Shown here in pieces: positions 1 to 64,000 of a stretch of 64,000 nt of DNA. How positions within the stretch are numbered: the first letter of the stretch is position 1; each line of letters opens with the position of its first letter. Source of the stretch: a bacterium (GTDB taxonomy: Bacteria > Electryoneota > Electryoneia > Electryoneales > Electryoneaceae); assembly GCA_963675295.2 (NCBI GenBank), contig CAXXKJ010000002.1, positions 4,256,001 to 4,320,000 of the forward strand, written 5' to 3'. Below the pieces are notes generated by a model. It did not search any database, was not told where the DNA came from, and saw nothing but the letters and a program-made list of their open reading frames with translations. A program made the position numbers and the translations under genes.

Positions 1-436
1 TCCCGGCCGGGCACCACATCCGCATGTGATCGAAGGTCATGTGGTCCAGCTCTTCCTCGATCACCATCAGGTCATCGTAGTCCAGACCCCAGAGCTGGCG
101 ATCTTCGCTGGATGTGCCGTCATCGTAGACGTATTCACCGATGACGCCTTCGAAGTAAGGGTGGAATCTGACTTCCCTGGGCGTGCTTCCGTCCATCACG
201 ATCCCGCCGCGCAACTCAAAATCGCTCAGCGGTCCGCCCATATCGTCGTCGATCGTGATCCCGGTGACGACAAATGCATCGGGGTCGACGTCCACAGTGG
301 AGCTGAACGTCACGGAAAATGAATTTGTCAACTCGTCGTAGGTTGCGGCGGTTGGCACAGGTTGCGCCAAGAGCAGCGGCGCGGCCAACAGCAGCAGGAC
401 CGGAACCCACACGAGTGCATGTCTCAGTCGTAGCAT
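1..436 (-). CDS. Secreted protein, N-terminal part only (runs off the window start); next gene of the TonB receptor/PorV cluster
   Basis: Not in ORF track; manual translation from ATG at 436 (RBS AGGAGG upstream) gives MLRLRHALVWVPVLLLLAAPLLLAQPVPTAATYDELTNSF... open to position 1; Sec-type signal peptide. Confidence 0.75.
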   Translation of the reverse strand, partial: MLRLRHALVWVPVLLLLAAPLLLAQPVPTAATYDELTNSFSVTFSSTVDVDPDAFVVTGITIDDDMGGPLSDFELRGGIVMDGSTPREVRFHPYFEGVIGEYVYDDGTSSEDRQLWGLDYDDLMVIEEELDHMTFDHMRMWCPAG

Positions 437-480
437 CGAAAATCCTCCTGACTCTGTCTCATCCTCCATCGGGGATGGGA

Positions 481-1461
481 TCAGAACGAGAACGAGATGT
501 TGAACCGGTGCACATCCTCGAGAATACCGTACTCACTGAACGCGTAGTCAATTCCGATCCGCTGCCACAGGAAGCCGACACCCGCGGACATGCCGAGGGT
601 ATCGTGGCGGAACGTGTAGCCGCCGCGGAGGAAGAACAGTTCCTGGAAGCCGTATTCGGCGCCCAGGTTCACGCGTTCAACGTTGTCGTTCGGATGCTCG
701 AGGTCACCCGCGAGGGTCAGCCGGTGCTGATCAGTGTTCAATGGGTCCATCGCGACACCAAGGCGGAAGACCATCGGGAAATGGTAGGGCAGAAACTCCG
801 TTGCTTCCGTCGCCTGGGAACCGTTGTCGAAGTCGTAGTAGCCGCCATCCAGCTGCATTTCCGGACCGAAATTGCGCACCGCCATGGCGAGCCGGACCGA
901 GTTCCACTGGGTGTCGTACATGACGCCGACGTCAATCGCGAAGTTCGACGCGACTTCGGTGTCGAGATCTTCGCGTACGTACTTCAGGTTCGTTCCGAAG
1001 GAGAATTTGTCGGTCAGCTTCATACCGAGTGATACGCCGCCGACGATGTTGGTTACGTTGAAGGTTTCACCGGTACCCATCGGTTGCTGCACCGTGGTCA
1101 CCTCCATGTCGCCCGAGCCCATCGCGAGGGCAAAGGCGCCGATGGTGAAGGTGTCGTTGAGCCTGTGGGCGCCGCCGATCGCGTCATAGCTGATCTCGGC
1201 GAAATACTCCACATGCTCGAACATCACCGATGAACCGCCGAGCTGTGTTATGCCCGCCGGGTTCCAGAACATGGCGGACTGGTCGTTACTGATGGCGGAG
1301 AATGCGCCACCCATGCCGACCCCTCGCGCGCCGATAGGCAGCTTGAGGAAGTCAGCCCCGGTGGTGCCGACTTTTGCAAATTCAGCGTGGGCGCCGCCAG
1401 CAGCGACGAGCAGGGCGATCAGCACCGCCAAGCCCAGCTGATATACCGTTCGTCTATTCAT
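481..1461 (-). CDS. PorV/PorQ-family (UPF0164, FadL-like) outer-membrane beta-barrel, T9SS shuttle-type
   Basis: Signal peptide; FLKLPIGARGVGMGGAF and FWNPAG motifs; C-terminal DYAF...HRFNISFSF barrel end. Confidence 0.85.
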   Translation of the reverse strand: MNRRTVYQLGLAVLIALLVAAGGAHAEFAKVGTTGADFLKLPIGARGVGMGGAFSAISNDQSAMFWNPAGITQLGGSSVMFEHVEYFAEISYDAIGGAHRLNDTFTIGAFALAMGSGDMEVTTVQQPMGTGETFNVTNIVGGVSLGMKLTDKFSFGTNLKYVREDLDTEVASNFAIDVGVMYDTQWNSVRLAMAVRNFGPEMQLDGGYYDFDNGSQATEATEFLPYHFPMVFRLGVAMDPLNTDQHRLTLAGDLEHPNDNVERVNLGAEYGFQELFFLRGGYTFRHDTLGMSAGVGFLWQRIGIDYAFSEYGILEDVHRFNISFSF

Positions 1462-1483
1462 GATCGAACTCCTTGTGCCGAGG

Positions 1484-4018
1484 TCAGCGGATGATCAGAA
1501 ACTTCCCGACTTTCTTCTCGTAACTGGGCGACTCCGTCTCAACGACGTAGATGTACAGCCCCGATACGACTTTCTGGTTGTTCCTGCTGATCAAATCCCA
1601 GTAGACCGCACCGATCGTTCCGTCATCCTTGTAGATCTCCTTGATCAGATCGCCATTCAACGTGAAAATGCTGATCTTGCACAGGGAAGGCAGGTTGATG
1701 AAACTGATCTGGTCTTCGTACCGCGCTTCAAACGAAGCGGTACCCTTGTAGGGATTCGGGACGACCTTGATGTCGTCCATCGTCAGGTCGCTGTCCGGCT
1801 CGTTGGGATCGTCCGCCGGTGTGTCAATCGGCAGTACCCCGGGGATCACCGCCTGCGGTGCACCGTCCAGATCCTTGCGGTAGTTCGACTTTGCGGATTC
1901 AATCGACGGCAGCCCGAACGTGTCCATCTTGTCCGGATCGTACGCGACAACAGTGTAGTAGTACTTCAGTCCGTTGACCGGCCGTTCGATGTCCTTGAAG
2001 ATGATCGTGCCGTTCTTATCGGCAAAATCGCCGCCATAATCCTCATACGTATATGTCAGGTCCGGCAGGTCGACCGGGATGTAGTTCCAGTCCGTACCCT
2101 GCACGTTGTTCTCGTCCCCGACGATCTCAGCGTATTCGGGTTCGTTGTAGGCGTACTGGGAACCGTCGAATTCGATCGGGTTGAGCGTGTCACCTTCCGT
2201 GTTCATCAGGTAGGTGTCACCCTCACTGGGCATATCGAATGCCGCGATCATGTCCCAGGTCTGCGGGTTGTACTTCGAGCGGTAGATCTTGTACCCGAGA
2301 AAGTCGGTGGTACCGAGGAAGCTGTCGATGGCATCTTCCGCGCTGTCATCCCAGACCAGCTTCACGCCGGCGTCCAGCGCACTGTAGTGCAGGTCCGGAA
2401 TCGCGGGCGGAATCGGCAGCAGGAAGTGCCGGTCCGTGCGAATCATTGCGTCGCTGGTGCCGGTGAATCCTGTCTGGTTGGCGAATGCGTCGCTCGGCGG
2501 AATTTCCGGGTCACCGATTTCGGCCAACTCACCCTGGTAGTAGGCGACGAGAGCGTTGTCGATGTTCTCGCGCAAGCCCTGGATACCCCAGCCAACACCT
2601 GTCACCGCGACGAACTTCTTTGTTTCGCCGTCCGCGAAGCTGTGCGGACCGCTGGAGATGATGTAACGATAGTCGAACACCGGTGCGCCGGCGCCGTAGT
2701 CGAACGGATGCGGCATGAAGCGCTGACCGGCGGACAGTGTGTGCGTACCGGTCATGTACTCATACTTTTCCCGGTCTGAACCCGGGTCGGATTCCCAGTT
2801 CCACCACTGATGGGAATAGGGACGATGTGGCGGATCCCACTCGTCTTCCGGCACACGGTTCTTACTCGCCAGGTAGGGTTCGTCCGGGATGTAGAGGAAT
2901 TTGGTCCCGATGAAGCCGGCCACCGGCGGGTTCATGCTACGTTCACCAACGTCAATCTCGCCGGATTGCGGGTAGTCGCCGTCGTACATGTAGCTCATGT
3001 CACGCGGGATCAGGTACCCGCGCAGGGAATCTCCAGCCGCCGTAACCACAGGCTCTCCGGCGACATAACCTTTGTCGGGAACGCTGACCTGGTAACGGAT
3101 GTAGTCCGGAATGTCGTAGCCGGCTTCAACGTACACCGCCGGATCCACGACGTAAATCTGGTATTCATCCCAGATGCCGTCCGGTTCCGGATTGTCGTCC
3201 GCCGGAGCTTCTTCACCGGCTGCCGGTGAATAACCGTTCCAGAACGGGTTGCGTGGGTCGGCCTTCGCCCAGCCCCAGTAGTCGTAGCCGGTTTCTTCGT
3301 TGCCGTCCAGATCCAGCGGGTCAACCCAGTCATATTGGTACGCGTTCTGGCCTTGCGGCGCCCAGCCGTCATAGTCGACAAGGTCGTCGATCGCAGGTTG
3401 ATCTGGATCGTAGTGCGCGCCCACGTCATTATCGTAGACGAACGACACGAACACATTATTCAGCTGGCCACCGCTGACGTTTTCGACTTCGATCAGTTTG
3501 ATGAAGAAGTCGTCGTAGTCAGTCAACGACCAGGCGAGTGTGCGTTGGTGGATTTTCAGGCCGATCGGGGTGTGGCCACCGATTTCGGCATTGAGGTCGT
3601 CGAAGTGGGACAACCCGTCCTGAATCGACTTCGGGCCGGTTCCGAAATAGAAGCTGGACCCATCAGTCGGATCGAGCTCGTAGTTGCCGTAGTCGGCGTG
3701 GCTGACGAGCGGTTCGCCACCAACCAGCGCTCCGACCCAGAAACGGCCTTCCCAGATGTAGTAGACGCCGGACCCGCCGGGCCACTCACCCGAAGGCAGC
3801 AGCTCGTTGGGTTCGCCGTAGTTACCGAAGTTGGAAACAGCGGTCCAGAAGTTGCCGACATCATGCACCTTGTATTCTGTCGGCGGACGGGCAGCGGTTC
3901 TCCGCGGACCCTTCTTCGGACCGGTCATGTCAATGCGCGCGGCAAAGCTGGAGCTCGCGGCCAGCAGGCAGGCGAGTAGCACCAGCAACACCGTCGTCAG
4001 GATGTGGTTTCTTCTCAC
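1484..4018 (-). CDS. Large secreted acidic protein with VVPNPY-type T9SS-like C-terminal sorting domain
   Basis: GTG start with AGGAGG RBS; signal peptide; HDVGN...SNFGNYG, GEWPGGSG, YIWEGRFWVGA N-terminal motifs; C-terminal IKVVPNPY...FINLP...IFTLNGDLI...WDL...SGLYIY...GKFLIIR. Confidence 0.8.
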   Translation of the reverse strand: MRRNHILTTVLLVLLACLLAASSSFAARIDMTGPKKGPRRTAARPPTEYKVHDVGNFWTAVSNFGNYGEPNELLPSGEWPGGSGVYYIWEGRFWVGALVGGEPLVSHADYGNYELDPTDGSSFYFGTGPKSIQDGLSHFDDLNAEIGGHTPIGLKIHQRTLAWSLTDYDDFFIKLIEVENVSGGQLNNVFVSFVYDNDVGAHYDPDQPAIDDLVDYDGWAPQGQNAYQYDWVDPLDLDGNEETGYDYWGWAKADPRNPFWNGYSPAAGEEAPADDNPEPDGIWDEYQIYVVDPAVYVEAGYDIPDYIRYQVSVPDKGYVAGEPVVTAAGDSLRGYLIPRDMSYMYDGDYPQSGEIDVGERSMNPPVAGFIGTKFLYIPDEPYLASKNRVPEDEWDPPHRPYSHQWWNWESDPGSDREKYEYMTGTHTLSAGQRFMPHPFDYGAGAPVFDYRYIISSGPHSFADGETKKFVAVTGVGWGIQGLRENIDNALVAYYQGELAEIGDPEIPPSDAFANQTGFTGTSDAMIRTDRHFLLPIPPAIPDLHYSALDAGVKLVWDDSAEDAIDSFLGTTDFLGYKIYRSKYNPQTWDMIAAFDMPSEGDTYLMNTEGDTLNPIEFDGSQYAYNEPEYAEIVGDENNVQGTDWNYIPVDLPDLTYTYEDYGGDFADKNGTIIFKDIERPVNGLKYYYTVVAYDPDKMDTFGLPSIESAKSNYRKDLDGAPQAVIPGVLPIDTPADDPNEPDSDLTMDDIKVVPNPYKGTASFEARYEDQISFINLPSLCKISIFTLNGDLIKEIYKDDGTIGAVYWDLISRNNQKVVSGLYIYVVETESPSYEKKVGKFLIIR

Positions 4019-4041
4019 GGTGATGTATCCTCCTGCCTCGT

Positions 4042-7000
4042 TTAAAACTCGATTCCCGCGCCAACCTGCAGCATGCGACCGCGCTGGTAATACCGCGGAT
4101 CGTTATACTTCCCGTCGACGTCGTTGAACTGTTCGTACCAACCGGTGTCAGCATTCGCCTGGAAGAACCGCTGGTCGATGTTTTCACGATCGAGCAGGTT
4201 GTAGACCTGCACAAACGCGTACACGTTCAACGACTTCCAGATGCCCCACTCCTTCTGCACACGTGCGTCGAAGGTGAGCGTGTAGGGCAGGCGCTGATCG
4301 TTGATCGGCGGATCCAGCGAGCGGGCCGGGCTCGAATAGGGCAGGCCGCTGCCGTACTTCCCGATCAGGTTGATCGACAGACCATCGAAGTAGGACACAC
4401 CGAGGATGTCGGAATCCTGCGGTACAAAGAACTGGATGTTGCCGTAAATCGTGTGGCGCTGATCCCAGTCAAGGTAGGATTCCGTGGTCCGGATCAAGTT
4501 CCCGGCCCAGGCGTTTTCGTAGTTCTGGCGCGCTTCGGACGCCTTACCCTTGGCCACCGAGTAGGTGTACGACAGGCTACCGCTGGTGAAGTTGCTGAAG
4601 CGCTTGCTGAGGCTCATCTCGAAACCACGGACGTTTCCGTAGTCCTGGTTGATGTACAGACCGTACCAGTTGCGCGCGGTGAAGAACACCTGCCGCGTGT
4701 CAACCAGGCCGCTGATGTCCTTGTAGAAACCGGTGGCGACAAACACGACGTCATCGGTAAACTGGTGACGCAGCGTCAACTCGTACGAGGTCGTCCGTTC
4801 CGGTTCGAGGTTCGGGTTACCGACAATCGGGAACGCACCGGAGAAGTCCCAGTTGACGTTGGTGAACGCATAGCGCAGCAGCGGCACCTGGAAGTTCCGG
4901 CTGTAGTTGAAGCTCAACTGATCCCGTTCCGTGATCGGGAAGGCAACACCGAGACGCGGGCCCCAGTAAGTCTTTCCTTCAACCTTTGTCGGGTCTGCAA
5001 CCTCACCGCCGAGCGACGGGTCGGTCACCGGGTTGGTGATGTCGGACGGATAATCATCCCAGTTCACGTCGAAGTAGTCCGCACGCAAACCGAGGTTCAG
5101 TACCATCCCCTCGAACTCCATCTTGTCTTCCACGAACGCACCGTACAGGCGCGGCGACGCCGTGAAGTTCTGGCCGTACACGTTACCACCGGAGGCCATG
5201 TCCACATCGTGGTCGAACAGTTCGTAGAACGTCAGCTCGAAACCGGCCTTCACTTCGTGGAACTGGTGCATCTGGCTCGTGATGTGTCCCTTGAACGTGT
5301 AGGTTTCCTTGCTGTCGTTGTTCCAGCGGGACCGGTTGTAGGTCGTGCCGGTGCCGTAGGTGTAGAAGTCGTTGTCGTCCTTGCTGTTACCGAACGGCAT
5401 ATCTTCCCACCCCAGCCACGTGTCCCGCGGACCGGACTGGGACGCGTCGACGTAGCCGTCGTCATCTTCATCCGTCATCAGGTCGTGGGTCGGACCGTAC
5501 ACATCCCAGTCCCAGATCTCGTTGCCGTTGATGTCCTCGTACTCCCAGACACCATTCTGGTTGTAGTCGAACCAGTACTGGGTACCGTCGGCGTTCGATT
5601 CAAGCACGTCACGATACGTGTTCAACAGATCGTCGGGAATCTCCTCGATTGAACTGTAGGCCTGTTCCAGGTCGAGCTGGCCATTGCCGTTCGCATCTTC
5701 GTTGATGTATTCCCGCGTGTTGTAGTGCATCTCCGTCTTGTAGTAGGAGAAGCCCAGTTCGAAGTAGGTCCGTTCACTGATCGTCTGGTCCCACTTGGCG
5801 CTGAACTGGTTGATGTGCTGTTCGAAGTACGGCAGGTGATCAAGCATGCTGAAGCTGCTCAGGCTGCCGTCGCGGTTGAGGTCCTCGCTGTCGATGACAC
5901 CGTCACCGTCCAGATCCTCGCCGGCGTCCAGGACACCATTGCCGTTCAGGTCTTCGGTGTCCAGCTGGCCGTTGTTGTACCACGGCGAGTTGCTCGGATC
6001 GTAGTAGACGTAATCACTGGCAATCGTACCGTCGTCATTGTAGGACGGTGCGTAGCCATCGAGCCTGTCTTCATAATCCGTGCGGGACCACAGGTGGGTG
6101 TAGTTGGTCCAGTTGGAGTTGGTAACGTTTCCGCTAAGCGTGAACTTCTGCTTCGGCGTGGGGCTGTAGGTCAGCTTGCCGAACGCGCTGGTCATCGTGC
6201 TGTCATCGTTCACGAACCGGCCGCGCGTATCGTACCACTGTCCGGCGGCAAAGAAGTTCAGGTCACCAATGCGGTTGTCGAGCAACGGAATCGGACCGGA
6301 CAGCGCGAACTGCAGGTCTTTCATCTCGTCATCTTCGATACCGCCGTCATTGGTGCGGCCGAGGAACGACCCGGAGTAGCGTTCGCCACCTTCCTTCGTC
6401 ACCTGGCTGACAACACCGGAGAGGTTGTTACCGTACTGGGCCGACATACCGCCGGTAACGACGTTGACTTCCTCAAACGCCACCTGCGGGATGTAGCCTT
6501 CATAGTCACCCGTCATCGGGTCAACCATCGACGCGCCGTCCACGAGGTACAGCACTTCCTCCTCACGGCCGCCGCGGAAGTTGCCACCGACAGCGCCCGG
6601 CGTCAGACGGATCACCTCACGCACGTTCTCGACCGGCATCGCCTTGATGTCTTCCGAGGTACGCGTGGTGCGGCTGTCCGTCATGTCTGGCTGGATCAGG
6701 GGCTTTTCGGCAACGAAGACGACCTCTTCCCCGATCAGGGCTTCCGGGGTCATCTCGATGTCAATGGTGGTTGTCCGGCCTTCCGTGACGCGAACCTCGC
6801 GCACCGTCACCGGGCGGTAGCCGATGATCGAGGCCTTGATCTCGTAGGTTCCGGGCGGGACGTTCAGAATAACATAGCGGCCATCCAGATCGGTAGCCGC
6901 GCCGTGCCGCGTTCCATCGATGATGATGTTCACACCGATCAGCGGCTCACTGCTCTCGGTCCCGACAACCGTCCCGACAATCTTGCCCGGGGCGGCTTGT

Positions 7001-7071
7001 ACCACACCGGCCAACATGACCAGGAGTAGCAGGGTTGCGAGAACACTCCACAAACTGCGAGCATGGTTCAT
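4042..7071 (-). CDS. TonB-dependent receptor with N-terminal carboxypeptidase-regulatory-like domain
   Basis: Likely start ATG 7071 (MNHARSLW, signal peptide); GKIVGTV...GAATDLDGRYVILNVPPGTY; plug FRGGR...YLVDG, TGGMSAQYGN; GNPNLEPERT; terminal GIEF. Confidence 0.9.
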   Translation of the reverse strand: MNHARSLWSVLATLLLLVMLAGVVQAAPGKIVGTVVGTESSEPLIGVNIIIDGTRHGAATDLDGRYVILNVPPGTYEIKASIIGYRPVTVREVRVTEGRTTTIDIEMTPEALIGEEVVFVAEKPLIQPDMTDSRTTRTSEDIKAMPVENVREVIRLTPGAVGGNFRGGREEEVLYLVDGASMVDPMTGDYEGYIPQVAFEEVNVVTGGMSAQYGNNLSGVVSQVTKEGGERYSGSFLGRTNDGGIEDDEMKDLQFALSGPIPLLDNRIGDLNFFAAGQWYDTRGRFVNDDSTMTSAFGKLTYSPTPKQKFTLSGNVTNSNWTNYTHLWSRTDYEDRLDGYAPSYNDDGTIASDYVYYDPSNSPWYNNGQLDTEDLNGNGVLDAGEDLDGDGVIDSEDLNRDGSLSSFSMLDHLPYFEQHINQFSAKWDQTISERTYFELGFSYYKTEMHYNTREYINEDANGNGQLDLEQAYSSIEEIPDDLLNTYRDVLESNADGTQYWFDYNQNGVWEYEDINGNEIWDWDVYGPTHDLMTDEDDDGYVDASQSGPRDTWLGWEDMPFGNSKDDNDFYTYGTGTTYNRSRWNNDSKETYTFKGHITSQMHQFHEVKAGFELTFYELFDHDVDMASGGNVYGQNFTASPRLYGAFVEDKMEFEGMVLNLGLRADYFDVNWDDYPSDITNPVTDPSLGGEVADPTKVEGKTYWGPRLGVAFPITERDQLSFNYSRNFQVPLLRYAFTNVNWDFSGAFPIVGNPNLEPERTTSYELTLRHQFTDDVVFVATGFYKDISGLVDTRQVFFTARNWYGLYINQDYGNVRGFEMSLSKRFSNFTSGSLSYTYSVAKGKASEARQNYENAWAGNLIRTTESYLDWDQRHTIYGNIQFFVPQDSDILGVSYFDGLSINLIGKYGSGLPYSSPARSLDPPINDQRLPYTLTFDARVQKEWGIWKSLNVYAFVQVYNLLDRENIDQRFFQANADTGWYEQFNDVDGKYNDPRYYQRGRMLQVGAGIEF

Positions 7072-7517
7072 GGCAGTCCCCATCTTAATCCGACAGTTCT
7101 CACGGCCGACGAAATCATCGACCGCTATCCACACAAAGATGTTTCTGTTTCGACGGATACCGCGAAATTCTGCGAAAGGGATGGTTCGGAACTGCCAGAG
7201 AACTGGAGCGTTCCCGGTGAAGGACACCAATGGGAGGGAAAAACATCAATCCGGCGAGTGTAATGGAGACTCACTCACTCACCGTTACAACGAGTACTGC
7301 AACATGTGGCCGACCGCTGTACAACTGATGAGTCTCCCCAGCCTCATCGGTACATCGATCAATAGCGGGCGATGGACCTAACGCCCCGATACCGTAGTCT
7401 TGCGCAGTGCTTGCATCGGAGACGACGTCCACCCCCGTGATCGACGTCCCGCACCCCACAAATCCGACCTGAACCCTCTCGTTTCGTTCCGCGCGCCTAA
7501 CGTATTCCTAATAGATA

Positions 7518-7547
7518 ACGTTACGCAGGTAAAAGCTTGCAGGTCAA
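7518..7547 (-). promoter_or_regulatory. Possible sigma70-type promoter for the TonB receptor operon
   Basis: Minus strand TTGACC-N18-TAACGT in an AT-rich intergenic stretch. Confidence 0.3.
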
Positions 7548-7880
7548 CAACCTGGCAACGTTCCTCTCGACTCGTCTCGGATCCGCTCTCCGAGTGGAGC
7601 AAACCCACATTGTCCACGAATAATCTGAAAAAGATACAAATTCTTCCAACAAAAAACACTCCTTGGAAGCATTTTACAGAAAAAGGGAGCTCTGGGTGTT
7701 TTGGGAGCACTGCGTTCCAAATGTCGCAAGGGTTAGATTTGTACGTTTTCACCTTTGCAAAACCACGTTTATAATCCGTAGTTCTGACAATCGACCCGGC
7801 TTCGCTTTTGGGGTTTCCCCGTCCTCCAGGTCTTGCGACGAGCGTCTCTGGAGACAGGGTATTCAGCGTCCGAAAACAAC

Positions 7881-7908
7881 GCGTCCGGGGTAAAAATGCC
7901 CCGGACGC
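7881..7908 (-). terminator. Probable intrinsic terminator hairpin after the 7934-10288 gene
   Basis: GCGTCCGGGG-taaaaatg-CCCCGGACGC inverted repeat followed on the minus strand by GTTGTTTT. Confidence 0.5.
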
Positions 7909-7933
7909 TGAAAATTGGCGTGGAATATCCCAT

Positions 7934-10288
7934 CTAGCGGATCAGCATCACCTTGCGCAGATGGTCCAGCTCTCCAGGTACCTGTGCCCGCACGAAATAC
8001 ACTCCGCTGGCCAGGTGTTGCGCGTCGAAGGTGAGCGAGTGAGTGCCTGCCGGCAACTCACCATCCGTCACTGTCGCCACTTGTTGACCGGCGACGTTAT
8101 ACGCCGTGACCGAAACTTGCGCCGCCCGTGGCAGGCTCAGAGTGAACGACGTGCTTGCGTTGAACGGATTCGGGAACGCCGCACTCATCCCGTAGTTCGT
8201 CGGCAGATCATTCGAGGCAACGGTTTCGTCCGGTCCATCAAACGCGGCTGTACCGTTCAGATCTTCCAGCCGCAGCGGACGCGAACCCTCCGCCGCGCCA
8301 TAGTGTTCCTTGAAGAACGTGAATTTGTCACCAAACTCCGGTGTGTAGAATTCACCGGCACGCATGGAGAAGGTGTAGTCCCCCTCGGGCGCATACCACG
8401 GGATCGCCTGCACCCGGTCGTTGCTGATCATCTCCATCCACGGCATGATGGTGAACGTGTCCTCCCACAAAGGTTCCCACACCGTCTGGTTCGGCGTCAG
8501 CAGGCGCGTCCAGAAATCCACGTCCGCGAATTCGGTGTCGGAAAGGTTCACCAATACGACGTCATACTTGACCAATCCGCCATTGCCGACGACATACGTG
8601 TCCCGCGGAATCAGATTCAGCCACACCGGCCCGATGAAGTCGATCACACCATCAATCAGCGTCGCGAGCTGCTGGTCGTCACCGCCGCCGAAAACCGCCG
8701 TTGCGTCGAACGCGAGGTACATCGTCTTGCCACGGTTCGGGATGTTGTAGCTGATCGCGTGTGGCAAGCCATGCGACGCCCCTTCAAAGAGGACGTGCGC
8801 ATCCGGACGTGGTACCAGCACATCTTCCCGCAGATTACCGAGGTCCGGGATGGTGTACGGTGACGTTTCGAACGGTTCAGTGAGCGTTCCGGCCATGCCG
8901 TAGAATTGCGTTTCTTCGTGCATCGGGTCGTTGCTGGCACCTGCCAGCCCGAGGAAATCGAAAGCAAAATCGCCCGATCCGAACGCTGTCTGCGCCGGTT
9001 CATCATTGGCCGCGAGGTAATCCTGGTCGATCAGCAGCAGGTTACCGCCCTGGATCAGGTAGCTGGAAAACGGATCATCCCCGGCAGTCCACTCACGGGT
9101 CGGGATGCTGTCGCCACCGTTTCCACTGACAATCACCAGGTGCCAGTCCATCTCCATCAGCCACGAATCGTAGCCCTTGTTCGCCTCGGCGTCCCACACG
9201 GTGGTGTTGTCCAGGCCCATCGACGCCAATAACGTGGTCAGGTTCGGGACATACTCGCCGCCGTCGTCAATGATCAGGATCGGGTTCAGCGGTACGTGGA
9301 CGATCTCGAACGATTTCCGGCGGTTGACGTTCCTGGTGGTGTTGCCCTCGACATCTTCCGCGACGATCCAGTAGATGAAGTTGTCGCCAATCTCGCCCCA
9401 GATGGTGTGCGTGCCTTCCCAGACGTGGTCTTCGTCCGGATCCGACAGCTCAACCGTCACCGGCAACGAACCGTTCTTGACCAGTTTCGCCCACACACGA
9501 TTGACGCCGTTGTTGTCGACCACGCGCGCGCGGAAGGTGCATGGCTTTCGTGGATTGGTCGTGTTCGGCAGCTGCTGCATGCCGAGGATCTGCGGGGGTT
9601 CAACGCCGAAATAATTCACCCCAACGCGTTGCATGATATCGACCACGGGTGCGCTGCTTCCATAGCCGCCCCATGGATGGTCATAATCATTCATCCATGG
9701 ACCGCCGAACCAGGTGAAGGTCGTACCGCGAGCAGAGATGTCATCGGCAAGCGGTTGCGGGTTGCCACCCTGCGATGATTTCACATACCCGACCATGAAA
9801 TCGTCAGCGTCCGGGTTCCAGATGCCGCCGCCCGGCAAGTCGCTCTGCTCAAAAAGGGGTTCCCAGACACCCAGTCCTTCGACGGTGCGAGAGATTGGTC
9901 CGGCGAGAACCTCGCCGATTGGGCTGACAGGGCTGGTGCCTCGTAACGGCGCGTTTCCGTTGGGATACATCGCTTCCGCTTCGGCACTGTAGTCCCAGAT
10001 GAAAATGTCGATACTGCCACCGGTGTTGAACATCGCTTCGGCGTACAGGATCGAACAGGCTGTCGCGGGGTTGTAGTGCACAGCGAACGTGTCATTGAGA
10101 TCGCCGGACGCCAGGTAGTAGTCAGCGTCCAAATCCGACATTCGCCACAGTTCGACGATCTCGTCAAGTTCGTCGAGACGCTGGTCCGCCGTCGTTTTCA
10201 GGTGGTTTGGCAACGGGATCAGATCCGTCGCCGAGGCAGGTGCGATCACCAGCATTGCCAACAACAGACACATCAGGTTCCGATTCAT
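7934..10288 (-). CDS. Secreted multidomain T9SS cargo protein (type A CTD)
   Basis: Start ATG 10288 with GGAGAGGAG RBS, signal peptide MNRNLMCLLLAMLVIAPASA; ILIIDDGG Rossmann-like domain; C-terminal AFPNPFNAST...LASGVYFV...KVMLIR. Confidence 0.85.
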   Translation of the reverse strand: MNRNLMCLLLAMLVIAPASATDLIPLPNHLKTTADQRLDELDEIVELWRMSDLDADYYLASGDLNDTFAVHYNPATACSILYAEAMFNTGGSIDIFIWDYSAEAEAMYPNGNAPLRGTSPVSPIGEVLAGPISRTVEGLGVWEPLFEQSDLPGGGIWNPDADDFMVGYVKSSQGGNPQPLADDISARGTTFTWFGGPWMNDYDHPWGGYGSSAPVVDIMQRVGVNYFGVEPPQILGMQQLPNTTNPRKPCTFRARVVDNNGVNRVWAKLVKNGSLPVTVELSDPDEDHVWEGTHTIWGEIGDNFIYWIVAEDVEGNTTRNVNRRKSFEIVHVPLNPILIIDDGGEYVPNLTTLLASMGLDNTTVWDAEANKGYDSWLMEMDWHLVIVSGNGGDSIPTREWTAGDDPFSSYLIQGGNLLLIDQDYLAANDEPAQTAFGSGDFAFDFLGLAGASNDPMHEETQFYGMAGTLTEPFETSPYTIPDLGNLREDVLVPRPDAHVLFEGASHGLPHAISYNIPNRGKTMYLAFDATAVFGGGDDQQLATLIDGVIDFIGPVWLNLIPRDTYVVGNGGLVKYDVVLVNLSDTEFADVDFWTRLLTPNQTVWEPLWEDTFTIMPWMEMISNDRVQAIPWYAPEGDYTFSMRAGEFYTPEFGDKFTFFKEHYGAAEGSRPLRLEDLNGTAAFDGPDETVASNDLPTNYGMSAAFPNPFNASTSFTLSLPRAAQVSVTAYNVAGQQVATVTDGELPAGTHSLTFDAQHLASGVYFVRAQVPGELDHLRKVMLIR

Positions 10289-10621
10289 GCTCCTCTCCCC
10301 GGTCAACCGTTTTGTTTCATCCATACCCAGCAGAAATATACGTATTAGAAGTTTAACATAGCGGTCCCCCGGTGCCGGAGCAACAAGATTTTCGGGGTCC
10401 CGGGGGCAGGTTGACGAGCCCACTGGACAAACACAAACCAGCCGTCAAAAAGTGGCTGGAGGCAGGAGAGAACAGGGACGTGTATTGGCATACACGCCCC
10501 CGAAATTCAAGTACCCGCCGCTAGATACCAGTTCCCAGGTACCGACTACCGATGATCGATGACTGCTAACCGGCCATCGAGTACCAACACCCTTTTCCAG
10601 CAGAAACGGGTACCAGCGGAA

Positions 10622-10653
10622 ACGGGGACACATTGTCCTCAATGTGTCCCCGT
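10622..10653. repeat. REP-like palindrome, GGGGACAC family (copy 1)
   Basis: ACGGGGACACATTG-tcct-CAATGTGTCCCCGT, perfect 14-bp stem. Confidence 0.8.
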
Positions 10654-10664
10654 CGAATCAGTTG

Positions 10665-10692
10665 CTCATCACTCACAACTCATCACTCATCG
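10665..10692. repeat. Heptamer tandem repeat (CTCAYMR x4)
   Basis: ctcatca ctcacaa ctcatca ctcatcg directly downstream of the stop of the 10699 gene. Confidence 0.8.
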
Positions 10693-10698
10693 CTGTCC

Positions 10699-13005
10699 TC
10701 ACTGCACCAGCATCACTTTGCGCAACTCGCTGAGCTGGCCCGGAATCTCGGCATGAATGAAGTACACGCCGCTGGCGAGTTCGTGCGCATCGAAGGTCAG
10801 CGTATGCACCCCGGCGTTCATCCGGCCGGAAGCCAGCGTCGCGACACTCTGCCCCATCACGTTGAACGCAGTCACATTCACCTCCGCCGCGTCCGGCAGG
10901 CTCAGGGTGACTGAGGTGCTTGGGTTGAACGGGTTCGGGTACGCCTGCCCCAGTGCATACTCCGACGGCATCTCAATGCTCACCGCCTCCCGCGCAGTCT
11001 GCGGATTCAACACACTCGCCATGGTTTGATCCGACCAGTTTCCTCCGCCGTTGGGATCGTTCCCGGCCTTGAAAAACTGGAAGCTGTCGGTCGCGCCGAT
11101 CACATTCGGGAACTGCCCTATCCAAGCGTGGTAGGTGTACACACCGCCTGGCGCCATTGACGGCACCGACTGCGGTAAATCGGTGAAGGTTGTGGAACCC
11201 GGCGCGAGATAAAGCGCCGTGTTGACCAGCGGGCCGTACATCGTGCCGCCGGGCAGTGTCACCGCTGACCACGCATCGATCAGCACCGTGTTCGGCAGGG
11301 CACTGAGCATTGTGGCGTCGAAGTAAATCGTGCCACCGCTTGGCGGAACCGTGGTCGACGTGCCGGTCAATTCAAGGTTGACACCGGATGGTGGCCGGCC
11401 AACGTTGATCTCGAGATCGTCGATGGTGACACCGGAATAGACGTTGAAATCGTCATCGGTGGTGTGCCGGAACGCGAGCCAGATCTGCCGGCCAACATAG
11501 GCGCTGAGATCGAACGTAACCTCATGCCATCCACCGGACCCACCACCGTTGTTGTTGAAACAGGGCTGGTAGCCGTTCACGGGGATACCGTCTGGATCGG
11601 AATACCCCGTCTCCGGCTCGAGCACTTCCCATGTCTGCATCCCGTCGAGTGAAATCTGGACGTTGTACCCGTCCGCTCCGGCTTCGTAGTTGTACCAGTG
11701 CCAGTAGCTCAGGAACGCCGACTCGTTTTCGATCAGGAAGGTTTCGGTGACCAACAGCCAGTCATCCCGGCTGTTGTTGTACGACCCAGCGAGGATCGTA
11801 CTCCACGCGTTGTCTCCGCTGCGCGCGCCAACCGGCCAGAACGTGGGAGTACCGAATTCCCAATCATCATAGTCACCTGAACTGAACGGACCTTCGCCGA
11901 TTTCGAAGTCGGTCGCGTACGACCCGTTGAATGGCACAGGGAACGGCATCAGCTCGATATCGAACGAGTTGTCGCCCGGCACAATATCGATCGTCGTTTC
12001 GAAGTCGTAATGGTTCAACGCCTCGACGTACACGTCATACGTGAACCCGCTGTACAACGTATCCAACTGGTATTCGCCGAACTGGTTCGTGGTGGTCGAT
12101 CGCTGCCCGACGTGAACCAACGCGTCTGCCAGCGGATCGCCGGAAAGTGAATCGATCACAAAGCCGGACAACGTCGCGTCGATATCGGCAACGTGGATGC
12201 TGACCGCAAGCTCGTCCTCGAGGTACGCGCTGTTGTATACCACCTGCAGGTAGTCGCTGAGGTCGCTGTTCTGGATGCCGACAGTGCAACTGGTGGTGGT
12301 GTAATCGTCGGACAGGTCATCGTACTGGATCAGGATCTCGCCGTCCTCGAACAGGATCACCTGCGCGGTGATGGTTCCCATCGCGATGTGTTCGACATCG
12401 ATGTACGACAGAATCCACGCGTCCCGGTTTCCCAGTGTTGCCTGGGCGTAGTAGACATCCCCGTTCGCACCGTACACGACATACCAGTCATCCCAGAACC
12501 AGAAGATGCTGGAGTTGTCGGGCTGCCCGTGGTTGTACGGTAACGGCTGATTGAAGTAGTAGAAGTAGTAGTCGTCGAAGATCAGGCCACCGTTCGAGGC
12601 GACGTAGATCTGGCTGTAGGTGGTGTCGTAAAACGGGAAATCGAAGCCAAGATCGAAAGGTCCGAGCTCGATATCATCGTCCATCAGGCTATCGATCTGC
12701 GTTCCGACGGCAGTGATGTCGATCCAGCCGTAGTCCGGACCGTCAGGCTCGTAGCTGTCCTTCCAGACGTGGCCGCTCAGGTCCGGCCCGCCAAGATCGT
12801 CAATCACCGGCTGATTGGCCAGTTCGGCGTCAAATCCAGCGGATGACAACAGATCCAACTGCTGCGGTGTCGCCACGCCTTCTTGCCAGGCCTGTTCTGC
12901 GAGGTTCAGCGTCGTCTTGTTCAGGTCAATTGCGTTCCCATACCCGGCCGCAAACGCAATCGTCACGACCAGGCATGTCAGGCCCGCCAGAAAGGCAGGT
13001 TTCAT
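10699..13005 (-). CDS. Secreted multidomain T9SS cargo protein (carboxypeptidase-regulatory-like and jelly-roll domains, type A CTD)
   Basis: Start ATG 13005 with AGAGG RBS; GGPD...WKDS.EPDGPDYGWIDI domain; LSGFVIDS...PLADALV; YWHWYNYE...DGYNVQIS...IDDLEI; C-terminal AYPNPFNPST...LASGVYF. Confidence 0.85.
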   Translation of the reverse strand: MKPAFLAGLTCLVVTIAFAAGYGNAIDLNKTTLNLAEQAWQEGVATPQQLDLLSSAGFDAELANQPVIDDLGGPDLSGHVWKDSYEPDGPDYGWIDITAVGTQIDSLMDDDIELGPFDLGFDFPFYDTTYSQIYVASNGGLIFDDYYFYYFNQPLPYNHGQPDNSSIFWFWDDWYVVYGANGDVYYAQATLGNRDAWILSYIDVEHIAMGTITAQVILFEDGEILIQYDDLSDDYTTTSCTVGIQNSDLSDYLQVVYNSAYLEDELAVSIHVADIDATLSGFVIDSLSGDPLADALVHVGQRSTTTNQFGEYQLDTLYSGFTYDVYVEALNHYDFETTIDIVPGDNSFDIELMPFPVPFNGSYATDFEIGEGPFSSGDYDDWEFGTPTFWPVGARSGDNAWSTILAGSYNNSRDDWLLVTETFLIENESAFLSYWHWYNYEAGADGYNVQISLDGMQTWEVLEPETGYSDPDGIPVNGYQPCFNNNGGGSGGWHEVTFDLSAYVGRQIWLAFRHTTDDDFNVYSGVTIDDLEINVGRPPSGVNLELTGTSTTVPPSGGTIYFDATMLSALPNTVLIDAWSAVTLPGGTMYGPLVNTALYLAPGSTTFTDLPQSVPSMAPGGVYTYHAWIGQFPNVIGATDSFQFFKAGNDPNGGGNWSDQTMASVLNPQTAREAVSIEMPSEYALGQAYPNPFNPSTSVTLSLPDAAEVNVTAFNVMGQSVATLASGRMNAGVHTLTFDAHELASGVYFIHAEIPGQLSELRKVMLVQ

Positions 13006-13393
13006 TTCAACATCCTCTATGCGAGTGGCACGGCTTTCCATGGTACCGGGATGGATACAACGCCATCCCAGCCTATGCAGTCAGTTCAGCGAGTCGTTTG
13101 CCGTGAACCCGGATCGCCAATCCTGGACCGGTAAGATACATGCGGTTGAAAAATAAGCTCAAGCGGCTCTCGAAATTTCCAAAAAAACTCAGAAGTGAGC
13201 GCAAACCGGAGGCAACTAACATAATCAACCGGTCTCCACCGCTGGTTCCAACACAAAAAGCTACCCCCGCCTCGGGAAAGACGGGGGTTCGGGAAAAAGG
13301 CTTGATGAAAGTCGCGCTTACCATCATCTGCCTGTTCGTGGTATGCGCGAACCCCGGAAAGGTTCCCGGGTTGGCTCCCTGAGAGCCTCTCGG

Positions 13394-14932
13394 TCACTTC
13401 ATCTCGATCTTGTCGATCTCATCCCACTCGAGGTAGGCGGGTTCCTTGTTCTCGCCGTCCACGAACACCAGGACACCGTCATTGGCCTCGCTGACATCCT
13501 GTCCGCCCTCGAGCCGGAGCGTCTCGCCCGACTTCAGCGTAATCTCGCTGGCGTTGCGGCTGCGCGGGGTGATGGTCTTGATGTTGGCGAACGGGATATC
13601 GAACTCGATGTCGAAGTAGTCACCGTTCAGCATTTCCCAGCTCTCGGACTCGTCGAGGTCGAAGACCATCCTGCCGCTGTAGGTGTTTCCGTCGATATCA
13701 GTGACGGTCGCCTCCAGCTTCTTCGGGGAATAATCATCGTACCCTTCGCCGCTGCCGGACCTGTCGTCGAAGACGACCTTATCGAAAGCGTCCCACGGAA
13801 TCTTCAGCCGGCCGTAACGCGGATCCTCGACCATGACGCCACGGATCGACTGGTCGACATCGTTGCTGCCTTCCAGGTGGATGCGGCGGCCGTCCCTGGT
13901 TTCGACCCAGGCGCTGCCACGGCTGCGGCGTTCGATCGACCGCAGGTTGCCCATCGGGATAGACATGCTGCCGTCCTCGGAATCGCCGTCCAGTTCATCG
14001 ATGCTCAAGCATTCCTGGCTGTCCCACTGGATGAAGCCGCGATACTCGCCACCATCCGCGGTCACCGTTCCGTGCAACCGGTAGAAATCCGGGTCGACGC
14101 TTGAGGGAACCTCCATGAATTCGATGGTGTCGATTTTCTTCCATGGTAGTTCGACCGTGCCGAACGTGTTGTCACGCACGACCAGGGTCGTTCCGACGTC
14201 GTTTGAGTAGCCGCTGACGATATACTTGCTGCCGGTGCGCATGGTCAGCTTGGCATCTTCGCTGCCAATGATCTCGATCTTCTTGATATCGCCGAAGCGG
14301 GCGATGAAAATGCGGGTGCCGCCGGACCAGCTGTCGTTCCAGTTGATGTTCAGCGCACCGCCGAGAATGCTGATCGACTCGTCGTCCCCGAAGCTCCAGA
14401 TCCGGCTGCGCTTGCTTTCCAGCTCAGCTTCTTCGATCGCAAGTTGGGCACGTTTTTGCGCCAGCTCGGACAGCTCTTCGGCCATCTGCGTCTGCTCCCG
14501 GATCAACTCTTCCAGCCGGTCCGTGTCGTTCGTGCCTTCGCGCTCTTCCGCCAGCCGTTCGATGCGATCGCTGAGCCGGTCCATTTCCCGTTCCAGCTTC
14601 TCGCCGTCACGTTCCATGTCGCGCAGATTACTCTCGACCTCTTTCACTTCGGCCTTGCCACGGTGGCCGTGTTCTTCGAGGTAATCTTCGTAGGGACGGC
14701 TTTCCTTGTACGAGTGGAACAGATCGTCCCAGAACGCCTCTTCATCGTCCCAGCGAATGATACCCTCGTACTGGTTTCCGCTGCGGGTCGTAACCTTCCC
14801 GTAGATGAAGCCCTCGTTTTCGTGAGCAACCGCGCTTTGGGTGACCGCGGCGGACATCAGGAATCCCATCGCGAACAGCAGGACAGCCGACATCAGAAAT
14901 GTTGCGGACCGCTTTTGCACGTTGCGTTTCAT
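13394..14932 (-). CDS. Secreted protein with three internal ~130-aa repeats and a coiled-coil insertion; probable ECF target
   Basis: Signal peptide; repeats starting YGKVTTRSGNQYEGIIRWD / HGTVTADGGEYRGFIQWD / EATVTDIDGNTYSGRMVFD, each later with G(S/G)xDV and W..xDKI/V. Confidence 0.75.
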   Translation of the reverse strand: MKRNVQKRSATFLMSAVLLFAMGFLMSAAVTQSAVAHENEGFIYGKVTTRSGNQYEGIIRWDDEEAFWDDLFHSYKESRPYEDYLEEHGHRGKAEVKEVESNLRDMERDGEKLEREMDRLSDRIERLAEEREGTNDTDRLEELIREQTQMAEELSELAQKRAQLAIEEAELESKRSRIWSFGDDESISILGGALNINWNDSWSGGTRIFIARFGDIKKIEIIGSEDAKLTMRTGSKYIVSGYSNDVGTTLVVRDNTFGTVELPWKKIDTIEFMEVPSSVDPDFYRLHGTVTADGGEYRGFIQWDSQECLSIDELDGDSEDGSMSIPMGNLRSIERRSRGSAWVETRDGRRIHLEGSNDVDQSIRGVMVEDPRYGRLKIPWDAFDKVVFDDRSGSGEGYDDYSPKKLEATVTDIDGNTYSGRMVFDLDESESWEMLNGDYFDIEFDIPFANIKTITPRSRNASEITLKSGETLRLEGGQDVSEANDGVLVFVDGENKEPAYLEWDEIDKIEMK

Positions 14933-14969
14933 GGGTCAACTCCTATCTGAAAGTTCCTTCATGTACTCA

Positions 14970-14994
14970 GACAATCGATACAGCAAATGGTTAC
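14970..14994 (-). promoter_or_regulatory. Putative ECF sigma promoter upstream of the repeat protein gene
   Basis: GTAACC-N15-TGTC on the minus strand, same motif and spacing as at 16600-16624. Confidence 0.6.
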
Positions 14995-15692
14995 CACAGG
15001 TTGAACCGGACCGGCGCTTCATCTCCGTCGGAGGTCGTCCGCCGCGGTTCTTCGATTTCCTCACGCTGATCCGCATCACGGAGATCAGGCGGCACCGATG
15101 CTGGATTCCGCAGTTCCTGTTCAGAGTCGCGATGTTCCGACCGTGGCGCGCCTTCATCGCTGCGCACATCACCGGTAAGGCCATACACATCCCGGTTCAC
15201 CATCTGCATGACTTCGAGCATCTTCCGGTGATAGCGGGGATCGGCCTGCAACAGCTCGGAGGTCAACTCGAGGAACCGATCCTCGGTCATCCTACCTTCG
15301 TTCTGCCCGAGCTGAATTGTCCGCGCGTTGGCCTGTTCCGGCATGATGCCGTTGAACAGTCCGGCAAGCGTGAGCGAGAAAATCAGCACGATACTCGCGG
15401 CGGCTGCCCACACCTGGGGCGACACCTCTCGGATCGAAATGATTTTCGCCTTCCGCTTCGACTTGCCTGCGGAGAATTCAACATTGTCCCACACCGAACT
15501 CGGTGGCGTTTCCACCAGTTCAGACTGCGGGCGGGCGAGCGCTTTCTGCAGCGATCGTGAATCCCGCCAGAACTCCCGCAGCTCACCGTCCTCGACCAAC
15601 GCGTCGATGCTTTCCAGCAATTCCTCGCCGGAAAGTTCGCCGTCCATGATCGCGGACAGGTTTTCTTCGAATGGCTGCATCTGGTCGTTCAT
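14991..15692 (-). CDS. Membrane-anchored anti-sigma factor
   Basis: LSAIMDGELS N-terminal anti-sigma motif, single TM segment (WAAAASIVLIFSLTLAGLF), downstream of an ECF sigma. Confidence 0.75.
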   Translation of the reverse strand: MNDQMQPFEENLSAIMDGELSGEELLESIDALVEDGELREFWRDSRSLQKALARPQSELVETPPSSVWDNVEFSAGKSKRKAKIISIREVSPQVWAAAASIVLIFSLTLAGLFNGIMPEQANARTIQLGQNEGRMTEDRFLELTSELLQADPRYHRKMLEVMQMVNRDVYGLTGDVRSDEGAPRSEHRDSEQELRNPASVPPDLRDADQREEIEEPRRTTSDGDEAPVRFNLW

Positions 15693-15840
15693 CGTTTACT
15701 CTCCATGCACGTTTTCCGCCGCGCCTTCTCCCCAGTCGGCGCCGATGGATCGCTCGTGCGTCTTACGCCGGTGAACGGTACCGGCAATCCACTTCTCTAT
15801 TCCGTTTCCCATCCCCACGATGGGCAGTGCTTTCTCAACG

Positions 15841-15950
15841 TCTCTCGTCTCTAGTCTCTCGTCTTTCGGGATTCAACAATCACGCCATCACGAGTCGTGC
15901 GTATTCATTCTCACATCTCATATCTCGTATCTCGTATCTCACATCTCATA
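15841..15950. repeat. Two heptamer tandem arrays (TCTCTCG-like x4; TCTCRYA x6)
   Basis: 15841-15868 and 15909-15950, between sigma stop and anti-sigma start. Confidence 0.8.
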
Positions 15951-15959
15951 TCTGCCTGT

Positions 15960-16520
15960 TCACCACTGGTTCTCTTCCAGCACTCCGCGATCACGCAGAT
16001 CCTTGATGATTGCCTTGCGAGCGCGGTGAACGTTGACTTTGACCTGCGCGTCGGTCCAACCGGTCATCCGGGCGATTTCGTTGTACGCCCGTCCTTCGAG
16101 CACTCCGAACTGGAACGCGGTTTTGTAGCGTTCGTTCAGGGCTTCCATCGAGGTCAGTACGTGTTCGTTCAAGTCCATCCACTCGGCCTCATGGTCCGGT
16201 TGCAGACGATGCACGTCGGGCACCTGTTCGAACGGGTCGACGTTCGGGTCATCCCCGTTCGAGGGCAGGTCGTCGAATTTCCGACGGCGGAAGTAATTGA
16301 TTGTCAGGTTGTACGCCGTGCTGAACAGGTATGACTTAACACGGGACGGCTCGCGCAGTTCGGTATCCGTCTTGATCACCCGGATGAAAACATCCTGCAG
16401 CAGATCTTCCGCGTCCTGCCGGTTCTTCACCCGGTGGCGCAGGAACGCGAACAGGGCAGCGCCGTGTTCATCGTACGCTTCACGCCAGAATTCCAAATGT
16501 TGTCCTGACTGCTCGGCCAC
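15960..16520 (-). CDS. ECF-type RNA polymerase sigma-70 factor
   Basis: Region 2 DAEDLLQDVFIR...SYLFSTAYNLTINYFRR; region 4 YNEIARMTG...VKVNVHRARK. Confidence 0.9.
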   Translation of the reverse strand: MAEQSGQHLEFWREAYDEHGAALFAFLRHRVKNRQDAEDLLQDVFIRVIKTDTELREPSRVKSYLFSTAYNLTINYFRRRKFDDLPSNGDDPNVDPFEQVPDVHRLQPDHEAEWMDLNEHVLTSMEALNERYKTAFQFGVLEGRAYNEIARMTGWTDAQVKVNVHRARKAIIKDLRDRGVLEENQW

Positions 16521-16599
16521 AGCCGCCGTCCCTCCGCCGGGCGTCCGTTGCTCTGTCTGTCCAGCAACCCCATTTCGTGTTTCCGGGGTTCACTGGTTG

Positions 16600-16624
16600 G
16601 ACACAGACGCGGGTTCAGGGTTAC
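16600..16624 (-). promoter_or_regulatory. Putative autoregulatory ECF sigma promoter
   Basis: TGTAACC-N15-TGTC on the minus strand ~80 nt upstream of the sigma start; AAC/GTC cores are typical of ECF promoters. Confidence 0.6.
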
Positions 16625-16706
16625 ACTTGCATCGTTCTCAGGTGGAGCCTCAGTCTCCACAGGAGCTTACGTATGATACGTTGAAAAAGTTGGGAAAGGG
16701 TAACAA

Positions 16707-17261
16707 ATGCCGTGGATACAGGCGATTCCGGAAGCTGAGGCGGACGACTCATTGCGAGCCGCCTACGAGCGCATCGCCGGCAAGCGCGGGCGTGTCGCCA
16801 ACGTGTTCAAGATCCAGAGCCTGCATCTCGAGTCGATGTCCGCACACCTCGAGCTGTACACCTCCCTGATGTACGGGAAGGGCGGCCTCACCCGTGAACA
16901 GTGCGAGCTGATCGGGGTAGCGGTATCGGCGACGAACAAATGCCCGTATTGCGTGCGGCATCACACCGAGGCGTTGAACCGCTATTGGCGTGATCACAAC
17001 CGCGCGGCGCTGTTTGCTCTCGATGTGGTGCAGTACCCGCTGCCGCCGAAGGAGCGGGCGATGCTGGATTATGCGATCAAGATTACCCGGACACCGAGCG
17101 AGATGCGTGAAGCGGATGTCACGGCGTTGCGGGAGGCGGGATTTGACGACCGGCAGGTCCTGTTGATCAACCAGATCGCGTCGTATTTCAACTATGTCAA
17201 CCGGCTGGTTCTCGGGCTGGGCGTTGAGATCGAGGACGACACGGACGGTTTTGCGTATTGA
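16707..17261 (+). CDS. AhpD/carboxymuconolactone decarboxylase-like peroxidase-related protein
   Basis: ELIGVAVSATNKCPYCVRHH motif; LREAGFDD...IASYFNYVNR. Confidence 0.85.
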   Translation: MPWIQAIPEAEADDSLRAAYERIAGKRGRVANVFKIQSLHLESMSAHLELYTSLMYGKGGLTREQCELIGVAVSATNKCPYCVRHHTEALNRYWRDHNRAALFALDVVQYPLPPKERAMLDYAIKITRTPSEMREADVTALREAGFDDRQVLLINQIASYFNYVNRLVLGLGVEIEDDTDGFAY

Positions 17262-17379
17262 TACTAACCAGTTTGACGCAATCGCGTTGATGCTTTCACG
17301 CTGACTGCAGTTTGCCCCGACGAGCTCGCTCGTCGGGATAACCCATCGTTTCGACAAAACCGGGGAGATGTAGACTGAA

Positions 17380-17411
17380 CCGGGGACACTTTGTCCCCAA
17401 AGTGTCCCCGG
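17380..17411. repeat. REP-like palindrome, GGGGACAC family (copy 2)
   Basis: CCGGGGACACTTTG-tccc-CAAAGTGTCCCCGG; reverse complement of the copy at 53300-53331. Confidence 0.85.
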
Positions 17412-17417
17412 CTCTTT

Positions 17418-17471
17418 GCATCTTTTGCGTCTGTTGCGTCAGTTGCTTCTTTGGCGTCCGTTGCGTCTGTT
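17418..17471. repeat. 9-mer tandem repeat (GCGTCTGTT-like x6)
   Basis: gcatctttt gcgtctgtt gcgtcagtt gcttctttg gcgtccgtt gcgtctgtt abutting the rhomboid stop codon. Confidence 0.8.
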
Positions 17472-17472
17472 G

Positions 17473-18276
17473 CTAGCGTTGCTTCTCCCACTCCCGCAGT
17501 TTCCGGCTCGCTTCCTCGAGACGTTTCTTGTCGGCAGCCGACAGCGCGTCCAGCCCTTCCTTGTTGATCTTGTCGAGCAGGTCGTCCACTTCCTTCTGCA
17601 GCTTGCGGACTTCATCCTCCTGCCGGTAGACCACTTTGAGGTGCTGTTTGCGTGCCTGTTCGCCGCGGTAGTTGCGCATCTTCATTCGCCATTTCGGCCA
17701 CTGCAGGTAGACGAAGCCGAAGAGCATGCCGCCGAGGTGGGCGAAGTGCGCGACCGGGCTTGCGGGATTGAAGCCGCTGATGAACTCGATCACCACCAGG
17801 CCGATGACGAAGTACTTCGCCTTGACCGGGAACAGGAAATACAGGTAGATCGGCTGATTCGGAAAGAGGACACCGAACGCCAGTAAAAGGCCGTAAATCG
17901 CCCCGGAGGCACCGACAATCGGGATGGGGCTGCCGGGTGTGATCACGGCGTTCAGCAGACCGGCCCCGATTCCGCAGATGAAGTAGTATTTCAGAAAACG
18001 GCTTGGTCCCCAGATGGTTTCCAGCGTCCTCCCGAACATCCACAGCACGAACATGTTGAAGAAGATGTGGAAAAAGCCGCCGTGCAGGAACATGTACGAC
18101 ACCGGCTGCCAGATATAGCCGCTCCAGAACAGGGCGGGGATCAGGCCGAAGTAGTACGTGATCACCCGGTCAAACACTTGCTGCAAGAGGAACACGGCCA
18201 CGTTGATGATCAGCAGCAGGCGAACCGTATTTGGAATCATCGATGTGCTGTATGTGCCGAAGCTTCGGGGTGCCAT
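17473..18276 (-). CDS. Rhomboid-family intramembrane serine protease with C-terminal DUF6576-like tail
   Basis: FLHGG..HIFFNM, VGASGAIYG (catalytic Ser), AHFAHLGG (catalytic His); VDDLLDKINKEG tail. Confidence 0.9.
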   Translation of the reverse strand: MAPRSFGTYSTSMIPNTVRLLLIINVAVFLLQQVFDRVITYYFGLIPALFWSGYIWQPVSYMFLHGGFFHIFFNMFVLWMFGRTLETIWGPSRFLKYYFICGIGAGLLNAVITPGSPIPIVGASGAIYGLLLAFGVLFPNQPIYLYFLFPVKAKYFVIGLVVIEFISGFNPASPVAHFAHLGGMLFGFVYLQWPKWRMKMRNYRGEQARKQHLKVVYRQEDEVRKLQKEVDDLLDKINKEGLDALSAADKKRLEEASRKLREWEKQR

Positions 18277-18762
18277 ATGGCTTGCTTTCCCAGCTTGATG
18301 TATGTATCAGGTTCGACTCGTATCAGCCGGACCTGGTTACTGCCGCCGAAAGATACGTTGAACGCAAGACGAAACGCGCGTGCAATGGAGCGAGCGGACG
18401 TATGTCGAGCTCGCCGAAACACGAAAAAAGATGTTTTCGATTGTGAGTATGCTTCCACCGGTCGGCAAGGAATTTTTAACCCCCGGAAAATGTAGACTAC
18501 TCCCGGAGACAGGTGCGTCGATTTCAACCTGCTGAACCCCCGCTAAACCCGCACAATCTCGGTGTTTTTTGGACTAGCTTGCTCAGTGAAGATAATTGCC
18601 GTGGTTGGGTCTCATCCATTGTGTCACTCTCCGGTATCCTGTATACTACCCGCGGAACTGCTTGTTTCATGGGGCGGACCCTGAATTTTGCCTTCCAAAC
18701 TGACCACTCCGCCGCCCTACGCTCGCTCGTGAGCCTATTGACCAATCCTGGGGTTCAACCGC

Positions 18763-20265
18763 ATGCGTGTACTCTCATTCACGCTGCTGCTATCACTGAT
18801 TCTGACTCTGCCACTGTTTGCGAGCAACAGTGTTTCGGGAACGTGGACGGTCGATGACAGCCCTGTTGTCATCGAAGAAGATTCGTACGTCCCCGTGGGT
18901 GATCAGTTAACCGTCGAGGCCGGCGTCCTGGTGTGGTTCATGGAAGGCACGCGACTCGAGGTTTATGGACAGATTGAAGTTATCGGTGAACCCAAGAATC
19001 CGGTTGTCTTTACGGGCTATGAAGACGGTACGGTCTGGGATGGGCTGTTCCTCTACGGCACGGACGAAGGCCTGCCTAACTCGTTCACTTATGCCCACAT
19101 TTTAAACTGTGTGTACGGTCTGTCGGTGGATGCCGGCATCGCGTACCTCGACCAGGTCACGGTCAAGGCTGACTATTACGGCATGTTGATGATGCACAAC
19201 GCGTATGCTCGCGTTACGGACAGCATCATGAACGTGACCACCACCAATCCTGACGCAATTACCGTCTTTGCGCTCGAGTCGCAGTTCGATGCTCTTCGGT
19301 CAACGTTCGAACTGAATATCCAACAGACGACAAGCAATCCACCAACAGCGGCAATAAAACTGCGGTTGGCACAGGAAACAACGATTGATTCCTGCCATGT
19401 TCGAGCCACCAGCCGTTCAGGCGCGCACGGTATAAATCTCTTGGCGTGCTATGATAACGTTGATATCCAGCACTCTTCAATCCACGTAGTTCATAGTGGC
19501 GGTTTGGCAGAACAGAGTTGCGCTGCGATCTTTGCCAGTGATTCGGATCTTTATGTACTGGATCACATGAGCATTCATCTCGAAGCGGATGCCGGTTCGA
19601 TCTACGGGATTTATGCAAAGTTCTCTTCTCGCATCAATTTAATCAACTCAATAATTTCCGCCACGAACGTTGTTTCTGGAACGCAACGCTACGCATCCTA
19701 CATTGATCCAAATGGTTTCCACGGATCCGTGAACTTCTCCTACTCTCTGGTCCATCAGGTTACGCTGCATAACGAAACCGAGTACTTTACATACGATGAA
19801 TTTTCCTTGCTGACTGACCAGGACCCGCTTTGGGTCGATGCTGATCAGGAAGATTACCACCTGCGAGCGGAATCGCCCTGCATCGACGCCGGTTCGCCAG
19901 CAACGGAACCGGATCCGGACGACACGGTCGCAGACCTTGGCCGCAACTTCTTTTATATTGTCGACGTAGTCGAACCGTCCACGCCGGTGGTTCGCGAGTT
20001 TACACTGGGTTCAGCCTACCCGAATCCGTTCAACGCCAGCACGCGGTTCAGCGTTGAGTTGGCGGTAACTTCGCAGCTTGACGTGCGTGTGCAAAATGTG
20101 CTCGGTCAGACGGTAGCGACCCTGGCCGATGGTAGCTACCACGCAGGCCGTCATGAGTTCACCTGGCAAACGGCACAAAGCGGAAATCTCGCGTCCGGGA
20201 TTTATCTGCTCCATGTCAGAGCAAATGGCAACGTCCAGACACAGCGTCTGGTGCTGCTGAAGTAA
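18763..20265 (+). CDS. Secreted parallel beta-helix protein with T9SS type A CTD
   Basis: Signal peptide; VSGTWT..DSP...LTVEAGV; DPLWVD...DYHLRAESPCIDAG...DPD.TVADLG; AYPNPFNAST...LASGIYL. Confidence 0.85.
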   Translation: MRVLSFTLLLSLILTLPLFASNSVSGTWTVDDSPVVIEEDSYVPVGDQLTVEAGVLVWFMEGTRLEVYGQIEVIGEPKNPVVFTGYEDGTVWDGLFLYGTDEGLPNSFTYAHILNCVYGLSVDAGIAYLDQVTVKADYYGMLMMHNAYARVTDSIMNVTTTNPDAITVFALESQFDALRSTFELNIQQTTSNPPTAAIKLRLAQETTIDSCHVRATSRSGAHGINLLACYDNVDIQHSSIHVVHSGGLAEQSCAAIFASDSDLYVLDHMSIHLEADAGSIYGIYAKFSSRINLINSIISATNVVSGTQRYASYIDPNGFHGSVNFSYSLVHQVTLHNETEYFTYDEFSLLTDQDPLWVDADQEDYHLRAESPCIDAGSPATEPDPDDTVADLGRNFFYIVDVVEPSTPVVREFTLGSAYPNPFNASTRFSVELAVTSQLDVRVQNVLGQTVATLADGSYHAGRHEFTWQTAQSGNLASGIYLLHVRANGNVQTQRLVLLK

Positions 20266-20289
20266 TCGAGTTTCGTATATCATGCCTTG

Positions 20290-20322
20290 AAAATCCAACT
20301 CCGCTGAGGGGTTGGATTTCTT
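20290..20322 (+). terminator. Probable intrinsic terminator
   Basis: AAATCCAACTCC-gctga-GGGGTTGGATTT-CTT after TAA. Confidence 0.6.
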
Positions 20323-20451
20323 GCATTATGCACACTCCCCCCACACGGTAGTCCGGTTGCGGATACCGGGCTGCATAAATTGCGCTGCTCATGAGTGATT
20401 CGCTACCTTAGCTAGTTACGGGTGAAGACTGCTTGACGGGACACTCTTGGA

Positions 20452-21537
20452 ATGGAGGGTATCAGGATGAAACGAGCACGCCATATCTCCAGCCTTTTGG
20501 TTGCACGAAGTCCTAAGGTTCTCGCGGTTGCCACGGTAGTCGTATTTCTGGTTTCAACAGGCTGCTTGATGGAACCCGACCGGAACAATCCGTCCGACCC
20601 CAGTAGTCCAGAGTACAACGACGATGGCATGATTCGCTTCGCGGTGTATGACCGCGACAATGACGCGCTCGAGAACGCCATCGTGCGTCTGCTGGGATAT
20701 GATGACGCTCAGTTCACCGATGAAAACGGCATTGCGATGTTTGAGGTACCCGGTGATACGGTCTATTACACGGTGGAACGAGCGGGTTACGTCCCCAAGT
20801 CCAACCAGGTTTTTGTCCAGGCACGGACCACAACCACCGAGGTAATTCGGTTGAACGGCGAACCGTTTATTGATTCTGTCCGTGTGAATACGACGATGAG
20901 GGAAGATGTCCCTGGTACGTTTCAGTATGGCTACCAATGCAGAGTGTATGTGGGTGACAACGATTCAATCGAAGACCTGACGGAGCTTCGGTTTTACCCG
21001 CCGGGAGCAAATTCGCCAGAATCTGTGATCGCTGAGCCGGAAATCTTTATCGATGAAGTTGTCAGCGATACCAGCAAGGATCTGATCAACCTGATCGGCC
21101 AGGAGTTTCGTTTCGTGCTGTACGATGAGGAATCCGATACCGCGGAAGTTCGGGAAACTCTGAGCACTCACCTGTTTTACAAGTGGCTTTCTCAGGACAT
21201 GTTGCCGATCGGCCCGCATGAGTATGAAATCGGCAACATGGAATTTACCTGGGCGAACAACACCTCGCCCCGGCATTTGCTCTATGCTCCGAACAAGTAC
21301 CGTTTGCAGATCTTCAGACGTCAACAGGATACCGAGTCGTTTATCGACACGACCGTGGTGTTTGACTTCAGCTACGCCCAGAGCACCCCGGAGTTCACGA
21401 TACTGATTACTCAGGAGGAAGGGTTTACGGATGGGCAAACTCACTGGTGGCAATTGACGATGTATGACCTTTCCGGAAATCTGGTTCGCAGCCCACGTTT
21501 GGAGTTTATCCCAAGCCCGGACATCATTGGCGACTGA
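20452..21537 (+). CDS. Lipoprotein with carboxypeptidase-regulatory-like domain
   Basis: Lipobox LVSTGC followed by PDRNNPSDP; ALENAIVRL...TDENG...ERAGY; exact start uncertain (20452 or 20467). Confidence 0.7.
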   Translation: MEGIRMKRARHISSLLVARSPKVLAVATVVVFLVSTGCLMEPDRNNPSDPSSPEYNDDGMIRFAVYDRDNDALENAIVRLLGYDDAQFTDENGIAMFEVPGDTVYYTVERAGYVPKSNQVFVQARTTTTEVIRLNGEPFIDSVRVNTTMREDVPGTFQYGYQCRVYVGDNDSIEDLTELRFYPPGANSPESVIAEPEIFIDEVVSDTSKDLINLIGQEFRFVLYDEESDTAEVRETLSTHLFYKWLSQDMLPIGPHEYEIGNMEFTWANNTSPRHLLYAPNKYRLQIFRRQQDTESFIDTTVVFDFSYAQSTPEFTILITQEEGFTDGQTHWWQLTMYDLSGNLVRSPRLEFIPSPDIIGD

Positions 21538-21543
21538 GGAACG

Positions 21544-23088
21544 ATGAACAACAAGTCAGGCAAGGAATTTGAGAACGGTCCGGCGATGGATCAGAGCGAT
21601 CTGGCCCCCGGTCCGATGGACAACCCCAACACTCTTGAAGCGCTGCTGCGCATCAGCCAGGTGCTGAGCACGATTCTCGAGGGCCCGGCGCTGTTGCGCA
21701 AGGTGCTCGAGATGGCGATGGAAACAGTGCACGCGCAACGTGGGTTCGTCGTCGTCACCGGCGAGGATGGGGACGAATGGTCGATCCGCGCATCTGCAAA
21801 CTTGAGTGACGAGGAAGCGGGCCGGATCGCGCAGCCCTCCGCGAAGATCCTCAAGCGGGTTCAGGCGGAACGGGTGCCGTTGCTGGTTCATGACGCCCAG
21901 ACCGACCCACGTTTCGAGGGCTCGGAATCGGTGATCATGCAGCAGATCACCGCCGCAATCGCGGTGCCGATGATGGTTCGTGACGAACTGATCGGTATCA
22001 TCTACGTCGACAGCCGCCAGAACCGCTCGCGTTTCACCGAGGAAAACCTCGACTTCTTTCGTGTGTTCGCTGTCCAGGCGGGCTTGGCGTACGTTAACGC
22101 CGCCCGCTTCGACCGCTTGCAGGAAGACAAGTTGCGGTTGCAGACCGAGATGCAGAAGATGTACGGCTTCCCGTCCATCATCGGTGTGCACCCGAAGATG
22201 CAGCAGGTTTTCACCCTGATGCGGAAGATCTTAAACTCCGACATTTCAGTGTTGCTGCTCGGTGAGAGTGGTACCGGTAAGGAACTTGTCGCCCAGGCGC
22301 TCCATTACAACGGCCCCCGGCGTGAGAAACCGTTCATCGCGCAGTTCTGCGGCAACTTGAGCGAGAACCTGCTCGAGTCGGAGTTGTTCGGCCACAAGCG
22401 TGGCGCATTCACCGGCGCGCTGCACGATAAGCGCGGGTTGATGGAAGTCGCGGACGGCGGCACCTTCTTCCTCGATGAAATCGCCGACATCAGTCCGACC
22501 ATTCAGACCAAGCTGTTGCGTGTCGTGCAGGACGGTGTCATCCGCCGAGTCGGTGGCACCGACAGCCACAGCGTCGACCTGCGTTTGTTGTCCGCGACAA
22601 ACAAAGACCTGAAGGATGAGGTCGACGAGAAGCGGTTCCGTGAAGACCTGTACTATCGCCTCAACGTCATCACGATCCAGATTCCACCGTTGCGCGAACG
22701 CGGGGATGATGTCCAGTTGCTGTCGGATTATTTCCTTAAACGCGCTTCGGAACGCTCCGGAATGACGAAGAAGATCGTCAGCCGTGAAGCGGTCGAGATG
22801 ATGAAGGCATATGAGTGGCCCGGCAACGTGCGTGAGCTTGAGAATGCAGTGCAGCGCGCGGTTGTTTTAGCCGGCGAGCGCGAAGAAATTCTTCCGGACG
22901 ACCTGCTGATCACGATGGACGGCGACGAGCTTCCGCGCGAGAAGACGTTGCGTGAACACGAACGCGACATCGTGATGAGCACACTCGAGAAGTATGAGGA
23001 GAACAAAACCCGCACCGCCGACGCGCTGGGCGTCAGCCTTCGGTGGCTGCATTACCGGTTAAAAGAGTGGCAGAGCTCGAACGAATAG
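21544..23088 (+). CDS. Sigma54-dependent enhancer-binding protein (GAF-AAA+-HTH, NifA/FhlA-like)
   Basis: N-terminal GAF (GIIYVDS); GESGTGKE, ESELFGH..GAFTGA, FFLDEI, FREDLYYRL, WPGNVRELEN; Fis-type HTH. Confidence 0.92.
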   Translation: MNNKSGKEFENGPAMDQSDLAPGPMDNPNTLEALLRISQVLSTILEGPALLRKVLEMAMETVHAQRGFVVVTGEDGDEWSIRASANLSDEEAGRIAQPSAKILKRVQAERVPLLVHDAQTDPRFEGSESVIMQQITAAIAVPMMVRDELIGIIYVDSRQNRSRFTEENLDFFRVFAVQAGLAYVNAARFDRLQEDKLRLQTEMQKMYGFPSIIGVHPKMQQVFTLMRKILNSDISVLLLGESGTGKELVAQALHYNGPRREKPFIAQFCGNLSENLLESELFGHKRGAFTGALHDKRGLMEVADGGTFFLDEIADISPTIQTKLLRVVQDGVIRRVGGTDSHSVDLRLLSATNKDLKDEVDEKRFREDLYYRLNVITIQIPPLRERGDDVQLLSDYFLKRASERSGMTKKIVSREAVEMMKAYEWPGNVRELENAVQRAVVLAGEREEILPDDLLITMDGDELPREKTLREHERDIVMSTLEKYEENKTRTADALGVSLRWLHYRLKEWQSSNE

Positions 23089-24878
23089 TCGGCTATCGCG
23101 TCGACCGTGAGATTTCCCGCTCGTCCATCGCCTCTGTTTACCAGGGATATCAGGAATCCCTGCAACGCAAGGTGCTGATCAAGCGTTTGCACCCCCAGTT
23201 CGTCGGAGATCCGGAAATCCGGGCCCGATTTGAACGGGAGGCGCACGCACTCGCCCGGATCAAGCACAAAAACATTGTTCACATTTACGATTACCGCGCC
23301 GACGATGAGCTGATGGTGCTGGTCCAGGAATGGATCGGCGGCGGCTCGGTCGCGGAGTTGATGCGCAACAACGGCCCACTCGAGGAACGGGAAGCCATCG
23401 CGCTGGCGATGGATGTCCTTGAAGGTTTGGAAATCGCGCACGAAGCCGGTGTCATCCACCGTGACATCAAGCCGTCCAACCTGATGCTTTCGCACACCGG
23501 TTCAATCAAGATCACCGACTTCGGCCTCGCCCACTTTGAAGGTTCGCCCACGCTCACCCAGCAGGGCGCGATCATGGGTACGCCGGCGTATATGGCGCCT
23601 GAGATGGTCAACGGCCAGCCCGGCAGTGCCAGCTGCGACCTCTACAGCTTCGGTGTCACCCTCTACGAAGTGCTCACCGGCGAGAATCCGTTCCAGGCGG
23701 AACACATTTCGCAAACCTTGCAGCGCGTGCTCAGCGTCAAGCCAGTGAAGCTGGAAGGGGTGCACGACGAAACCAACCGCATCCTGCTGTCGTTGATGGC
23801 GAAGGACCCGAACCAGCGGCCGAAAAGCGCGTCCGAGGTGCTCGCGCAATTGCGTCCGCTCGCGCGTGACCTCGGGTCAGAAGAGGGCTGGGAAACCGTT
23901 GAGATCCCGGTTCCGGACGCGTCCACGAACGGTGACGGATCGGTCGTGCCGTTGCGTTCCCCGGAGACGCACACCATTCGCCCGGTCAAGCGCGCGGCCC
24001 CCTCCAAGCGGCTGGTGATTGCCGCGTGGGCATTGATGGTGCTGGTCACCGCCGCCGTGATCACGTTTACCATGACCAGCTGGTTCGCGGGTGAGGAGGC
24101 GGGTGACGTTCCGCCCGTCGACACAACCCTCGCCCTGCTCGACACCGATCCCGGCTTTGACGAAGGCCTCGAACCGGAACAACCGGGCGGCGTCAACGAT
24201 CAGGGAAACGAGGGCGAGACGGCCGGGAATGATGGTGAGACAGGCATTTCCCCGGGCAACGAAGGTGAAACGGAACCGGACCAGCCCCCCGCCGAAACCG
24301 AGCAGCCACCAGCCAGCACTCAGCCGGGAAACCCGGCCGGCGAGGGTAAGTCATCCAATGACGGCCAATCGGACGCGGAAGGATCTGACAACGAAGCGTC
24401 ACTGCCGCTCGACCTCGAGCCACCTTCCACCGATCCGGTCTTCTTCAACGATTCCGGGTACGTCCAGATCAGCGTGCAGCCCTGGGCGCATGTGTATTAC
24501 AACGATCGTCTGATCGGGACCACGCCGCTGACCGGCGCGGTCAAGCTGCCGTCCGGCCGTGCGCAGCTGGCGTTGGTCAATCCGCAGTTCCCGCGTGTAA
24601 CACGTGACTTCCGTGTTCCCACCACAGGCGACACTGCGAGTTATTCCGTCGATCTGTACGGCGAAGTGGGTGTCATCGAATTCATCAACGCGACCCCGTG
24701 GGCCGAGATCATCCTCGACGGCGAATACATCGGGGATACGCCGCTCGGCCGTCCGATTCTGCTGCTGCCGGGCGATCATGTCCTGGTCTTCCACCATCCG
24801 GACCTGAAAGACGAGGAACAGCGTTTCTCGATCGGTGCCGGCGAACGTCTCAGCTTCCGCGCCAACCTCTACGATTGA
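23067..24878 (+). CDS. Hanks-type Ser/Thr protein kinase with TM segment and C-terminal PEGA-like domains
   Basis: RFEREA, HRDIKPSN, KITDFG, GTPAYMAPE; TM helix; acidic Pro/Gly linker; two PWA...G.TP repeats; probable GTG start overlapping upstream gene. Confidence 0.88.
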   Translation: MAELERIVGYRVDREISRSSIASVYQGYQESLQRKVLIKRLHPQFVGDPEIRARFEREAHALARIKHKNIVHIYDYRADDELMVLVQEWIGGGSVAELMRNNGPLEEREAIALAMDVLEGLEIAHEAGVIHRDIKPSNLMLSHTGSIKITDFGLAHFEGSPTLTQQGAIMGTPAYMAPEMVNGQPGSASCDLYSFGVTLYEVLTGENPFQAEHISQTLQRVLSVKPVKLEGVHDETNRILLSLMAKDPNQRPKSASEVLAQLRPLARDLGSEEGWETVEIPVPDASTNGDGSVVPLRSPETHTIRPVKRAAPSKRLVIAAWALMVLVTAAVITFTMTSWFAGEEAGDVPPVDTTLALLDTDPGFDEGLEPEQPGGVNDQGNEGETAGNDGETGISPGNEGETEPDQPPAETEQPPASTQPGNPAGEGKSSNDGQSDAEGSDNEASLPLDLEPPSTDPVFFNDSGYVQISVQPWAHVYYNDRLIGTTPLTGAVKLPSGRAQLALVNPQFPRVTRDFRVPTTGDTASYSVDLYGEVGVIEFINATPWAEIILDGEYIGDTPLGRPILLLPGDHVLVFHHPDLKDEEQRFSIGAGERLSFRANLYD

Positions 24879-25138
24879 TCCGTCCCACACATCCCAGCCT
24901 TGTCGAGCCTCGAAAATCCCAGAAAACATAGATAGTGTCGCAGTTTTCACAGTTTTGTTGACATATTTTAGGATCTCCTATCTCTCACATCTCCCTTCCA
25001 TGATGTGAGATCTATCTTCACCGCTTTGACGTTCTTTCCGCGGCTGCTACCTTTTGCCAAACCTGTGAAGCGCTTCTACCCGCCCACCTGCCGCGCTTGC
25101 TTCACGTTAACGAAACACCACAGTGAAAGGGGATCGCC

Positions 25139-26650
25139 ATGAGAATGGGGATGGTTGTGGTATGCTCACTCCTGATTGCGTTCGGGGCGTTCGCAAATCA
25201 GGACGACACCAGCTTGATCGGGCAGTCGCAGCTTGATCAGAACATTGTACCCGTGCCACACAAGGCTGTTGATCGCAGCATTGACGAGTTCGGCCCGTTG
25301 CATGAGCCGGAACTCATGTTCGAGTTTGGAGAGGGCCCGCAGAATCACATGTTCGGCATCGCATGGGACGGTACGTACTACTGGACAATCAACGGTGGCA
25401 ACACCAGCGGTCTGCTGAATTACTACGACGAAAACGGGTCCTTTGTCGGAACGACGAATGTCGCTATCGACGGTCGCGGCCTTGTGTTCAACCCGGTTGA
25501 TGAGCTGCTGTACATCTCCAGCTACCAGGGAAACATCTACCGCATCGACGACCCGTTCACCGGTTCCTATTCCATGGTTGGATCTGGCGTCATGCAGAAC
25601 GGTCAGGCCAGCCTTGGCATGAGCTGGGACGGCAACCTGCTGTATGACTACTCGGAGGGCGTGCTCGAGGTCCACGACTTCTGGACATATGACTTGTTGG
25701 ACGTCATTACCGGCATCAACAGCGGGACGGGCAACTACGGCGGCGGCTGCGCGGTCATCGTCGACACCGATTATTTCTACACCATCAATACCGACACCAA
25801 CACGTTGTATGTCTACACCTTGGCCGGATCGTATGTGACGGAGTACTACCTGCCGTCCGGTGACAATGGCATGTCGTTGTCCATGGCGAACTATATGGTA
25901 TTCTACAGCACCGACAGCAGCTATGACTACGGCACCTGGCATGGCTATTCGTTGCGCGACTGGACCGAAGGTCCGGTGCAGTTCAACCTGATACCGCAGA
26001 TCACCGTTGTCCCATCTGGTGGCGGCGATGTGTATTACGACGCGTCGCTGGTCAGCGAGTTGCCGGGCACCTACAACAACCTGTTCTATCGCAGCTACAT
26101 CACCCTTCCGAACGGTCAGGTGGTCGGACCGCAGGCGAACATCTCGTTTGTCCACACACCGTTCATGAACGTCTTGATCCAGGGACTGACGCAGTACGTG
26201 CCGCCGCTCGCGCCGGGCGGACAGTACAATTTCGAAGGCCGGATCTACTACATGGGGTCGGTGCGGCTTGTAGACGACTTCTACTTCACCAAGGAAGGTG
26301 CCGGCTCGGATGACTTCGTGTTCAATCCCGACGATTGGACCGCTAGCGGCTTCAGCGTGGCGGGCAACACCGAGGCGATTCCGTCCGAGTATGCGCTCAG
26401 CGAAGCCTACCCGAACCCGTTCAACCCGACCACGCAGCTCAATGTGACCTTGCCGCAAGCGGCGGAGCTGACGGTTCAGGTGTACAACCTCGCCGGGCAG
26501 CGTGTCGCAACGTTGGCAGAGGGTCAGATGTCCGCAGGCGAACACTCGCTGACGTTTGATGGCGCCCACCTGTCCAGCGGCCTGTATTTCGTGCACGCGA
26601 GCATATCGGGCCAGCTGAATCAGATCCGCAAGGTGACGTTGCTCAAGTAA
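25139..26650 (+). CDS. Secreted beta-propeller-like T9SS cargo, tandem paralog 1
   Basis: Signal peptide; GIAWDGTYYW, GMSWDGNLLY propeller-like blades; AYPNPFNPTT...LSSGLYFV...KVTLLK. Confidence 0.85.
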   Translation: MRMGMVVVCSLLIAFGAFANQDDTSLIGQSQLDQNIVPVPHKAVDRSIDEFGPLHEPELMFEFGEGPQNHMFGIAWDGTYYWTINGGNTSGLLNYYDENGSFVGTTNVAIDGRGLVFNPVDELLYISSYQGNIYRIDDPFTGSYSMVGSGVMQNGQASLGMSWDGNLLYDYSEGVLEVHDFWTYDLLDVITGINSGTGNYGGGCAVIVDTDYFYTINTDTNTLYVYTLAGSYVTEYYLPSGDNGMSLSMANYMVFYSTDSSYDYGTWHGYSLRDWTEGPVQFNLIPQITVVPSGGGDVYYDASLVSELPGTYNNLFYRSYITLPNGQVVGPQANISFVHTPFMNVLIQGLTQYVPPLAPGGQYNFEGRIYYMGSVRLVDDFYFTKEGAGSDDFVFNPDDWTASGFSVAGNTEAIPSEYALSEAYPNPFNPTTQLNVTLPQAAELTVQVYNLAGQRVATLAEGQMSAGEHSLTFDGAHLSSGLYFVHASISGQLNQIRKVTLLK

Positions 26651-26761
26651 TACAAGCTTATTGCCTGTTCCGAATGCATTGCCACGTGCCGAACGGTCCG
26701 TGGCAATGCCGTTTTCCAGCATTGACCGCTCTGCTAAAACAACCGGCAAGGGGGCCCGACC

Positions 26762-28273
26762 ATGAAACAATTGTCGATTCTCATTCTGCTATTTCTGCTG
26801 GTCGCGATTGCGTCCGCCTCGGACGATACGATCGTTACCGGCCAACAACGTGTGGATGAATCCATTGCGCCCGTGCCGCACAAAGCTGCCGATCGCAGCA
26901 TTGACGATTTCGGCCCGCTGCACGATCCTGAAATGATCCTTCAATTCAACGAAGGACCACAGAATCACACCATGGGAATCGCGTGGGATGGTACGTACTA
27001 CTGGACGATCAACGGTGGAAATTCGACCGGCCTATTGAACTATTACGACGAGAACGGTGTGTATGTTGGGACAACCAATGTGACTCTCAGTGGCCGTGGG
27101 ATCGTTTACAACCCTGTGGACGGCCTGCTTTACATCTCGGCACTGAACGGTGACATTTTCCGTGTTGACGATCCATTCACCGACTATGCAACCACCGTAG
27201 TTGCGACCGGTCTCATGCAGAACGGTCAGGCTAGTCTCGGCATGAGCTGGGACGGCAACCTGCTGTATGACTACTCGGAAGGCGTGCTCGAGGTCCATGA
27301 CTTCTGGACATATGACCTGTTGGACGTCATGACCGGAATCAGCAGCGGGACCGGCAATTACGGCGGTGGCTGCGCGATTATTGTCGATACCGATTATTTC
27401 TACACTATCGACACCAGCAGCAACACGTTGTTTGTCTACACGCTGGCAGGTACGTTTGTGACTGAGTATTCCCTCCCGTCTGGTGACAACGGCATGTCGC
27501 TGTCCATGGCAAACTACATGGTGTGGTATGCTGCTGACAGCAACTATGATATTGGCACCTGGTATGGTTATTCGCTGCGTGATTGGACCGAAGGTCCGGT
27601 GCAGTTTGACCTGATTCCGCAGATCACCGTCGTACCTGAGGGTGGCGGCGACGTGTATTACGACGCCTCGCTGGTCAGCGAGCTGCCAGGCACCTACAAC
27701 AACCTGTTCTATCGCAGCTACATCACCCTTCCGAACGGTCAGGTGGTCGGACCGCAGGCGAACATTCCGTTTGTCCACACGCCGTTCATGAATGTCCTGA
27801 TCCAGGGGCTGACGCAATACGTGCCACCGCTCGCACCGGGCGGACAGTACAATTTCGAAGGCCGGATCTACTACATGGGGTCGGTGCGGCTTGTAGACGA
27901 CTTCTACTTCACCAAGGAAGGTGCCGGGTCGGATGACTTCGTGTTCAATCCCGACGATTGGACCTCCAGCGGCTTCAGCGTGGCGGGCAACACCGAGGCG
28001 ATACCGTCCGAGTATGCGCTCAGCGAAGCCTACCCGAACCCGTTCAACCCGGCGACGCAGCTCAATGTGACGTTGCCACAGGCGGCGGAGCTGACGGTTC
28101 AGGTGTACAACCTCGCCGGGCAGCGACTTGCGACATTGGCGCATGGTCAAATGGCTGCGGGCGAACACTCGCTGACGTTTGATGGCGCCAACCTCTCCAG
28201 CGGCCTGTATTTCGTGCACGCGAACGTGCCGGGCCAGCTGAACCAGATCCGCAAGGTGACGTTGCTGAAGTAG
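26762..28273 (+). CDS. Secreted beta-propeller-like T9SS cargo, tandem paralog 2
   Basis: Same length (503 aa) and largely identical to 25139-26650 apart from the signal peptide and N-terminal part. Confidence 0.85.
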   Translation: MKQLSILILLFLLVAIASASDDTIVTGQQRVDESIAPVPHKAADRSIDDFGPLHDPEMILQFNEGPQNHTMGIAWDGTYYWTINGGNSTGLLNYYDENGVYVGTTNVTLSGRGIVYNPVDGLLYISALNGDIFRVDDPFTDYATTVVATGLMQNGQASLGMSWDGNLLYDYSEGVLEVHDFWTYDLLDVMTGISSGTGNYGGGCAIIVDTDYFYTIDTSSNTLFVYTLAGTFVTEYSLPSGDNGMSLSMANYMVWYAADSNYDIGTWYGYSLRDWTEGPVQFDLIPQITVVPEGGGDVYYDASLVSELPGTYNNLFYRSYITLPNGQVVGPQANIPFVHTPFMNVLIQGLTQYVPPLAPGGQYNFEGRIYYMGSVRLVDDFYFTKEGAGSDDFVFNPDDWTSSGFSVAGNTEAIPSEYALSEAYPNPFNPATQLNVTLPQAAELTVQVYNLAGQRLATLAHGQMAAGEHSLTFDGANLSSGLYFVHANVPGQLNQIRKVTLLK

Positions 28274-28300
28274 CCGATCACTGGCGTTTTCCGACCTCAT

Positions 28301-28333
28301 CCCGCGGCGCTCCGGTGCCGCGGGTTTCTCTTT
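28301..28333 (+). terminator. Probable intrinsic terminator
   Basis: CCCGCGGCGC-tccg-GTGCCGCGGG followed by TTTCTCTTT. Confidence 0.65.
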
Positions 28334-28422
28334 GCATCCGCTTCGCACCTGTCGCTGGACGCACCCTCACCGTATGTTTGCGATACGTATGATCCCGTTC
28401 ACCAAACCATGAACCCGCACCC

Positions 28423-29610
28423 ATGTGTGTCGATGTGCTCAAACTCGCGCGTGAGCTGCCACTCTCCGACGAACGCTACTGGCATGGCGACCTGACCCTG
28501 GCCGCCCGTCCCGCCGCGGCGGTATTGAACAGCCGGCAGGGACGGCACCCGCATGGCGGGGAAGCGTGGGTGCGCGCGACAATCCGTGCCGCCGCCGGGT
28601 TGATCGACGATGAAAAGGTGATCGTCAGCTCGACGGGCATGGCGACGTGGGAGCTGGCCGCGTGGGCGGCGTCCGAGGCGCTGGGCAATGTGGTGATGGT
28701 CGTGCCGGTGCCGGAGGGAATCATTCCCGAAGACGCGCAACTCGTCGCGGCGAAAGTGCTCGCGGATTTCGGCCTCTCCAATTCCGATTCGCTGGTGATG
28801 CCGTTTTTCGTGCCGCCGCGTGGTAGTGAGAAGCTGTTATGGAAAGCGCGGGACGGACTCATCCTGCGCAACGCCGACCGTCTCGCGCCGGTCTCAATCT
28901 GCGAGGGCGGCTTCCTCGCCAGTTGCCTGCGCGACCCACGGATCGTCGACAAAATCAGCGGCGACTGGTGGGTGGATCACAAGCCGTCGGTGCTTGACCA
29001 GGCCGCGATTCCAGACCCGGCGGACGTGCAACGCAAGCTGTCCGGACTGGGGTGGGACCATGTCGCACACTGGACACGGATGAGTGACGGACCGTGGCCC
29101 AGTGAATCCCGCGCCGACTATTTTACCGCGCTGGCGGGGTCGCGGGATGGGCATTTCCGTTCCGCCGAGGCGACGCTTCGACGTATCCTTAACGAGAACC
29201 GCATCCGTGCGACTGGTTGGCGGATGCCGATGAATGTCGAGATGGTGTCGTTCAGCGCGCTGCCGCCGTGGGCGATGGTCGAGCGGATGACGTGGCGGAA
29301 ACGCTATGTCCGGCTGAATTACGAACCGTGGGGGATCGCGGTCCGGCGTGGTGTGTTAACCGAACTCGGCGGACGTGAGGTCATCTACGGCGATCTCGCG
29401 AAACGCAAGCAGTTGTCCGCCACGGACCGCATGTTTTTCCAGAAAGTATCGGACCATTCCGACTGGGAGAATGAACTCGAGTGGCGTCTGCGTGGCGATC
29501 TCGAGCTGGAACCGTTGTCCGCCGGGGACGTGCTGGTGTTGGTTCCGGACGAGGCCGTGCGGGAACGGCTGCAACCGCACTGCCGGTTCGAGGTGATAGC
29601 GTTGACGTAA
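28423..29610 (+). CDS. Hypothetical two-domain protein: possible SLOG/DprA-like N-domain plus AbiGi/ART-like C-domain
   Basis: RDGLILRNAD..PVSI.EGG in N-half; HWTR, LRRIL.E..I, VSFS, YEPWGIAV, GGREVIYG, WENELEWR in C-half (motif recognition only). Confidence 0.55.
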   Translation: MCVDVLKLARELPLSDERYWHGDLTLAARPAAAVLNSRQGRHPHGGEAWVRATIRAAAGLIDDEKVIVSSTGMATWELAAWAASEALGNVVMVVPVPEGIIPEDAQLVAAKVLADFGLSNSDSLVMPFFVPPRGSEKLLWKARDGLILRNADRLAPVSICEGGFLASCLRDPRIVDKISGDWWVDHKPSVLDQAAIPDPADVQRKLSGLGWDHVAHWTRMSDGPWPSESRADYFTALAGSRDGHFRSAEATLRRILNENRIRATGWRMPMNVEMVSFSALPPWAMVERMTWRKRYVRLNYEPWGIAVRRGVLTELGGREVIYGDLAKRKQLSATDRMFFQKVSDHSDWENELEWRLRGDLELEPLSAGDVLVLVPDEAVRERLQPHCRFEVIALT

Positions 29611-29622
29611 GGGGGGGTTCGT

Positions 29623-32600
29623 ATGCGTATGCTGCGATGGATGTTGGCCATGATGCTCGGCGGCACGCTGCTGCTGGGCTGCGCAAAGCACGACACGATC
29701 ACCGTCACCTACCTCACCCCCGACACCACCGCCGCACCTCTCGGCATCCGTGCGTTTTTCGCCGAACACGACTTCGCCGAGCTGCAAGTCATGCAAGCCA
29801 AAGATTTTTCCGCAACCGGCGCTGGATCACAGGTACTCTGGGTCAACGCCCCCGACACGTCGTCGTGGATCCTGTTTCAGGCCCAATCCAGCCATCTCTA
29901 CCCAGCCCTGCAACGTGCCGCCGACAACGGTGCTGATGTCCTCTTCACGGGCTATGCCGCGTTGTTGCCGCACGAACTCGGCTGGGAATCGGCGGCGCCT
30001 GAGGTGCGGTCCAACCGTGTTGAGAACAACTGGTTCTTCGCGCGTATGCGTGGCCTGCAATCCCTGCTCGGGCATCCGGTTTTCGCGGACGGCTTGTTTG
30101 GCGGGGCATACATCTGGGACCCGGGCGACTCGACCGTGGTCTCGACCGTCGGCTTTTACGGTGACACCTGGCCGGTCGAGGGCAAAGTCGTCGGCGTGCA
30201 GAAACGCTACGTCAACCAGGACAGCAAGGCGAAGCAGCTGCTCGAATATGACCTGCCGGGTGGTGGGACAGCGTTAAGCCTCGGCGGCTGGTTCGATCTC
30301 GAACGTGACAACCGGATGCGGTTCCGCGCCGACCGTTTCCTCAGCAACAGCCTGCGCTACCTCGACGGCGACACGCTCGGCGTTTCACCCACCTGGTGGA
30401 CCCGGGCCGATTCACTGATCCGTGAGCTGCCCCCGCCGGAGTTCGTCGACTTCGCCGCACGGGAGCTGCCATCACCCGCTGATGTCCGTTTCGACAGCCT
30501 CGCGGCGCCTGCGTTGACCATCGAGCAGGACGATCCGGGCGAGAACTGGTTCAGCCTCGGCGGACGCCAGACCCTGGTCATGGGCGACGAACAGGGTGGA
30601 ATCAGCGAGGCGTGGGCGTTCCCCTTCCGGCTGTTCCAGAATCTGCGTACTACGGTGCTGATTGATGATCGCGAGATCGATCTGTCGCAACGAACCTGCG
30701 ACGATCTGCTGATCCATCCGGAGTCGATCCGGCGCACGTGGCAGTTTCCCGAAGGTACCCTGACCGAACAGATTTTCCCGTCGCTGGACAAGTCGGGCGT
30801 GGTGCTGCACTACCAGTGGGACGGCAAAAAACGGCCGGGCGAGCACGCAACGACATACTACGGCGCGAAGGTGAACGTCGATTTCGAAACCGATCTGCGC
30901 TGGATGTGGCCGTACGATGCTGACGCCCTCGGTGCACTGCGCTACCGTACCCTCGCCGAAACCCCGGCCGTCCATGTCACTGACGAACGCGGCCAGCTGC
31001 ATCTCGTCGCCGGCTGCGACCGTACGCCGAACGAGTTCGGCATCACCGAACTCGACCATCGCATCGTCGGGCCGTACGAGTCCATCAACCACGGCTATGA
31101 GGAATCACACGGTGTCGGCGAAAACCAGCAACGCGTGTTGATCAGCCTCGGCCGCAACCTCGCTCTGCCGAACCGGGCAACATTCGTCATCGCCGGATCG
31201 AACAAGAGTCTGCGTGACGCCTACGCGACATACTTCGACCTCGTCAGCGACCCTCGGGCGGCGTATGACCAGGCCGCCAACCACTACACCACCCTACTCG
31301 ATTCGATGACCTCGTTCGACACGCCGGACGATGAATTCGACCGGCTGTGGAAGTGGACGCTGGTCGGGATTGACCGGTTCCGCATTACCACGCCCGGTCT
31401 CGGCACCGCGCTAATGGCCGGATTCGGCACACGGGAGAAAGGCTGGGACGGCAACCAGATCAGCAACGGACGCCCCGGTTACGGGTGGTACTTCGGCCGC
31501 GACGCGGTCTGGTCAGCGTTCGCGATAGACGACTACGGCGATTTCGCAACGGTCCGCGAGCAACTCGAGTTCCTCCGCCGCTACCAGGATCTCGACGGCA
31601 AGATCTTTCATGAGCTGACGGCGTCCGGCGCGATCCACTACGACGCCGCCGATTCGACACCACTTTACATCCTGCTCGCTGCGCACTACCTGCAGCATTC
31701 CGGGGACGTTGAGTACCTCCGTGACCTCTACCCGAGCCTTCTCGCGGCGGTGGATTTCCTTAATGCGACCGACTCCGACGGCGACCTGCTGATCGAGAAC
31801 GAAAACGTTGGCCACGGCTGGGTCGAGGGCGGATCGTTGTGGGGATCGCAGACCAGCATCTATCTCGCCGGGTTGTGGGCGCGCGCGCTCGAGGACATGG
31901 CGTACATTGCCGACCGCATCGGCGAGGAACCGCGCGCGAAAATGCTGCGGTTGGACGCGCTGGACGTGTTCAACCAGATCGACGCTGAGTTCTGGTCGAA
32001 TGATCACCAATTCTACAGCTTCGGCAAGCTCCCGGACGGCAGCTTCAACCCCGAGCGGACGATCCTCCCGGCGACAGTCGCGTGGTTCAACTCCGTTGAC
32101 CCCTCGCACATGAACCCGGTGCTGGACGCTTACGCGTCCGATGAATTCACCACCGACTGGGGCGTCTCGATTCTCAGCACGCAGTCTGAGCACTACAATC
32201 CGCGTGCGTACCATGGCGGAGCGGTGTGGCCGTTGTTCACCGGCTGGGCCAGCCTCGCGGAATACAAGTACGGGCGTCCGCTGTCCGGCTTCACCCACAT
32301 CTGGGAAAACATGGCGGTGAAGCACCATTGGTCCCTGGGCTATGTCGAGGAGGTACTGCACGGGGAAGAGTACAAGCCGTACGGGGTCTGCCCGCACCAG
32401 TGCTGGTCGGAAACCAACATCGCGCAGCCGACGCTGGCGGGCATGCTCGGCTGGGCACCGGACGCGACCCTCGGTTTCGCCCGCCTCGCACCGCAATTCC
32501 CGGCGGACTGGGACACAGTCACCGTGCGCAACCTGCGCGTCGGAGACAGCCGTTTCGACCTGCGCATGGAACGCCGTCTCGACTCCAGTTCCTTCCCTGG

Positions 32601-33120
32601 CGAACAGTGGCTGACGACGTGGACGTTCACCCTTACGCATGGCCACGCATTCATCCTCGAATTTGCGCCCGGGTTTGCTCCGGGAACGTCGCTGGACTGG
32701 GCACGCCTTGGCGGGGCGGGCGTGGAGCTGATCGACGAACTGGAAAAAGGTGTGCTCGCAACCCCGATCACGGTGGATGTGAACGGCGAGATGACGCTCC
32801 AGATCGCGACACGTGGCGGGCTCTCCATGCTGCCCGTGACACCGACACCGCAACCGGGCGAACAATCACGCGGAAACCGGATCATCCGTCAGTGGGTAGA
32901 CTCGGAAAACCGGTATCATGTGCTGCTCGAGGGACGCTCCGGCCAAACCGGCAGCTTCCGGCTGCGCAGTTTTGCCGAACGTGCGGAGCTTCGCTGTGAG
33001 GGCGGAACCGTGTCGCCGAACCGCTCGAGCGACGGCGGGCTGCACGAGTTACGGGTCAGATTCCCGTCCTCCGCGGACACGTTTTCCCGCCGGGAGGTCG
33101 TGATCACTGCCATGCGCTGA
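29623..33120 (+). CDS. Lipoprotein six-hairpin glycosidase (glycogen-debranching/amylo-alpha-1,6-glucosidase-like)
   Basis: Lipobox LLLGC; WYFGRDAVW, GKIFHE, YDAADSTPLY, YHGGAVWP motifs. Confidence 0.8.
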   Translation: MRMLRWMLAMMLGGTLLLGCAKHDTITVTYLTPDTTAAPLGIRAFFAEHDFAELQVMQAKDFSATGAGSQVLWVNAPDTSSWILFQAQSSHLYPALQRAADNGADVLFTGYAALLPHELGWESAAPEVRSNRVENNWFFARMRGLQSLLGHPVFADGLFGGAYIWDPGDSTVVSTVGFYGDTWPVEGKVVGVQKRYVNQDSKAKQLLEYDLPGGGTALSLGGWFDLERDNRMRFRADRFLSNSLRYLDGDTLGVSPTWWTRADSLIRELPPPEFVDFAARELPSPADVRFDSLAAPALTIEQDDPGENWFSLGGRQTLVMGDEQGGISEAWAFPFRLFQNLRTTVLIDDREIDLSQRTCDDLLIHPESIRRTWQFPEGTLTEQIFPSLDKSGVVLHYQWDGKKRPGEHATTYYGAKVNVDFETDLRWMWPYDADALGALRYRTLAETPAVHVTDERGQLHLVAGCDRTPNEFGITELDHRIVGPYESINHGYEESHGVGENQQRVLISLGRNLALPNRATFVIAGSNKSLRDAYATYFDLVSDPRAAYDQAANHYTTLLDSMTSFDTPDDEFDRLWKWTLVGIDRFRITTPGLGTALMAGFGTREKGWDGNQISNGRPGYGWYFGRDAVWSAFAIDDYGDFATVREQLEFLRRYQDLDGKIFHELTASGAIHYDAADSTPLYILLAAHYLQHSGDVEYLRDLYPSLLAAVDFLNATDSDGDLLIENENVGHGWVEGGSLWGSQTSIYLAGLWARALEDMAYIADRIGEEPRAKMLRLDALDVFNQIDAEFWSNDHQFYSFGKLPDGSFNPERTILPATVAWFNSVDPSHMNPVLDAYASDEFTTDWGVSILSTQSEHYNPRAYHGGAVWPLFTGWASLAEYKYGRPLSGFTHIWENMAVKHHWSLGYVEEVLHGEEYKPYGVCPHQCWSETNIAQPTLAGMLGWAPDATLGFARLAPQFPADWDTVTVRNLRVGDSRFDLRMERRLDSSSFPGEQWLTTWTFTLTHGHAFILEFAPGFAPGTSLDWARLGGAGVELIDELEKGVLATPITVDVNGEMTLQIATRGGLSMLPVTPTPQPGEQSRGNRIIRQWVDSENRYHVLLEGRSGQTGSFRLRSFAERAELRCEGGTVSPNRSSDGGLHELRVRFPSSADTFSRREVVITAMR

Positions 33121-33246
33121 GGGCTCGCAACATTCTGCCCGGTTCACCATCCAACCTGAGAGCACGTTCATTCTGTGCTCATGGAACGCGTGTACTCTGT
33201 TCCGCGTAGCACTCCAAACCCCCGATCACTTGCAGAACTGAGGACC

Positions 33247-34032
33247 ATGAGTACAAATACACCGACAACCAGGATCCAGCGCACCTTGAACGGGCGCTAC
33301 ATTGACGCGTTGACGATTGACTTCTGGGCGACGATTGGCCGTGACGCGCAGGTCACCGAACGCCGCCAGTTGCGCCGCGACTTGCTCAAGCCGTGGTTCG
33401 CCGAGTACGGTGTCGAGCTGAACGATGACGAAGTGTACGACCTGTTGCAGAAGCACGCGGCGGCGTGGCGCGAGTCCTGGCTCAAGAAGCAGTACACTCC
33501 GACGGCGCGGGATGCTGTCGACTGGCTCTGCGGCGAACTGAAGATCAATCCGCCAGAAGCCGAACGCGACACGATGGCGCAGCGCATCGACGACACGCTG
33601 AAGGATTTCCCGCCGGTACCGGTGGATGGCGCGATCGAAGCGATCCGCAAGCTCGGTGAGGAATTCCCGTTGGCGCTGATCTGCGACACCGGTCTCTCCG
33701 GTGGCCGCAACATTGCTGGCATGCTCGAGGCCTGGGGTATCCGGGATCTGTTTACGACGCTGGTGTTCTCGGACGCCGTCGGCGTGTCAAAACCGCACCC
33801 GAAGATGTTCCACACGGCCAGCGAGGGACTGAGCGTGCCACGCAACCGCCTGGTACACATCGGCGACCGTGAGGACACCGACATCAAGGGCGCCAAGAGT
33901 TTCGGCATGGCTGCGATCCGTTTCGACGGTGCCCGTCTCGAGGCGCAGTGCGGTCCGTGCTCGATGGCGGACAAGGTTGTCGACACCTGGGAAGAGATCG
34001 TCGGCATCCTGCTCGGCGGCGACAGCGAGTAG
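33247..34032 (+). CDS. HAD-family hydrolase
   Basis: Start ATG 33247 after GAGGA; variant motif I TIDFWATI; FSDAVGVSKPHP; VHIGDREDTDIKGA. Confidence 0.85.
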   Translation: MSTNTPTTRIQRTLNGRYIDALTIDFWATIGRDAQVTERRQLRRDLLKPWFAEYGVELNDDEVYDLLQKHAAAWRESWLKKQYTPTARDAVDWLCGELKINPPEAERDTMAQRIDDTLKDFPPVPVDGAIEAIRKLGEEFPLALICDTGLSGGRNIAGMLEAWGIRDLFTTLVFSDAVGVSKPHPKMFHTASEGLSVPRNRLVHIGDREDTDIKGAKSFGMAAIRFDGARLEAQCGPCSMADKVVDTWEEIVGILLGGDSE

Positions 34033-34243
34033 CATGCTGTCTGCTTGGAACGAGAAGCGTGCTGTCTGCTCCGATAGTATGCTCTATGCTCCGATAGTAT
34101 GCTCTGTGCCCCGACCGTGAATACCGGTTGGGAAGCTTCGTACAGCGCACCCACTTCCGAAGTATGAATTCCACGGGACATGTTCAAACGAACGTGTCCC
34201 GTTTTTCCTTACCCGTCGGCCCCAAAGGAATTCCCTGTTTCCC

Positions 34244-35851
34244 ATGACGGTCCGAGTTTCGTATCCTCAGGCCAACCAGTTCCGTTTGTTCCCGGGGGTC
34301 CGAATGACACCAGCAGCCAACTCGTTTCGAGCGTCCCGATGGATTATCCTCATCCTGCTCGTCGCCGCGATTCTGCGCATCTGGGGCCTGAACGCGCATT
34401 CGCTCGAGCATGACGAACTCAGCAGCTGGCGCCGTGCAAACTACCCGACCCTCGCCGAATCGCTGGAAAAGGGCATTCTGGTTGACAATCACCCGCCGTT
34501 ATGGCCCGTGCTGCAGTTTTACAACATGAAGCTGGTCGGCGAGGAACCGTGGCAACTGCGCTGGCATTCGGCCCTGTTCGGCCTGCTCTCGGTGTGGATG
34601 GCATTCCTGATCGGGAAACGGCTGTACGGCACCAACCACGCCCTCGCGGTCGCCGGGATGATGGCGGTGCTCTGGGCACCGGTGTATTACAGCAACGAAG
34701 CCCGGATGTACAGCCTGCTTGTGCTGAACGTGCTGCTCAGCATGCACGCCTGGCTGCTGGTCAACGCCCGCTTCCGTGACAAACAGCCGGTGCCGTTCGT
34801 CAACGGCCTCTACCTCTTTGCGGCGTCCTCGCTAACGGTTTACACCCACTTTTTCGGCATCCTCTTCATCGCGCTGCTCGGCTTCAGCAGCGGGCTGTAC
34901 CTGCTGTTCAGCGGACGCGCGAAACGCATCCTCACCCTGCTGGCGATCTTCGTGCCGGTGGTGCTGGTGTTCCTGCCGTATGTGCCGTACGTGCTCGCCG
35001 CGACCGGCCGTGAGTGGATCGCCGACCCGCCGAGTCTGATCTGGTACCCGCGTTTTCTCGCGTGGTTGATGAACAAGAGCTGGCTGCTGATTGTCCCGGT
35101 TGGCCTGATCTTCGGCGCGGCGTTGTGGTTCGTGATTCGGGATGCCCGCGCCCGGAAACGCGGTGTATCAACGCCCGAGGTCCGCCGTCTCAGCGACTCC
35201 GACTGGATCGTACTCGCGTGGATGCTCGGTCCGTACCTCGCGGCAGCAGTGCAATCGTACCTGTCGACACCGGTGGTTTTCGAACGCAACCTGCTGGTTT
35301 CGATGCCGGGCGTCTACCTCGGCTTCACCCGCGCTGTCGAGATGCTCGTGCCCGAGCCGTCAAAATACCGTCGCGCGATGCTTGTGATCGTACTGATATT
35401 CCTCGCGCACACCCTGTTCATCAACCGTTACCACACCACCCCGCAACGGCACCAGTTCCGTGAGGCGGGGGCGTTGGTCGCGGAGCGCATGGCGGACGCC
35501 AACCCCGACTCGGTGATGGTGATCGGCAGCCGTGGTTTCCCCGATTATTTCAACTATTACCTTGAACGCTACCACAGCCCGGTGCTGGTCGAATTCTCGA
35601 CGCACGACCTGTTCCCGGCGGACACCCTCGCGCCGATCTTCGACAGTCTGCAAGCGAACGGTGAGCTGCCGCCGACGGTGGTGCAGATGATCCGTGACGA
35701 CTCGTTCAAACGCAACGACGAAGAGTGGTTCGCGGGCTATGGGTATCACGTGACGTGGTACGAGCGGCTGCACAAGATGCATGTCTGGCGGTATGATCTG
35801 GAACGGGATTCGACTGTGGATCGCCCACCCAGCGGAACACTTGAGCCCTGA
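34244..35851 (+). CDS. GT-C fold membrane glycosyltransferase (family 39/PMT_2-like)
   Basis: LR...L...SL.HDE..S, NHPPL, YSNEARMYSL, YTHFFG motifs; many TM segments; start may be 34304. Confidence 0.8.
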   Translation: MTVRVSYPQANQFRLFPGVRMTPAANSFRASRWIILILLVAAILRIWGLNAHSLEHDELSSWRRANYPTLAESLEKGILVDNHPPLWPVLQFYNMKLVGEEPWQLRWHSALFGLLSVWMAFLIGKRLYGTNHALAVAGMMAVLWAPVYYSNEARMYSLLVLNVLLSMHAWLLVNARFRDKQPVPFVNGLYLFAASSLTVYTHFFGILFIALLGFSSGLYLLFSGRAKRILTLLAIFVPVVLVFLPYVPYVLAATGREWIADPPSLIWYPRFLAWLMNKSWLLIVPVGLIFGAALWFVIRDARARKRGVSTPEVRRLSDSDWIVLAWMLGPYLAAAVQSYLSTPVVFERNLLVSMPGVYLGFTRAVEMLVPEPSKYRRAMLVIVLIFLAHTLFINRYHTTPQRHQFREAGALVAERMADANPDSVMVIGSRGFPDYFNYYLERYHSPVLVEFSTHDLFPADTLAPIFDSLQANGELPPTVVQMIRDDSFKRNDEEWFAGYGYHVTWYERLHKMHVWRYDLERDSTVDRPPSGTLEP

Positions 35852-36085
35852 TGTGGCCCTGCACGGCGTAGTGTGCCCGTGTGTACCGTGCCCCCATGTA
35901 GCGTGCCCCTGATGGCTCCGCCAGCAGGGATGATCCTCCTGCGGATGACCCCTGCTGACCAAGTCCGCAGGGGCACATCTCCCCTACCGAATCCCATAGC
36001 CCACAGCCCACCGCCCACTCCATCTCCGTGAGACCCGAAGTACCATCTACCCCAAGTCGGGCCACCCGCACCCCTATCTTCGGCC

Positions 36086-37897
36086 ATGGCGTTCGATGAT
36101 GATCTGATCCGGCGGGTACGCGAATCCACGGACATCGTGGAGATCGTGAGCGAATATGTCTCGTTGAAAAAACGCGGGCGGGTGAACTGGTTTGGCCTGT
36201 CGCCGTTTGTCGACGAAAAGACGCCGTCGTTCTCTGTCCACGAGGAGCGGCAGATCTTCCACGACTTTTCGTCCGGCGAGGGCGGCAATGTCTTCACCTT
36301 CATCATGAAGATGGAGGGGATCAGCTTCCCGGAAGCGGTCCGGCGTCTGGCGCAACGCGCGCACATCCAGGTCGAGGACGAACGCGGCCGCAAGCCCTCC
36401 GGCGAAACCGACGCTATCTACCACGCCAACGAACTTGCAGCCAAGTACTACCGTCACCATTTGCTCGAGGGCAGCGGCCCCGACTCGCAGTTCGCACGCG
36501 ACTATCTCGAGCAGCGCGGCATCACCGCGGAGCTGAGCGAAAAGTTCAAGCTCGGCCTGTCGCCGCCGGAGTGGGACGGTCTGCTCGCCGTCGCCCGCCG
36601 CCGCAAGCACAAGGACTTCATCCTCGAGAAGGCCGGGCTGATCCGTCGCAGCGAACGCACCGGCAATTACTACGACTATTTCCGTGGCAGGCTGATGTTC
36701 CCGATCCTCAACGCCGGCGCGCAGGTGGTCGGGTTTGGCGGACGGATTCTGCGTGACGACCCGGAGAAACGCGAGCCGAAGTACATCAATACGCAGGAGA
36801 CGCCGGTCTATCACAAGGGCCGCCTGGTGTACGGTCTCACGCAGGCGCGTGGCGCGATGCGGCAGCAGGGCACCGCCGTGTTTGTCGAGGGCTACACGGA
36901 CGTGATCGCCATGCACGGCGGCGGCTTCGACCACACCGTCGCCGGGTTGGGTACCGCGTTGACCTCAGATCAGGCGTCGCTGGTGAAACGGTTCGCGCGC
37001 AAGGTGGTGTTGCTGTACGATTCCGATGCCGCTGGGAATATTGCCGCCAACCGTGGCGCGGACGTTCTCGCCGGATCGGGGCTGGATGTGCGGGTCGCGT
37101 TGATGCCAGCGGGGGACGATCCGGACACGTTGATCCGTGACCAGGGCGCGGACGCGATGACCGCCACGCTCGAAAATGCGATGCCGCTGGTCGATTTCAA
37201 GATCGACTACTTCCGCCGCCAGGGTGCGTTGGACACCCCGCAAGGCAAGGCCGAAGCCGCACGTGCGATTCTTGACACGTTGACCCGCATCGACGACGAG
37301 ATCACCCGCCAGATGGCGATGAAGGACGCCGCAATCAAGCTCGGGGTCGAGGAACGCGTGCTCGCGCGTGAGCTGCAACGCACCAGCAACAAGAGTTCCG
37401 GACGCGCTCGTGCGGTGCGTGAGGAAGAAAAGAAACCGCTCAGCGGGGATGAGAAGCTGCTGCGTGACATGCTGCGTGTCCTCGTTCACCACCCCGACCG
37501 TCGCAGCGAAGTGTTCGCGTTCTTCCGTTCCGCCGACCTCGGCGACCACCGCCTGCGGCCCGTTTTCGAAGCGTTGGAAGCTGCGCACATCGAGGGCCAG
37601 CCGATCACCGAAGCCGACCTCTACGACCGCTTCGCGGAACAGGACCACCTGATCAAGTTCATCGGCTCGATTCTGAACAAGACCGCGCCGGATGAGGGCG
37701 ATTTTGTCGGCCGCATCATTGAGGATGCGCCGGACGTATTCCGCATGCGGGAGATCGAAAACGAACTGTCGGAACTGCGGCAACGCGGCCAACAGGGAGT
37801 TTCCAGCGACGACGACCTTCGCCGCCGGCAGGAATTGCGGATGGAACTGGTCGAGTTGAAGAAGAAGCGCGCGCAGATCGAGAAGCCGTACAAATAG
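36086..37897 (+). CDS. dnaG: DNA primase
   Basis: GLSPF.DEKTPSF zinc-finger-like region, FRGRLMFPI, PKYINT.ETP.YHKG, VEGYTDV, LYDSDAAG, DPD TOPRIM motifs. Confidence 0.97.
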   Translation: MAFDDDLIRRVRESTDIVEIVSEYVSLKKRGRVNWFGLSPFVDEKTPSFSVHEERQIFHDFSSGEGGNVFTFIMKMEGISFPEAVRRLAQRAHIQVEDERGRKPSGETDAIYHANELAAKYYRHHLLEGSGPDSQFARDYLEQRGITAELSEKFKLGLSPPEWDGLLAVARRRKHKDFILEKAGLIRRSERTGNYYDYFRGRLMFPILNAGAQVVGFGGRILRDDPEKREPKYINTQETPVYHKGRLVYGLTQARGAMRQQGTAVFVEGYTDVIAMHGGGFDHTVAGLGTALTSDQASLVKRFARKVVLLYDSDAAGNIAANRGADVLAGSGLDVRVALMPAGDDPDTLIRDQGADAMTATLENAMPLVDFKIDYFRRQGALDTPQGKAEAARAILDTLTRIDDEITRQMAMKDAAIKLGVEERVLARELQRTSNKSSGRARAVREEEKKPLSGDEKLLRDMLRVLVHHPDRRSEVFAFFRSADLGDHRLRPVFEALEAAHIEGQPITEADLYDRFAEQDHLIKFIGSILNKTAPDEGDFVGRIIEDAPDVFRMREIENELSELRQRGQQGVSSDDDLRRRQELRMELVELKKKRAQIEKPYK

Positions 37898-37944
37898 AGA
37901 AGGAAAACCCAAGCACGAATGCTTGGGCTGGGTGGACAGTAGTG

Positions 37945-38160
37945 TCAGTCTTTTCGTTCTCTCGAACGTGGGATTGTCTTCGTCACCAGTTCTTGAGCTG
38001 CATCCTTACCGAGCTCCTGAACCGGATCTGAACCGCCGAGAAGACCAAGCGTTAGAGCTTTCAATGCCTTGTCTGTGCCTCGACGAATCGATCGGCCAAG
38101 CATGTCATCATTGGTGCGATAGGCGTTTTTTTCGTCTTCATCACTTGCAAAGATGCCCAT
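37945..38160 (-). CDS. Small hypothetical protein (71 aa)
   Basis: ATG at 38160 preceded by GGAGGG RBS, downstream of an AT-rich promoter-like region; no recognisable family. Confidence 0.45.
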   Translation of the reverse strand: MGIFASDEDEKNAYRTNDDMLGRSIRRGTDKALKALTLGLLGGSDPVQELGKDAAQELVTKTIPRSRERKD

Positions 38161-38306
38161 GTCCAAACCCTCCAGCTATGTTGCTGCCCGGCTATTAAAA
38201 GTAATAATTAAGATTGCTACAGGCGATCATTAATCGACAAACAGTGAAATTCTCTTGGAGCATAGTAGTATAGCAGTCGTTAGTTTTTGCAAGGAATCTG
38301 AGATAC

Positions 38307-38777
38307 ATGGCAGGTTTTATTCTCAGCGACGAGGAAAAAGCGCTGGTGCGGGCCGCCCTGCAGCAGGCGTTCGCGCTGCCTGATTCACTCTCGGAAGAGG
38401 ACCACGTCAAGCGCGTGCTGCGTATCCGGAACCAGTTGGAAGCGGATGTGCTGAAGCTGACCGACTACCGGATCAAGACGCGTCCGTGGTTGATCGGCGG
38501 CTGGATTGTGACCTCGTTGCTGGGGCTCGCGGTGATCGGGCTGGCGTTGTGGCGGGCATTCGTGCGCTATGAGTCCCCGGTGCCGGCGTTGGACGATCCG
38601 ATGGCGTTCCTGCTCTGGTTCGGGATCGCGTTTCTCGTCGCCTGGCTGCCGGTGCTGATCGCGTGGCTGCGGGCACGGTCGATCCGGATCCGCTACGAAA
38701 CCAGCGAAGTACCGGATACCGGCCCGGCCCTGACCGCGTTCGACGTGGCAATTGTGCGACGGTTCGTTCGGTCGTAG
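38307..38777 (+). CDS. Small two-TM membrane protein, hypothetical
   Basis: Two hydrophobic helices, genome-typical codon usage. Confidence 0.65.
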   Translation: MAGFILSDEEKALVRAALQQAFALPDSLSEEDHVKRVLRIRNQLEADVLKLTDYRIKTRPWLIGGWIVTSLLGLAVIGLALWRAFVRYESPVPALDDPMAFLLWFGIAFLVAWLPVLIAWLRARSIRIRYETSEVPDTGPALTAFDVAIVRRFVRS

Positions 38778-39043
38778 ACCATCGCCCCCCTGTATCTCCT
38801 GGCTTTCTCGCGGTTTATCACCAACCGGCTCTTCCACCAACACTCTGTCACAAGTCTTGAACAGACAAAGACTTAACTCCTCTATCTCCGCTGATAGAAG
38901 GCGTCTCCTTCACTAGAGCAGAAAATCCATAAAACAACTGTTCTCACTTGCATTGGCCAGCTACAAATCCGATACTTCGCTTATGTTAGGGAAACCGAAC
39001 TTTATAAGTATCAGGCATGGGGGCTTTAACAGGGGACAGAAAG

Positions 39044-41157
39044 ATGAAGGGCATGCGAATCGCGTTTGTTGTACTGCTGTGTGTAATAGTAGCCGGCAGT
39101 GTGTACGCTGAGTGGGAGTTCTTGAACGGTCCGGAAGGCGGCACGATTGAGAAGCTGTTCTACGCGTCTGATGGAACCGTGTATGCGATTTCGGGATCGG
39201 CAGGGATCTTCTATTCGATGGATGACGGGGCATCCTGGTACGCCACGTCCTACACCGGTCCGGAACCAGCGGTTGTTTCCGAATCGCCGTCCGGTCGGAT
39301 GTCATGGTCGATCGTTTCAATCCAGACGTGTTTTATTCGGACGATCATTTCATGACCATCGAGACCATGGACGGTCCGGCTGGCGGTGCCTTGGAGTCAG
39401 TGTATGCGTTCAGCGATGATATTGTCCTGGCTGCGGGCCGAGGTGGTGGAACGCTCGCCTTTTATCGTACTACGGATGGTGGTGGTTCCTGGAATTCAGT
39501 GTTGAATGCAGGCTTCATCGGGTTCGATCCGATTTACACACCGGGGAATGGCGGATTGTTTGTCGGCTTTGAAATCGGGTACAATCTTCAGTTTACCGGC
39601 AATCAGGGTGAATCGTTCACGCAGAAAGCAGACCCTGATGGCAATCCCGGGATGGTTTTCCTGCTGGCGACCGATCAGGACAACCTGGTCGCTGGACGCG
39701 GGATGAACATCTTCCGCAGCACCGACGCTGGTGATTCTTGGACCGAGGTATATGAACAGGCGGATGGTCTGCTCATGGGTGGCGATGTTGGTCCTGACGG
39801 TACGTTGTATGCGCGGCATACGGGCGGTACGAACGCGTATTCCTCCGATGACGGCCAGACCTGGACGACGGTGCAGGACAACTACGACATTTTTGAAGCC
39901 ACGAACGATATCTGTGTCACCGACGGCAACTTCATCATGGCTGGCGGACGCGGTTGCTTCGTCCGGGATGGGGTTGGCGACGACTGGATGGTGAGCAACT
40001 CCGGTCTTGTTGCCTCGACAGTAGGGTCGGTGATTGCGTCCTCGACGGGGCACGTCGCGGCGGGCACCGCCGGTGGATTCTTCCACACGATGGCTCCGAA
40101 CGGGACCTGGACCGCACGTGACGAACCAGCGAACACGGTTGGCATGAACCAGAACGGCACCATGTTCGCCGGCAGCCTCAACCAGCTGGTGGTCTCGACG
40201 GACAACGGCGCAACCTGGACCAGCGCAACCGGCATTCCGGAAGCCACGGTCCGTTTTGTCCTCTTCGAAAGCCCAGGCTCGTACATGTTCGCCAACGTAC
40301 AGGGAACCATCCCGCTCGGGTTGTACCGGTCGGCCGATAACGGTGACAACTGGTCACAGCTCACCGACTGGTTTGTCAACGACATCGCGGTGGCGGCGAA
40401 CGGCGACATGTATGTCGTCACCACCACCGAAGGCTTCGGCATTTCCACCGACAACGGCGACAGCTGGAGCTGGCCACACGCACAGTTCAACCAGTTTGAG
40501 GTGGAACTCGGCCCGGATGGCCAGATTTATCGCGCAACCAGCGAAAGCACTGATATCTCCACGGATGGCGGAAGCTCGTGGACCGACATCAGCAGCAATG
40601 CTCTGCCGGACGGTGTCGATTTTGTGAACATGACCGTCAACGCGCTTGGCGTGACCGGTGACGGCACCATTTTCATGGACATGGACTGGTACAGCAGTTG
40701 GCCGGAGTTGGTCACTGGCGGCGCTGTATACATTTCGGATGACGAAGGGCAGTCGTGGGAAGCGATCAACGGCTGGCGTGCTACCAGCTTCAACCACGGG
40801 GCCGACGGGTATTTGTACGCCGGTACCTCGCAGGGTGTGATGCGCATCATGAGCGGTGCGGATGTGGCTGAGGCCGACATCCTGCAACCGTCGGAGTATA
40901 CCCTGCGGCAGAACTACCCGAATCCGTTCAATCCGTCCACGTCGATTTCGTTCTCCTTGCAGCAGCCGGGCCACACGCAGCTGGTGGTTTACAACCTGAC
41001 CGGCCAGCGCGTGGCGACGCTCTACGACGGCCAGCTCAGCGCCGGATTGCACTCTGCACGGTTTGATGCGGCAGGCCTCGCCAGCGGGGTCTACCTGTAC
41101 CAGCTTTCACAGGATGGACAGCCCGCTCTTACGCGGAGGATGATGTTGCTGAAATAG
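39044..41157 (+). pseudogene. Secreted BNR/Asp-box beta-propeller (sialidase/VPS10-like) T9SS cargo split by a frameshift near 39300
   Basis: Signal peptide and first Asp-box (YSMDDGASW) in one frame; remaining S.D.G.TW repeats and NYPNPFNPST CTD in another frame; one added base near 39302 restores continuity. Confidence 0.7.
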
Positions 41158-41305
41158 CCGGAGTTGTGCGCAGATCAAGAACGTGCAGTTTTCAATTACC
41201 CCGGTCGAATCTCTGAATTGATCGGGGCAGGTTGGTTTTAAACCTGCACGCGTTTATCTTCGGTATCCTTCTCACGGACGGTTAACCAGATCCGGCCAAG
41301 AACGA

Positions 41306-41692
41306 ATGACGTTTTCCATTCAGAACATCGTTGCGGTTGCGTTGGCGGGTGCCGCGGGCACCTTGCTTCGGTATGGCCTTGCTGGCTGGGTCGAACGCAT
41401 GTCTGCGCCCGGATTTCCGTGGGGAACGTTAACCGTCAACCTCGTCGGCTGCTTCCTCGCGGGCTTGCTGGTAACCTGGATCGGGCTGCGCGCGTCAGTG
41501 GACCCGACCTTGCGTACCGCGATCCTCGTCGGTTTCCTCGGAGCGTTCACCACCTTCTCGACGTTTATCGTCGACGCGAACACGTTGCTGAAGACGGCGT
41601 CCTGGATGCAGGCGGGAGCCTATGTGTTGCTGCAGAACGGCGTCGGGCTGCTGGCGTTGGCCGGCGGGATCGCGATTGCGCGGTTTTTGTGA
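41306..41692 (+). CDS. crcB: Fluoride efflux channel Fluc/CrcB
   Basis: GAAGTLLRY, FPWGTLTVNLVGCF, GFLGAFTTFSTF signature. Confidence 0.93.
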   Translation: MTFSIQNIVAVALAGAAGTLLRYGLAGWVERMSAPGFPWGTLTVNLVGCFLAGLLVTWIGLRASVDPTLRTAILVGFLGAFTTFSTFIVDANTLLKTASWMQAGAYVLLQNGVGLLALAGGIAIARFL

Positions 41693-41722
41693 GTCCTCAG
41701 TCCTGAAGCTTAAACGAAACAT

Positions 41723-41865
41723 GCCCCAGACATTCAGGTCTGGGATCAGCCGCCCGTTAAACAATACTGCCGCTGTGCCTGTTCGGACCTGCCCTCGGGC
41801 TTCAGCCCGGGATTTGCTGTGGATCAGTGAACCACAGGACCACGCCCTCGGACTTCAGTCCGGGA
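41723..41865. repeat. Cluster of three REP-like hairpins with TTCAG cores
   Basis: gccccagacattcaggtctggga; gccctcgggcttcagcccggga; gccctcggacttcagtccggga. Confidence 0.75.
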
Positions 41866-42000
41866 TTATCCGGACGAGCTCGCTTGCCGATGCCCGCGGG
41901 AGCTTCTTTTCGCTACCGCAGCTGATCCGACAGGCTACATGATCAGTATCACGTCCGCGTCAGCAAGCTGACACGGGCACATCTTAGGGTTTGTCTTTAA

Positions 42001-42028
42001 CTCATCACTCACAACTCACAACTCACCA
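42001..42028. repeat. Heptamer tandem repeat (CTCAYMA x4)
   Basis: ctcatca ctcacaa ctcacaa ctcacca just downstream of the 42035 stop. Confidence 0.8.
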
Positions 42029-42034
42029 CTCGAA

Positions 42035-43831
42035 TCACTTCACCACCACCAGCTTCTGCATCCCAACATCCTCTCCTCCCGCTCGTACGCTAAGGAAATA
42101 CGCCCCGCTCGCCAGTTGGGACACGTCCACCGGTGTCCTGAACTGTCCAGCCGGCACCTGGTTGTGCGTCACCGAGCTCACCTGTCGTCCGAGCACGTCG
42201 AACAGACGGACGTTGATATCCGCCACATCCGGCAGTTCGATCGACAGCAGGCTGCTGTTGATGCTTGGATTCGGGGAGAGGTGGAACGCGTAGTCGTCGT
42301 AGAACTGGTCTGGATCCGGCGCGGCGGGCTCGTCGTCTTCCGCATCGTCGTCATCTTCGATGATGGTGATCGCATTCGCCCACATCCAATCCGGGTCGAG
42401 GAAGTCCGGCACGAAGATCCCATTGGAATCCGGTTCGACGAAGGAAAACGAGCAATGGTCGAACACCAGCCCGAGCACGTTGATCGGTTCCGACACTCCC
42501 TCCTCGCCATCTTTCCACAGATCGGCCCGGCGTCCACTGTTGGCGATGCGCACGTTGTACGGGTAGCTCGTCTCGAACGTACACCGTTCAGCGCGCAGGT
42601 TTGCGCCGGAGTTGATCAGCAGGCCGGAATAGGTTGTCGACAGGTCGTCGTCGTACAGCAACCCGAGGCCGTTGTTCCGGAACGTACACTCCCGCAGCTC
42701 AATCGGTCCGGGTGAGATTTCCCAGAACAGGCCTGACCCGTAATTGTTTTCCATCGTGCAGTTGGCCATGTTGACCGAATCGCTGTAGCGATCGAACCAG
42801 ATCCCGGTGGTGAGATTATCCACTGCGGTCACGTTGTCCATCATGACATTGGCCACGCCGTACAGCTTCATTCCCGCGACCTGCCAGTTGCCCGCATCGA
42901 CGTGGTAGCCACGCCAGTTGTTCTCCGTCAGGCTGACATCGACAAAGTCCAGGTTGAGGCTGAATGACGGCTGGATGCCGTTGTAGCCGTTCCGGGTAGC
43001 GACGGTATTTTCCGCAACGAACGAGTCCATCAGGCTGACCGCGATCCCGTCTTCGACGTTGTCGCGTACCAGGCAGTTGGTGACGGTGAGGTTGTCAGTC
43101 TGGGTGGCGAGAATGCCGGTCTTTGCGTGCTGAACGACGAGGTTCTCCAGCGTGACGGAATTCATCCGCACGAAATTCAGTCCCTGCGGCCGTACCACAG
43201 CTTCGACGGTGTGATCCGCGGGATCGCCACCATCCTCGAGCCACACGTACAACTTGTCATTGTCCTGATCGACGAGAAACGTTCCCGGTCCGGCTTCTTC
43301 CACGGTCAGGATCTGGGTCAGGCGTTGCCCGTCAACCCACACACCTTCCCAACGGGAAACGTATTCCGCGCGATAACTGTTGTCCGGATCATTGCCGTAG
43401 AACCACCAGACAACAGCCTTGTCGTTCTCGTTATAGGGTGGATAGCCTTTGAACAGGTCATACGGCCAGTCGGTGACATACTCAGTCGCGGAGACAGCGG
43501 TCCAGCCGTTCAGAATAGCACTGCCCTTGATCACCGGCCGATCGGTCAGATCTCCCTCGATGATCAGGTCTGCCGGAATGCCGAGCCACCCAGCCTTGGA
43601 CACCTTTTCCCGGTACACTCCCGGTCGCAGATGGATATGCAACACGTCACCGGGTTGATAGTCCACCGCTCGGGTGAGTGCAGTGCTGATGTTGGGGTAG
43701 GGTGCAACGAGGCTGCCATTCCCGGGTGGAGAGGCGTTATCGTCCACGTAAACGTGGTTCACAATAGCCAGTGCGGGAACAGCACACAGAAAAAAGAGCA
43801 CAAACAGAATACGGGGCACAGGCGTTCGCAT
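42035..43831 (-). CDS. Secreted right-handed parallel beta-helix protein with T9SS CTD, tandem paralog 2
   Basis: Start ATG 43831 after GGAGG; GNGS...PY.NI..A, PGVYRE, GIWFD, GLFWEISPGP; SPNPSIN...FDVLGR...LASGAYF. Confidence 0.85.
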   Translation of the reverse strand: MRTPVPRILFVLFFLCAVPALAIVNHVYVDDNASPPGNGSLVAPYPNISTALTRAVDYQPGDVLHIHLRPGVYREKVSKAGWLGIPADLIIEGDLTDRPVIKGSAILNGWTAVSATEYVTDWPYDLFKGYPPYNENDKAVVWWFYGNDPDNSYRAEYVSRWEGVWVDGQRLTQILTVEEAGPGTFLVDQDNDKLYVWLEDGGDPADHTVEAVVRPQGLNFVRMNSVTLENLVVQHAKTGILATQTDNLTVTNCLVRDNVEDGIAVSLMDSFVAENTVATRNGYNGIQPSFSLNLDFVDVSLTENNWRGYHVDAGNWQVAGMKLYGVANVMMDNVTAVDNLTTGIWFDRYSDSVNMANCTMENNYGSGLFWEISPGPIELRECTFRNNGLGLLYDDDLSTTYSGLLINSGANLRAERCTFETSYPYNVRIANSGRRADLWKDGEEGVSEPINVLGLVFDHCSFSFVEPDSNGIFVPDFLDPDWMWANAITIIEDDDDAEDDEPAAPDPDQFYDDYAFHLSPNPSINSSLLSIELPDVADINVRLFDVLGRQVSSVTHNQVPAGQFRTPVDVSQLASGAYFLSVRAGGEDVGMQKLVVVK

Positions 43832-43899
43832 TGAACTACCTCCCTGTCCCCCATCCATACATATTTCTCCCAGCCTTAAATGTAACTCCTATCTATTCC

Positions 43900-43935
43900 A
43901 ACAAAAACAAAACCGGCACAGGTTTCTGTGCCGGT
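43900..43935 (-). terminator. Probable intrinsic terminator between the paralogs
   Basis: Minus strand ACCGGCACAG-aaac-CTGTGCCGGT then TTTGTTTTTGTT. Confidence 0.65.
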
Positions 43936-44031
43936 CAGAGCGCTCTGAAAGTGGTCAATTTGCCTGTTCAAAGCCAACACCGGTATCAAAAAGCCCGATG
44001 TTCGCGAGGAGACAGCTGTCCGAATCTCCAG

Positions 44032-45828
44032 TTACTTGATAATGCTGATCTTTTTCGTCGCGATCTGCCTGTCGGCGGCGTAGACGTTAACGAAGTACAT
44101 CCCGCTCGCCAATCGCGAACCGTCGATATTCGCCCGGTGAATCCCGACCGGCACCTGTTCGTACACATCCTCTCGTACCAGCCTGCCGAGAATGTCATAC
44201 ACCCGGATCTTCAAATCGGACACTTCCGGCAACTCAACCGACAGCACTACTGCGGCATTGGAGGGATTCGGGGACGCCGACACCTGGAAGGATCCGCCGA
44301 TATCCGAGAGGAATTGCGGCGGCGTGATCAGGTTCGCCAGCCACTGCGGGGTGATCTGGATGCAATTTGTCCAGAAGTTCTCCGGATCAAGCCAGTGCGG
44401 CACGTAGAAATTGTACCACGGATCCAGATCATGGGTGAAGGTGCAGTAGCTGATCGCTACGTTGTCCACGTCGATCGGTTCCGACATGCCCGACTGGCCC
44501 AGCTCCCACAACGGCGCACACCGCCCACTGTTCGCCATCTCGATGTTGTATGGTTTGTTTTGGTTGAACTGGCAATTGTTAAGCGTCAGGTTGTTGCCGG
44601 AATTAATCAGCAGGCCGGAATAGGTCGTCAACAGATCAGGCTGCTGCGACAGCGCCGCACCATTGTAGCGCACGATGCAATCGGTCATGGTAATCGGCCC
44701 GGGCGAGATTTCCCAGAACAAGCCGGTGCCGTAGTTCGACACCATCCGGCAATTTGTCATCTCCACTCGATCGCTGTACCGGTCGAACCACACACCTGGC
44801 GCGTAGTTGTCGCGCACGTCTACATCGGTCATCGTGACCCCGGAGACACCGTAAAGCTTCGCCCCCGCGACCCGCCAGTTGGCGGCGTTGACATCCGCCC
44901 CGCGCCAGTTGTTTTCCCAGATGTTAACGTACTGCAGCGTGACGTTGTAGCTGAAGGAAGGGTGCAGCCCGTTATAGCCATTCGCGTTGATGTCGGTGTT
45001 GTAGATCGAAAGGCTGTCCAGCCGGCCGGTCATCACCCCTTCCCAGGTGTTTTCCTGCACCAGGCAGTTGCGCAATTCCAGCGAACCGCAGTTGGACGCG
45101 TACACCCCGATCTGGCAGTGCTCGAACACAAGATTCTTCAGGACAACGCTGTACATCTGGTAGAAGTTGGTGCCATACTGGCGGGTGGTGACTTCGACGG
45201 TGCGGCCATTTGGTGTGCCGCCGGGTTCCATGAACAGGTACAGCCAGTCGTTGTTCTGATTTACGATGAATGTCCGGTCCCATCCTTCGCCGGGTCTCAA
45301 GGATTGCCGGGCACGTTCGCCGTCGACCCACATCCCTTCCCAGCGGGAAAGATACACCGCGCGGTAGATGTCATTGGGATCGTTTCCGTAGAACCAGTTG
45401 CAGACATACTTATCGTCCGGGTCCCACTCGGGGTAGCCGGTGTACAGATCGAGATCCCACTCGGTTCTGTAGCGGGATGAGCCCAACGCGTTCCATTCGC
45501 TGAAAACGTCGCTACCTTTGACCACCGGACGGTCATCCGGGTCCATACCTTCGATGATCACTTTAACTTCATCGTCGAGCCAGCCGGATTTGGCGATCGT
45601 TTCGCGGTAATTTCCGGGGAACACGTGGATGTGCAATACATCACCGGAGGGATAGCCGGAGTTGTAACGGAGAGCGTCGTTGATGAACCGGTAAGGCTGA
45701 TCGAGGGTTCCGAGACCGGCGCCGGTAACATCGTCGTCAATGTAGACGTGATGGACTTCTGCCTGCACCTGACTGAAAAATACAAAAATCGAGAATACTA
45801 CAACAGCTGAAAAACCCTGAAATCTCAT
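44032..45828 (-). CDS. Secreted right-handed parallel beta-helix protein with T9SS CTD, tandem paralog 1
   Basis: Start ATG 45828 after GGAGG; colinear with 42035 gene (WFYGNDP...Y.SRWEG.WVDG, WFDRYSD, TTYSGLLINSG, ANSGR); SPNPSNA...YDILGR...LASGMYF. Confidence 0.85.
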   Translation of the reverse strand: MRFQGFSAVVVFSIFVFFSQVQAEVHHVYIDDDVTGAGLGTLDQPYRFINDALRYNSGYPSGDVLHIHVFPGNYRETIAKSGWLDDEVKVIIEGMDPDDRPVVKGSDVFSEWNALGSSRYRTEWDLDLYTGYPEWDPDDKYVCNWFYGNDPNDIYRAVYLSRWEGMWVDGERARQSLRPGEGWDRTFIVNQNNDWLYLFMEPGGTPNGRTVEVTTRQYGTNFYQMYSVVLKNLVFEHCQIGVYASNCGSLELRNCLVQENTWEGVMTGRLDSLSIYNTDINANGYNGLHPSFSYNVTLQYVNIWENNWRGADVNAANWRVAGAKLYGVSGVTMTDVDVRDNYAPGVWFDRYSDRVEMTNCRMVSNYGTGLFWEISPGPITMTDCIVRYNGAALSQQPDLLTTYSGLLINSGNNLTLNNCQFNQNKPYNIEMANSGRCAPLWELGQSGMSEPIDVDNVAISYCTFTHDLDPWYNFYVPHWLDPENFWTNCIQITPQWLANLITPPQFLSDIGGSFQVSASPNPSNAAVVLSVELPEVSDLKIRVYDILGRLVREDVYEQVPVGIHRANIDGSRLASGMYFVNVYAADRQIATKKISIIK

Positions 45829-46213
45829 GCGACTCAACCTCCACGGCGACCGCGGCCCGCAAAATATATGAATCCAGTCCGCCTACTCCCCCGGAGAAGC
45901 AACAATAACGATAATACTTCTAAGCGGAATTACCAAAAAGAGACGCTTGCAGTTTCTGCATTTCGTACTCCAAAATCAAGGGTCGGCTCTCGAGAAGTTA
46001 CAATAATGATGCGAACGCTAGTGTTTATGGGCTTTGAGCCGTTTTCGGCGTGACTCCAGGTTATTATTATGATATTTCTTTCTCTATTGTTAGTGTTTTA
46101 GTTGAAAAGACTGTCAATTGAGACGAGCGTAATAGTCATAAAAAACGTGGTGCGATTGCGTCTGATTGCAGTGAACCTCGGCTAATTGTACCGGCCTGTT
46201 GAAAGGACACGGG

Positions 46214-47110
46214 ATGCTCGATTTCCCAGTCAGTGGTGTTGAAACGTGGTGGTGGTTTCCGTTGCTGGTGGCGTTCTGCATATCGGCAACGACCTCGCTC
46301 GGCGGGTTGTCCGGTGCGTTTTTGTTGTTGCCGTTTCAGGTGAGTGTGCTCGGCTTTACCGGCCCGGCGGTCTCCTCCACCAACCTGCTGTACAATGTCG
46401 TCGCGACTCCGGCGGGCGTGGTGGCGATCATCCGGGAGAAGCGGATGGTGTGGCCGTTGGCGCTGGTTTTGGGTGCTGGCACACTGATTGGGGTGTTTCT
46501 CGGGGCGTATGTCCGGATCGCATTGTTGCCCGATGTGCGCGGCTTCAAGCTGTTTGTCGCGATGGTGCTGTTGTACATCGCCGGCCGGTTGCTGCACAGC
46601 GCGTTGCAGCGGACCTCTGCACGCAAGGCTGCCCCCACGGATCGGTTTGAGGTGACGAATACCCGGGTAACACTCCGCCATATCGGGTTTTCGTTCCATG
46701 GAGACGAGTACCAGCTCTCAACGCCGTTCATCTTCCTGCTCAGCGCGGTGGTGGGGGTAGTCGGCACGACCTATGGCATCGGCGGCGGGGCGATCATCGC
46801 GCCGTTCCTCGTCTCGGTGTTCCGGGTGCCGGTGTATGCGATCTCGGGCCCGGCGTTTTTGTCGACGTTCATCTCGTCGGTGGGCGGGGTGGTGGCGTAC
46901 AGCCTGTTTGACCTGCTCGGTTTGTCGCACGGCCTCAATTTGCACCCGGACTGGCTGCTGGGGGTGTTGCTCGGCATCGGCGGCTTCTGCGGAATTTACC
47001 TCGGGTCACGCCTGCAACGGTTTGTCCCGGCACGGATCATCAAGCTGGTGATTTTCGCGGCGATCTCGTTTGTCGTGGTGAAATACGTGGTGGAGTTTTT
47101 CCAGGGATGA
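46214..47110 (+). CDS. TauE/SafE-family (TSUP) sulfur-oxyanion exporter
   Basis: GGLSGAFLLLP and YGIGGGAIIAP duplicated motifs; multi-TM. Confidence 0.85.
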   Translation: MLDFPVSGVETWWWFPLLVAFCISATTSLGGLSGAFLLLPFQVSVLGFTGPAVSSTNLLYNVVATPAGVVAIIREKRMVWPLALVLGAGTLIGVFLGAYVRIALLPDVRGFKLFVAMVLLYIAGRLLHSALQRTSARKAAPTDRFEVTNTRVTLRHIGFSFHGDEYQLSTPFIFLLSAVVGVVGTTYGIGGGAIIAPFLVSVFRVPVYAISGPAFLSTFISSVGGVVAYSLFDLLGLSHGLNLHPDWLLGVLLGIGGFCGIYLGSRLQRFVPARIIKLVIFAAISFVVVKYVVEFFQG

Positions 47111-47114
47111 AAGA

Positions 47115-47209
47115 GGTAATCGGTTGTCGGTTATGGGTAGTCGGTAGTTTTTCGGTCGGGGATCGGGGATCGGGGATCGGGGATCGGGGATCGGGGATCG
47201 GGGATCGGG
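47115..47209. repeat. Heptamer arrays: GGTWRTB x5 then perfect GATCGGG x7
   Basis: 47115-47149 and 47161-47209 directly after the TauE stop. Confidence 0.9.
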
Positions 47210-47229
47210 CAGAGAAGGTAAAAATTGAA

Positions 47230-47255
47230 TTACCACGGACTTCAGTCCGTGGTAA
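47230..47255. repeat. REP-like palindrome TTACCACGGACTTCAGTCCGTGGTAA
   Basis: Near-perfect palindrome, one base different from 51394-51419. Confidence 0.85.
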
Positions 47256-47481
47256 GTAGTTCCTCGCACTTCAGCCCTGACGACTGATTTCCTTGCAATC
47301 TGAAAACGGGACAGCAGGTCATTCCGAACGGAACGAAGAGAAGTGAGGAAGAGCCAGCTCCGCCAACCATTGTGAAATGTAACCTGTTGATAATCTGGAC
47401 CTTCTTCAGGTGCAAACGGACGCACCTTCAGAATGACTTACCTGCCCGCCAACCGCCGACCGCAGCCCGCAGTCCATCTTT

Positions 47482-48315
47482 TCAAAGCACCTCCGTCACT
47501 TCCTGGTACGTCCCGAACTCGAAATCGTTCAGCATCCGCAGCAGGCGCGGCTCGGTGCGTTTCAGGTTCTGGTAGTGGAGGAACTTCGAGACGGGATCGA
47601 GCCCACGGACGCGCGGTTGTTCCGGATCAATTTCCCACGGGTGCAGGTAGAAGCAGAACGGCCGCCCTTCCTGTTCGATCTTTTCGATGGCCCAGCGGGT
47701 GACGCTGTACGGCAGCAGCCGGAAATAGCCGCCGCCGGCGACCGGCATCACACGTCCCGCGACCTCGACCACGGACGGCGGGATCTCGATAATCTCCTGT
47801 CCGTTCGACAGCCGCCGCAGATGCGGCCGTGGCGGCGTGCCGGCGATACCATAGCGCCGCCGTTCGAACGGGAAGATGCTGGTGTCGTAGGTGAAACCGA
47901 GTTCGGCGAGGATTTCCAGCGCCCACAACGATCCGCGGGTGATCGAAAAATTGGACGCGCGGTAGCCTTTGACCTCCACCCCGGCGACATCCTCGATCAA
48001 CTGCTTCGATTCGATCATTTCTTCGCGGAATTCGTCCGGTGTCATCGTGTACACCAGCTGGTGCAGCATCCCGTGGCTGGCGATTTCATGGCCGGCGTCC
48101 GCGACGGCACGGATCAGATCGGGGTTCTTTTCGGCGACCCAACCGAGGACGAAAAAGGTGGCGCGGGTGTTGTGGTCGGCGAGAATTTCGAGCAGACGGC
48201 GGACATTCCCATCCACACGGCTTTCCCGTTCCTCCCAGCTGCTTTGCGGGATGACGCTGGTCAGATTGAGGACGTGGAACCAGTCTTCGAGGTCAATGGA
48301 GAACGCGTGCCGCAC
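47482..48315 (-). CDS. Polysaccharide deacetylase (CE4, XrtA-system/DUF3473-like)
   Basis: Probable GTG start 48315; FSIDLEDWFH, ATFFVLGWVAE, GHEIASHG..H, GGGYFR, FYLHPWEIDP. Confidence 0.88.
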   Translation of the reverse strand: MRHAFSIDLEDWFHVLNLTSVIPQSSWEERESRVDGNVRRLLEILADHNTRATFFVLGWVAEKNPDLIRAVADAGHEIASHGMLHQLVYTMTPDEFREEMIESKQLIEDVAGVEVKGYRASNFSITRGSLWALEILAELGFTYDTSIFPFERRRYGIAGTPPRPHLRRLSNGQEIIEIPPSVVEVAGRVMPVAGGGYFRLLPYSVTRWAIEKIEQEGRPFCFYLHPWEIDPEQPRVRGLDPVSKFLHYQNLKRTEPRLLRMLNDFEFGTYQEVTEVL

Positions 48316-48436
48316 AGCAAAATCCCTTGTTTCATACGGTCGAACGGAAGATAGGGAGCGCAGCTGTCTCCGGCTCGTGACAGCGGTTCCCTCGTGCCGT
48401 ATGTTGAGCACGATGGAAGCTAACCGAGAGATCCCG

Positions 48437-48889
48437 ATGCGACGCATTGTTTTGCTTTTCGTACTCCCCGTGCTCCTGTCGGCACTGCTGTTTGCCGGCT
48501 GTGAGGAAGACAGTAGCCCGGGCGACACCAGCGACCAGCCGTATGTGGGTCACCCGTTGGTCGGAACGTGGCTGCAGCTGGGCACGACGTACCACTATGA
48601 CGGCGACGACGACCTGGACGAGCCCTCCCCCGATTCGACGTGGTTCACCTTCAACGCCAGCGGCACCGCGGTGTATAAGCAATCGTGGCAGGGCGGGTAT
48701 CACGAACAGTTGTACGAATGGTCGGTGGCGGACACGTTGCTGACGCTGAATTCCGACATCTCGCTGAACACCGGCGTGTTTGCCTACGAGGTTGCCGCCG
48801 ATACGTTCCGCTACACCCTCCAGCTCAGCGAACCCGCCGGAGACGGCCTCACCGGCTGGACATACGCGTACCGCAGGTTGCACGAGTAG
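48437..48889 (+). CDS. Lipocalin-like lipoprotein
   Basis: Lipobox LFAGC; HPLVGTW motif; FTFNASGT. Confidence 0.7.
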   Translation: MRRIVLLFVLPVLLSALLFAGCEEDSSPGDTSDQPYVGHPLVGTWLQLGTTYHYDGDDDLDEPSPDSTWFTFNASGTAVYKQSWQGGYHEQLYEWSVADTLLTLNSDISLNTGVFAYEVAADTFRYTLQLSEPAGDGLTGWTYAYRRLHE

Positions 48890-48968
48890 TCCCCCGCCTA
48901 TCCGGGCAGTACCAGCGAGTATTGAACGAAGCGTGGCCCGGCTTGGCGTGTTTATCCAAGTCGGGTGT

Positions 48969-49140
48969 CAAATCCAGGGGACATCTGCGGGCACTGGGGA
49001 ATGTTGGTACGGTGAATTCCACGCGGGATCGCTCACAGCATGAGATTCGGCAAAACGTCTGGTCTGTGCCGGCAGGTGTCCCCGAATTCTGCAACCCGCG
49101 ATAGCCGCTGATACAGACCAGCGGACAGCCATCCGTGGCA
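48969..49140. repeat. ~170-bp dispersed repeat with inverted arms (MITE-like), copy A
   Basis: First 39 nt identical to 52175 copy; arms GGGGACATCTGCGGGCAC / GTGCCGGCAGGTGTCCCC. Confidence 0.8.
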
Positions 49141-49238
49141 GGACTGATTGGCAGAAGCTTCCCCAAGTTCACGTTTGTTGAATTCCACAAAATCTATCAC
49201 TAGGTTATTTAATTATCACGACTTGAATGGGAGAAATC

Positions 49239-50132
49239 ATGCGTCACGCCGCAACCTCCGCTGTCATCCTGCTCGCAACCCTGGCCCTTCTCATGCTAAC
49301 CGGCTGTCCAGGTATTGATAGACCAGACGAGTTTGAGAGTTTCACCGAGGACGACATTATCGGCGTCTGGTCGCTGACGTGGATGGCGACTGACAGCAAC
49401 CGGGTGGATGAAACATACCGTGTGCTGCCCGGTTCATTCGGCTGGAGCATCCGTCGGAACGGCGATTCGTTGCGGGTGAAGTATTTCAGCATGGGGGAAC
49501 TGCAGTACGTGCGAAACGCGTATTATGACGGCGATTCCCTCTGGCTGGCGTATCCGGAATACGCGGACAACCGTCACAGCCCGATCCACCTGGTGCCGGA
49601 CGGCGAGTTCCTGCGCACCACCTACGACGGGCACTATTACGAAAACGCCGAGTATTATCCGGATCGGCTGCACGTCCTCTACGAATCCATGCCGCTCGAC
49701 CACGCGTTCGAATATCCGATGAGTGACGCACTGGCCGAACAAATCCTCGCAAAATGGGATTTCGCGCTCTACGATTCGCTCTGCTTCGAGCTCGCGCAGT
49801 TGGAACCTGCTGATATCTTCGACCCCGTTGGCGGTTTCACCGGCACCCGTAACGACTGGACCCAACTCAGCGCCTACATGAAATCCAGCTACGTCTGGAA
49901 TGGAAGCTTCGATATCTTCGACGCCGGGGACGACCGTCACCTGGCGTACGCCGCCTTGTGCCGGCCGGAAGCTGCGGGGATTGGCTGGACGGACTGGGCG
50001 GAAGGCCGTTCGCTGGACGAGATCATCGCCATCCTCGAGGATAACGACTGGCAGTGGCCCGGCGGCAGCGAGGACTTCGTCGCCATTCTGGAGGATCTGC
50101 ACGTCTGGTGGCGCTATCCCGGGCGAGAGTAA
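49239..50132 (+). CDS. Hypothetical lipoprotein
   Basis: ATG 49239 after GGGAGA; lipobox LTGC; IIGVW lipocalin-like start. Confidence 0.65.
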   Translation: MRHAATSAVILLATLALLMLTGCPGIDRPDEFESFTEDDIIGVWSLTWMATDSNRVDETYRVLPGSFGWSIRRNGDSLRVKYFSMGELQYVRNAYYDGDSLWLAYPEYADNRHSPIHLVPDGEFLRTTYDGHYYENAEYYPDRLHVLYESMPLDHAFEYPMSDALAEQILAKWDFALYDSLCFELAQLEPADIFDPVGGFTGTRNDWTQLSAYMKSSYVWNGSFDIFDAGDDRHLAYAALCRPEAAGIGWTDWAEGRSLDEIIAILEDNDWQWPGGSEDFVAILEDLHVWWRYPGRE

Positions 50133-50299
50133 GACAGTCGTAGTTTCGATCTTCGTGGCTGGCCTACCGGATTCACTCGCCTGTCTGAATGCAATCTGTC
50201 TCCCCGGGATCTGCCGCGGCTCCGTTGCGCGGGGGGACGCAGGCTGCTACGTTCCCGTCATTAACGACACCGTACCCACCTGACCGGGAAGTCCGTTTC

Positions 50300-51322
50300 A
50301 TGAGCGAGAAGAAGCCAGCGACGTACAAGGATGCCGGGGTTGACATTGACGCCGGCGAGGAGCTGATCCGGCGGATCAAGCCGGCGGTGAAGAAAACCTT
50401 CGGGCCGGAAGTCGCCAGCGACCTCGGGTTGTTCGGCGGCGCGTTCCGGCTGGACACCTCCGGGATGACCGATCCGGTGCTGATCAGCAGCACGGACGGC
50501 GTCGGCACCAAGACGTTGGTCGCGACCTGGGCCAACCGTCACCGGAACATCGGCCGCGACCTGGTGCACCATTGCATCAACGACATCTTCACCGGCGGCG
50601 CGCGTCCCCTCTTCTTCCTCGACTATTTCGCGACGTCGAAGCTGGATGTGGACGTCGCCGAGGCGGTGATCGGCGGGCTGGCGGAAGCGTGCGCGGATTC
50701 GAAAGTCGCGCTGGTCGGAGGTGAGACGGCGGAAATGCCGTCCGTCTACCACGAGGGCGGGTACGATCTCGCCGGCACGATTGTCGGTGTCGTCGACGCA
50801 GCAAACATGATCGACGGCTCGAAGATCCAGGAAGGCGACATGCTGATCGGGCTGCCGTCCAGCGGGCTGCACACGAACGGCTACACGCTTGCGCGCAAGG
50901 TGCTGATCGAGCAGACCGATTTTACGCCGACGGACGTGCTGCCGGGTATGAATGTGGACCTCGCGGACGCTCTGCTCGCGCCGCACACGTGCTACGCCTG
51001 CACCGTTTCACGGTGGCTCGACAAGCGGCTGCCGGTGCATGGCATGGCGCACATCACCGGCGGCGGCATCGAGGGCAACACAAAACGCATCATCCCGGAC
51101 GGCCTGCGCGCGGAGATCGAGTGGGACCGTTGGGAATGGCCGCAACTGTTCCAGCACATTCACGAGATGGGCGAGGTGCCGGTGGAGGATATGCGGCGCA
51201 CGTTCAACCTCGGCGTCGGCTGGGTGCTGATTTTGCCGGCGTGGCGTGCGAAGGAATTGATCATCCACTCGATCAACTCGGACCTGCGTCCCTTCCGTAT
51301 CGGGACTGTAGTGAAAGACTAG
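50300..51322 (+). CDS. purM: Phosphoribosylformylglycinamidine cyclo-ligase (AIR synthetase)
   Basis: TYKDAGVDIDAG, STDGVGTK, PLFFLDY, GGETAEMP, SSGLHTNGY, AHITGGG, RTFNLG. Confidence 0.97.
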   Translation: MSEKKPATYKDAGVDIDAGEELIRRIKPAVKKTFGPEVASDLGLFGGAFRLDTSGMTDPVLISSTDGVGTKTLVATWANRHRNIGRDLVHHCINDIFTGGARPLFFLDYFATSKLDVDVAEAVIGGLAEACADSKVALVGGETAEMPSVYHEGGYDLAGTIVGVVDAANMIDGSKIQEGDMLIGLPSSGLHTNGYTLARKVLIEQTDFTPTDVLPGMNVDLADALLAPHTCYACTVSRWLDKRLPVHGMAHITGGGIEGNTKRIIPDGLRAEIEWDRWEWPQLFQHIHEMGEVPVEDMRRTFNLGVGWVLILPAWRAKELIIHSINSDLRPFRIGTVVKD

Positions 51323-51326
51323 CGGC

Positions 51327-51382
51327 GAGTGATGAGTGATGAGTGATGATTGGTGAGTGGTGAGTGATGTGTGATGAGTGGT
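51327..51382. repeat. Heptamer tandem repeat (GAGTGAT-like x8)
   Basis: Starts 5 nt after the purM stop. Confidence 0.85.
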
Positions 51383-51392
51383 GAGTACATTT

Positions 51393-51420
51393 ATTACCAC
51401 GGACTTAAGTCCGTGGTAAT
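51393..51420. repeat. Perfect 28-bp palindrome ATTACCACGGACTTAAGTCCGTGGTAAT
   Basis: Direct inspection; same family as 47230. Confidence 0.9.
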
Positions 51421-51428
51421 GGCAAGAA

Positions 51429-51460
51429 CCGGGGACACTTACTCCGCTAAGTGTCCCCGG
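51429..51460. repeat. REP-like palindrome, GGGGACAC family (copy 3)
   Basis: CCGGGGACACTTA-ctccgc-TAAGTGTCCCCGG. Confidence 0.85.
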
Positions 51461-51606
51461 CTCTGTTTGGGTTAGGGTTGGTTCTGTTCACAGCTCACCG
51501 CTCACAGCTCAGAGCTGGTCTCCACAGAGCAAAGGGACAGCCCGGTTCCGCAGGACTATCCCGTTGTTTTTCTCAAGACTCAAGACTCAGGACTCGCGAC
51601 TCAGGA

Positions 51607-52032
51607 CTAGAGAAGAGTCGCCTCAACCTTGATCTCGACGGCGGCGAGCGCCTGCGACACCGGGCAGCCGGTCTTGGTCGCGGTGGCAAACTCCTGGAAC
51701 GTGTCGTTGTCGATGCCCGGCACCTTGGCTTCGGTGGTCAGTTCGATCAGGGTGATGCTGAATCCGGCTTCACCCTTGGTCAAGTGGACCTTGGCGCTGG
51801 TGTTGACCTGTTCCGGGTTGTGACCAGCAGTGGCGAGTCCATGCGCGAGGGCCATCGAGTAGCAGCCGGCGTGCGCGGCGGCGATCAGCTCTTCCGGGTT
51901 GGTGCCAGTGCCTTCCTCGAAGCGTGAAGTGGCTGAGTACTGGCCCTCGAAGGCGCCGCCACCAAATTTCATCGTTCCGTTTCCGTGCGGCAGGTCACCG
52001 TTCCAGGTCGCGTTGGCTGTCCGTTTCGGCAT
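51607..52032 (-). CDS. osmC: OsmC-family peroxiredoxin
   Basis: Start ATG 52032 after AAGGA; [33 protein letters not shown]. Confidence 0.93.
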
Positions 52033-52174
52033 GGGGGATTCCTTTCGTGTCGTGTCGTTGTGTATCGGGATGATGGTTCGTTGACTGGTTGTGTCGAATG
52101 CGTCACGAGTATACGTCCGGCGGGGTTCCGTGGGATGCGCGAAGACGGGGAGCCGCCGAGCTCGGAGCCCCTGG

Positions 52175-52341
52175 CAAATCCAGGGGACATCTGCGGGCAC
52201 TGGGGAATGTTGGCTGGTGAAAAGACGCTGGATCGCTCACCGCAGGGATTCAGAAAAACATTTCGACTGTGCCGGCAGGTGTCCCCGGATTGTGTCAACC
52301 CCCGATTGCCGCTGAAACGGACCAGCAGACAATCACGGGCA
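52175..52341. repeat. ~170-bp dispersed repeat with inverted arms (MITE-like), copy B
   Basis: Colinear with 48969-49140; AATCCAGGGGACATCTGCGGGCAC ... GTGCCGGCAGGTGTCCCCGGATT. Confidence 0.8.
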
Positions 52342-52527
52342 CGTTGTCTGTTGAGCCCCAAGCCCGGAGCCCAGAGCCTGCTGTTCGAGTCCCGAGCCCG
52401 CCTTTCACCCCTCCTCGCGGAGTCCTGCGGGGGTTGCGGAACCGCCGTTTCCATGCGTTATCTTCCGTGTCACTGTAAAAACGTTCCACCCGGTCATGCG
52501 CCGGGTTTGCAAGCGAAGGAGTGAAGC

Positions 52528-52698
52528 ATGGCCGCCAAGGGTGCGCGTGAAAAGATCCGGCTGGTATCATCCGCCGGGACCGGTCATTTCTACACGACGT
52601 TCAAGAACCGTCGCAACACGACTGGCAAGATGGAGATCAAGAAGTACGATCCGACCATCAAGAAGCATGTGCTGTACAAGGAATCCAAGATCGGGTAA
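52528..52698 (+). CDS. rpmG: 50S ribosomal protein L33 (Cys-free form), 56 aa, missed by ORF track
   Basis: Manual translation [56 protein letters not shown]; AAGGAG RBS. Confidence 0.97.
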
Positions 52699-52727
52699 CG
52701 CTCGATTCTGGTTCGATTGATTGTCTC

Positions 52728-52751
52728 AAGCTCCCCTCGGGGAGCTTTTTT
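52728..52751 (+). terminator. Intrinsic terminator after rpmG
   Basis: AAGCTCCC-ctcg-GGGAGCTT-TTTT. Confidence 0.8.
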
Positions 52752-52841
52752 CGTTTGCACCGTGTCGGCAAGCTTTGCATCCAAGGGGTACCATTCATAA
52801 ACAAAAGGCAGCTTCACCAGCTGTCGAACCTGGAGGATACG

Positions 52842-53237
52842 ATGCAGAATATTGGGGGCTATGCTCACAAGGTGACGACCTCGTTGCCGTTTGAGGACGC
52901 GATCAACAAGGTGACCGAGCTGTTGAAGACAGAAGGCTTCGGCGTGTTGACCGAGATCGACGTCACCGGCACGTTGAAGAAGAAGATCGATGTAGATTAC
53001 AAGCCGTACCGGATTCTCGGCGCCTGCAATCCGCCGTTCGCGCACAAGGCGTTGGAAGCGGAGAATCTGGTCGGTGTGCTGCTGCCGTGCAACGTGGCGA
53101 TCTGGGATGACGGCGACGAGCGTGTTGTCGCGGCGATGGACGCGCGTTTCATGGGGACGCTGTTGGACAACCAGGGAGTCAAGGACCTGGCCGAACAGGT
53201 TAACGCCAAGCTGGAAAACGTGCTGAAGCAGTTGTAA
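52842..53237 (+). CDS. DUF302-family protein
   Basis: ATG 52842 after GGAGG; GFGVLTEIDV, YRILGACNP..A, GVLLPCNV. Confidence 0.88.
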   Translation: MQNIGGYAHKVTTSLPFEDAINKVTELLKTEGFGVLTEIDVTGTLKKKIDVDYKPYRILGACNPPFAHKALEAENLVGVLLPCNVAIWDDGDERVVAAMDARFMGTLLDNQGVKDLAEQVNAKLENVLKQL

Positions 53238-53298
53238 TACATTTGCCCGCAAATGGTCTTGCCCGTGTTGGCTTTGTCAATGCGGGTTTTCTCACTTG

Positions 53299-53332
53299 AC
53301 CGGGGACACTTTGGGGACAAAGTGTCCCCGGT
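53299..53332. repeat. REP-like palindrome, GGGGACAC family (copy 4)
   Basis: ACCGGGGACACTTTG-ggga-CAAAGTGTCCCCGGT. Confidence 0.85.
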
Positions 53333-53450
53333 TTCATCTCCCCAATTCAACGCTGCGGCCAACAACCCCATCCTCCCACGTTCCACTGTTGGTTTTTCCT
53401 CACCCACTCAGTAGGTTTCCCCCGATGCGAACAACGAACGGACAGAGGAC

Positions 53451-54395
53451 ATGCTGATCGCGGTTGGATTGTTACTTGCCGGACTGGTCCTGCTGGTGCT
53501 CGGCGGTGAGGGCGCGGTGCGCGGCGGAAGCGCGCTGGCGTCTCGGTTCAACGTGCGGCCGTACGTGATCGGCGCCACCGTGGTCGCATTCGGCACCTCC
53601 GCGCCAGAGCTGGCGGTGACAGTGACCGCCGCGCTCAAGGGCGAGCCCGGGCTGGCGTTGGGAAACGTGGTCGGCTCGAACATCGCCAACCTCGGCCTGA
53701 TCCTCGGCCTCGCGGCGTTGGTGACCCCGATCGCGATGGCGAAGCAGCAGATCCGTCAGGAGCTTCCCGTGGTGATCACGGTGCTCGGCATGCTGCTCGT
53801 GTTCGCGTGGGATCGTCACATCGCACGATGGGAAGGTGTGGTGCTGATGATCGCGATGACGGCGGTCATCGTCCTCACCCTGCGCCGGCACCGGAACGAC
53901 AAGTCCACTGATTCAACCGAAAATTCTTCCGCTGCACCTCCGGCGACATCATTGCCAATGTCTCTACTGATCGTGCTCGGCGGTCTGGTTGGTTTGTACC
54001 TCGGCGGCCAGTTGCTGGTGGACGGCGCGGTGCGGATCGCGGAATGGTGGGGTGTGCCGCAGTGGGTGATCGGTGTGGTGATTGTCGCGGCGGGGACCAG
54101 CATGCCGGAGGTCGCGGCATCGGTGGTCGCGGCGGTGCGCGGGCACGGCGAGATTGCGCTGGGCAACGTGCTCGGCTCGAACACATTCAACGTGCTGCTG
54201 GTACTCGGTGTTGGATCGACCATCCGTCCGATCGGTGTCGATGTCGACATCACGATGGACCTGATCATTGTCAGCCTGTTCACGTTGCTGCCCGGGTTAA
54301 CACTGTTGTTGCAGTCGCGCGTGCCACGTTGGACCGGCGGGTTGTTGCTGCTCGGATACGTCGCCTACGTGGTGCTGAAAATCGCTGTTCGCTAG
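53451..54395 (+). CDS. Ca2+/Na+ antiporter (YrbG-like, CaCA family)
   Basis: Two alpha repeats GTSAPE...GNVVGSN and GTSMPE...GNVLGSN. Confidence 0.92.
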   Translation: MLIAVGLLLAGLVLLVLGGEGAVRGGSALASRFNVRPYVIGATVVAFGTSAPELAVTVTAALKGEPGLALGNVVGSNIANLGLILGLAALVTPIAMAKQQIRQELPVVITVLGMLLVFAWDRHIARWEGVVLMIAMTAVIVLTLRRHRNDKSTDSTENSSAAPPATSLPMSLLIVLGGLVGLYLGGQLLVDGAVRIAEWWGVPQWVIGVVIVAAGTSMPEVAASVVAAVRGHGEIALGNVLGSNTFNVLLVLGVGSTIRPIGVDVDITMDLIIVSLFTLLPGLTLLLQSRVPRWTGGLLLLGYVAYVVLKIAVR

Positions 54396-54496
54396 GGTTG
54401 TGTCCGATCGTGACTTGCATTCCCCTACCGATTCAGATAACGTTAAGGAATGCCGGGATACGGTTGTTCCTGGCGTCCACCAGCACGGACTACCCC

Positions 54497-55357
54497 ATGA
54501 CCTCGCCTCGACGTGCCGTTTCCCCGCTGATTGCGCTTCCTTTGCTCATCATGTTGCCACTACTGATGCTGACCGCCTGTGATAACGGGGACGGTCCAAC
54601 CGAGTCCGATCCCGATCCCGGCGATGCCGCCGCCGCGCAGGCGTACCGGGTCGAAGCGACGCTGAAGATCGCGTTCACCGATATCCAGAGCCGCTTGAAT
54701 GGCAGTCAGGCCCAGTTGATCGGCATTGACTACGCTCAACCGGGCGCGGGCGATGTGCTCGAGGACCTTGTCGAGTTCTCGGACCCCAGCGTCTGGGCGT
54801 CGGGGATTCTCAACGATGCGGGCACGGTTGTGCGCGCTTACCCGGACGAGATCCAGACGATCATCGGCCAATCGTGGGCGACTCGGTCGGAGGTGGACGC
54901 CGCGTTAACCGAGATCAGTCTCAATGTGGGGCCGGTGCGTGATCTGATGGACATTCGTTCGGTTTACTACACCCGTACCATTGGCACAGCAACCATCGAA
55001 GGGGTGCTGTTGGCCGCGATGGATATTGATACGCTGTTCACGGAGAACGTGACCTTCACCGGCATCGACACCGTTGCCGATCAGGAGTTCTTCGCGCTGG
55101 ACTATTCCGGCGAGATTCTTTACACCACCAGCGGCAGCCATGTCGGAGAGTTGTTCATTGATCCGGCAGTCTTCAGCGACGATCAGGTTGCGGTGGCGGA
55201 GATGATGATCGATCCGGGCAATGATACCAACACGGCGTTGCTCGATTTCACCGGCGCACCCGGTGGTGATGGGATGCGGTATGTCGGCTGGACACAGTTG
55301 CAGGTGATCGAGGATCACATCTGGGTGCTCGCGGTGACCATGGTTGCGGACGAGTGA
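54497..55357 (+). CDS. Lipoprotein, possibly with a stand-alone Cache-like domain
   Basis: Lipobox LTAC; ILNDAGTVVRAYP and FALDYSGEILY...HVG, WVLAV resemble dCache elements. Confidence 0.6.
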   Translation: MTSPRRAVSPLIALPLLIMLPLLMLTACDNGDGPTESDPDPGDAAAAQAYRVEATLKIAFTDIQSRLNGSQAQLIGIDYAQPGAGDVLEDLVEFSDPSVWASGILNDAGTVVRAYPDEIQTIIGQSWATRSEVDAALTEISLNVGPVRDLMDIRSVYYTRTIGTATIEGVLLAAMDIDTLFTENVTFTGIDTVADQEFFALDYSGEILYTTSGSHVGELFIDPAVFSDDQVAVAEMMIDPGNDTNTALLDFTGAPGGDGMRYVGWTQLQVIEDHIWVLAVTMVADE

Positions 55358-55371
55358 GAACAGGGGGATAT

Positions 55372-55842
55372 GTGGTGAAGCAGGTACTATATACGGGTTT
55401 GCTGGTGATCTTGTTCGCGTTGCTGGGTTGTGGAAAATCCGGCGACACGCAGCAGGCCGGGCGGGACACAACCAGTGAAGCTGTCACCGCAGAACAGGTC
55501 ATGAGAGTACCCGAACCGGACGAACCCTTGTGGCCCGAGGGAACCACATTCAACGATTCCACCCGCATGGCAACCATCGTCATCCGCAGTCTTGCCCTGG
55601 ATCAGATTTACAACCGTGCGGTGCAGGAATATGGGTCCGACCTCAAGGGTGTGATCAGTGTTCGCATGATCATTGAACCCAGTGGAGTTGTCAGCCAGGT
55701 TGAATTGCTTGATGATCAGTGGAATAAATCGTATGCAGCCTCGCTGACCGACTCGATGCTTTTCAACCTCCAGATGTGGACGTTTCCGCCAGGACTGGAC
55801 GCACCGTTGGCCTGGGTGCAACCCTTCAAGTTTGAGCGATAG
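55372..55842 (+). CDS. Lipoprotein with TonB-C/AgmX-like C-terminal domain
   Basis: Lipobox LLGC; IYNRA...LKG.ISVRMIIEPSG.V...WTFP...PFKF. Confidence 0.65.
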   Translation: MVKQVLYTGLLVILFALLGCGKSGDTQQAGRDTTSEAVTAEQVMRVPEPDEPLWPEGTTFNDSTRMATIVIRSLALDQIYNRAVQEYGSDLKGVISVRMIIEPSGVVSQVELLDDQWNKSYAASLTDSMLFNLQMWTFPPGLDAPLAWVQPFKFER

Positions 55843-56224
55843 CCCGACTGCCCGTGCAATGGTCCGACGACGATTCTTCGCTACGCAGTAAATACAATAA
55901 CAATGGGTTAGCACTGCAGTCTCCGTAAAATCAGTGATGTGACTTCGATCAACTCGCGGGATGGCAGCACACGCTAGGTTGTTTGCAATGCGGGGAAAAT
56001 CCGCAGTTGATCAACGGGCACATGGGCGGCAAGACCACGAAAGTAGACATTCATCAACGTTCTGATTGGCCGATCCGTCTGCCTGTGCAGTGGTGTAAAC
56101 TCGGGACATAAGAGAGAATGCGTGGAATTTGCGGACTCTGAACTGCAAATTCTCAGTGTACAGTAAAAGAACGTAACTCCTCTCTGTAGCTCGAGTTATA
56201 CTGGAATCACGTAGAGTAGGAAAA

Positions 56225-58246
56225 TTGTTCCGGAGCACGGTGATGGGAGCGGACAAACAGAAAAACTCCCCGGATACTTCCCGGCCATCAACCCCGAGAC
56301 TGACGGATCTCCCGTTACAGGGTGCGGGCTTCGGGCCGGAACTCTCCTCTCGAATCGTCCTCCAGCTGATCGAACAACACGCCCACGATTTCATTGCGTT
56401 TCACGACTCCGATGGCCGCTTTCTCTACGCATCCCCCGCCAGTTTCAAGCAATTGGGATACAAACCTGAGGAACTGATCGGACAGTCTGTGTTCGACATG
56501 TTCCACCCTGAAGATTCACATCTGCTTGAGCAGCAGCAGGAACGTATCCGCCAGGGTGATAGCGAGCCCGTGATCCATCGACTGCAGCAGAAGAACGGTG
56601 ACTATCACTGGTTTGAAACCAGTACCACGCAGATTTCTGGTGATGAATTCCCGTGTACGTGCGTACTCATTGTGTCACGTGAGGTAGATCAGCGTGAGAA
56701 ACTCGCCCGCGCGCTGGAAAAATCTGAGGGCGCATTCCGGGACGCCTTCGCGGCGGCCTCGCACGGCATGGCGATCACCGATATAGGCGGGCGGTTCGTG
56801 CAGGTGAATCAACGCTTGTGCGACATGCTCGGGTATTCGGAAGCCGAATTGCTGCAGATGGACTTCAAGACCATCACCTATGAAGCAGACTTGGAATTTG
56901 ATCTCGAGCGTTTGCGGAAATTGACCTCGGGCGATGTCAAATACTATTCGGCTGAGAAGCGCTATCTCCGCAAGGATGGGTCCCCGCTGCACGTGCTGCT
57001 CAGCGTATCGATGGTCTACGATGAGAACGGCGAACCGAAGCACTACGTTGGCCAGCTGATCGACCTCACCGACCGCAAGCGCTCCGAGCAGGCGATGGTC
57101 GAACAGGGGCGTCTCAAGGCAACCTCGGTGCTCGCCGCCGGTTTCTCGCATGATATCAACAACCTGATGAGCATCATCCTTGGCAACGTTGGCATGTTGC
57201 AGCGTGACGAGGCTGCCGGCACCGACCTCAGCGACCGCTTGTGGACCATCGAACAGTCGGCGAAACGTGTTGCGAAAATCGCGGACGAGTTGATCGCGTT
57301 CGCCCGCATGGGCAACTACAACCCGCGTCCTTTGCAGATAAATTCGCTGCTCGAGGAAACGCTGGTTACCTATCAACGTTCAAAGGATCACCACGCGCAG
57401 CTGAACCAGGTGTTGCGGGCCGCGCCGGACATTGTTATCGCGGACGGATCGCAGATCCAGCAGCTGGTCATCCATTTGATCGAAAACGCCATCGAGGCGA
57501 CAGTTGAGACAAACGGTGATGTGTTCATCAGCACCTCGAACGAGGTCCGGCAGCAACCGTTAAACAATGGATCAAACGGATTCCATTACCAGTCGTATGT
57601 CTCGTTAACCGTGCGCGATGATGGTCATGGGATGGATGCCGGAACGCTGGACCACATCTATGAACCGTTTTTCTCCACCCGTGGGCCGGGTCGCGGCATG
57701 GGCCTGTCCGCCGTGTATGGAATCGTCGAGCAGTATAATGGCATCATCGAAGTTGAGAGTGAACCCGGCGAGGGAACCATCTTCCGTATCCTGCTTCCCG
57801 CCGAGCATATCGAACAGGAGCCCGTACCGGAAGAAGAACTCGACACCCGTGACGCGTCCGGCACGATTCTCGTCGTTGACGATGAAGCGGGCATCCGTGA
57901 GATGTTGACCTCATTGTTTGAACGTGTTGGCTACACCGCTCTCGGTGCGGAAAATGGCAAGGTTGCACTTGATCTGATCGCCAAACGAGACGGCCAGGTC
58001 GATCTCGTGCTACTGGACCTGTTGATGCCCGAGATGGATGGCGCGACCACCTTCGCGCATCTGCACCGGGATTATCCCGACCTGCCGGTCCTGTTGATCA
58101 GCGGATATGATCACGATGAACGCGTCGCGTCCCTGATGAATGATGGCGCGCTTGCGTTTATCCAGAAACCGTTCGAACTCGAGCTGGTGTTGCGTGAAGT
58201 TCGCCGTGCGCTTGAGCTTTCCCGCCAGGAATCCCCGTCATTGTAA
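56225..58246 (+). CDS. Hybrid PAS-PAS histidine kinase with receiver domain
   Basis: Two PAS/PAC domains; GFSHDINN H-box; ENAIEA, DDGHG, EPFFST, GMGLSAVYG; ILVVDDE, DLLMPEMDG, KPF; start may be 56243. Confidence 0.92.
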   Translation: MFRSTVMGADKQKNSPDTSRPSTPRLTDLPLQGAGFGPELSSRIVLQLIEQHAHDFIAFHDSDGRFLYASPASFKQLGYKPEELIGQSVFDMFHPEDSHLLEQQQERIRQGDSEPVIHRLQQKNGDYHWFETSTTQISGDEFPCTCVLIVSREVDQREKLARALEKSEGAFRDAFAAASHGMAITDIGGRFVQVNQRLCDMLGYSEAELLQMDFKTITYEADLEFDLERLRKLTSGDVKYYSAEKRYLRKDGSPLHVLLSVSMVYDENGEPKHYVGQLIDLTDRKRSEQAMVEQGRLKATSVLAAGFSHDINNLMSIILGNVGMLQRDEAAGTDLSDRLWTIEQSAKRVAKIADELIAFARMGNYNPRPLQINSLLEETLVTYQRSKDHHAQLNQVLRAAPDIVIADGSQIQQLVIHLIENAIEATVETNGDVFISTSNEVRQQPLNNGSNGFHYQSYVSLTVRDDGHGMDAGTLDHIYEPFFSTRGPGRGMGLSAVYGIVEQYNGIIEVESEPGEGTIFRILLPAEHIEQEPVPEEELDTRDASGTILVVDDEAGIREMLTSLFERVGYTALGAENGKVALDLIAKRDGQVDLVLLDLLMPEMDGATTFAHLHRDYPDLPVLLISGYDHDERVASLMNDGALAFIQKPFELELVLREVRRALELSRQESPSL

Positions 58247-58450
58247 TTGGCCAATTTCGGCTTTCTTTTCCGCGATAACCCGAGCATTTCAAGCAGAAAA
58301 TCCGCCTTAGGAAATCCTAACTGATTGCGAACTTACCCAATTCTCTTGTAAGCTGTTGTGTTATGTCTGCTGGGGGAAGAACTGTGGCTTTTTTACACAG
58401 CTAGACTTGATGAAACGACAGGACGAACAACGAGCACGAGGGGGTAGACC

Positions 58451-60184
58451 ATGAGAAGATGGATTGCGGTGGCGGCAGTGCTGTTGCTGGCGTTCGCCGT
58501 CCACGCGGAAGTGTATACGTTGAACGCGGATGGGACTGGCGATTACGCCAACATCCAGTCTGCGATCAACGCTAGCGTGAGCGGTGACGTCATTCAGTTA
58601 GAAGATGGAGTCTATACCGGCTCGGGCAATCGCAACATCGACTTTGCCGGTAAAACCATCACCTTGTGCGGCGTGAGTGGAAACGCCGAAGACTGCATCA
58701 TTGACATTCAGGGCGTGCACGGGAACTACGTTTCCGAGCGTGGCCTGATGATCGACTCCGGGGAAGGCCCGGAAACGACGATTCGTGACTTGTCGATCAT
58801 CAACGGAGATGGGGACGGGTCTTGACCGGCTTGTGATGGCGGGGCGGCGCTCTGCTCAAACACATCTCCTCAGTTCATCAACGTTCGTTTCATCAATAAC
58901 TACGCGTCCGGCGGCGGTGCGGTCTATGTGTATGGATCGAACGCTCACCCGACGTTTACCAACTGCGAGTTTTTCGACAATTACGCCAACAATGGCGGCG
59001 CGGTTGAAGTGTATTACGGCAACGCGACATTCGAACATTGCGCGTTTGTCGGCAACTACCTGACCAGCGGTTCTGGTGCGGCGATCTACTCGTACTACGG
59101 TTACGAGCTCAACCTGATGTGCTGCACTTTCGCGATGAACTCCACGTCGGCCGATCCCACGGTCTACTTCTACCAGACCGACGCGGTTATCTCGACCTCG
59201 ATCTTCGCGCAGAACACCTGCACCGCTCCGGTTACGGTCAGCGGCGGCACGCTGGATGTCAGCTACACCGACATCTGCGACAATTCCGGCGGCGACTGGG
59301 TCGGTGCGTTAAGTGCATTTGAAGGCATCAACGGCAACATCTGCGAAGATCCGCTGTTTGAGGATGCCAATAGCGGCAACATGCAGCTGACCGGACCCTC
59401 CCCGTGCATCGACACCGGCGATCCGCAAATGCCGTACGACCCGGACAACACCATCGCGGACATGGGCGCGTACTACTTCGACCATGACCCGCTGCCGGGA
59501 AATATCTGGCTGAGTTCGCAGTACGACCCGTGGTACCTGTTCTCCAACGGTGGCACGGTCACCTTCACCGCGCGCATCCGCAACAACCTCGATGTGCCGG
59601 TGACATTCCAGGGGTGGGTGATGATCACGCTGCCGTCGGGACAGCTCTACGGCCCGACGATGCAGGCCAATGTCAGCATGCAGGCAGCCAGCGAAATGAC
59701 CACCAACACGCTGTCGCAGGTGGTTCCGTCGTACGCGCCGATGGGTGTCTACACCCTGACTGCGCACATCGGCCTCTTCCCAACCACCATCCATTCGGAC
59801 GAGATCCAGTTCGTCAAGATGGGCCTCGCGGCGGATGGTACCGAAGCGCCGGTGGCGTGGGAGAAGCTTGCGTACGGTTGGACGGCGGACGCTCCGGCCA
59901 CAACCCCGGATCTTCCGGACCAGTTCGAGCTTGGCACCGCGTATCCGAACCCGTTCAACGCCACGACGACCGTTTCGCTCAAGCTCCCGGTCAGCCAGCA
60001 GGTGACGGTCACCTTGCTCGACATCACCGGGCGTCAGGTGAAGACGGTCCGTGACGGCGTGCTCTCCGCCGGCAATCACCGCATTGAGGTGGACGCGCAT
60101 GGCCTGTCGACAGGTGTCTACCTGCTTCGTGCGCAGACCGATTTGAACGGCAGCCAGGTACAGAAGCTGGTGCTGGTGAAGTAA
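58451..60184 (+). CDS. Secreted parallel beta-helix T9SS cargo with in-frame TGA at codon 125 (candidate selenocysteine; 577 aa if read through)
   Basis: ORFs 58451-58825 and 58928-60184 share a frame; only TGA 58823-58825 interrupts; read-through gives IINGDGDGS-U-PAC-DGGAALCSNTSPQFINVRFINNYASGGGAVY, continuous beta-helix repeats, ending in AYPNPFNATT CTD. Confidence 0.8.
58826..58865 (+). promoter_or_regulatory. Candidate bacterial SECIS hairpin
   Basis: GCGGGGC(58839-45)-GGC loop-GCTCTGC(58849-55); G-led loop begins 20 nt after the UGA; lower pairing TGTG/CACA possible. Confidence 0.55.
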
Positions 60185-60193
60185 GTCAGTAGT

Positions 60194-60227
60194 GAGTGAT
60201 GAGTTGTGAGTTGTGAATGATGAGTGA
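60194..60227. repeat. Heptamer tandem repeat (GAGTKRT-like x4-5)
   Basis: gagtgat gagttgt gagttgt gaatgat gagtga between stop codon and terminator. Confidence 0.8.
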
Positions 60228-60260
60228 AAAAAGCCGCGTCGGCAGTCGACGCGGCTTTTT
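60227..60260. terminator. Bidirectional intrinsic terminator
   Basis: AAAAAAGCCGCGTCG-gcagt-CGACGCGGCTTTTT between convergent genes. Confidence 0.85.
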
Positions 60261-60409
60261 ATGTTTTGTTCATGTCAACGAGCTGCGGTCAGCGGTATGT
60301 GGTCCTGACAGGGTGAGGGTCGGTTGATCCGCTCCCGCCAGTTTTTTGACACGGGCACATCTTTTACCGCCGACCGCAGTCCGCAGTCCGCAGCCAGTAG
60401 CCAATCACT

Positions 60410-61159
60410 TCACTCCCACCGTGTCTGAATCCGCGCGACCTCACGGTTGTCGCTGACCCGTGTGATCGAATGCAGGAATCGTGCCCCTTCCCCGTCCACC
60501 GGCGCGTATTCCGTGCGCAGTTTATCACCGGCGAAACACTCCGCACGAAACATCATGTCCGTTTCGACCAGGTGCGCATGCTCGGTCACCTCCGCCGGCA
60601 ATGCGTCCGCCGCCCAGCGCAGGTAGTTGAGATTGTTGACGTGCCCGTTGACATCGATATTGTCCTCGGTGACCGCCACCGTTTGCGACCCGGCCGCCTG
60701 TTTCAACCGGGGCAACGTGCGCGAGGTGAAATCGAGGTTGCGCGGGATGACATTGCCGGGCATCCGGTCGGCGAGCACACCGGCCATGTCCACCATCGCG
60801 CGGGATTCCCGTTCCAGCACCGCCCACGCACTCGTCGCCTCCGCGACGGGCGTCTCGCCATCCAACAGCAGGAAATCGCGATACGCCTGCCGTTTGTCGT
60901 AGCCAGTCGGCCACGTGCGCAGCGTCAGCGGCTTCTCCGCTTCCGGCACCGTAAGGAGCCGCACAAACAGCCGCGTCAGTACCCACATCTGCGTCGCATC
61001 CTGCAGGTGATCGTATCCCAGCCCGAACAGTTCGGCGTGTTGCCAGGCGATCATTTGCAGATCGTCCATCAACGCAAGGAACTGCCCGGTTGACGCACCG
61101 GATGGGTAGCTGAACGGTTCTTCCACCTTCGACGGCGGATTCCAGGTCGGGTTTGGCAT
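60410..61159 (-). CDS. Acyl-ACP thioesterase (double hot-dog)
   Basis: WVLTRL, TLRTWP, AYRDF, IDVNGHVNNLNYLRW. Confidence 0.88.
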   Translation of the reverse strand: MPNPTWNPPSKVEEPFSYPSGASTGQFLALMDDLQMIAWQHAELFGLGYDHLQDATQMWVLTRLFVRLLTVPEAEKPLTLRTWPTGYDKRQAYRDFLLLDGETPVAEATSAWAVLERESRAMVDMAGVLADRMPGNVIPRNLDFTSRTLPRLKQAAGSQTVAVTEDNIDVNGHVNNLNYLRWAADALPAEVTEHAHLVETDMMFRAECFAGDKLRTEYAPVDGEGARFLHSITRVSDNREVARIQTRWE

Positions 61160-61168
61160 GGTCGGTCC

Positions 61169-61642
61169 TCAAGCCGGGGGATCGCTGCGGTATTTGTCCG
61201 GATCGTACCGGTGCATGTAGTGTTCGGGATGGTCGAGCGGCGTGAAGCCATGCCTCGCGTACAGGGAGTGGGCGTCATCCGTCGCGAGAATCCAGCGCCG
61301 GACCGGTTCAAAGGTCGGATACGCCAGCACCTCCTCCACGATCCACTTGCCCAGTCCCTGACCGCGATATTCTTCGTCGATGAACACGTCCATGAGGTAC
61401 GCGATCGCGCTCAGGTCGGACAGGACACGCGCGAAGCCAACCTGACGTTTCACCGTGCCTGTGCCGGGTTCCAGCACGTACAACCCGAAGCAGTACGAAT
61501 TCTCCAGCACTCGCTTGACCCGCGACTTCTGAATTCCCTGTGCCCAGTAGCTGCGGTTGAGGAAGCCGTGGATCGTATCGAGATCGAGCAGCGACTTGTC
61601 ATCACTGAACATGAACGGCTGGCGAATAAGCTGCGAAGGCAT
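61169..61642 (-). CDS. GNAT-family N-acetyltransferase
   Basis: SYWA, QVGFARV.SD, YLMDVFI...YRGQGLGKW, LATDDAHSLY..HGF. Confidence 0.9.
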   Translation of the reverse strand: MPSQLIRQPFMFSDDKSLLDLDTIHGFLNRSYWAQGIQKSRVKRVLENSYCFGLYVLEPGTGTVKRQVGFARVLSDLSAIAYLMDVFIDEEYRGQGLGKWIVEEVLAYPTFEPVRRWILATDDAHSLYARHGFTPLDHPEHYMHRYDPDKYRSDPPA

Positions 61643-61987
61643 GGTCACGCTCCCATTCAAGAACGCACAAAGATGGGTTCCGGCCAGTCCGCATGCCAAC
61701 CCGGCGGAGAAGCGAGAACTGCCGTTAAAATACGTAAATCAAAAGGGCTACTCCGCGTTGGCGCATTTCTTTGAGAAAGCTTGTGCACAGTCGGGACAAG
61801 GTTTACTTCAGCCCCCTGTTTCTACATCACTCCCGGAGACAAATACTCCGCTGAGTTTATGATTCTGAAAGAGTTAAGCATACCTAACTATCTTGAGTAC
61901 TTTTCCCCGCAGACTTGTCCGAATCCCACGCATTCGTCAGCTTTACAATGAGTTAGGTATTTCTAACAACATGGGAGGGAGTGGAAC

Positions 61988-63424
61988 ATGAAACGGTTGA
62001 AAATGGCAGTGATGCTACTGTTGGTCGTTGGAATCGTTCACAACACGAAAGCGGCCACGATTACGATTCTGGAAGCGCCCGGCCTTCCGGCTCATCCGGC
62101 CGAATGGGCAGCGGTAGCCACATCGATGGGCCATCTGGCCACAATCGCTCCGATTTCGACACTGGATGGAACGGCCTGGGTATCCTCTACGGACGTTCTG
62201 ATCATTACGGATCCATTTTATCCGTACACGCCGACTCACACGGACAATGTCTGGTATGCTGTCAATGAGGGAGTTGGGGTCTATATCCAGGGCGAAGATG
62301 ATCCGGCGTTTCCCAGTAATGTGATGTTCGAGGACTGTGTGAATACCACGGGATTTGCGGGATTCTCCTGGATTGCCCCGTTCCCGGGGGATCATGTGGC
62401 ATCGATTACGGGACCAGTGGCCATCGACCCCAACCCGATCACTCCGTTGGTTGCAATGTCCTGGGCGGCCGATGCTATTCATGCTGGTCCGATGGGCGGC
62501 ACCACGACCAACATGTGGATTGGAGACCATCAGGTTGGTTTTCTGCACGATGAAGTGACCAATGACGCCGCTGGTCTGCTCGCGATCAACACGGAGTTTA
62601 ACTGGATTCTCCCCTTCACGTTCAGTGGTCTGATGGAGAATTATATCCAGGTTCTGTTGACCGGTGCGGAGCTCGGCCAGTTTGCACATCTGACACCCAC
62701 GGGTCCCGCCACGGTTCCGGCTGGTGGTGGTCCGGTTCCGTACACCATTGAGCTGGAAAATGTCAGGCCGTACACCTGGCCGGTCACGGTCTGGGTACGC
62801 GCCATCCTGCCAAGCGGCGCGGTCTATGCCTCCCCACTCGCCGGACCGGTACCAGTGATGGTGCCGCCGATGTCGACGATGGGACCGTACGCGTCACCCG
62901 GTCCGCTGCCGCCGGTTGGTATCCCCGGCTTCGCGCCTGCCGGGGAGTACTTCATCCAATCTGTCGTCACCGACGGCTTCTTCGGTTGGACGGAAGCCTA
63001 TGATTCCGATTTCTTCTCGGTCGTGAAGGCCGCGGCGGCGGGACAGGATTCGGAAGTTGATCCGGGCGACCTGCCGGCGGACTTGTTCGGAACAGCCGGT
63101 CATCCCACACAACTAGCGTCTTCGTCAGACAATGCGGCGCAAGCGGGCGACCTGCCCTCACAGTTCGCACTGACTGAAGCCTATCCGAATCCGTTCAATC
63201 CAAGCACAACAGTTGGAGTTGTGCTGGCGGAAGCAGCCAATCTGACGGTTAAGGTCTATGATGTGCAGGGGCGAACAGTTGCGACTCTCGCAGATGGACA
63301 GTTCCCCGCCGGTTCGCAGCAGCTGTCGTTCGACGCCTCCGGGCTGGCCAGCGGCGTGTATTTCCTGCACGCGACTGTTCCCGGCAAGTTGAACCAGACA
63401 CGCAAGCTGGTCCTGATGCGCTAG
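61988..63424 (+). CDS. Secreted T9SS cargo with N-terminal GATase-like/unknown domain
   Basis: GGAGGGAG RBS, signal peptide; TDVLII...GVYIQGE; AYPNPFNPST...LASGVYF...KLVLMR. Confidence 0.85.
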   Translation: MKRLKMAVMLLLVVGIVHNTKAATITILEAPGLPAHPAEWAAVATSMGHLATIAPISTLDGTAWVSSTDVLIITDPFYPYTPTHTDNVWYAVNEGVGVYIQGEDDPAFPSNVMFEDCVNTTGFAGFSWIAPFPGDHVASITGPVAIDPNPITPLVAMSWAADAIHAGPMGGTTTNMWIGDHQVGFLHDEVTNDAAGLLAINTEFNWILPFTFSGLMENYIQVLLTGAELGQFAHLTPTGPATVPAGGGPVPYTIELENVRPYTWPVTVWVRAILPSGAVYASPLAGPVPVMVPPMSTMGPYASPGPLPPVGIPGFAPAGEYFIQSVVTDGFFGWTEAYDSDFFSVVKAAAAGQDSEVDPGDLPADLFGTAGHPTQLASSSDNAAQAGDLPSQFALTEAYPNPFNPSTTVGVVLAEAANLTVKVYDVQGRTVATLADGQFPAGSQQLSFDASGLASGVYFLHATVPGKLNQTRKLVLMR

Positions 63425-63453
63425 AATCATGGGGCAGTCATTTTTCCACACAC

Positions 63454-63486
63454 ATGGCTGGCAATTTGCCAGCCATATTTTGTTTG
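63454..63486 (+). terminator. Probable intrinsic terminator
   Basis: ATGGCTGGCAA-t-TTGCCAGCCAT followed by ATTTTGTTT. Confidence 0.6.
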
Positions 63487-63692
63487 TCAGATCGATATCC
63501 GTTCGCCTCAATTTCTACAGCTCAACAGATTCCCGTTTCCCTCTGGAGCCCGAAATATGCTGAATGCTTGTTTCTGCTATAGTTAAGGCGACCTAACAAA
63601 TTCCTCACAAAACGAGAAAGTTCTTGCATTCTCGCCCTGAAAGATTAAGCTTCCCTAACAGGTAACTCATTGAGATATCAAGGGAGAAGAGA

Positions 63693-64000
63693 ATGCGTAG
63701 CTTGAGCAAAGTGCTTGCAGTCATGACTCTGCTTGCGATGTTAGGTGTGTCTAACTCGTTTGCGTTGAACGTGACGATCATTGAGAGTCAGAGTTACAAT
63801 CCGTCCCACACGATGGACCTCGAGTGGCAGGCGGTCGCGACGGCGATGGGCCACACGGCGACGATTGTCCCGCAGTCGACGCTGGACACTGGCGCGTTCA
63901 TTCCGGGTACGGATGTATTGATCGTGTCCTCCGGCGTGATTCCGCTGCCGCCGCCGCGTATCGACTACATTTTCGAGTGCCTGTACGCTGGCAAAGCGGT
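63693..64000 (+). CDS. Paralog of the 61988 gene, N-terminal part (runs off the window end)
   Basis: Manual translation MRSLSKVLAVMTLLAMLGVSNSFALNVTIIES...EWQAVATAMGHTATIVPQSTLD...TDVLIV matches EWAAVATSMGHLATIAPISTLD...TDVLII; GGGAG RBS. Confidence 0.8.
   Translation, partial: MRSLSKVLAVMTLLAMLGVSNSFALNVTIIESQSYNPSHTMDLEWQAVATAMGHTATIVPQSTLDTGAFIPGTDVLIVSSGVIPLPPPRIDYIFECLYAGKA

What the first reader, a model, noticed from the sequence alone, without database searches (positions are those of the whole stretch)
58451..60184. Candidate secreted selenoprotein: T9SS beta-helix cargo with in-frame UGA in a UxxC motif and a SECIS-like hairpin
Seen: signal-peptide ORF (58451) and CTD-bearing ORF (to 60184) are one frame broken only by TGA 58823-58825; the intervening 34 codons continue the beta-helix pattern (GGAALC...PQFINVRFINNYASGGGAVY); the downstream part has no signal peptide of its own; context is S-U-P-A-C; a 7-bp stem with a G-led loop starts its loop 20 nt after the UGA. 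TGA is a normal stop in many other genes here, so this is not a code change. Known: bacterial Sec insertion needs UGA plus an immediately downstream SECIS, and UxxC/CxxU are the classic redox motifs; characterised bacterial selenoproteins are mainly oxidoreductases. Inference: a redox-active or selenylsulfide-stapled loop on a surface-exported pectin-lyase-like scaffold, which I do not know as a described selenoprotein family. Alternatively UGA read-through could toggle between a short periplasmic peptide and the full exported protein according to selenium supply.
Basis: partly seen in the sequence, partly recalled or inferred. Interest (0 to 1): 0.9.

Follow-up and report, generated by a model that had tools for sequence, protein, structure and literature searches.

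The report
Secreted beta-helix selenoprotein family
The stop codon inside this gene is almost certainly read as selenocysteine, which reveals a family of surface-exported beta-helix selenoproteins that is missing from current catalogues and has grown to dozens of copies in related uncultured bacteria.

Summary
Window 58451-60184 (+) is one 577-codon frame broken only by TGA 58823-58825, in the context S-U-P-A-C. A 7-bp hairpin follows, and its loop starts 20 nt after the UGA.

The selenocysteine reading is strongly supported:
- The genome has selA, selB, selD (itself with an in-frame TGA) and tRNA-Sec, and TGA is its commonest ordinary stop.
- The TGA sits at the same column in homologues of 36-94% identity from other genomes.
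- The nearest non-TGA homologues, including a paralogue in this genome, carry Cys there (CPxC).
- Both sides of the TGA are under purifying selection.
- The hairpin shows compensatory changes and a codon constraint that is missing where the same amino-acid motif occurs without a TGA.
- Its spacing and apical motif match this genome's own selD SECIS.

A covariance model of TGA plus hairpin found 79 sites in 14 of 41 related genomes, up to 30 in one genome. All 23 strong sites inspected lie in genes with a signal peptide, a beta-helix and a T9SS sorting domain.

No such family is in a 2026 table of 119 prokaryotic selenoprotein families. A 2025 predictor reported no new selenoprotein in an organism whose records hold at least five.

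Selenium incorporation is not shown and the chemistry of the Sec loop is only inferred. The nine genomes with more than one such gene also carry duplicated selA and selB.

The parts
58451..60184 (+). Complete selenoprotein gene: 577 codons plus TAA stop, with one in-frame UGA
   Evidence: The orthologue L015 (94% identity) has the same structure. dN/dS against L015 is 0.039 upstream and 0.116 downstream of the TGA.
58451..58507 (+). Signal-peptide-like N-terminus, residues 1-19, ending AVHA
   Evidence: Read by eye from the translation. No signal-peptide predictor was run. AF2 gives a helix at residues 2-14.
58511..59485 (+). Right-handed beta-helix domain with FxxN / GGA[IV] type coils, about residues 21-345
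   Evidence: AF2 model: mean pLDDT 88.3, with regular short strands from 21 to 313. Foldseek match to the PL6 alginate lyase 7dmk_A: 384 columns, TMq 0.35. Weak Chlam_PMP and beta_helix_1 hits.
58823..58825 (+). UGA read as selenocysteine (residue 125)
   Evidence: Same column is TGA in L015, L016, L017, L018 and L020. It is Cys in L022, L046, P0003, P0004, P0009 and the own paralogue. Sec machinery is present.
58823..58834 (+). U-P-A-C motif (UxxC) in the loop between strands 110-117 and 133-136
   Evidence: Cys-form homologues have CPSC, CPQC, CPEC or CPDC.
58839..58855 (+). SECIS hairpin: 7-bp stem, loop GGC starting 20 nt after the UGA
   Evidence: In the 17-sequence alignment A3, 95.8% of cells pair against 36-60% in the slid controls, and 2 of 7 pairs show changes on both sides. 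Spacing (20 nt) and apical motif GC-GGY-GC match this genome's selD SECIS. No difference from a roughly 92%-identical orthologue contig is listed between 58805 and 58896.
59501..59821 (+). Ig-like / FnIII-like beta-sandwich domain, residues 351-457
   Evidence: AF2 strands 351-457. Foldseek top hits are RbmA FnIII (E 1e-09). Pfam RbmA-like_FnIII E 0.014, below the cut-off.
59942..60175 (+). T9SS type A C-terminal sorting domain, residues 498-575
   Evidence: PF18962 E 6.1e-11; TIGR04183 E 4.2e-11; both above their cut-offs. PorU and SprA are present in the genome.
60228..60260 (+). Terminator-like hairpin plus T-run 44 nt after the stop codon
   Evidence: 15 pairs, 8 of them G-C. This is a consensus match only (2 sites found against 1.8 expected in shuffles).

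Best explanation
Window 58451-60184 is one gene for a selenoprotein.

Decoding (high confidence). The ribosome reaches UGA 58823-58825. The hairpin at 58839-58855 lies inside the coding sequence and recruits SelB carrying Sec-tRNA(Sec), so selenocysteine is inserted as residue 125.

Product. The full-length protein has four parts:
- an N-terminal signal peptide
- a right-handed beta-helix of FxxN/GGA-type coils
- an Ig-like domain
- a T9SS type A sorting domain

It is therefore predicted to cross the inner membrane by the Sec translocon and the outer membrane by the type IX system, and to end up on or off the cell surface.

Position of the Sec. Residue 125 sits in a Gly/Asp-rich loop between two coils, in a U-P-x-C motif. 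The closest relatives have C-P-x-C there.

Family. The gene belongs to a lineage-specific family in which one coil carries [U/C] a few residues before the coil consensus G-G-G-I-x-C. The codons of that consensus form the SECIS stem.

Function (inference, about 35-40%). The selenol, with the neighbouring Cys, forms an exposed reactive selenylsulfide or chalcophile-metal-binding site that works outside the cell.
For: Sec machinery
- tRNA-SeC is at C2:2658429-2658521.
- selA scores 524.7 bits and selB 324.4 bits.
- selD scores 370.1 bits and has its own in-frame TGA.
- 38 of 41 related genomes have selA above the cut-off.

Conserved TGA
- 19 of the 150 listed tblastn matches in 41 genomes contain exactly one TGA, and all 19 were inspected.
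- In 18 of them the TGA lies in the coil motif and is followed by the hairpin.
- In 1 (L040) it lies in the Ig-like domain without a hairpin.

Sec/Cys pairs
- The column reads UPAC, UPAC, UPGC, UPDC and C-U-GQG in the TGA forms.
- It reads CPSC, CPQC, CPEC and CPDC in the Cys forms, and CPEC in the own paralogue at C2:298691.
- A tree needs at least 2 Sec/Cys changes. The window's Sec clade (97/98 support) is sister to a Cys clade.

Selection
- dN/dS is 0.039 upstream (20 synonymous, 3 non-synonymous changes) and 0.116 downstream (88 and 40).
- Codons 126-159 show only 1 synonymous change.

RNA element, not a by-product of the protein motif
- The motif [GCSAN][GSA]G[IVLFAM]xC following U forms the full 5-bp stem in 12 of 12 cases, mean MFE -10.4.
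- The same motif elsewhere in the same proteins does so in 4 of 27 cases, mean MFE -3.5.
- Pair 27-35 occurs as UA 10, AU 3, CG 2, GU 1. Pair 29-33 occurs as GC 12, CG 3, GU 1.
- 0 of 500 shuffles reach the observed covariation score.

Match to the known SECIS of the same genome
- In selD the UGA is followed by 20 nt, then loop GGU closed by GGC/GCU.
- In this gene the UGA is followed by 20 nt, then loop GGC closed by GGGGC/GCUCU.

Gene-level check
- 23 of 23 model hits with E <= 6.6e-06 in the fetched loci have TGA at the model's codon position.
- Each has 147-287 open codons upstream starting with a signal-peptide-like segment.
- Each has 200-512 open codons downstream; by eye, most of the printed C-termini end like a T9SS sorting domain (G..Y..R....K..L.K), and 3 do not: one is cut by the contig end (L061) and two end otherwise (L059, L066).

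Export
- The sorting domain scores above its cut-offs.
- PorU scores 708.7 bits and SprA 830.1 bits in the genome.

Assemblies
- The TGA is identical in contigs from a second sample and from a second study.
Against: - Nothing shows selenium in the protein: there is no labelling, mass spectrometry or ribosome data.
- The window hairpin's folding energy alone is no better than shuffles.
- The paralogues used for the codon and covariation tests are related to one another, so the counts overstate independence.
- The signal peptide was judged by eye.
- The window protein itself has no Pfam beta-helix or Pmp hit above a cut-off, so its fold rests on the AF2 model.
- Function has the weakest support. 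17 of 52 distinct Sec sites have no Cys between -1 and +4, so a U-x-x-C redox pair cannot be the general mechanism of the family.
- I could not obtain model coordinates to measure the Sec-Cys distance.
Confidence: 0.87

Rival explanations
1. The gene is dead, or the TGA is an assembly error. The TGA would be a recent nonsense mutation or a miscall, and the two ORFs would be remnants.
For: Public annotation treats the downstream part as a separate 418-aa protein (P0002, 91% identity). One relative (L040) does carry a TGA that looks like a genuine lesion.
Against: The TGA is at the same column in homologues of 36-94% identity from 6 genomes. Both halves are under purifying selection. The TGA is identical in contigs of a second sample and a second study. 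Indels in the diverged orthologue come in compensating pairs that keep the frame (table 4).
Confidence: 0.02
2. UGA is mainly a true stop. The gene yields a 124-aa periplasmic fragment, and full-length protein appears only when selenium is plentiful. The Sec codon would then serve chiefly as a selenium-sensing switch and not as a functional residue.
For: Bacterial Sec insertion competes with termination (general knowledge). Tens of paralogues with the same UGA-hairpin cassette would tie a whole surface-protein repertoire to selenium supply.
Against: Cys occupies the same column in the closest non-Sec homologues, in a conserved CPxC context. That points to a functional thiol or selenol and not a mere switch. 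The upstream fragment is an incomplete beta-helix. No expression data exist.
Confidence: 0.06
3. UGA is recoded, but not to Sec. It could be read as Cys through a tRNA-Sec-like tRNA and a SelB paralogue, or as Trp/Gly by near-cognate read-through.
For: Nine related genomes carry a second selA and selB, and seven of those a second tRNA-Sec class.
Against: The window's genome has one tRNA-SeC, one selA, one selB and a Sec-type selD. In the genomes with two sets, selA is duplicated as well, which a Cys-recoding system would not need. Both tRNA classes have anticodon UCA and score 59-70 bits on the tRNA-Sec model.
Confidence: 0.04
4. Rival for the function only. The Sec is a ligand for a soft metal or metalloid (Cu, Zn, Hg, As, Ni) or a polysulfide carrier on the cell surface, and not a catalytic redox pair.
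For: The loop is rich in Asp and Gly (GDGDGS-U-PAC-DGG). Many family members have U with no Cys between -1 and +4 (17 of 52). Several entries in the published table of selenoprotein families are metal-binding or transport proteins.
Against: No metal-binding domain was detected and there are no neighbouring metal-handling genes in the window region read. This is pure inference.
Confidence: 0.3

Closest known systems
Bacterial SelB/SECIS-decoded selenoproteins with a UxxC motif (Sec forms of thioredoxin, glutaredoxin and DsbA-like proteins, as listed in Table 1 of PMC13188914)
   Same: In-frame UGA, a hairpin a few nucleotides downstream inside the coding region, a UxxC motif, Cys-containing homologues at the same column, and repeated Sec/Cys exchange in the tree.
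   Different: There is no thioredoxin fold; the scaffold is a right-handed beta-helix. The protein is exported by T9SS and is not cytoplasmic or periplasmic. The family has expanded to as many as 30 copies per genome. A third of the Sec sites lack a nearby Cys.
Chlamydial polymorphic membrane protein / POMP-repeat beta-helix surface proteins (PF02415, TIGR01376)
   Same: Coils carry FxxN and GGA[ILV]-type motifs, and the proteins form multi-paralogue surface families. Relatives L064 and L016 score 26.2 and 18.8 bits on TIGR01376, cut-off 15.
   Different: The window protein itself is below the Pfam cut-off (14.1 against 20.6 bits). Export uses a T9SS sorting domain, not an autotransporter barrel. 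It carries selenocysteine.
T9SS type A cargo proteins (Por_Secre_tail, TIGR04183 / PF18962)
   Same: The C-terminal sorting domain scores above its cut-offs, and PorU and SprA are present.
   Different: My searches of the held paper library found no T9SS cargo described with selenocysteine.
Extracytoplasmic selenoprotein entries in the 2026 table: TonB-dependent receptor FCYXU type (NF049945), GSU2204 outer-membrane barrel family (NF041027), DUF1573 (PF07610, UGC), UGSC-containing protein (NF041046)
   Same: These are predicted selenoproteins that work beyond the cytoplasm. Some relatives here even carry the letters U-G-S-C.
   Different: None of these models matches. No NCBIfam selenoprotein model hit P0001 or five relatives. 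Fold and export route differ.
SECIS of selD in the same genome and phylum
   Same: 20 nt lie between the UGA and the apical loop, and the apex reads GC-GGY-GC.
   Different: In the expanded subfamily the apex is GG-GAU-CU, built on the codons for G-G-G-I-Y-C, with spacings of 17, 20 or 23 nt.

Membership tests
Bacterial SelB/SECIS-decoded selenoprotein gene | In-frame UGA inside an otherwise open, conserved reading frame | tested here: met
   dN/dS 0.039 upstream and 0.116 downstream.
Bacterial SelB/SECIS-decoded selenoprotein gene | selA, selB, selC (tRNA-Sec) and selD in the same genome | tested here: met
   All protein models score above their curated cut-offs.
Bacterial SelB/SECIS-decoded selenoprotein gene | Stem-loop just 3' of the UGA with a G-containing apical loop.
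   (loop at +20 nt). Covariation and slid controls. Codon-choice control: 12 of 12 against 4 of 27. Match to the selD SECIS.
Bacterial SelB/SECIS-decoded selenoprotein gene | Homologues with Cys aligned to the UGA column | tested here: met
   CPSC, CPQC, CPEC and CPDC forms. Own paralogue CPEC.
Bacterial SelB/SECIS-decoded selenoprotein gene | Selenium shown in the protein (75Se labelling or mass spectrometry) | not testable with these tools
   No RNA holder was listed and no proteomic data are available.
T9SS type A cargo | C-terminal Por_Secre_tail domain above the curated cut-off | tested here: met
   PF18962 42.9 bits against 27; TIGR04183 42.7 against 23.
T9SS type A cargo | N-terminal Sec-type signal peptide | tested here: inconclusive
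   A hydrophobic N-terminus ending AVHA was read by eye. No predictor was available.
T9SS type A cargo | T9SS machinery in the genome | tested here: met
   PorU 708.7 bits (cut-off 420) and SprA 830.1 bits (cut-off 200).
Pmp / POMP-repeat beta-helix proteins (PF02415, TIGR01376) | Repeat model above the cut-off | tested here: inconclusive
   Window protein: PF02415 14.1 bits, below 20.6. Relatives L064 and L016: TIGR01376 26.2 and 18.8 bits, above 15.
Right-handed parallel beta-helix fold | Predicted three-dimensional fold of stacked coils | tested here: met
   AF2 pLDDT 88.3 with regular short strands. Foldseek hit to PL6 alginate lyase 7dmk_A. PF13229 is precomputed on P0002.
Thioredoxin-fold UxxC oxidoreductases | Thioredoxin fold around the UxxC motif | tested here: not met
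   No such domain in Pfam or NCBIfam. The motif lies in a beta-helix loop.
UGSC-containing selenoprotein (NF041046) | Match to the NF041046 model | tested here: not met
   No hit at E <= 0.01 for L054, which carries U-G-S-C, or for four other relatives. No hit for P0001 at E <= 0.1.

The most novel reading that the evidence does not exclude
This gene is the single-copy outlier of a lineage-specific family of T9SS-exported beta-helix selenoproteins.

- The SECIS is written into the coil consensus G-G-G-I-Y-C, so a Sec-bearing loop can sit at different coils.
- The family has multiplied to about 30 genes in one genome. That would make it one of the largest single-family selenoproteomes known and the first use of selenol chemistry on a bacterial surface through T9SS.
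- The expansion goes with a second complete Sec-decoding set: selA, selB and a distinct tRNA-Sec class.
- That second set may be a parallel decoding channel dedicated to, or needed for, this family's SECIS class.
Probability: 0.3. Interest if true: 0.92.

Novelty: new variant of a known kind. Interest (0 to 1): 0.86.

Why it matters
- Catalogue: it would add a family to the prokaryotic selenoproteome that the fullest published table seen here lacks (119 families, May 2026).
- Missed by current tools: a deep-learning predictor lists 4 known and 0 new selenoprotein genes for an organism whose titled records hold at least 5 of these genes.
- Paradigm: nearly all known bacterial selenoproteins are intracellular or periplasmic redox enzymes. 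This one is a repeat-built surface or secreted scaffold sent through the type IX system.
- Annotation: public annotation truncates these genes (P0002). Surface proteomes and selenium demand of these uncultured sediment bacteria are therefore underestimated.
- RNA signals: the overlap of a SECIS with a repeated protein motif is a clean natural case of dual coding. It may explain how the family multiplied.
- Decoding machinery: the co-occurring duplicate selA/selB/tRNA-Sec sets offer a testable case of two Sec-decoding channels in one cell.

Tried and rejected
- Fold energy alone: the window hairpin is no more stable than dinucleotide shuffles, so I did not use this as evidence.
- Co-occurrence of TGA forms with Sec machinery: uninformative, because 38 of 41 related genomes have selA.
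- Fold search: the best PDB hits are to the C-terminal Ig-like region (RbmA, transglutaminase, C5a peptidase). The beta-helix gives only a generic match to a PL6 alginate lyase, so no functional assignment follows.
- Model coordinates are not exposed to scripts, so the Sec125-Cys128/Cys135 distances could not be measured.
- NCBIfam and Pfam: no selenoprotein, oxidoreductase or metal-binding model hit.
- Pattern scan of 185,579 species genomes: 4 of 34 distinct matches were chance hits, in records titled Synechococcus, Nocardia, Kariarchaeota and Limivicinus, with no long frames on both sides.
- L040: its TGA lies in the Ig-like domain without a hairpin. I set it aside as a probable lesion.
- Expression: no RNA holder was listed.
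- Literature: five searches found no paper that links selenocysteine with T9SS cargo, a beta-helix or Pmp-like proteins.
  - PMC13188914: I read section 7, parts 1-2, including Table 1.
  - PMC12013277: I read passages only, including the Table 2 rows.
  - PMC5330540: I read passages only.
  - All other papers: search listing or abstract only.
- Supplements are closed. Those of PMC12013277 may list candidate genes that I could not see.
- Duplicate tRNA-Sec genes and even two complete Sec operons in one bacterium are already reported (PMC5330540, passages). The duplication as such is therefore not new.
Full report
**Observation.** Window 58451-60184 (+) is a single reading frame of 577 codons. 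Its only interruption is TGA at 58823-58825. Under table 11 the region splits into two ORFs:
- a 124-aa ORF with a hydrophobic, signal-peptide-like start
- a 418-aa ORF starting at GTG 58928

The 34 codons between them continue the coil pattern. The read-through product (P0001) carries a T9SS type A sorting domain at residues 498-575, above the curated cut-offs of both Pfam and NCBIfam. The context of the TGA is GDGDGS-U-PAC-DGGAALC. RNAfold places a 7-bp stem at 58839-58845 / 58849-58855, with the loop GGC beginning 20 nt after the UGA. The folding energy alone is not better than shuffles, so the case rests on comparison with homologues.

**Not a code change, not an error.**
- TGA ends 986 of 2102 long stop-to-stop frames in this genome.
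- A contig from a second sample (X4) covers 58751-59029 without a difference.
- A contig from a different study (X5) spans the gene with 141 differences and two compensating indel pairs. None of the listed differences lies between 58805 and 58896.

**Sec machinery.** The genome encodes:
- tRNA-SeC
- selA at 524.7 bits
- selB at 324.4 bits
- selD, which itself has an in-frame TGA

Of 41 related genomes, 38 have selA above the cut-off. Sec decoding is therefore the rule in this lineage.

**Conservation of the TGA and Sec/Cys pairs.**
- A six-frame search of 41 related genomes listed 150 matches, of which 19 contained exactly one TGA. I fetched all 19.
- In 18 the TGA lies in the same kind of coil loop and is followed by a hairpin.
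- In one (L040) it lies in the Ig-like domain without a hairpin and looks like a lesion.
- In the window's own subfamily the column reads U-P-A-C (G000, G001, G002), U-P-G-C (G003), U-P-D-C (G029) and C-U-G-Q-G (G012).
- The nearest homologues without TGA read C-P-S-C, C-P-Q-C, C-P-E-C and C-P-D-C. A paralogue in this same genome reads C-P-E-C.
- A maximum-likelihood tree of 19 N-terminal domains needs at least two Sec/Cys changes. It puts the window's Sec clade (97/98 support) next to a Cys clade.
- Against the 94%-identical orthologue, dN/dS is 0.039 upstream and 0.116 downstream of the TGA. The 34 codons just after the TGA carry a single synonymous change.

**The hairpin is a selected RNA element.** In the more distant paralogues the nucleotides after the TGA are nearly constant. 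They encode the coil consensus G-G-G-I-Y-C and fold as GCGGUGG-GAU-CUACUGC. Because that consensus recurs in other coils, I compared codon choice:
- After a U, the motif forms the full 5-bp register stem in 12 of 12 genes, mean MFE -10.4 kcal/mol.
- In 27 occurrences of the same motif elsewhere in the same proteins it does so in 4 of 27, mean -3.5.
- The regular expression did not catch the window-type members, whose residues differ.

In an alignment of 17 sites (A3) the result is as follows:
- 95.8% of cells pair, against 36-60% when the 3' arm is slid by 1-3 columns.
- Two of the seven pairs change on both sides: UA 10, AU 3, CG 2, GU 1; and GC 12, CG 3, GU 1.
- None of 500 shuffles reaches the observed covariation score.
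- Ser at the second stem codon is AGU in the 3 cases seen (L034, L042, L045).

The window's hairpin shares the register. It also matches the SECIS of this genome's selD in spacing (20 nt) and apex (GC-GGY-GC).

**Size and spread of the family.**
- A covariance model of TGA plus hairpin (R1) found 79 sites at E <= 0.01 in 14 of 41 genomes.
- The counts are one each in G000-G003 and G012, then 30 (G018), 11, 8, 6, 6, 5, 3, 3 and 2 in nine genomes of three taxonomic families.
- None was found in three other families (0 of 4, 0 of 6, 0 of 6).
- In 13 fetched stretches there were 24 matches. The 23 with E <= 6.6e-06 all have TGA at the expected codon.
- Those 23 have 147-287 open codons upstream that begin with a signal-peptide-like segment. 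They have 200-512 open codons downstream; by eye, most of the printed C-termini look like a T9SS sorting domain, while one is cut by the contig end (L061) and two end otherwise (L059, L066).
- The 24th match (E 0.037, partial) has AGC there and is an ordinary coil.
- Seven such genes lie on one 17.6-kb contig (L058).
- A strict DNA pattern scanned over one genome for each of 185,579 species gave 34 distinct matches. Of these, 30 are genes of this kind and 4 are chance hits.
- The true hits are in records titled 'candidate division LCP-89 bacterium', 'uncultured bacterium' or 'bacterium'. NCBI places LCP-89 in the FCB group.
- Among 52 distinct Sec sites, 17 are UxxC, 14 are UxxxC (one more also has C before U), 3 are CU, and 17 have no Cys between -1 and +4.

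**Structure and export.**
- AF2 with a 54-sequence alignment gives mean pLDDT 88.3.
- It shows a beta-helix from about residue 21 to 345, an Ig-like sandwich at 351-457, a low-confidence linker and the sorting domain at 493-575.
- Residue 125 lies in the loop between strands 110-117 and 133-136; pLDDT of that block is 91.
- Foldseek gives only generic matches.
- PorU and SprA are present, and about 49 further frames in the genome match the sorting-domain end of the PorU model.

**Comparison with what is known.**
- Table 1 of a May 2026 review lists 119 prokaryotic selenoprotein families and subfamilies. None is a beta-helix, Pmp-like or T9SS protein (PMC13188914, section 7 read).
- NCBIfam release 20 has no selenoprotein model that hits P0001 or five relatives.
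- Loci whose record titles name that organism (L078, L079 twice, L085, L086) hold five of these genes.
- Public annotation of a close relative names only the downstream ORF (P0002).
- The decoding mechanism is the ordinary bacterial one. The new points are the protein family, its location, its copy number and the SECIS built on a repeat consensus.

**Mechanism.**
- Shown or strongly supported: UGA 125 is recoded with the help of the downstream hairpin, and the product is a full-length protein aimed at T9SS.
- Inferred: the selenol sits in an exposed loop and, with Cys128 in this subfamily, forms a reactive selenylsulfide or metal-binding site outside the cell.
- The third of the family without a nearby Cys argues that the common denominator is the exposed selenol itself and not a UxxC redox pair.

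**A lead beyond the finding.**
- The nine genomes with two or more R1 hits are exactly the nine with two full-length selA genes and two full-length selB genes: 9 of 9, against 0 of 32 others.
- Seven of the nine also show two tRNA-Sec genes scoring 59-70 bits. The two that do not are 77-79% complete.
- The two tRNA-Sec classes differ in the D and T arms, and both have anticodon UCA. The window genome's single tRNA-Sec belongs to the second class.
- In G019, G029 and G036 the first-class tRNA-Sec lies next to selD.
- These nine genomes belong to three families that may form one clade, so this may be a single evolutionary event.
- Double Sec operons have been reported before (PMC5330540, passages).
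- Whether one set serves the expanded family is open.

Noticed in passing
Genomes G018, G019, G023, G024, G028, G029, G033, G036, G039 (not the window): All nine genomes with two or more Sec beta-helix genes have two full-length selA and two full-length selB genes. Seven of them also have two tRNA-Sec genes of distinct classes, both with anticodon UCA. The other 32 genomes searched have at most one full-length selA and one selB above the cut-off. Two of them (G020, G027) show a weak second tRNA-Sec hit at about 49 bits.
   Followed up: partly
G000:C2:4439111-4439194 (outside the window): ARAGORN reports a tRNA of unassigned identity with a four-base anticodon 'tttc'. It could be a frameshift-type tRNA or an artefact.
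   Followed up: no
G000:C2:298691-299740 (outside the window): This is a Cys-form paralogue of the window gene in the same genome: 43% identity over residues 4-345, with CPEC at the Sec column.
   Followed up: partly
L040 (G018:C18:40600-43000), TGA at residue 416 of the frame: A family member has a TGA in the Ig-like domain, aligned to Tyr/Phe in its relatives and followed by no hairpin. It is probably a pseudogene or an assembly error, and it served as a negative control.
   Followed up: partly
L058 (G018:C73:1-17582); L055 (G019:C14:111500-124000): Sec beta-helix genes lie in arrays: seven on one 17.6-kb contig, on both strands, and three within 12.5 kb on another.
   Followed up: partly
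G018:C91:701-1627 (L067): A second selD-like match has no TGA and sits inside a 740-aa open frame. It may be a fused, non-Sec SelD paralogue.
   Followed up: no
window 59141/59144 and 59558/59563: In the roughly 92%-identical orthologue contig of run X5, two one-base deletions are each paired with a one-base insertion 3-5 nt away, so the frame is kept (table 4).
   Followed up: no
window 56225-58246 (+): The upstream neighbour is a 673-aa frame that, by eye, looks like a PAS / histidine-kinase / receiver hybrid. I did not test it against any family library.
   Followed up: no
window 59901-60016: Contig depth rises about 10- to 20-fold over the start of the sorting domain in all four runs, with many loose ends. 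This fits the many paralogous sorting domains in the community and is not a feature of this gene.
   Followed up: no
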